Shown here: positions 1-29,485 of the stretch, piece after piece
Position numbering within the stretch: position 1 is the first letter of the stretch
Layout: the number at the start of each line of letters is the position of its first letter
NCBI GenBank assembly: GCA_016867695.1
Contig: VGIY01000001.1
Coordinates: 1-29,485 of the forward strand
From: Candidatus Eiseniibacteriota bacterium
GTDB taxonomy: Bacteria; Eisenbacteria; RBG-16-71-46; CAIMUX01; WJJG01
Direction: 5' to 3'
Length of the DNA stretch: 29,485 nucleotides
Program-made: the position numbers and the translations under genes
The notes under the pieces: generated by a model
What the model was told of the DNA's origin: nothing
Seen by the model: only the letters and a program-made list of their open reading frames with translations
Database searches by the model: none

Positions 1-610
1 GCTGGAGCGAGGCGCGGGGGGACCAGAGCGCGCCGAGATCGACGCCGGCGCCGAAGCTCGAGTGGCCGGGCATGTCCTGGCGCACGAGCTTGAGCGAGCC
101 GCCCAGCGCCAGCCTGGCATTCAGCCTGCGGGCGAAGGAGAAGAGCAGCCCGTACTCGGTGTCGCTGTCGAGGTAGAAGCGCGAGGGGTCGATCGGCTCG
201 CCCCAGTCGTAGCGATGATTGCCGTTGAGGTCGTCGTAGGCGTCCTTGGTGATGAGGATGTCGTTGACGCTGAAGCGGATCAGCCCGACGCCGACGGCGC
301 TGGTCGCGTCCAGGGGCTGGACGAAGGCGGCGTAGTCGTAGTCGGCCAGGTCGGCGAACTGCTCGGCGTGCATGAGCTGGATCTCGGCGCCGGTGAGGAG
401 CACGAGCGCCGCGGGGTTCCAGTAGACGGCGCTGGCGTCGTCGACGGCGGCCGTGACCGCCCCCGCCATCCCGAGTGCGCGCGCGCCGGCGCCGATCTTG
501 AGGAACTCGGCGGCGTACTTGGCGGCTCCGGCCGGCTCGGAGGCGGCCAGGGCGAGCAGGGCGAGCAGGAGCAGCGGACCCCGACGGCCGAGTGCGGACT
601 GCCGGCGCAT
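1..610 (-). CDS. PorV/UPF0164-family outer-membrane beta-barrel protein, 5' part (runs off the left edge)
   Basis: Not in the ORF track because it has no stop in the window; translated by hand from ATG 610 with AGGAGG RBS upstream: MRRQSALGRRGPLLLLALLALAASEPAGAAKYAAEFLKIGAGARALGMAGAVTAAVDDASAVYWNPAAL... Signal peptide plus the FLKIGAGARALGMAGA / AVYWNPA N-terminal signature of PorV-like barrels. Confidence 0.85.
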   Translation of the reverse strand, partial: MRRQSALGRRGPLLLLALLALAASEPAGAAKYAAEFLKIGAGARALGMAGAVTAAVDDASAVYWNPAALVLLTGAEIQLMHAEQFADLADYDYAAFVQPLDATSAVGVGLIRFSVNDILITKDAYDDLNGNHRYDWGEPIDPSRFYLDSDTEYGLLFSFARRLNARLALGGSLKLVRQDMPGHSSFGAGVDLGALWSPRASLQ

Positions 611-646
611 TGAACCTCCTCCCCCGGGACATCGCGACCGATGAGG

Positions 647-675
647 ACACTACCAGCGGCTCGGGCGCCGGTCAA
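647..675 (-). promoter_or_regulatory. Putative sigma70 promoter for the PorV-like gene
   Basis: Minus strand TTGACC (675-670), 17-nt spacer, TAGTGT (652-647), about 35 nt upstream of the ATG. Confidence 0.6.
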
Positions 676-798
676 CGCGCGCCCGGCGCCGCAGAGCCGG
701 GGACGAGGTCCGGCCCGGAAGCGCCTCGGGCGCTCCTGGGTACCCGGAGGTGGGGATCGCGTTCCCGCAACCGCGCGGCGCGGGGGCGACGGGGCGGC

Positions 799-1233
799 TC
801 AGGCGGCGCTCAGGTCCTCTTCGTCCGCCTGTCCGCCGTCGTCGGAGGCGGCGTACACCTCGCTGTGCCAGGCGACATAGGCGTCGATGTAGTCGCGCTG
901 CTCGGGGGCCAGCCCGCGGAAGTGGGCGGCGATGCGGCAGCCGCTCCTGCCCGCCGGGGGCTCGTCGACGCGCACGACGATCGCCTCGCACTCGATCGTC
1001 CGCGGCTCCCGGCAATCGGGCCCGAACGGGGGGAAGACGAGCCGCAGCCCGAGCTTGGTCAGCGGCTCCAGCCGGCGGTCGATGTCGCCGTAGAAGCCCC
1101 CCGCCCCGAAGTTGAGCGTCTCGAGCAGGACCGGCTGCGAACCGGCCCCGCTACCCTCGTCCTCGAAGGCCATCAAGAGCCGGATCCGCGCTCGCGGATG
1201 CCGGCGCCGCTCGGTCAGGCCGTCCCAGGTCAT
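799..1233 (-). CDS. Stand-alone PilZ-domain protein
   Basis: 144 aa. ERRRHPR (RxxxR) at the N-terminus, NFGAGG at the D/NxSxxG position, AIVVRV strand and closing helix typical of PilZ. GGGAGG RBS. Confidence 0.8.
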   Translation of the reverse strand: MTWDGLTERRRHPRARIRLLMAFEDEGSGAGSQPVLLETLNFGAGGFYGDIDRRLEPLTKLGLRLVFPPFGPDCREPRTIECEAIVVRVDEPPAGRSGCRIAAHFRGLAPEQRDYIDAYVAWHSEVYAASDDGGQADEEDLSAA

Positions 1234-1462
1234 CGGCTTCGCCTCCCGGTTGCGAGTCTGCTGCGCGGGGCGTGCGCCCCGAGGGACTCATCGGCCGGAT
1301 GGGGCGTCATCCCGACGGAATCGGGGCCGTCGGCGCGCGGAGGGCTGGAACGAGCCGGGCGCACCGGGCGCGGCCGGGAACGGCCGCCGGGTTGGCGCCC
1401 TGCGGTCGCGGCCTGGGCCCGCCGGCCCGAGCGGCTCCCGGAGGCCCCCGCGCCGCTCAGCG

Positions 1463-3607
1463 CTAGGCGCGCCTGCCCCGGCGGCCCCGGCCGACCCGGC
1501 TCCCGCCGCGGCGCGGCGTCCTGCCGGCGGCCCTGTCGGGAGCCTTCCGCGAAGCCTTTCGCGAGGCCTTCCCCGAACCCCGCCCGGAGACCTTCCGGGC
1601 GGCCTGGCGCGCGGCCTTCCCGGAACCCTTCCCGCCCCCCGCGCCGGCGGGCGGCCGATCACGCTTCCCGGCCTGCGCCGCGCGCCCCGCCGACAGCAGC
1701 TCCAGTTCGATCCTTCGCGCCCGCAGATCCACGCGGGCGATGCGGACGAGGACCTCGACGCCCAGGTCGGGCTCGACGACCTGCTCGCGCGCCTCGGCGC
1801 GCGGATCTCGCCGCCGCCGGCGCCGGCCGGGACCTCCTCGTGCCGGGTAGCCCTCGCGCGGCAGGAAGCCGTCTACCGGCGCCTCGTCGAACTCCACATA
1901 GACGCCCGCGGGTTGCGTCGCCGTGACCCGCCCGGCGAAGGTCTCTCCCAGGCGCTGCTCGGCCCAGCGGACGGTCTTCACCCGCAGCAGCGCCTGCTCC
2001 GCCCGCTCGGCGCGCAGTTCGGTCTCGGTGCAGAGGCGCCCCGTCTCGGCGGCGCGCTCGCGCCAGGCGGCCGGGCCCTCCTGCCGATCGCGGGCCAGCG
2101 CCCACTTGACCACCCGGTGGTTGAAGAGGTCGGGGTAGCGGCGGATCGGCGAGGTGAAGTGGGCGTAGCCGCGCAGGCCCAGGCCGAAGTGCCCCTCGTC
2201 GGCCGGCCCGTAGAGGGCGCGCTGCATGGCCCGCAGGAAGAGGGCGTGGATCTGCCAGCTGCGCGGGCCCGGCGGAAGGCGGGCGAGCCAGCGGCGCAGC
2301 GCCTCGATGTCCGCCAGCGCCGCGGCGGGAGCCTCCGGGGCGAAGAAGCGCACCTGGGCCCGGAAGCGCTCGAGCGCGCGCGGATCGGGCGGGCCGTGCA
2401 CGCGGAAGAGATAGGGATGCCCGCGGCGGACGGCGTAGGCGCAGGCGATCCGGTTGGCCAGGATCATGAACTCCTCGATGATCTGCGTGCTCGGCTGCGG
2501 CAGCCGCCGGCGCAGCTCGCGCGGCAGCCCGCGCGAGTCGAGATCGACCTCGCACTCGGGCACGACGAGATCGAAGCCGCCGCGGGCGAGGCGGCGCTCG
2601 CGCAGGCCGAGGGCGAGCGCGCGCATGGCGCGCAGCGCCTCGTCGATCTCCGGGTCGTAGCCCGCGCGCCCCTCGAGGACCGCCTGCGCGCGGTCGTAGT
2701 CGACCGCCGCCCGGCTCTCGATTACCCCTTCCTCGACGCGCGTCGCCCGCAGCTCTCCGCCGGCGCCCACCAGGGCCGACAGCGTGAGGACCGGCCGCGG
2801 CTCCCCGGGGCGCAGGCTCATCGCCTCGCCCGAGAGGACCTCGGGGAGCATCGGGATCACCCGCCCCGGCAGGTAGACGCTGTTGCCCCGGCGCCGCGCC
2901 TCCTCGTCGAGAGCGCCGCCCTCCGCCACCGCCTCGGCCACGTCGGCGATGTGCACGCGCAGCCGCCAGCCTCCGCCGGGAAGCGCGGCGACGGAGACGG
3001 CGTCGTCGTGATCGCGGGCGTCGGCCGGATCGATCGTGAAGGCGAGCTCAGCGCGGAAGTCGCGGCGTCCCTCCCAGGCGCAGGCCGCCACGCGCGCCGC
3101 CGCGCGCTCCGCCTCGGCCAGCGCCTCGGGCGGGTAGGCGCCCGGGAGTCCGAACTCGGTGCAGATGATCTCGGCGTCGAGCAGCGCGTCGCCGGCGTCG
3201 CCGAGCCGAGCCAGGACGCGGACGGCGGGAAGGCGCCCGCCCTCGTCCTCGACGAGCTCGGCCAGGACCCGATCGCCCGGCAGCGCTTGCCCGCAGGAGC
3301 CGCTGACGCGCAGTCGCGAGGGGAGCCGCGGCGGGTCGGGGACGAAGTGGGGATCGCGCCGGGGGCCCTCGAGGGCGCCGGTCAGGCGGGCGTGCCGGCG
3401 CTCGAGCACGGCGACGACCCGCGCCTCGCGCCGGTCCTCCAGAACGCTTCCATAGAGCGGCGCGCAGGCGACGAGGTCCCCGTCGAGGGCGCCGCCGGTA
3501 TGGCGAGGGGGGATGAAGAGATCCGCCGACAGGTCGTCGGAGAGGCGGACGAAACCGTACCGGCCGGCGGTCGCGGCGTAGCGTCCCTGGAGCGGTTCAG
3601 CACTCAT
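1463..3607 (-). CDS. rnr: Ribonuclease R (RNB/RNase II family 3'-5' exoribonuclease)
   Basis: 714 aa. Cold-shock domains (YGFV...DLFIP...GALDGD), catalytic FTIDPADARDHDDA, IIEEFMILAN, HFTSPIRRYPDL, C-terminal S1 domain and basic tail. Confidence 0.95.
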   Translation of the reverse strand: MSAEPLQGRYAATAGRYGFVRLSDDLSADLFIPPRHTGGALDGDLVACAPLYGSVLEDRREARVVAVLERRHARLTGALEGPRRDPHFVPDPPRLPSRLRVSGSCGQALPGDRVLAELVEDEGGRLPAVRVLARLGDAGDALLDAEIICTEFGLPGAYPPEALAEAERAAARVAACAWEGRRDFRAELAFTIDPADARDHDDAVSVAALPGGGWRLRVHIADVAEAVAEGGALDEEARRRGNSVYLPGRVIPMLPEVLSGEAMSLRPGEPRPVLTLSALVGAGGELRATRVEEGVIESRAAVDYDRAQAVLEGRAGYDPEIDEALRAMRALALGLRERRLARGGFDLVVPECEVDLDSRGLPRELRRRLPQPSTQIIEEFMILANRIACAYAVRRGHPYLFRVHGPPDPRALERFRAQVRFFAPEAPAAALADIEALRRWLARLPPGPRSWQIHALFLRAMQRALYGPADEGHFGLGLRGYAHFTSPIRRYPDLFNHRVVKWALARDRQEGPAAWRERAAETGRLCTETELRAERAEQALLRVKTVRWAEQRLGETFAGRVTATQPAGVYVEFDEAPVDGFLPREGYPARGGPGRRRRRRDPRAEAREQVVEPDLGVEVLVRIARVDLRARRIELELLSAGRAAQAGKRDRPPAGAGGGKGSGKAARQAARKVSGRGSGKASRKASRKAPDRAAGRTPRRGGSRVGRGRRGRRA

Positions 3608-3760
3608 GCCCGCACCGGCCGGCGCACCAGTGGCCCCCGCTTCTCCCGGCCGGCACGGAGCCGCCGGATCGGTGCGGCCGGGCGCACGCGCAGGCCCGAC
3701 CGCGCCGGGCGAAGGCGCGCCAAGTCGGCGCGGCCCCGCCGGCGGGCCCGGGAGTCCGCG

Positions 3761-3856
3761 CTAGACCTTGCGCTTCTTGTGGCGGTTCTTGCGCAACTGC
3801 TTCTTGCGCTTGTGCGTGGCGATCTTCTTGCGCTTGCGTTTCTTTCCGCTTCCCAT
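3761..3856 (-). CDS. 31-aa basic protein, bS22 / AURKAIP1-COX24-family small ribosomal subunit protein
   Basis: MGSGKKRKRKKIATHKRKKQLRKNRHKKRKV* from ATG 3856 with AGGTGG RBS. Closely resembles the Bacteroidota bS22 pattern MPSGKKRKRHK.ATHKRKKR...NRHKK as I recall it. Lys-rich codons stand out against the GC background. Confidence 0.88.
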   Translation of the reverse strand: MGSGKKRKRKKIATHKRKKQLRKNRHKKRKV

Positions 3857-3918
3857 ACCCCACCTGACCGCTGCATGGCGCCGACGCGCTTCGCCCCGGA
3901 ACGGGCCGCCCGGCGCGA

Positions 3919-4209
3919 CTAGCGACCGCGCAGCGTCCGGTCCACCAACTCCACCAGGGTCCGCGAGCACCGGAACACCGGCGCCAGCTTGCCGGGGATC
4001 CGGTAGACCTTCCCGTTGCGCGGGTTGCGGATCGACCGGCCCCGGCGCCTGCGCAGATCGAAGGTGCCGAACCGACGCAAGTGGACCCGTCTGCCGTCCG
4101 ACAGGGAACGGGCGACCGCGGCCAGGAACTCGTCGACGACGCGCCCCGCGGCCGCCTGCGAGGAGGACCTCCTCGCCGCCACCTCCCGAACCAGCTCCTG
4201 CTTGTTCAT
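3919..4209 (-). CDS. hup: HU/IHF-family DNA-binding protein
   Basis: 96 aa. MNKQELV start, FGTF, RNPRNG arm, PVF motif. GAGGAG RBS. Confidence 0.92.
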   Translation of the reverse strand: MNKQELVREVAARRSSSQAAAGRVVDEFLAAVARSLSDGRRVHLRRFGTFDLRRRRGRSIRNPRNGKVYRIPGKLAPVFRCSRTLVELVDRTLRGR

Positions 4210-4258
4210 GGACTGCTCCTCGGCGTCGTCGAAGCCGGCCCATGGACAACGACGAGGG

Positions 4259-4288
4259 ATCCTACCGTGCCGGGCGCCGGGAGGTCAA
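4259..4288 (-). promoter_or_regulatory. Putative sigma70 promoter for hup
   Basis: Minus strand TTGACC (4288-4283), 18-nt spacer, TAGGAT (4264-4259). Confidence 0.6.
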
Positions 4289-4394
4289 TCGAGAACCCGC
4301 GGGGATGCGCCGGCCTGGAGCGGGCGGCGGACATTCGCCCTGCGGGTTGGCCGGGCGCGCGGCGCCCCTTGAGAAGGGCGCCGGGGCCGCCACG

Positions 4395-4426
4395 GGCGGG
4401 GCCGCGCGCCCGAGCGCGGCCCCGCC
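4395..4426. terminator. Perfect 13-bp inverted repeat; possible terminator or RNA-stabilising hairpin without a U-tract
   Basis: GGCGGGGCCGCGC-gcccga-GCGCGGCCCCGCC, about 100 nt downstream of the Ig-lipoprotein stop codon. No poly-U follows. Confidence 0.4.
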
Positions 4427-4523
4427 GTCCGCCGCTGGTCGCCCGCGGGGCGCGGTGCCGTCGTCCACCCCGGCGGGTCGCCTTCAGGGCCGGTGGCCGT
4501 CGTCCGCGGCGACAGGCGCGCGC

Positions 4524-7500
4524 CTACTGGATCGTGATCGTCTCGCGCAGCGTGATGCCGCCCCGTCCCGGGTCGTTGTCGATCACCGTCAGCACGCAGG
4601 TGGTGTCGCTCGCCGGGGCATGGAACAGCCCGCTGGCCACGCCCCAGGTGTCGGTCGTCGCCGCGGGAGTGACCGTGCCTCCCCCGCTGGCGCTCATGCC
4701 GAGCACGTGTCCGCCGAGCGGGTTGCCGTAGCGGTCCTGGATCAGCACCTCGAACGGCAGGACTCCGCCTCGGGCGACCTGCTTCTCGATCTCGATGCGC
4801 GACTTGCCCCGGAAGGCGGGCCCGGTCAGGAAGTCGACCTCGAGCGCGGCGCTGTGGCCGCCCGCCAGCCCCGCGGAGGCAGTGACGACGGCCGTGCCGC
4901 CGATCCCGTCGTCGGGCACGCTGTAGGAGTAGTCGCGGCCGAGCCGCTCGCTGCGCAGCGTCGCCCGCGCCAGACTGCCGTAGACGCCGTCGGCCGTCAT
5001 CGCCGACTCGTCGATCTCGCCGAGCGTCGTCTGGAACTCCACGAGCGTTCCCGCCAGCACGAAGTTGTCGTTGACGTCGAGCACTTCCACAGTCAGGCGC
5101 AGCTCCTCGTCCCCGTCGGCCATGATCGCCACCGGCGGCCGCGGCGCGACGAAGGCGACCGAGACGGGCGGGCCGGAGGAGATCAGCCCCGTAGTTCCCA
5201 GGACTCCCCCGCCCGAGGTCGAGGCGCTGATGACGACGCGCCCGTCGAGGCGCGGCAGGCCGCTGAAGTAGGTCCCTCGCGCCATGCCCCCCTGGGTCAC
5301 GGCGCTGCCCAGACTTCCGTCCCAGCCGCGCACGATCCCCTCGTCGCAGGTGAGGTAGATCGTCGTCCCCTCGGCCACCGGGTTGTTGTGCAGATCGGAG
5401 ACGATCGCCAGCACGTCCGCCTCGGCGCCGACCACGTCCCAGCCGCGGATGTTGCGCGGGCTCGCTCCCAGCGAGATGTAGGCCGGCGGCCCGGCGGCGA
5501 TGCTGACCTGCGCCGACTTGCCCGCCCAGGCCCCGGCGCTCGCCTCGACCAGCACCGTGCCCGAGGCCGTGCCGCTGCTGAGCACGACCGAGGCGCGGCT
5601 CGTGTCATCCGTGTAGCGGGTCACCGGCCCCCAGCCGTTGCCGTCCAGCCCCTCGCCCCCGCCGGGGCCGGCGACGATCTCGAAGGTCACTTCCCGGCCG
5701 CGTCCGACGGGGTGGTTCTCGGCGTCGTAGCAGAGGGCGTAGAAGCCGCACTGCTCGGTCGCGCCCGTGCCGGCGACGCCGATCTCAGTGCGCGTCGGGA
5801 TCAGCTCCATGCGCGCGATCGGCCCCGGATCGGGCGGCGTCGCCGGCTCGCGTAGCTGGATCGTCGTCTGCCCGGAGACCCCGCCCGCCGCGGCGCAGGT
5901 GATCGTGGCGTAGGCGGCGGTCGTGTCCTCGAGGAGGGCGATGTAGAAGGCGGTGACCATGCCCCCCGCCGTGGGCGCCGTGGCGGCGCCGCCCGATGTG
6001 TAGATGAAGCCGCGGTCGGTGGTGAAGTAGGCCACGGTGCCGTCGACGACCGGGTTGTGGAACTCGTCGTCGATCACGCCGAAGATCCTCACGGTGTCGC
6101 CCGGAGCGCAGTCGCCCCGCTCGGGCCAGCAGTGCACGCCCGCCGGGGGGCCGGCGGAAATGCCCAGGTAGAGGTCGCGCTGCGTCTCCCCGGCGGAGAC
6201 GCGCAGGTGCAGCGGCCCGGATCGCGTGCCGCTGTTGAGGACGGCCACGGCGACGCCGGCGGTGTTGGTCTCCACCGTGATTGGGCTGGCGCCGCCGGCG
6301 AAACCCTCGCCCCCCTGCGGGCCGTGGAGGATCTCGAAGCGGACGGGCAGCCCCGCCGGAGCGGGAAGACCGGGGCGCAGCGAGCAGGTGGCGGTGAGCA
6401 CCGACCGGTCGGCATCGGCCTGGCCGGCCACGCGCAGCTCCGCCGGCTCGGCCGCGACGCTGAGCACGCGGACGGTCTCCCCCGCCATCGGGATCGCCAC
6501 CGACGTGCGCCCCTCGACGCCGTTGGGCTCGGCGCGGGCGACGATCTGGGCGACGCCGTCGCCGCCCGGCTCCGGGCTGAGCGAGTAGTAGAGCCCGATC
6601 GCCAGCCCGCTTGCCGTCGGGCTCGAGGCCTGGCCCCCCTCGCCGGTGATCAGGCCCTCGTCGACCTCGAAGAAGATGCGCGTGCCGTCCTTGACCGGAT
6701 TGTTGTAGGCGTCGCGGACCGTCGCCCGGATCGCCGTCTGCTGCCAGGAGGCGAGGTCGGCGGCGTCGGGATGGACGCTGATCGCCGCCGGCGGGCCCAC
6801 CGAGACGGCCAGGTCGAGGGCGCGCTCGAGCCCGCCTCCGGAAACGCGCACGCGGGCCAGCCCGGGCAGCGTCCCGGCGCGCAGCACCGCCGTGGCCAGT
6901 CCGTCGGCGCCGGTCAGGACCGTGGCCCGCGCCGCGCCGGAGGGCTCGAAGACCTCGCCCCCCCCGGGGCCGGCCTCGATCTCGAAGAGCAGCGGCAGGC
7001 CGGCGGGAGCGGGACTGCCGTCGAGCTGCAGACAGACGGCGCTGAGGGTCGCGCGGTCGGTCCCGCCCGCGCCGAGCAGGCAGATCTCGACAGGTTCGGC
7101 CGCCAGGTCCATGGCCAGCAGAGCGGGCAGCGGCAGGACCTCGATCGGCACGGCCAGCGACCAGTCGTCGGCGGCCAGCGTCACCCAGGCCGTGCCGGGC
7201 GCGGCGGGCGCGCGATAGAGCGCCGTGACGGTCCCCTCCGCGTCGGCATGGGCCTGCGGCGGGACCGTCCCGGCGGAGGCCGACAGGGCGATCGACTTGC
7301 CCGGGATCGGGCTGCCGTTGACGTCGAGCAGGCGCGCGGAGAGCGTCGCCTCGCTCAGCTCGTTGGCGTAGACGGGACCGGCGGACCAGGCCCACTCGGC
7401 GCGGTCGACGCGCGGGAGCGGCAGCAGGCGCACGGGGAGCGCGCTGCCCCCGTCGCGGGTCGACGCGTAGATCGTCGCCGTGCCCGCCGCGCGGCCGGCG

Positions 7501-8609
7501 GTGAACTGCGCCACGGCTCTGCCGTCGGTTCCGGTCGTCGCCGAGGAGGTGATCGTGCCCATGACGTCCCAGACCGAGTTGCCGTTCGTGTCGGTGAAGG
7601 GATCCGTGCCCGGAGTGTAGAAGCCGTCGCCGTCGGCGTCGGTGAAGGGCTCCCCGGCGGTGAAGCGGACGAGCTTGCCCGCCAGCGGCGCGCCCTGGCG
7701 ATCCTGCACCTCGGCGGTCACGGCGACGCCGGAGAAGCCGTCGGCCCAGACCTCGACCGGCAGCGCGGCCAGGCGCAGCGCCGCGCCGACGGCGTGCAGG
7801 TCGAGGGCGAAGTCGACCGACACCGTGTCGACGGTCGCCTTGACGAAGACGCTTCCGGGCAGGATCCCGGCCGTGTAGATCGCCGTGGCGGTCCCGCTCG
7901 GACCCGTGGTCACCGGGCTCGTCACGCTGCCGTTGGCGGTCCACTCGCCGTCGGCGTCGCCGTCGATCAGAATCCGGTCGCCGTCGCTGAAGTCGCCGCT
8001 GCCGTCGAGGTCCTCGAAGAGCTCTCCGGCCGCCAGGCGCACGACGGCGCTCGCCGCGGGCGCTCCGTCGCGCGCCACCTGGATCGTCAGCTCCAGCGTG
8101 CTCTGCCCGTCCGCGGGCAGGCTCGTCTCCGGCGCGGTGACGGCGATCGCGGTGCCGGCGCCGCTCACCCCCGACGTCAGGTAGAGCGAGAGGTAGGCGA
8201 CGGCGCTGCCGGCGCCCGCCTTCAGGTCGACGCGCCCGCTGCTCGTCGGATGGCTGCGGAAGGTCGTCCGCGCCCAGCCCGCGTCGTCGGTCAGTGCCGC
8301 CGCCGGATCGAACGCGCCGGCGGCGCCCGCGCCCGCCTGCTCGAAGGGGGCGCCCGACTCGCCGAAGCGCACGGTGGCCGCGGCCACCGCCTCCCCGCGC
8401 GCGTTGACCACGCGCGCCGCCAGCTGCGCCTCGCCCCCGGGCCCCAGCAGCGCCGGGGTCGAGACGAACGACTCCAGCCGCAGCGAGCCGCCGGATGCGG
8501 AAGAGGTCGACTTCTGCTCCTCCGAACAGCCGATCGCGGCGAGGACCGCGATCAGGACGACAGCCGGCAGGCGAAGGAGCGTGTGCCGCAGAGCGCGCCG
8601 ATCGAGCAC
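4524..8609 (-). CDS. Large lipoprotein with tandem bacterial Ig-like (Big_1/invasin-type) domains
   Basis: Track ORF 4524..8630; the start is more likely GTG 8609 (AGGAGG 6 nt upstream). Lipobox LAAIG|C, repeated Big_1-like units (ADG..., V.D..GNP, TD..G.A...Y.AG...G), ~1360 aa. Confidence 0.85.
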   Translation of the reverse strand: MLDRRALRHTLLRLPAVVLIAVLAAIGCSEEQKSTSSASGGSLRLESFVSTPALLGPGGEAQLAARVVNARGEAVAAATVRFGESGAPFEQAGAGAAGAFDPAAALTDDAGWARTTFRSHPTSSGRVDLKAGAGSAVAYLSLYLTSGVSGAGTAIAVTAPETSLPADGQSTLELTIQVARDGAPAASAVVRLAAGELFEDLDGSGDFSDGDRILIDGDADGEWTANGSVTSPVTTGPSGTATAIYTAGILPGSVFVKATVDTVSVDFALDLHAVGAALRLAALPVEVWADGFSGVAVTAEVQDRQGAPLAGKLVRFTAGEPFTDADGDGFYTPGTDPFTDTNGNSVWDVMGTITSSATTGTDGRAVAQFTAGRAAGTATIYASTRDGGSALPVRLLPLPRVDRAEWAWSAGPVYANELSEATLSARLLDVNGSPIPGKSIALSASAGTVPPQAHADAEGTVTALYRAPAAPGTAWVTLAADDWSLAVPIEVLPLPALLAMDLAAEPVEICLLGAGGTDRATLSAVCLQLDGSPAPAGLPLLFEIEAGPGGGEVFEPSGAARATVLTGADGLATAVLRAGTLPGLARVRVSGGGLERALDLAVSVGPPAAISVHPDAADLASWQQTAIRATVRDAYNNPVKDGTRIFFEVDEGLITGEGGQASSPTASGLAIGLYYSLSPEPGGDGVAQIVARAEPNGVEGRTSVAIPMAGETVRVLSVAAEPAELRVAGQADADRSVLTATCSLRPGLPAPAGLPVRFEILHGPQGGEGFAGGASPITVETNTAGVAVAVLNSGTRSGPLHLRVSAGETQRDLYLGISAGPPAGVHCWPERGDCAPGDTVRIFGVIDDEFHNPVVDGTVAYFTTDRGFIYTSGGAATAPTAGGMVTAFYIALLEDTTAAYATITCAAAGGVSGQTTIQLREPATPPDPGPIARMELIPTRTEIGVAGTGATEQCGFYALCYDAENHPVGRGREVTFEIVAGPGGGEGLDGNGWGPVTRYTDDTSRASVVLSSGTASGTVLVEASAGAWAGKSAQVSIAAGPPAYISLGASPRNIRGWDVVGAEADVLAIVSDLHNNPVAEGTTIYLTCDEGIVRGWDGSLGSAVTQGGMARGTYFSGLPRLDGRVVISASTSGGGVLGTTGLISSGPPVSVAFVAPRPPVAIMADGDEELRLTVEVLDVNDNFVLAGTLVEFQTTLGEIDESAMTADGVYGSLARATLRSERLGRDYSYSVPDDGIGGTAVVTASAGLAGGHSAALEVDFLTGPAFRGKSRIEIEKQVARGGVLPFEVLIQDRYGNPLGGHVLGMSASGGGTVTPAATTDTWGVASGLFHAPASDTTCVLTVIDNDPGRGGITLRETITIQ

Positions 8610-8809
8610 GGTGGACCTCCTGGGATGCAAGGTGCCGCCCGCCGCGATCCTGGACCGCGGGCGGACAGGTCAGGTGTCTCACCGGAAGTATCGACGCGCG
8701 GCCGCCGGGTCTTGACCTTCGCGGCGGCTCGCCGAGAGTGCGCATGGCGAATGGCAACCTGCTCCGGGAAAGGCGGTTGCGGGCGACGGGGGATAGCCGC
8801 GGCCGGCGC

Positions 8810-9064
8810 CTAGGAGGCCTTGAGGCGGGAACGGGCGCGCGCGGGCGCCGCCGCGGGCGGGTGGACGGGCCTCACGCCCTCGGCGTAGGCGCCGCGCGGG
8901 CCCTTGCGCAACTCGAACTCGACGAGGTCGCCGGCGTGCAGCTCGACATAGCCGTCGGCGCGGACGCGATCGTGGCGCAGGAAGACGTCGCCTCCCCGCT
9001 GGCGGGCGATGAAGCCCCAGCCCGTCCGGTTGTTGAACCACTTGACGCGACCCTGCTCGATCAT
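8810..9064 (-). CDS. Cold-shock domain protein
   Basis: 84 aa. GRVKWFNNRTGWGFI (RNP1), DVF, GDLVEFE, GPRG.YA. GGAGG RBS. Confidence 0.9.
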   Translation of the reverse strand: MIEQGRVKWFNNRTGWGFIARQRGGDVFLRHDRVRADGYVELHAGDLVEFELRKGPRGAYAEGVRPVHPPAAAPARARSRLKAS

Positions 9065-9179
9065 GGCGTCCTCCAGCGGCGCCGCGCCTTCGCCGGAGAA
9101 CCCGCGCCGGCGGCGCCACTGTGCATGATCGGCCGCCGGGCCGCGTTCATGAAGGCCGGACGCGCTCGTCGAGGCGGGA

Positions 9180-10310
9180 TCAGCTCTCGATCATCTCGAC
9201 GTTGGCGCGCGGGACGACCGCCTCCTCCCCCGCCTCGAGCCGCACCTTGAGGATGCGCACCTTGGCGCCCGATTCGACCTCGATGAGCGCCGGCGGCAGT
9301 TCGGTCACCGTGCCCAGCCGCCCGAAGTAGGGGGAGCGGATGACGCGCACGGGGCTGCCGACGCGCAGGCCCTCGGCCATGTCGAAGGCCTTCTGCTGGC
9401 GCGTGCCCTGCTCCTGCGCGGTCATCGAGATGACCAGTTCGGGGCGCATGACGCCGGCGCGGATCTGGGTCGCGCCGTTGACCGAGCAGTAGCGCCCGTC
9501 GTGCTGCCCCAGCAGAGTGAAAGTGCGCTCGGCCATGGCCATGCGGCCGAAGCCCTCGGTGACGACGAGCGTCGTGCCGAGCTGCTCGCTGCCGGTGATC
9601 GCCACCCCCAGGTCGTAGCCGAGGAAGCGCTGCAGATCGGCGGCGTCGAAGCCGCCGACCACTACGGCGCGCGCCCCCCGCTGCACCGCCACGCGCAGGA
9701 CGCGCTCGGTGACCAGGGATCCGCCGACGACCACTTTGCCGGCCACATCCCCGGCGAAGTGCTTCTCGGCCAGCTCCTCGTCGGGCGAGCTGACGGCCAT
9801 GTGCACGTCGCCGTGGGTCTCGCCGCCGATGCCGAAAATGCCCTGGATGAAGGCCCCCTCGGTGCGCACGACGACACCCTGGCGCGGGATGACCTCGACC
9901 ACCTCGCCGCTGATGTAGGCGTCGATCTGCACCGGGATCGGCGGCTCGCGGATGATCACCTGCCCGGTGACCGTCGAGATGCTCTCGATGGTCCCGTCGC
10001 AGGGCGAGAGGCAGTGCGACTTGAAGAGGCCGAAGAAGCTCTTGGCCGTGGCGATCGCCTCGCCCTTGGAGACCGCCTCGCCCTCCTTCTTGAGCATGTA
10101 GTCGAGCAGGTCCTGCTGGTGCTGTCCGAGGATGCTCGCCGCCTTGATCGGCTGGACGTTGCCGGGCAAATCGGTGCGCGCCACGATCTGGTCGGCCGAG
10201 ACCTGGTCACCCTGAGCGACCAGCACCTCGCCGGCCAGCGGCAGGCGCCGCTCCTTGAGGATCGTCGTCCAGGGCGTCACCCTCAGCCCGGGGGTGTAGG
10301 CATGCGCCAC
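9180..10310 (-). CDS. Uncharacterised protein with barrel-sandwich-hybrid-like segments and a C-terminal KOW/SH3-like domain
   Basis: Track ORF 9180..10352; the start is more likely GTG 10310 (GAGGAGGAG RBS), giving MAHAYTPGL... of 376 aa. Clean high-GC coding pattern. Domain calls are by eye. Confidence 0.75.
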   Translation of the reverse strand: MAHAYTPGLRVTPWTTILKERRLPLAGEVLVAQGDQVSADQIVARTDLPGNVQPIKAASILGQHQQDLLDYMLKKEGEAVSKGEAIATAKSFFGLFKSHCLSPCDGTIESISTVTGQVIIREPPIPVQIDAYISGEVVEVIPRQGVVVRTEGAFIQGIFGIGGETHGDVHMAVSSPDEELAEKHFAGDVAGKVVVGGSLVTERVLRVAVQRGARAVVVGGFDAADLQRFLGYDLGVAITGSEQLGTTLVVTEGFGRMAMAERTFTLLGQHDGRYCSVNGATQIRAGVMRPELVISMTAQEQGTRQQKAFDMAEGLRVGSPVRVIRSPYFGRLGTVTELPPALIEVESGAKVRILKVRLEAGEEAVVPRANVEMIES

Positions 10311-10365
10311 GGTTCCACTCCTCCTCGTCGACCCTTGCGGTCGGGTTGTCATCTCGGCCGCCGGC

Positions 10366-12213
10366 TCAGGCCAGCGTGCGCGGGTCCTTGGGATAGAGAT
10401 CCATCGCCAGCGCCCACTCGGCCAGCTTGGCGATGCGCTGCTCGGGCGCCGCCGGCAGCAGGAACGGGCGCCCCCGCCCGTCGAAGATCAGCCCGACCAC
10501 GCCCCCCTGGACCGTGCGGCGCAGCGCCTTGCCCCGCCCCGCGCCGAGGTCGAAGCCGCCGGCCGGCTCGACCGTGATCTCCGCCTTCTCGCCCACGCCG
10601 AGGGCGACGCGGCGCAGCCCCCCGAAGGGCACCTCGAACTCCTCGGCGGGCCGACCGTCGGCGAAGGCGACGCGCGCCTTCATGCAGCGCGCCCCCTCCT
10701 TGGCCAGCCCCACCGCCGCCACGGCGGTGCCGAGCCGGATCAGGCAGTCGTGGACGAAGACCTCGGTGGCCGCCTTCTTCGCCGACTCGTTGTCGACCTC
10801 GGCCAACACGCCGAGTTGGGGCATCATGAAGATCGAGTCGACGGCCAGCTCGGTGACGCCCTCGGGCACGAAGGCGTCGAGCATCATCATCGCCCCCTGC
10901 ACGCGGCGCGGCGCGTGGGAGAGCGCTCCGCCGCTGCCGACCAGCAGGTCGAGCTTCATCAGGTCGATCAGCGTCTCGCCGGTCGAGGTCTGCTCGAAGG
11001 TGTCCGAGATCGTGCGCTCCTGCTGCACGCCCTTCAGCCCCACGGCCAGCGACTTGTGCTGTTCGAAGGCGAGCCGCAGCGCCTCGCGCGCCAGCGCCTG
11101 CTCGATGACCAGCTCCTGCAGCGACTGGGGGATCGTCGTCGGGCGGATCATCTTGTTCTTGATCCGGTTGCGGATCTCGTCGTCGGCCATGTTGAAGGGG
11201 ACCCAGCGCATCACGTTGGGCAGGGTCGCCTCGGCGAGGACGTTGGAGACCGAGTAGCTCATCCCCAGGTTGGCGCTGACGGTGCGGTTGAAGACATCCT
11301 CGAAGACGCTGAAGACGTCCGTCGTCGCCCCGCCGATGTCGACCCCGATGACGGTGATCCCCTCCCGCTTGGCGATCGTGTGGATGATCGAGCCGACCGC
11401 CCCGGGGGTCGGCATGACCGGAATCGGCGTCCACTCCATCAGCTTCTTGTAGCCGGGCGCGTGGGCCATCACATGCTCCATGAACAGGTCATGGATGGCG
11501 TGGCGCGCGGGCATCAGGTTCTCCCGCTCCATCGTCGGGCGGATGTTGTCGGTGATCATCAGCGCGGTCTTCTCCGCCAGCCGCTCGCGGATCAGCTCGC
11601 GCGCCTCCTTGTTGCCGGCGTAGATGACCGGCATCTGGTAGGAGGCGCCGAGGCGCGCCTTGGGGTCGGCCGCGGCGACGATCTCGGCCAGCTCGACGAC
11701 GTGGGTGGTCGTGCCCCCGTCGATGCCCCCGGAGAGCAGGACCATGTCCGGGCGCAGGTCGCGGATGCGGCGGATCTTCTCGTGCGGCAGCCGCCCGTCG
11801 TTGCTGGCGATGATGTCCATGACGATCGCCCCGGCGCCCAGGGCGGCCCGCTCGGCGCTCTCGCCGGTCATCGACTTGACCACGCCGGTGACCATCATCT
11901 GCAGCCCCCCCCCGGCGCTGGAGGTGGAGACGTAGATGTCCACCCCCTCCCGGCCCTCCTGGGGGGTGATGATCCGCTCGCCGTCGAGCAGCTTGCGGCC
12001 GGCCAGCTCCTCGACCTCCATGACCGCGTTGAGCACCCCGCGGGTGACGTCCTCGAAGGGCGCCTCCACGGTCGTCGGCGCCTCTCCGCGCACCACCAGG
12101 CGATAGCGCCCGTCGCGCAGCTCGATGAGGATCGCCTTGGTCGTCGTCGAACCGCAGTCGGTGGCCAGCACCGAGCGGATGTTCATCGCCTTCAAGTCCT
12201 GGGCAGCACTCAT
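10366..12213 (-). CDS. GlmL/MutL (glutamate mutase L)-like ASKHA-fold ATPase with a C-terminal extension
   Basis: True start ATG 12213 overlaps the upstream stop (ATGA); 615 aa. LATDCGSTTTK (phosphate 1), GEAPTTVE, SSAGGGL, GGIDGG, PTPGAV, VDIGGATTDVFS (phosphate 2), RTVSANLGMSYS, GSGGALSH are typical of the GlmL family. The first ~313 aa of the track ORF are an out-of-frame read of the upstream genes. Confidence 0.85.
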   Translation of the reverse strand: MSAAQDLKAMNIRSVLATDCGSTTTKAILIELRDGRYRLVVRGEAPTTVEAPFEDVTRGVLNAVMEVEELAGRKLLDGERIITPQEGREGVDIYVSTSSAGGGLQMMVTGVVKSMTGESAERAALGAGAIVMDIIASNDGRLPHEKIRRIRDLRPDMVLLSGGIDGGTTTHVVELAEIVAAADPKARLGASYQMPVIYAGNKEARELIRERLAEKTALMITDNIRPTMERENLMPARHAIHDLFMEHVMAHAPGYKKLMEWTPIPVMPTPGAVGSIIHTIAKREGITVIGVDIGGATTDVFSVFEDVFNRTVSANLGMSYSVSNVLAEATLPNVMRWVPFNMADDEIRNRIKNKMIRPTTIPQSLQELVIEQALAREALRLAFEQHKSLAVGLKGVQQERTISDTFEQTSTGETLIDLMKLDLLVGSGGALSHAPRRVQGAMMMLDAFVPEGVTELAVDSIFMMPQLGVLAEVDNESAKKAATEVFVHDCLIRLGTAVAAVGLAKEGARCMKARVAFADGRPAEEFEVPFGGLRRVALGVGEKAEITVEPAGGFDLGAGRGKALRRTVQGGVVGLIFDGRGRPFLLPAAPEQRIAKLAEWALAMDLYPKDPRTLA

Positions 12214-12680
12214 GCCTTCTCCCCGCTCCCTCCCGGCGGCTCCGCCCCCGCGGCGGCCCCGCGCCGTGCCTTGTCCTCGGCCTGGCGGCGCTTGCGCTCC
12301 TGCTTCTCCCGCTTCTCGCGCAGGCGCAGCTCCTCGTCCAGCGCCTCGACGCGCTGGATCAGCCGTTCGAAGTTCTTCCGGTCCTCCATCAGATGGGCGA
12401 AGCGCCGGTAGCTGCCCACCGAGAGGAAGGCCTCGACGAACGGCTGCAGGAAAACGAGCGCCTGGCTGCCGACGAAGGAGAGCGGCTTGACCGACTCGAG
12501 GAAGAAGACCGCCGCCACCCCCAGGCGCATGCGCACGAGCCGCCCGGCGACGGCGTCGAGCAGCTGCTCGTCGCTCATCTCGGCCGGCGGCGCCGGCTCG
12601 CCCGGCCCGCCCGCTCCGGCGAGGCGGCCGCCCGGCGGTGCGGCCTCGAGGGGGTTGGCGGATCGCCTCCAGAAGGACAT
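12210..12680 (-). CDS. Hypothetical protein with a hydrophobic/amphipathic core and a charged coiled-coil-like tail
   Basis: 156 aa. GGAG RBS; ATG 3 nt after the previous stop; its stop overlaps the GlmL-like ATG. Core AVFFLESVKPLSFVGSQALVFLQPFVEAF. Confidence 0.8.
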   Translation of the reverse strand: MSFWRRSANPLEAAPPGGRLAGAGGPGEPAPPAEMSDEQLLDAVAGRLVRMRLGVAAVFFLESVKPLSFVGSQALVFLQPFVEAFLSVGSYRRFAHLMEDRKNFERLIQRVEALDEELRLREKREKQERKRRQAEDKARRGAAAGAEPPGGSGEKA

Positions 12681-12683
12681 GCC

Positions 12684-13202
12684 CTACTCCCCCGCTCCGG
12701 CGGCGGGCCGCGCGCCGCCCGCCTCGCTCTTGAGACCGTGGAACTCGACCCGCTCCGGGTCGAGGCGCTCCCGGAGCCAGCTCCGCAGCTCCTCCGCGCC
12801 CGGCCCGCCCCGGGCGGGCAGGCGCAGGCGGATCCCCCGGTAGCTCTCCAGCCAATGGCGGCGCGCGAAGGGGCTGAGCGTCACCCCGTAGCCGTCGCAC
12901 CAGGCGCTGCGGAAGGCGTCCCAGGAGCGCTCGGCGCGCGAGAAGGGCTTGCGCACGATGATCCCCGCCGCGCGCAGCTCGTAGGTCGTCGGCAGGAAGA
13001 AGCTCTCCAGCGACAGGAAGAGGACGAGGAAGGCGAAGACCCCCCAGTAGGCGCCGCCCATCCAGAACCCGGTCAGGACCGCCATGGCCAGCATGAGCAG
13101 CGTCACGCCGGCGGCCACGCCGCGGCGCTCGGCCGCCGGGTGCGTCCGCCAATCGAGGCCGGCGGGCTCTTCCCGGGCCTGTTGGGCGCTCTCGGGCCTC
13201 AT
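12684..13202 (-). CDS. Hypothetical membrane protein (two TM helices plus a beta-rich cytoplasmic domain, possibly PH-like)
   Basis: 172 aa. ATG overlaps the gcvPB stop (ATGA). Hydrophobic segments VAAGVTLLMLAMAVLTGFW and YWGVFAFLVLFLSL, then FFLPTTYEL...VTLSPF...YRGIRL. Confidence 0.8.
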   Translation of the reverse strand: MRPESAQQAREEPAGLDWRTHPAAERRGVAAGVTLLMLAMAVLTGFWMGGAYWGVFAFLVLFLSLESFFLPTTYELRAAGIIVRKPFSRAERSWDAFRSAWCDGYGVTLSPFARRHWLESYRGIRLRLPARGGPGAEELRSWLRERLDPERVEFHGLKSEAGGARPAAGAGE

Positions 13203-14728
13203 CCCTCGCTCGCCCCCTCGTCGAACCGGCAGCGGACCTTCAACCGCCGGGCCGCCTCCGCCTCGTCGAGCCGCCCGACGCAGGTGCAGCTCGGCGCGGC
13301 GCGCACGACCGCGGGCCGCTCGCGGACCTCGGCGGCGATCGCCCGCATGGCGGCGGCGAAGGCGTCCAGGCCGGCGCGGGTCTCCGTCTCGGTCGGCTCG
13401 ATCATCAGCGCGTCGGGCACGATCAGCGGGAAGGAGACGGTCGGCGAGTGGAACCCGTAGTCGAGGAGCCGCTTGGCGACGTCGATGTTGCGCACCTCGT
13501 GCTTGCGCGTCCAGGCGGCGCTGGAGACGAACTCGTGCATGCAGGGGCCCGGCTTGGCCGCGGGGAAGTCCTCGGCCACCCGGCGCATGAGGTAGTTGGC
13601 GTTGACCAGCGCCGCGCGGCTGGCCGCGGCCAGCCCCTCGCCCCCCATCCTGCGGATGTAGGCGTAGGCGCGCAGGATCACCCCGACATTGCCGCCGAAC
13701 GGGTGCAGCCTGCCGACGCTCTCCGGCCGCTCCTCGACCAGCCGGAAGCGATCGCCGTCGCGCTCGATCACCGGCACCGGCAGAAAGGGGGCCAGCTTCG
13801 CCTTCACGCCGACCGGCCCCGCCCCCGGGCCGCCGCCGCCGTGCGGCGTGGAGAAGGTCTTGTGCAGGTTCATGTGCACCATGTCGACGCCCATGTCCCC
13901 CGGCCGCGACAAGCCCATCAGCGCGTTCAGGTTGGCGCCGTCCATGTAGACCAGGCCGTCGACGGCGTGGATGCGCGCGGCGATCTCGTCGATCTCGGTC
14001 TCGAAGATCCCCAGCGTGTTCGGATTGGTGATCATGATCCCGGCGGTCGAGTTGTCGATGGCCGCGGCCAGCGCCTGGAGATCGACCCGGCCGTCGGCGC
14101 GCGAGGGGATCTGCCGCGGCTCGAAGCCGGCGAAGACGACGCTGGCGGGATTGGTGCCGTGGGCCGAGTCGGGGATGAGCACCGTGCGCTTGTCCGCCCC
14201 CCGGCTCCGCAGGTAGGCGCGCAGCAGCTTCATCCCAAGCAGCTCGCCCTGCGCGCCCGCGGCGGGCTGCAGGCTGACGGCGTCCATGCCGACGATCTCG
14301 GCCAGCGCCCGCTCGGTCGACCAGAGCAGCTCGAGCAGACCCTGGAGGAGCGCCTCGGGCGCCTCGGGGTGGAGCCCGGCGAAGCCGGGATGGCGCGCCA
14401 GCTCCTCGTTGACCTTCGGGTTGTACTTCATCGTGCAGGAGCCGAGCGGGTAGAGGCTGCGGTCCACATGGTGGTTGAAGAGCGAGAGGGCGACGTAGTG
14501 GCGCGCGACCTCCGGCTCGGTCACCTCGGGCAGGCGCGGCGGCCGGCGGCGGAGCAGCGGCCCGGGAATGAGGGCCGCCGGATCGGCCGCGGGCACATCC
14601 AGCGCGGGGAAGCGGTAGCCGCGGTGCCCGCTGACGCTGCGCTCGAAGATCAGGCGCACGGGACCCGTGGCGCTGCAGGCCGAGCAGGACGAGGCGCCCC
14701 GCTCGGCCGCGGTGGACTGGGCGTGCAT
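13199..14728 (-). CDS. gcvPB: Glycine dehydrogenase (decarboxylating) subunit 2, P protein beta
   Basis: Start ATG 14728 with GGAGGG RBS; 509 aa. LIFERS, YPLGSCTMKYNP, QPAAGAQGE, SAHGTNPAS, PLP-lysine motif NLHKTFSTPHGGGGPG, MIEPTETE. Confidence 0.96.
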   Translation of the reverse strand: MHAQSTAAERGASSCSACSATGPVRLIFERSVSGHRGYRFPALDVPAADPAALIPGPLLRRRPPRLPEVTEPEVARHYVALSLFNHHVDRSLYPLGSCTMKYNPKVNEELARHPGFAGLHPEAPEALLQGLLELLWSTERALAEIVGMDAVSLQPAAGAQGELLGMKLLRAYLRSRGADKRTVLIPDSAHGTNPASVVFAGFEPRQIPSRADGRVDLQALAAAIDNSTAGIMITNPNTLGIFETEIDEIAARIHAVDGLVYMDGANLNALMGLSRPGDMGVDMVHMNLHKTFSTPHGGGGPGAGPVGVKAKLAPFLPVPVIERDGDRFRLVEERPESVGRLHPFGGNVGVILRAYAYIRRMGGEGLAAASRAALVNANYLMRRVAEDFPAAKPGPCMHEFVSSAAWTRKHEVRNIDVAKRLLDYGFHSPTVSFPLIVPDALMIEPTETETRAGLDAFAAAMRAIAAEVRERPAVVRAAPSCTCVGRLDEAEAARRLKVRCRFDEGASEG

Positions 14729-14748
14729 GCTCGGGATGCCCTCCGCTG

Positions 14749-16116
14749 CTAGGCCAGCGCGCGCGCCAGGGCGTCGCGCAGGCGGTCGATCTCTTCCCGG
14801 CTGCGTCGCTCGGTCACGGCGACGAGCAGCTCGTGCGTGCGCTCGCGGTGGGCCGCGTAGCGCGCCAGCGGGATCCCCGCCAGGATCCGCTCCTCGGCGT
14901 AGACCCGCGCCACGACCTCCTCGGCCGGGCGGGGCAGGCGCAGGACGAACTCGCGGAAGAAGGGCCCCTCGTGCGCCCGGCCGACGCCGGGAAGCGCCAG
15001 CAGCCGTTCCAGCGCGTAGTGGGAGCGCGCCAGGCACTGCTCGGCGGCCTGGCGGAGCCCGGCGGGGCCGACGAGCGACAGGTAGATCGTCGCCCGCAGG
15101 GCGATGAGCGCGCTGTTCGTGCAGATGTTCGAGGTCGCCTTCTCGCGGCGGATGTGCTGCTCGCGCGTCTGCAGCGTGAGCGTGAAGCCGCGCCGCCCGG
15201 CGGCGTCGCTCGCCTCGGCCGCCAGCCGCCCCGGCAGCCTGCGCACCCAGGCCTGCCGCGTGGCGAAGTAGCCGGCCGTCGGGCCGCCCCCCTGGGGCGC
15301 GATCCCGAGCGGCTGCACGTCGCCGACGACCGTCTCGGCGCCCAGCTCTCCGGGCGGGACGAGCAGCCCCAGCGAGAGCGGATCGGCGGAGACGACGAGG
15401 TGGCCGCGGCGCGTCCCCTGGCCGGGCAGCAGCCCCCCCAGGCGGTCGAGCGGCTCGAGCAGGCCGAAGAAGTTGGGCTGCTGGACGAGCAGCGCCGCCG
15501 GGGCGGGCCCCGCCGCCGCCGCCCGGACGACCGCCTGGGGATCGATCCGCCCCAGCGGCGCCGGCAGCGTCTCGACGGCGATCCCGGTGCCGTCCAGCGT
15601 CGTCGCCACGACCTCGCGGATGCGCGGGCCCACGCTCTCGGCCACCAGCACGCGCCGCTGCCCGGTCGCCGCGGCGGCCAGCAGCAGCGCCTCGGCCGCC
15701 GCCGAGGCGCCCTCGTACATCGAGGCGTTGGCGACGTCCAGGCCGGTCAGCTCGCAGATCATCGTCTGGAATTCGAAGATCCCGGCGAGGGTCCCCTGGG
15801 CCACCTCGGGCTGGTAGGGCGTGTAGGCGGTCATGAACTCGGGGCGCGAGACGAGCGCGTCGATCAAGGCCGGCACGGCGTGGTCGTAGAGCCCGCCGCC
15901 GAGGAAGGAGGGCGAGTCGGCGGGCGCGTAGTTGCCCGCGGACAGGCGCTGAAACAGCCGGCGCAGCTCCTCCTCGCCGAGCGCCTGCGGAAGCTCCAGC
16001 GGGCGCCCCAGGCGCAGCCGCTGCGGAATCTGCTCGGCCAGCGCCGCGAACCCTCCGGCGCCGACCTCGGCGAGCATGCGCTCGCCCTCCTCGGGCGTGT
16101 GTCCGATGTAGCTCAC
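14749..16116 (-). CDS. gcvPA: Glycine dehydrogenase (decarboxylating) subunit 1, P protein alpha
   Basis: GTG 16116 overlaps the gcvH stop (GTGA); 455 aa. FLGGGLYDH, TAYTPYQPEVAQG, ANASMYEGA, LQTREQHIRREKATSNICTN. Confidence 0.96.
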   Translation of the reverse strand: MSYIGHTPEEGERMLAEVGAGGFAALAEQIPQRLRLGRPLELPQALGEEELRRLFQRLSAGNYAPADSPSFLGGGLYDHAVPALIDALVSRPEFMTAYTPYQPEVAQGTLAGIFEFQTMICELTGLDVANASMYEGASAAAEALLLAAAATGQRRVLVAESVGPRIREVVATTLDGTGIAVETLPAPLGRIDPQAVVRAAAAGPAPAALLVQQPNFFGLLEPLDRLGGLLPGQGTRRGHLVVSADPLSLGLLVPPGELGAETVVGDVQPLGIAPQGGGPTAGYFATRQAWVRRLPGRLAAEASDAAGRRGFTLTLQTREQHIRREKATSNICTNSALIALRATIYLSLVGPAGLRQAAEQCLARSHYALERLLALPGVGRAHEGPFFREFVLRLPRPAEEVVARVYAEERILAGIPLARYAAHRERTHELLVAVTERRSREEIDRLRDALARALA

Positions 16117-16511
16117 TCGGCCGCCCCCTCGAGCTCGCTGAGCAGCTTGCGGTAGTCGGCCGGCGAGAGCAGCCGGTCGAGCTCGCCCGCGTCGCCCACG
16201 GCGAGGCGCACCATCCAGCCATCGTCGAAGGCGGAGCGGTTGACCAGCGCCGGGTCGTCGGCCAGCGCCTCGTTGACCGCCCGCACCTCGCCGCTCAGCG
16301 GCGCGTAGAGGTCGGCCACCGCCTTGACCGCCTCGACCGAGCCGAAGGGCTCGCCCTGGCGCAGCGCGCCGCCCGCGGCGGGCAGCTCGACGTAGACGAT
16401 GTCGCTCAACTGCTCCTGGGCGTAGTCGGTGATGCCGATCACCGCCTCGCCGCCCTCGACGCGGACCCACTCGTGGTCTCTCGAGTAGCGCAGCCCGTCG
16501 CGCACCTCCAT
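16113..16511 (-). CDS. gcvH: Glycine cleavage system H protein
   Basis: Start ATG 16511 with GGAGGT RBS; 132 aa. YSRDHEWV, IGITDYAQ, DIVYVELP, lipoyl-lysine motif GSVEAVKAV, N.ALADDP.LVN, GWM. Confidence 0.96.
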   Translation of the reverse strand: MEVRDGLRYSRDHEWVRVEGGEAVIGITDYAQEQLSDIVYVELPAAGGALRQGEPFGSVEAVKAVADLYAPLSGEVRAVNEALADDPALVNRSAFDDGWMVRLAVGDAGELDRLLSPADYRKLLSELEGAAE

Positions 16512-16540
16512 CCCGGCACCTCCCTCGCCCGGCTCCGGCG

Positions 16541-17650
16541 CTAGGCGCGCCGCACCGAGCCCTGCTTGTAGAACGGCCGCTCCACCACCCGGGCGGCCAG
16601 CCGGGCGCCGCGGGCGTCGATCTCGATCGCCGTCCCGACCTCCTGCAGGTCGGGCGTGACGAAGCCCATGCCCATGCCCCGGTCGAGCGAGGGGCAGTAA
16701 CCGCCGCTGGTGACGACGCCCGCCTCGCGCCCCCCGGCCAGGATCGGGTGGCCGTGGCGGGGAAGCCTCTTGCCCTCGACCTCGAAGCCGACGAGCGCGC
16801 GCGTCAGGCCCGCCTCCTGCCGGCGCTGCAGCGCCTCGCGGCCGATGAAGTCGTGGTCCTTCATCTTGACCACCCAGCGCAGGCCCGCCTCGAGCGGCGT
16901 GATGTCGGGCCCGAGCTCGTTGCCGTAGAGGGCGTAGTTGACCTCCATGCGCAGGCTGTCGCGCGCCCCCAGCCCGATCGGCTCGACGCCCTCCGCGGCG
17001 CCCCACTCCAGCAGGCGCTCCCAGAGCCCGGGGGCCGCCGCCGCCGGGACGTAGATCTCGAATCCGTCCTCGCCGGTGTAGCCGTTGCGGCTGATCAGGA
17101 GCTCTTCGCCCTCCCAGCGCAGGCGCGTGTAGCGGTAGTAGCCGACCTCGCGCACCGCGTCGGCGAGGGGGGAGCGCAACACCGCCTCGGCGCGCGGCCC
17201 CTGCAGCGCGATCTGCGCCAAGCGCTCGGTGGCGTCCTCGAACTCGACGCCCGCCGGTTTGTGGGCGGCGATCCAGTCGCTCACCTTGGCGGCGTTGGCG
17301 GCGTTGGCGACGATCAGCGCCCCCTCGTCGAGCCGGTAGACGGTCAGGTCGTCGATCATGCCCCCCTGCTCGTGGCAGAGGGCGCTGTAGAGCAGCTGGC
17401 CGGGGGCGAGCTTCTCCAGGTTGTTGGTGATCAACCGGTTGGCGTAGGCGAGCGCGCCGGGGCCGCGCAGGAAGAAGCGGCCCATGTGGGCGACGTCGAA
17501 CATCCCGGCCGCGCGGCGGACCAGCAGGTGCTCGTGGATCACCCCGCCCGGGAACTGGACCGGCATTTCCCAGCCGGCGAAGGGCACGAGGCGCCCCCCC
17601 CGGTCGCGGTGGAATGCGTGAAACGGCGTGCGGCGCAACTCCGCGGCCAT
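16541..17650 (-). CDS. gcvT: Glycine cleavage system aminomethyltransferase T
   Basis: Start ATG 17650 with a purine-rich RBS; 369 aa. RTPF, FAGWEMPVQF, FDVAHMG, GYTGEDGFEI, GLGARDSLRME, YGNEL. Confidence 0.96.
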   Translation of the reverse strand: MAAELRRTPFHAFHRDRGGRLVPFAGWEMPVQFPGGVIHEHLLVRRAAGMFDVAHMGRFFLRGPGALAYANRLITNNLEKLAPGQLLYSALCHEQGGMIDDLTVYRLDEGALIVANAANAAKVSDWIAAHKPAGVEFEDATERLAQIALQGPRAEAVLRSPLADAVREVGYYRYTRLRWEGEELLISRNGYTGEDGFEIYVPAAAAPGLWERLLEWGAAEGVEPIGLGARDSLRMEVNYALYGNELGPDITPLEAGLRWVVKMKDHDFIGREALQRRQEAGLTRALVGFEVEGKRLPRHGHPILAGGREAGVVTSGGYCPSLDRGMGMGFVTPDLQEVGTAIEIDARGARLAARVVERPFYKQGSVRRA

Positions 17651-17690
17651 CGCTCCCCCTCTCCCTCGCCTCTCGAGCGTCAAGCGGGCA

Positions 17691-17719
17691 AGGCTAGCAC
17701 GCGGCCCGGGGAGCGTCAA
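17691..17719 (-). promoter_or_regulatory. Putative sigma70 promoter for the gcv operon
   Basis: Minus strand TTGACG (17719-17714), 17-nt spacer, TG-extended TAGCCT (17696-17691). Confidence 0.65.
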
Positions 17720-17722
17720 CGC

Positions 17723-20581
<2,859 letters not shown>

Positions 20582-20589
20582 GGCGCGGG

Positions 20590-20598
20590 AGGATAGCA
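20590..20598 (-). promoter_or_regulatory. Extended -10 element upstream of uvrA (possible leaderless transcript)
   Basis: Minus strand TGCTATCCT ends 8 nt before ATG 20581. No SD and no -35 match. Confidence 0.4.
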
Positions 20599-20708
20599 CG
20601 GGGGGCGGCCCAGCGCCGCCCCGTCAGTCGCTCTCGTGGCCCTGTCCGGCGCGCCGGGCCGGCCCTCCGCCCCGCCGACGGACTGGCGATAGCGGGCCCG
20701 GGCCGGCC

Positions 20709-22094
20709 CTACGCCTCGCCGACGGCCTGGCGGAAGCGCGCCTGGGCCAGCAGCAGGCTGATCTCCGCCTGGATCAGCGTCAGCCTCGCGCGGCGCAGGC
20801 CGAGCCGCGCGTTGTCCCACTCGAGCAGCGTGCCCGCCCCGCTCTCGTAGAGCGCCTGCTGCAGGCGCAGGTTCTCCTCGGCCAGGCTGACGGTCACCCG
20901 CGCCGCCCGCAGGCTCTCCCGTTCCTCGTGGATGGCGTTGAAGGCGTTGCGCACCTCGAGGGCGGCCTCCTTCTCCATCCGTTCCAGGTTGGCCCGCTGC
21001 TGCCGGCGCCCCGCCGCGGCGCTCTGGATGTCCCCCTCGATCCGCAGCCCGCTGAAGAGCTCGACGCTCAGGCCGACGGAGACCGACCAGCTGCTGTAAT
21101 CGCTATCCTCGTCGCGCGGCTGATCGTAGCCGGGCAGGTTCTCGCGCAGCCGGCGGGTCTCGACGCGCCCCCAGTTGCCGTTGGCGCCGATCGAGGGCAG
21201 CCGCTGCCAGCGCGCCGCCCTCTCGCTCCACTCGGCGGCGGCCAGCTGCGCCCTCCCCGCCCGCAGGTCGGGCCGCCGCTGCAGCGCCTGGGCCACCCAG
21301 GCGTCGAGATCGCCCTGCGGCACCTCCGCCGGCAGGACCAGCGTGGAGTCGATGGTCAGCGGCGTGCGCGGATCGAGGCCGAGGACGAGCGCCAGGCGGG
21401 CGTGCTCGATGCCGACCGCGTTGCGCCGCTGCATGGCCTGCTGCTCGGCGTCGGCCAGGTTGACGCGCGCCTGGAGGACGTCGCTGCGAGCCACCGAGCC
21501 GAGGCGGAAGAGGGTCTCCGAGCGGCGCAGCTGCTCCCCGGCGACGGCGACCGCCTGCTCCTCGATGTCGGCCAGCTTCAGCCCGGCGACGCAGACGTAG
21601 AACTGCTGCCGGGCGGCGAGCTCGACGTCGGCCAGCGTCGTCCGCAGCCCCGCCTCCGCCCCGGTCACGCCTGCGCCCAGCGCCTTGCGCTGGAGCAGCA
21701 AGGGCAGGTCGAAGAGGGTCTGGCGCACGCTGATCCCGCGCGAGATCGAGTACTGCTCGCCCGCCAGGCCGAAGTAGTCGACATACTCGCTGCGCCAGCC
21801 CGCCGTGGCCGAGACGCTCGGCAGCAGCGACTGGTAGCTGCGCAGCCTGGCCCCCCGCGCGCTCTCGATGCGCGCCTCGGCCTGCTCGATGAGATCGCTG
21901 CGGTCGCGGGCGATGCGCACGCAGTCCTCGACCGTGAGCGGTCCGGCGGGCAGCAGCTCCGCGGCGGCCGCCGGGAAGGCCGCGCCGAGCAGCGCCGCCA
22001 GGGCGAGGAGGGCGGGCGCGGGGCGGAACGGAGGGGACCAGGGGCGGGCCGGCAGGCGCCGTCCCGATCGGAATCCGCGCGGCATGGCGAGCAT
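20709..22094 (-). CDS. TolC-family outer membrane efflux protein
   Basis: 461 aa. Signal peptide, LTVEDCVRIA, LLPSVS, QTLFD, RRPDL, LPSIG, ENLRL...YESGAGT, two-fold internal repeat. AAGGAG RBS. Confidence 0.9.
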   Translation of the reverse strand: MLAMPRGFRSGRRLPARPWSPPFRPAPALLALAALLGAAFPAAAAELLPAGPLTVEDCVRIARDRSDLIEQAEARIESARGARLRSYQSLLPSVSATAGWRSEYVDYFGLAGEQYSISRGISVRQTLFDLPLLLQRKALGAGVTGAEAGLRTTLADVELAARQQFYVCVAGLKLADIEEQAVAVAGEQLRRSETLFRLGSVARSDVLQARVNLADAEQQAMQRRNAVGIEHARLALVLGLDPRTPLTIDSTLVLPAEVPQGDLDAWVAQALQRRPDLRAGRAQLAAAEWSERAARWQRLPSIGANGNWGRVETRRLRENLPGYDQPRDEDSDYSSWSVSVGLSVELFSGLRIEGDIQSAAAGRRQQRANLERMEKEAALEVRNAFNAIHEERESLRAARVTVSLAEENLRLQQALYESGAGTLLEWDNARLGLRRARLTLIQAEISLLLAQARFRQAVGEA

Positions 22095-22293
22095 CCTGCT
22101 TGTCTCCTTCTCTGGCCCGGGGAGGGATCGCGCCGGGATGCCGATCGCGGCTCGTTGCGTCGACCCGCCTCCTCCACCGCGGCGCCGGCCGTCTCGCGCT
22201 CGTACGGCCGGGACGGCGCCGGAGTTGCCGGGGCGCGACGAAGGGGGCGGGGCAATACCCGGGGCGCGGGAGCCGCGGGCCGCGCCGCCCGCG

Positions 22294-22929
22294 CTAGCCG
22301 CGCAACCCGAAGTTGAACGGGACCTCGATCCGGCACTTGACCGGCACGTCGCGCTGCATCGCGGGCTTGAAGAGGAACTTGCGCGCCGCCTCGATCGCCG
22401 CCTGCTGCAGGATCTCGTTGGCCGTGCTGCGCGACACGTAGGCCTGGATCACCCGCCCGCTCTCGTCGATGACGACGACCACGTGGACCGTGCCCTCCGA
22501 CTCGGCCGCCATGGCCATGGCGGGATACTCCGGCGCCTCGCTATGGATGAGCACCGGGGGCGAGTCGTAGGCGACGAAGTCCTCGGGGGCCGGGGGCGCG
22601 CTGGGGATCTCGGGCGGCTCGAAGGGATTGAAGTCGGTGGGCGCGATCGTCTCGACGGCGTCGACGTCGTCGGAGGCCTCGAAATCCTGGGCGAAGAGGT
22701 CGGGCCGCTCGACATCGGCCGGCGGCGGGGGGATGACGATCTCGGTGGGCACCTCGACGCTCAGCACGGCGCGCTCGCGCAGCTGGTACGGCGTGGGCAC
22801 GTAGGGCGGGGCGAAGACGAAGCCGACGCCGGTGACGGCGAGCGCGGCCACCGCGGCGAAGAACATCGTCCGCGAGTAGTTCGCCTTCAGCTTGGCGTGA
22901 GCCGATTCGTACCAGTTCGGGGCGAACAT
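22294..22929 (-). CDS. tonB: Energy transducer TonB
   Basis: 211 aa. N-terminal TM anchor, Pro/acidic linker, C-terminal domain PEYPAMA...EGTV.V.VVIDESGRV...AAIEAARKFLFKPA. Directly follows exbD. Confidence 0.9.
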   Translation of the reverse strand: MFAPNWYESAHAKLKANYSRTMFFAAVAALAVTGVGFVFAPPYVPTPYQLRERAVLSVEVPTEIVIPPPPADVERPDLFAQDFEASDDVDAVETIAPTDFNPFEPPEIPSAPPAPEDFVAYDSPPVLIHSEAPEYPAMAMAAESEGTVHVVVVIDESGRVIQAYVSRSTANEILQQAAIEAARKFLFKPAMQRDVPVKCRIEVPFNFGLRG

Positions 22930-22939
22930 GCCTCACCCC

Positions 22940-23347
22940 CTAGTCGGTCGAGAACTCGTTGGTGAACGAGACGTTGATCGCGTTGACCTCGCGCAGCCGC
23001 AGCAGCAGGTCGTCCACGCGCTCGTAGGCCAGACCGGCGTCCAGGTTCACGCCGACGAGCAGCTGCGGATTCTCGCGCACCTTCTGCGCCAGGACCGCGC
23101 CGACCGCAGAGACCGTCAGGTAGCGGTCGTCGATCGTGATGTCGCCGAGCTTGTTCATCCAGACGTGGGTGACGCGCTCGCGCGGCACCTGCACCCCGCT
23201 CTCGGCGCGGGGGAGCTGGACCTCCAGGCCCTGCTCCATCTTGAAGATCGTCGTCGCCATGAAGAAGATCAGCAGGAGAAAGACGATGTCGCCCATCGAT
23301 CCCGTGGGGATCCCGCCCTCGACCGCGACCGAACGCCGAAACCGCAC
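22940..23347 (-). CDS. exbD: ExbD/TolR-family biopolymer transport protein (second copy)
   Basis: 135 aa, GTG start. IPTGSMGDIVFLLLIFFMATT with the conserved TM Asp. Confidence 0.9.
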   Translation of the reverse strand: MRFRRSVAVEGGIPTGSMGDIVFLLLIFFMATTIFKMEQGLEVQLPRAESGVQVPRERVTHVWMNKLGDITIDDRYLTVSAVGAVLAQKVRENPQLLVGVNLDAGLAYERVDDLLLRLREVNAINVSFTNEFSTD

Positions 23348-23392
23348 GGCTCGTCCCTTTGCCTGTTGCCCCCCGCCGCGGGGGGCGGTTCG

Positions 23393-23800
23393 TCAACCGA
23401 TCCGCTTGCGGATCGAGAAGCGCGGCGCGCCCGCCGCCTTGACCTCGTCCAGTACGTCCACCATCTGCTGATAGGCCGCATCCCCGTCGGTCTCGATCGT
23501 GACGATCAGCTGATCGTTCAGGTCGAGTTCGGTGCGCACGCGCGTGCGCACGTCGCGCAGCGACACGGGGACGCTCTCGATGTAGACCATGCCGTCGGCG
23601 GCGGCGCGGACGGTGATCACATTCTCCCGCTTGACCTTGACCGCCTTGCCCTCCATCCCTGGCAGGAGGACGGGGATGCCGTACTCGGTCTCGAAGGTCG
23701 TCGTGGCGATGAAGAAGACGAGCAGCAGGAAGGCCACGTCGGCCACCGAGGCCTGGCTGATCTCCGGCACCGGAGGCCGCGGGCGCTTGATCTTGGCCAT
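23393..23800 (-). CDS. exbD: ExbD/TolR-family biopolymer transport protein (first copy)
   Basis: 135 aa. SVADVAFLLLVFFIATT with the conserved Asp; IETDGDAAYQQMVDVLDEVK. Confidence 0.9.
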   Translation of the reverse strand: MAKIKRPRPPVPEISQASVADVAFLLLVFFIATTTFETEYGIPVLLPGMEGKAVKVKRENVITVRAAADGMVYIESVPVSLRDVRTRVRTELDLNDQLIVTIETDGDAAYQQMVDVLDEVKAAGAPRFSIRKRIG

Positions 23801-23824
23801 GGCCCTCTCCCTCGCGCGACGGGA

Positions 23825-24715
23825 CTAGGAACGCTGTCCGACTTCGAGATCGGTCAGCGTGTCGAGCAACTCGACGGCCGACTCCTCCATCTCGGTGACG
23901 AAGCGGTCGATGCGGGTGATGAAGAAGTTGAACATCGCCTGCGCCGGAATGGCGATGACCAGCCCGGTCATCGTCGTGATCAGCGCCTCGGAGATGCCGC
24001 TGGCGACGACCTTGGCGCTGACCTGCTCGGCGGCGGCGATGGCCTCGAAGGCGTTGATCATGCCGGACACGGTGCCGAGGAATCCGACCAGCGGGGAGAT
24101 GTTGGCCACCGAGGAGAGGATCACCAGCCCGCGCTGGAGGAAGGACATCTCGATCGCCCCGGAGGTCTCGATGGCCTTCTCGACCGCCGCGGGGCCCCGC
24201 TCCACCTTGGTCAGGCCGGCGTGGAGGATCGCGGCGATCGGGCCGCGGGTGTTCATGCAGATCTCCTTGGCCTCCCCGACGCCGCGGCCGTTGCGCAGGC
24301 TAGCCACGACCGCCGTCATCAGCTTGCGCGTGTCCGTGTGCGCGCGCTGCATGGTGAAGAGGCGCTCGAGGGTGACCGCCAGGCCGAGCAGGGCGCAGAG
24401 CAGGAGGGGCCACATGAAGTTGCCCCCCTTCTGGAAGAACTCCACGAAGGCGCTCTGGCGCTCGCGGGCGGGCAGCTCGGGGTCCGGCAGCGCGGGCGCC
24501 GCCGCCTCCGCGCCGGCGCCCATGGCCGGCTGACCGCCCGGGGAGGCGACCTCCGACGTCGGCGCCTCGACGGCGGCTTCGGATCCGGCCGCCTCGACCA
24601 TGGCCTCGCCTCCGGCCGTCTCCTGCGCCGCCGCGGGCGGCGCGATCGCCGTCGCGCCGCCCCACAGCAGAGCCAGCGCAACCAGACATCCCATGACCCA
24701 ACCGCAGTCTCTCAT
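23825..24715 (-). CDS. exbB: ExbB/MotA/TolQ-family proton channel with an N-terminal signal peptide and linker
   Basis: 296 aa. GG.FMWPL, PLVGFLGTVSGMINAF, GISEALITTMTGLVIAIPA. GAGAGGT RBS. Confidence 0.9.
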   Translation of the reverse strand: MRDCGWVMGCLVALALLWGGATAIAPPAAAQETAGGEAMVEAAGSEAAVEAPTSEVASPGGQPAMGAGAEAAAPALPDPELPARERQSAFVEFFQKGGNFMWPLLLCALLGLAVTLERLFTMQRAHTDTRKLMTAVVASLRNGRGVGEAKEICMNTRGPIAAILHAGLTKVERGPAAVEKAIETSGAIEMSFLQRGLVILSSVANISPLVGFLGTVSGMINAFEAIAAAEQVSAKVVASGISEALITTMTGLVIAIPAQAMFNFFITRIDRFVTEMEESAVELLDTLTDLEVGQRS

Positions 24716-24851
24716 GCCCTACCTCTCCCCTGGAGATCCGGCAACACCCCCCGGCCGATCCTCGCCGCAAGCTCCCACGACGCGGAACCCGTTGCCCTCA
24801 CGAGCCGGCCATCCCTCACTCCCGCCAGCCAGTATAGAGATAAACGACAGC

Positions 24852-24880
24852 ATGGTAGGATCATGCTCCGGGGGTGTCAA
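24852..24880 (-). promoter_or_regulatory. Putative sigma70 promoter for the exbB-exbD-exbD-tonB operon
   Basis: Minus strand perfect TTGACA (24880-24875), 17-nt spacer, TACCAT (24857-24852), in a locally AT-richer patch. Confidence 0.7.
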
Positions 24881-26556
24881 TCCGCAATTTGGCCCTGGCG
24901 AGGATCTAACGTTCGGCCGGCCAGGATGGCCTCGACGGCCTGCTCCAGGCTCTCCACCGAGGCTGCCGGACGCGCGGCCCCGCCGTCGCCGAGCGCCTCC
25001 CGATGCTCGCCGCGCTCCCGTTCCCGCCCCCCGTATCCGGTGCGCACGAGCAGGCTCCGGCAACCGGCCGCCGCGCCCGCCTGCAGATCGGCCGGCGTGT
25101 CTCCCACCATGAACGAGCGGTCGAGATCGAGCCCCAGCTCGCGCGCCGCCAGGAGCAGCATGCCCGGCGCCGGCTTGCGGCACTGGCAGCGGCCGGTGTG
25201 TTCCGGGTGGTGCGGGCAGTGGTAGAAGCCGTCGACGGTCACGCCTTCCGTCTCCAGCAGCTCGCGCACCCTCGCCTCCACGGCGCGCACCGCCTCATCG
25301 CCGTAGAGCCCGCGCGCGACGCCCGACTGGTTGCTGGCGACGACGAGCCGGTAGCCCGCCTCCCGCGCCCGCCGCAGCGCTCCGGCGGCTCCCGGGATCA
25401 GGCGCACGCGCTGCGGGTCGCACAGGTAGGGCTCGAGCTCGATCAGCGTCCCGTCCCGATCGAGGAAGAGCCCCGCAGCCGCCGGGTGCGCCCGCGGATC
25501 GAGCAGGCTCCGGATGCGAGCCAGGACCTCCGTCGCCCGGATCGCCGCCATGCAGGGGGGCGGGGTGACGCCCAGAGGGCACCTTCGCCGGAAGCAGGGA
25601 GCCAGGGGGCAGGGCCCGCGCACGATCTGGTGGCGCGGCCCCTGCGGCCCGGTCCAGCGCGGGTCGGTCGGCCCGAAGAGGGCGACGACCGGGGTCCCCA
25701 CCGCCGCCGCCAGGTGCATCGCCCCGCTATCGTTGCACACTACCGCCTGCGCGCGGCGCAGCAGCTCCGCCGAGAAGAGGATCGGGCCTGCGCCGCAGGC
25801 GTTGAGCCCCCCTCCTCCCGCGCCGGCGAGGAGCGCGGCGCCCGCCTCGCGCTCCGGCTCAGCGCCGACGACGAGCAGATCGGCGACCCCCCCGCCGCGC
25901 AGCTCCCGGGCCAGCTCGACGAAGCGCTCGAGCGGCCATTGCTTCGCCGGCCCGTAGCGCGCGCCGGGGCAGAGGGCGACGAGCGGGCGCGACCTCGCCT
26001 CTCCGAAGACATCGGCGAGGAGCCTCCCGGCTTCCGCTGCGGCCGCGCCGTCGGGCGGCAGCTCGGGAACCCCGGCGAAGCCCTCCGCCCCCGCCAGCCG
26101 CGCCAGATCCTTGAACTCCTCCGCCAGGTGGAGGCTCCCGCGAGGCAGTCGCGGCGCCCGGCAGGTCAGCCAGGGGCCGCGCCCCTGCTCGGCCCAGCCG
26201 ATCCTCTCGGGCAGCCCCGCGGCCCAGAGCTGCAGCGCCGAGGAGAGCGAAGGCGTGAGGAGCAGCCCGCGCGAGCAGCCGGATGCCCGCAGCAGGCGGG
26301 CTTGCGCCAGCCACCGCCGCGGGGCGTGGCCGCCGGCCAGCTCGACCCGCGGGCTCTCCGGTGCCAGATGCCGGGCGAGGTCGAGCGCCGCCGGCCGGCC
26401 CGAGAAGACGGCGCCGGCCGGATCGAGCGCGGCCAGCGCCTCGAGGGCGGGGAGCGCGAGGAGCGTGTCGCCGACCCAGTTGGGCAGCCTGAGCAGCGTC
26501 CGCCGGGGCGCGCGCGCGGCCCCGGCGCCCGCCGCGCCCGTACCCGAGGCGATCAC
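24877..26556 (-). CDS. Fusion of a GT9 LPS heptosyltransferase II (WaaF-like) and D,D-heptose 1,7-bisphosphate phosphatase (GmhB-like, HAD IIIA)
   Basis: 559 aa; GTG start with GGGAGG RBS. N-terminal half: LPNWVGD, CPGARYGPAKQWP, NDSGAMHLAAA, ALFGPT. C-terminal half: FLDRDGT, SNQSGVARG, CPHHP...CQCRKP, MVGD. Confidence 0.9.
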   Translation of the reverse strand: MIASGTGAAGAGAARAPRRTLLRLPNWVGDTLLALPALEALAALDPAGAVFSGRPAALDLARHLAPESPRVELAGGHAPRRWLAQARLLRASGCSRGLLLTPSLSSALQLWAAGLPERIGWAEQGRGPWLTCRAPRLPRGSLHLAEEFKDLARLAGAEGFAGVPELPPDGAAAAEAGRLLADVFGEARSRPLVALCPGARYGPAKQWPLERFVELARELRGGGVADLLVVGAEPEREAGAALLAGAGGGGLNACGAGPILFSAELLRRAQAVVCNDSGAMHLAAAVGTPVVALFGPTDPRWTGPQGPRHQIVRGPCPLAPCFRRRCPLGVTPPPCMAAIRATEVLARIRSLLDPRAHPAAAGLFLDRDGTLIELEPYLCDPQRVRLIPGAAGALRRAREAGYRLVVASNQSGVARGLYGDEAVRAVEARVRELLETEGVTVDGFYHCPHHPEHTGRCQCRKPAPGMLLLAARELGLDLDRSFMVGDTPADLQAGAAAGCRSLLVRTGYGGRERERGEHREALGDGGAARPAASVESLEQAVEAILAGRTLDPRQGQIAD

Positions 26557-26641
26557 GAGCGCCTCCCCGCAGGCGCCGCCGTCCCCCCGGGCGGGGCCGG
26601 GCGGCGGCGTCGCGCGCCTTGCTCCGCGCGCGGCAGGCGCC

Positions 26642-28594
26642 TCACGGCCGTCTCCCCGCGCGCAGCGTCGCCAGGTGGCGCTCGACCTCCTCCCGCCGCG
26701 GGAAGCGCGGATCGATCGCCAGGACCTCCTCCAGGACGCGCTCGGCCGCGCCCGGCTGGCCGCTGTTGGCCAGCGAGATGCCCAGCAGGTAGGCCGCCGG
26801 CGCGGAGCGCGGCCAGAGGGGGCGCAGCCGCGAGAGCGTTTCCACGGCGCGCTCCCAGTAGCCGACGCGCGTCATCACGATCGCCAGGTTGTAGAGCACC
26901 TCCGGCGAGTCTGGGTAGAGGAGCAGCGCGTCGTCCAGCCTTCGCCCGGCGTCCAGCGGGCGGCCGAGGGCCAGCTCCGCGTTGGCCAGGTTGATGTGGA
27001 TGCCGACGTCGGCATAGCCCGCTGCGAGAGCCGCGTCGAGCAGCTCGATCGCCTCGGCCAGCGCCCCGCCGCGCGCGAGCTCGCCGCCGAGCGTCGCCAG
27101 GAAGCCGCCGCGCAGCCCCCCCGCGGGGCCGAGGGCCACGCGCTCCCGCCAGCCCTCGTCCAGCGGCCCGCGCCCCTCGGGCAGCAGGAGCGCGCGCACC
27201 CGCCCGCCCGGTCGGCTCCCGGAGGCGCGCTCCTCGACCGCCTGATCGCGCAGGTCGAGATAGAAGGCGACGACGTCGGGGAACTCCTCGGCGCGGCGCA
27301 GGAAACGGACGATCATCCGCTCGCTGAGCACGACACCGCGACAGGCGCCGTACCAGCCGGTCCAGTAGGCGCCCCGCTCGCTCGCCGGATCGACGGCGTG
27401 GAACGGGATCGGCAGGAAGCGCAGCTCCCCGCCCCCCGAGGGGGCGAAGCCGAGGTCGTGGGCGACGAGGCTCCCTGCCGGCAACCGCTCCGCCAGCCAG
27501 GACTCGATCTCGGCGGTGGACGGCGGCTCCCCGGAGTTCCCGGCAGCGCGGCCGATCGTCGTCGCCGCCAGCGCGCCGACGGCGGCGGCGAGGACGAGGG
27601 CGCGCAGCGCGGTGGCGCCTCGCGACGCCCGCGTTCCGGCCACTGCCGCGGCCATCGCTCCCGCCTCGCTCGCCGCCCAGGGCAGGAGCAGCAGGAGAGG
27701 CAGCTCCCGCGGGAACCCGGCCAGAGTCCCCAGCACGACCACGCCGGCGAAGGCCGCCGGCGCCGCGTCGCCGGCTAGCACTCGCCGGGACCAGCCCGGC
27801 ACGCGGGCGGCGAGCAGCAGAAGCCCCGGGAGGTGCAAGGAGCCCCACAGCGGCCAGGCGTCCCGGGAGAGGCCGAAGCCGATCCCGGAGCGCAGGACGC
27901 CCTCGAGCCGCGCCTGCCAGAGGAGCGCGCGCAGCCACTCGAGCGTCTGCAGCAGAGCCGGGGGATTGAGCGCCGGCGCCCCGAGCAGGCCGATGCCGAG
28001 CGTCGTCCAGGCCGCCCGCCGCCCCTCCCTCGGCCCGGCGAGCGCTCCCAGCGCCACCGGCAGCAGCGCCACCCAGGACCAGGGAGACCAGCCCAGCGAC
28101 CAGGCGAGCAGGAGCCCCGCGGCCCAGGTGGGGAGCGCCCGGCGGGCGAGGAGGAGAAAGACGATCCCCAGCGACGCGCCGGGGCTCGCCTCCAGCGCGC
28201 CTTCGACCCAGATGGGCGAGCCGGCGAGGATGAGGGCGCCGGCGAACCCCTCCCAACCCGTGACCTTGCCTCCCCGGCGACCGGCCAGCAGCCCGACGGC
28301 CAGCAACGCCGCCGCGAGCCCCGCGACCCGCCCCGCGGCCGGCAACGCCGCGGCCGGAGCGCCCAGCCGGAGCAGCACGACCGCCGGGCCGACGCGGGGA
28401 TCCTCGCGGACCGCGAGCACATCGAGCAGGCCGCGGCCCGTGGCCCGCGACTCGGCCTCCAGCGCCGCCGCGCGCTCCGCCCAGGCGGGAGGCGCCGCCG
28501 GCGCGGCGAAGAGGCCGCGGGCGGCGGCGAGAGCGAGCAGGAACAGCATCGGCGCGAGCGCTCGCAGGCGGGGCCGGCAAGGGAGCGGGCGCAC
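26642..28594 (-). CDS. Polytopic membrane protein with C-terminal TPR repeats (possibly GT-C/ArnT-PMT-like)
   Basis: C-terminal part of track ORF 26642..29008. The start is GTG 28594 (2 nt after the BamA-like stop) or ATG 28549. Many Leu/Ala/Gly/Trp hydrophobic segments, a soluble domain, then about three TPR units (INLANAELALG, YPDSPEVLYNLA, YLLGISLANSG...ALDP-like ends). The GT-C call is tentative. Confidence 0.65.
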   Translation of the reverse strand: MRPLPCRPRLRALAPMLFLLALAAARGLFAAPAAPPAWAERAAALEAESRATGRGLLDVLAVREDPRVGPAVVLLRLGAPAAALPAAGRVAGLAAALLAVGLLAGRRGGKVTGWEGFAGALILAGSPIWVEGALEASPGASLGIVFLLLARRALPTWAAGLLLAWSLGWSPWSWVALLPVALGALAGPREGRRAAWTTLGIGLLGAPALNPPALLQTLEWLRALLWQARLEGVLRSGIGFGLSRDAWPLWGSLHLPGLLLLAARVPGWSRRVLAGDAAPAAFAGVVVLGTLAGFPRELPLLLLLPWAASEAGAMAAAVAGTRASRGATALRALVLAAAVGALAATTIGRAAGNSGEPPSTAEIESWLAERLPAGSLVAHDLGFAPSGGGELRFLPIPFHAVDPASERGAYWTGWYGACRGVVLSERMIVRFLRRAEEFPDVVAFYLDLRDQAVEERASGSRPGGRVRALLLPEGRGPLDEGWRERVALGPAGGLRGGFLATLGGELARGGALAEAIELLDAALAAGYADVGIHINLANAELALGRPLDAGRRLDDALLLYPDSPEVLYNLAIVMTRVGYWERAVETLSRLRPLWPRSAPAAYLLGISLANSGQPGAAERVLEEVLAIDPRFPRREEVERHLATLRAGRRP

Positions 28595-28596
28595 GA

Positions 28597-29485
28597 CTAG
28601 AACTCCGCCCCGATCGAGACCTCGCCCGCCGCCTTGCCGACCCAGCCGGCCAGATCCGTGCGGCGCGAGAGGTCCCAGCGCAGGATCATGAAGCCCAGGT
28701 TGACCGCCGCCCGCAGGCCGCACGAGGCGCGGACATCCTCGAGCCGGAAGGAGCCCTCGCCCCGGCCGGAGCGCAGCGCGCGGAAGTCGGCCGGGTCGTC
28801 CCAGGCGGCGCCGAAATCGCAGAAGAGCGCGCCGCGGATGCCGTAGATCCCGAGCCTCAGCGGCCAGGCGAGGGCGAACCCTTCGATGAAGGGGAAGCGG
28901 AACTCGAGGTTGGCGAAGGCGAGCGAGGTGCCGTAGAGCGGGTCCTGCGTGTAGCCGCGCAGCGAGTAGGGCCCGCCGAAGGCCATGCGCTCCCGGTCGC
29001 GCCCCCACTCGCCGGCGAAGACGCCGCGCAGCGCGAAGGCGTAGCGCTTGCGCACATTCCAGTAGAAGCGGTAGTCGGCCTCCAGCCCATGCGCCCTGCG
29101 CTCGCCGACGAAGGCCCCCGCCGAGAGCCGCGAGCGCCGGCCGCTCAGCGGCCCGGTCGAGCCGAAGAGCGCCGTGTCGTGGACGAAGGCGACCTCCGGG
29201 GCGAGGTAGGCGTAGGCGTCCTCCTCCCCCTCCCAGCCGCAGAGCCAGATGTTCGTCCCGCTGATCGCGTCGCAGGCCCAGCGGAAGCGGGTCTCGTGCA
29301 CGGCGTCGACGGAGAGCTCCAGCCGGCGGAAGCGCGACAGCGGATACTGGACGCCCGCGCCCACGCCCCTGACGAGCCGCTTGAGGTAGATCTCCGGATA
29401 CCCGGGGACGGTCGAGTAGCCGTAGCCGCCCATGAACTGGTAGGCGGCGAAGCTGAGGAACGGGCGCCGCCGCTGGTTGAGATAG
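28597..29485 (-). CDS. BamA/TamA (Omp85)-family outer membrane protein, C-terminal barrel (5' end outside the window)
   Basis: The frame stays open to the right edge (YLNQRRRPFLSFAAYQFMGG...). FGGPYSLRGY (VRGF/Y-type loop 6 motif), ANLEFRFP, F.DFGAAW, and a C-terminal beta-signal SIGAEF. Confidence 0.85.
   Translation of the reverse strand, partial: YLNQRRRPFLSFAAYQFMGGYGYSTVPGYPEIYLKRLVRGVGAGVQYPLSRFRRLELSVDAVHETRFRWACDAISGTNIWLCGWEGEEDAYAYLAPEVAFVHDTALFGSTGPLSGRRSRLSAGAFVGERRAHGLEADYRFYWNVRKRYAFALRGVFAGEWGRDRERMAFGGPYSLRGYTQDPLYGTSLAFANLEFRFPFIEGFALAWPLRLGIYGIRGALFCDFGAAWDDPADFRALRSGRGEGSFRLEDVRASCGLRAAVNLGFMILRWDLSRRTDLAGWVGKAAGEVSIGAEF

Follow-up and report, generated by a model that had tools for sequence, protein, structure and literature searches.

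Three genes behind the glycine cleavage operon of a Candidatus Eisenbacteria genome probably encode the soluble half of a widespread membrane system, judging from gene neighbourhood and co-occurrence. They specify a 156-aa protein, a 615-aa ATPase and a 376-aa partner protein; the other half is a membrane cassette that includes DUF6754. Gene adjacency, natural fusions and structure prediction support the ATPase and the 376-aa protein as an obligate heterodimer. As a tentative reading, the system may represent a novel type of membrane machine, in which an ATPase of the actin/Hsp70 fold takes the place of a P-loop or rotary one as energy source. A single, highly conserved ATPase-partner heterodimer would drive, by a reactivase-like swivelling movement, several interchangeable four-protein cassettes, some with periplasmic FN3-like domains, and this motor would be co-expressed with the glycine cleavage system (GCS) in several FCB-group phyla. 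A literature search found no publication on the ATPase, partner and cassette as a system, which appears to be previously undescribed. That a system so conserved and widespread lacks an assigned function, a structure and a publication is a considerable blind spot.

The window, meaning the whole stretch of 29,485 nucleotides that was analysed, belongs to a MAG that is 86.8% complete. The genes form an array read entirely from the minus strand, in which uvrA precedes the gcv genes (Pfam) and the module follows them:

14749..17719, minus strand: gcvT, gcvH and gcvPA (Pfam GCV_T, GCV_H, GDC-P); context, outside the module
13199..14760 (start approximate), minus strand: gcvPB, glycine dehydrogenase subunit 2 (Pfam GcvP2_C and GDC-P); upstream neighbour, outside the module
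12684..13202, minus strand: 172-aa gene; two predicted transmembrane helices and a putative PH-like domain
12210..12680, minus strand: 156-aa gene; small protein
10366..12213, minus strand: 615-aa gene; ASKHA ATPase, Pfam MutL (PF13941)
9180..10310, minus strand: 376-aa gene, GTG start; partner protein

Direct reading of the sequence confirmed the gene order and junctions given in the initial annotation. The gcvPB stop codon (TGA, 13201-13199) and the ATG of the 172-aa gene (13202-13200) overlap as ATGA, the 156-aa gene begins after a gap of 3 nt (12681-12683), and the stop of that gene again forms an ATGA with the start of the 615-aa gene. The 376-aa gene follows a 55-nt spacer (10311-10365) and has the strong ribosome-binding site ascribed to it, GGAGGAG, 8 nt ahead of its GTG. 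Internal promoters and terminators had been reported absent, and a consensus scan, which is weak for a non-model phylum of 74% G+C, agrees: candidate sites are no commoner than in shuffles. Behind gcvPB the module occupies an inherited and probably co-transcribed position in Eisenbacteria and a TA06-like phylum. PADLOC profiles of anti-phage defence systems gave no match, bar one at chance level (E 0.004).

The ATPase and its partner

The 615-aa protein is a member of Pfam MutL, PF13941 (E 7e-124; 414.5 bits, cut-off 27). It has the ASKHA (actin/Hsp70/sugar-kinase) fold with a flavodoxin/receiver-like insert at about 101-252 and an additional C-terminal beta domain and helix at about 491-604 (AF2 model, pLDDT 83). 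Sequence comparison supports intact ATP-binding motifs: phosphate-1, phosphate-2 and adenosine (D19-K26, D292-D299 and S427-P435) do not vary among 20 sequences. The fold matches include FtsA (Z 14.9), PilM (12.9) and DdrA (11.9), as well as acetone carboxylase and sugar kinases; a sequence comparison detected no similarity to any solved structure. Taken together, family, motifs and fold bear out the original call of an ATP-binding actin-fold protein. The genome also holds a diverged paralogous ATPase gene, directly followed by a paralogous partner gene.

The protein had been called GlmL-like, which holds at the level of the Pfam family but not of the curated models. It falls below all three cut-offs: 227.7 against 475 for GlmL (NF040745), 210.2 against 600 for Or-4 (NF040744), both NCBIfam, and 160.7 against 204 for TIGR01319 glmL_fam. 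With GlmL/MutL and Or-4 it shares PF13941 and an ASKHA core bearing DxGSTxTK, DIGGATTD and GSGGxLSHAP, but it has about 130 C-terminal residues that GlmL/MutL lacks. GlmL operons are also without the 376-aa partner and the membrane cassette, whereas the 615-aa ATPase is paired with both.

It is very improbable that the ATPase is a classical B12-enzyme reactivase that acts in trans, on a cobalamin mutase from another locus. The name of the Pfam family, the fact that the GlmL and Or-4 models match in part, and three genes for B12-binding domains in the genome would suggest this. Against it stand, besides the scores, the lack of any Met_asp_mut_E match (PF06368, the glutamate mutase E subunit) in the 86.8% complete genome, the absence of mutase genes near the main or the paralogous ATPase copy, and a co-occurrence partner that is DUF6754. 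In these searches no B12 mutase was seen to track with the module. A GlmL-type accessory protein of such a mutase was likewise rejected, the neighbours being gcv genes and the partner. The database label of the ATPase, 'glutamate mutase MutL', leads metabolic reconstruction of uncultured phyla astray.

The 376-aa protein, described initially as a hybrid/KOW protein, does contain both of those domains; a third, central domain had been missed. An N-terminal barrel-sandwich hybrid is followed by a swivelling beta/beta/alpha domain at about 152-296 and a C-terminal KOW/SH3-like domain at about 315-376 (AF2 model, pLDDT 90.8). VIA matches are Enzyme I (Z 9.8), RraA (9.3), rifampin phosphotransferase (9.2), the NusG KOW (8.8) and the NqrA/RnfC N-domain (7.8). 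The central domain has the swivelling fold of the mobile domain of PEP-utilising enzymes, of RraA and of the small subunit of aconitase X (Z 8.5-9.8). The family comprises 2446 representatives at 50% clustering. Look-alike clusters are spread over Chloroflexota, Planctomycetota, Bacillota and FCB-group phyla.

Several known roles can be set aside for this protein. The match to Pfam Biotin_lipoyl falls short of its cut-off, and a biotinyl/lipoyl carrier domain was rejected for want of a conserved modified Lys at the hairpin tip; among 38 family members, no Lys occurs in the invariant or 90%-conserved columns. The phosphohistidine domain of PEP-utilisers was rejected as well, since the swivelling fold is present but the catalytic His is missing. 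Conserved His residues are absent throughout the same 38 members, which makes the role of phosphohistidine carrier impossible. The TEGFG strand-loop resembles the TDxGG strand-loop ahead of the catalytic His in the mobile domains. For NusG/Spt5, the KOW-like C-terminus alone matches (rmsd about 1.1 A over 51 residues) and the NGN domain is absent. Residues 49-123 resemble the NqrA/RnfC N-domain by fold and by weak Pfam matches (RnfC_N, NQRA_N), but this is the one common domain: Nqr/Rnf membrane subunits and flavin or Fe-S motifs are absent here.

The pairing itself is visible in genomes. The two genes are adjacent in nearly all of 92 loci, and two 50%-cluster representatives (P0149 and P0234) are natural fusions, single chains of 995 and 1003 aa. 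The predicted complex scores 0.79, against 0.00 for the best control; 51 of 78 solved complexes and 2 of 108 mismatched pairs attain the mark used for such scores. According to this prediction, made by one program run without alignments, the invariant loops of the swivelling domain (TEGFG, GATQxR) and the KOW domain lie beside the phosphate-2 and adenosine motifs of the ATPase. With surface and core positions pooled, conservation is higher at the interface than elsewhere in both the ATPase (0.79 against 0.66, permutation p 0.003) and the partner (0.64 against 0.41, p < 5e-5).

The DUF6754 cassette and the small genes

The cassette, assigned to the inner membrane, consists of DUF6754 and three unnamed families, two polytopic and one bitopic. 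The genes for the 156-aa protein, the ATPase and the partner travel with it across phyla, and motor and cassette genes are adjacent in three gene orders, found in Marinimicrobia, in other Eisenbacteria and in distant loci. In Eisenbacteria, 40 of 41 genomes have both ATPase and DUF6754 and the remaining one has neither. A second, TA06-like phylum gives a similar picture (61 genomes: both in 53, neither in 3, one only in 3). In the genome studied here, the cassette is detached from the motor and lies on other contigs, in seven diverged copies with 50-69% mutual identity. Eisenbacteria have 1-9 cassettes per genome and the second phylum 1-5, whereas the main ATPase is single.

The four genes of the module co-occur elsewhere only in part. 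Small protein, ATPase and partner are found in other phyla, but the 172-aa gene stands beside the module in Eisenbacteria-type loci only. Its product has two hydrophobic transmembrane helices at about 28-65 by hydropathy, in keeping with the membrane protein first reported. The Atlas model resembles a 'PH domain-containing' cluster (TM 0.78/0.89), and no Pfam bPH family passes; relatives form only 54 clusters, of which the named ones are Eisenbacteria.

The 156-aa protein is a conserved third component, predicted to be soluble or peripheral. A disordered N-terminus precedes an amphipathic conserved core (PAIxFLESxKPLxFxGSQA) and a final charged helix, and no helix exceeds the Kyte-Doolittle threshold. 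Orthologues of 78-119 aa adjoin the ATPase in Marinimicrobia, the TA06-like phylum and distant loci.

The position behind gcvPB

Glycine cleavage genes accompany the module well beyond this genome. Among Eisenbacteria-type loci whose upstream sequence is long enough, 37 of 38 have gcvPB directly before the module, as do 17 of 30 loci of the TA06-like phylum, and the junctions are overlaps or gaps of less than about 100 nt. Such adjacency in two phyla, with very short junctions, exceeds usual chance synteny and could reflect a real tie to glycine catabolism. One cassette of this genome moreover adjoins the gene for 5-formyl-THF cyclo-ligase. The module might then remodel or tether the GCS, or the cassettes might take up glycine or peptides or release some product.

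This role in glycine catabolism is nonetheless improbable. Outside Eisenbacteria, cdsA replaces gcvPB upstream in 23 of 31 loci (Marinimicrobia/Fidelibacterota-type), and gcvPB is found in just 2 of the 22 with enough upstream sequence. An Eisenbacteria relative, G035 (94% complete), keeps gcvPA/PB and has neither ATPase nor DUF6754. GcvP is present in 10 of 14 control genomes and DUF6754 in none. The partner has no conserved Lys for lipoylation. Since uvrA is equally conserved in the same array, synteny by itself is weak evidence.

Co-regulation, rather than an accessory function in glycine cleavage, is the best reading of the place that the module holds after gcvPB. Remodelling, reactivation or tethering of the GCS by the module is not supported, the constant partner being the DUF6754 cassette; lipoate ligase genes elsewhere in the genome were also counted against it. 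The fallback offered at first, that an independent actin-fold machine was inserted in the operon, agrees best with the findings. Only half of the system had then been seen.

Candidate mechanism

Diol/glycerol dehydratase reactivases are built from an actin-fold ATPase domain, a flavodoxin-like module and a swivelling domain, which shifts when ATP is hydrolysed so that a partner is released or swapped (PMC7674605). Compared by domain layout, the ATPase-partner pair has the same modules as DdrAB/GdrAB. The arrangement differs: a separate protein carries the swivelling domain along with the hybrid and KOW domains, the flavodoxin-like module is the insert of the ATPase, and no cobalamin enzyme is involved. 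The partner would thus supply the swivelling domain to the ATPase in trans. Because of this layout and the predicted interface at the ATP-site motifs, ATP binding or hydrolysis would most likely drive a domain movement within the pair. The movement may be passed to the membrane cassette, directly or via the small protein, so that a substrate is moved or remodelled. With seven diverged cassettes and one main pair in the genome, a single motor pair would probably serve several cassettes. To our knowledge, ASKHA ATPases power no described transporter or envelope machine.

The actin fold also fits a scaffold or a soluble enzyme, and the motor reading is not exclusive. As a soluble ATP-dependent enzyme, the pair would act on a small molecule in the manner of a kinase, carboxylase or hydantoinase, and the cassette would be its transporter. 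Weak Hydantoinase_A matches at the phosphate-2 region of the ATPase (Pfam) and the acetone carboxylase and sugar kinase folds are in keeping with this. So is the swivelling domain, a mobile catalytic domain in PEP-utilising enzymes, and the invariant partner residues Q156, E164, E252, Q282, R284 and R289 could form an active site. Such an enzyme is unlikely, however, given that no conserved His or Lys could act as phospho- or cofactor carrier. The interphylum identity of the ATPase (66-70%, against 37-50% for gcvT and gcvPA) exceeds what peripheral metabolic enzymes usually show, and one pair with many diverged cassettes better suits a shared energiser than an enzyme with its transporter.

Alternatively, the ATPase could be a membrane-tethered platform, possibly polymerising, that organises the cassette without being a motor. 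FtsA and PilM, the best fold matches, both dock to membrane machines through small bitopic proteins, and a small conserved protein always lies alongside the ATPase. The Z-scores reflect the generic ASKHA core, however, and activators of CoA-dehydratases/reductases and kinases score alike. There is no sequence-family relation to PilM-PilN or FtsA, no pilus or division genes lie near the module, and PF13941 is closer to the GlmL/hydantoinase branch. A purely scaffolding role is accordingly given a low probability.

The predicted heterodimer with its conserved interface, the fusions and the one-motor, many-cassettes pattern offer concrete constructs and mutants for testing. ECF transporters and shared ABC ATPases likewise combine one energising module with several scattered, diverged membrane modules. 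The likeness is one of analogy and not of homology, the ATPase here being of the actin fold and not a P-loop protein, and transport by the cassettes would be hypothetical.

Operon layout and linkage to glycine cleavage

Every gene identified in the 29,485-nt window lies on the minus strand, and the G+C content of the window is 71-78%. DNA of the window is also present in lake-water metagenomes. The gene order is Omp85-like, heptosyltransferase-HAD fusion, ExbB, two ExbD, TonB, TolC-like OEP and uvrA, then gcvTHPAPB, the module, a large Ig-like lipoprotein, HU, an RNase R/II-like gene, an unknown gene and a FadL-like gene. The module and the genes around it are placed as follows.

17723-20599, minus strand: uvrA, before gcvT
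16541-17719, minus strand: gcvT, followed by gcvH and gcvPA
to 13199, minus strand: gcvPB, the last gcv gene, followed by the four module genes
9180-13202, minus strand: the module, encoding a 172-aa membrane protein, a 156-aa small protein, a 615-aa ATPase and its 376-aa partner
4527-8669, minus strand: Ig-like lipoprotein with a lipobox (AAIGC) and Big_1/invasin D3 repeats, about 1370 aa long

The junctions read from the sequence are those described in the initial annotation. An ATGA overlap joins gcvPB to the 172-aa gene, a 3-nt gap leads to the 156-aa gene, a second ATGA overlap joins this to the 615-aa gene, and the 376-aa gene, which starts with GTG, comes after a 55-nt spacer that contains GGAGGAG. 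A scan for consensus promoters and terminators, the consensus being weak for a non-model phylum, found nothing beyond shuffled sequences. Judged by sequence, co-transcription of the gcv genes and the module is plausible. The end of uvrA is separated from the longest gcvT reading frame by 3 nt (17719-17723), and the adjacency of these two genes is kept throughout Eisenbacteria-type loci.

The linkage between the gcv genes and the module is real and old. Rather than being unique to the source genome, it is kept in 37 of the 38 Eisenbacteria-type loci with sufficient upstream sequence, where gcvPB directly precedes the module. In the phylum with TA06-labelled loci, gcvPB stands before the small protein and the ATPase in 17/30 loci, with short junctions. 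The linkage is not general: among other loci it is found in only 2/22, and cdsA is found instead in 23/31. In one complete Eiseniibacteriota chromosome (L051, 5467-7445), the 172-aa gene comes straight after gcvT, and gcvH and gcvP are not at that position.

So old a linkage could reflect a true functional tie of the module to glycine catabolism, yet such a tie is improbable. Besides the limited spread of the linkage, a genome of the same class (G035, 94% complete) retains gcvPA/PB and has neither the ATPase nor DUF6754, uvrA is as syntenic in the array as the gcv genes, and genes of the lipoate ligase type lie elsewhere in the window's own genome. For these reasons the linkage is read as inherited co-expression. 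The earlier proposal that the module remodels the glycine cleavage system or tethers it to the membrane is likewise not borne out, given the 2/22 loci and the G035 genome.

A role as GcvH lipoylator in Eisenbacteria that have no lipoylation enzymes was also considered and rejected, as LplA/LipB-type genes (PF21948) occur in 28/31 genomes. The window's own genome has two, on contigs that carry neither the ATPase nor DUF6754, and no lipoate ligase was seen flanking the module in the loci examined. PF03099 gives one match per genome, always BirA-type. Since this profile detects only BirA-type ligases in these genomes and LplA/LipB-type genes require PF21948, its use by itself would make lipoylation enzymes wrongly seem missing.

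The ATPase and its partner

The 615-aa protein is a member of Pfam MutL (PF13941, E 7e-124) that scores under the curated cut-offs of the GlmL, Or-4 and glmL subfamily models. Across several phyla, an alignment shows no variation in its three nucleotide-binding motifs. The AlphaFold model (pLDDT 83) has an actin/Hsp70/sugar-kinase (ASKHA) core, a flavodoxin/receiver-like insert (about 101-252) and an additional C-terminal beta domain and helix. The top structural matches are FtsA, ATP-dependent activators of CoA reductases/dehydratases, PilM, EutJ and the diol-dehydratase reactivase DdrA; the search used the whole protein, C-terminal beta domain included, and its matches are dominated by the ASKHA core. 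A sequence search of the PDB found no solved structure of detectable similarity.

No tracking of the module with a B12 mutase, an outcome that the initial annotation had allowed for, was found. The glutamate mutase E subunit was not found in the window's own genome, which is 86.8% complete, its three B12-binding-domain genes are on other contigs, and no mutase gene lies beside the main ATPase copy or its paralogue.

The 376-aa protein is confidently modelled (pLDDT 90.8) as three domains. The N-terminal domain is a barrel-sandwich hybrid, matched at Z 7.8 by the first domain of NqrA/RnfC. The central domain is a swivelling beta/beta/alpha domain that matches Enzyme I at Z 9.8, RraA at 9.3 and rifampin phosphotransferase at 9.2; the C-domain of pyruvate kinase (8.9) and the small subunit of aconitase X (8.5) score slightly lower. 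At the C-terminus, a KOW/SH3-like domain superposes on NusG/Spt5 KOW domains with an rmsd of about 1.1 A, and PDB sequence searches gave only KOW-level matches. Invariant residues concentrate in the swivelling domain (Q156, G157, G160, E164, T251-G255 and G279-P290). Among 38 diverse members of the family there is no conserved Lys or His, which excludes roles as a lipoyl/biotinyl carrier and as a phosphohistidine carrier, respectively.

The ATPase and the 376-aa protein form one unit, as judged from adjacency, natural fusions, a predicted complex and interface conservation. Their genes are neighbours in nearly all loci examined (n=92), and fusions of the two, of 995 and 1003 aa, are found as two cluster representatives. 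The predicted complex scores 0.79, against 0.00 for the best control; this mark is reached by 51/78 solved complexes and 2/108 mismatched pairs. The prediction supports binding between the two proteins. The predicted interface involves A296 (phosphate-2 motif) and H433/P435 (adenosine motif) of the ATPase, and F159, G253-G255, T281, R284 and the KOW domain of the partner. In both proteins, interface residues are more conserved than all other residues, buried and surface pooled.

The two genes are not always neighbours: in one genome of 1.5 Mb and low G+C (G041, locus L083) the ATPase (C3:89504-91312) lies behind gcvPB and the small protein, and the partner gene is on a different contig (C2:90096-91217). 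Internal stops occur in two other genomes: in G025 the main ATPase (C1:593298-595126) matches as several fragments broken by TGA stops, seven DUF6754 copies still being present, and in G036 (C180:22152-23957) it contains a single TAG. Either assembly errors or decay may explain these cases.

The window's own genome (C217:3412-4974, L101) and related genomes (G013:C12, L110; G005:C181, L111) also have a second ATPase, a paralogue that has diverged to about 45% identity. In the two relatives the next gene encodes a partner paralogue, likewise diverged (24-32% identity). This partner may be without the KOW domain, because the match ends at about residue 295.

DUF6754 cassettes and the larger system

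Gene neighbourhood and co-occurrence indicate that the module represents one half of a larger system, the other half being a cassette of DUF6754 and three membrane proteins. The gene orders are as follows.

Marinimicrobia/Fidelibacterota-type loci: yegS-like kinase, cdsA, ATPase, partner, small protein, DUF6754, three more membrane proteins
Most other Eisenbacteria-type loci: gcv, 172-aa, small protein, ATPase, partner, DUF6754, the same three genes
Distant locus (35% identity): small protein, DUF6754, the three genes, ATPase, partner
Fusion locus: cdsA, small protein, fusion, DUF6754, more

In the window's own family, the cassettes are located elsewhere in the genome, away from the partner gene. 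The position that the cassette holds in other Eisenbacteria is occupied there by the Ig-like lipoprotein gene, which in this family, and at 30-49% identity in some related loci, lies 3' of the 376-aa gene. The window's own genome has seven DUF6754 matches with mutual identity of 50-69%; six are full-length, a contig end truncates the seventh, and cassette genes follow all of them (contigs C147, C584, C394, C67, C71, C41 and C47; loci L094-L100 and L102-L104). Neighbours of three of these cassettes are unrelated housekeeping genes without pattern.

The ATPase and DUF6754 are both present in 40/41 Eisenbacteria genomes, and the remaining genome has neither. Among 61 genomes of the second phylum, which is TA06-like, both occur in 53, neither in 3 and just one of the two in 3. 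DUF6754 was not detected in any of 14 control genomes. The main ATPase is single, with 1-9 DUF6754 copies per genome in Eisenbacteria and 1-5 in the second phylum.

A Pfam search assigned no family to the three cassette proteins other than DUF6754, an Atlas search with DUF6754 returned only its own family, and relatives found in AlphaFold DB clusters were unnamed or generically named. PADLOC gave no defence-system match. For the partner and the small protein, and for three of the four cassette proteins, searches found neither a paper nor a solved structure or named family, and the literature gave nothing relevant on PF13941, DUF6754 or Eisenbacteria glycine cleavage.

The 172-aa protein combines two TM helices with a putative PH-like domain, and its family is small, the named members being from Eisenbacteria. 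The 156-aa protein has no strong TM segment; its conserved amphipathic core is common to 78-119-aa proteins of other phyla.

A possible mechanism

In glycerol/diol dehydratase reactivases, an actin-fold ATPase domain is combined with a swivelling domain and with a beta subunit that is flavodoxin-like and that ATP hydrolysis frees from the swivelling domain (PMC7674605). The module has the same three building blocks, but they are arranged differently: the swivelling domain is in trans, on the 376-aa partner, and the flavodoxin-like module is an insert in the ATPase, and the model places the swivel loops at the nucleotide cleft of the ATPase. The proposal is that ATP drives a domain movement in the heterodimer, that this movement is passed on to the membrane cassettes, and that one motor is probably common to several of them. 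Hints from the neighbourhood diverge, with glycine cleavage in two phyla, cdsA and a lipid kinase in another, and no pattern around detached cassettes.

A phosphoglycerate-mutase-like gene lies downstream of the cassette in two loci (L035 and L044). Several DUF6754 proteins of the window's own genome begin with a signal peptide and have an extracytoplasmic, FN3-like extension (about 150-250 aa); the Marinimicrobia protein is without this extension.
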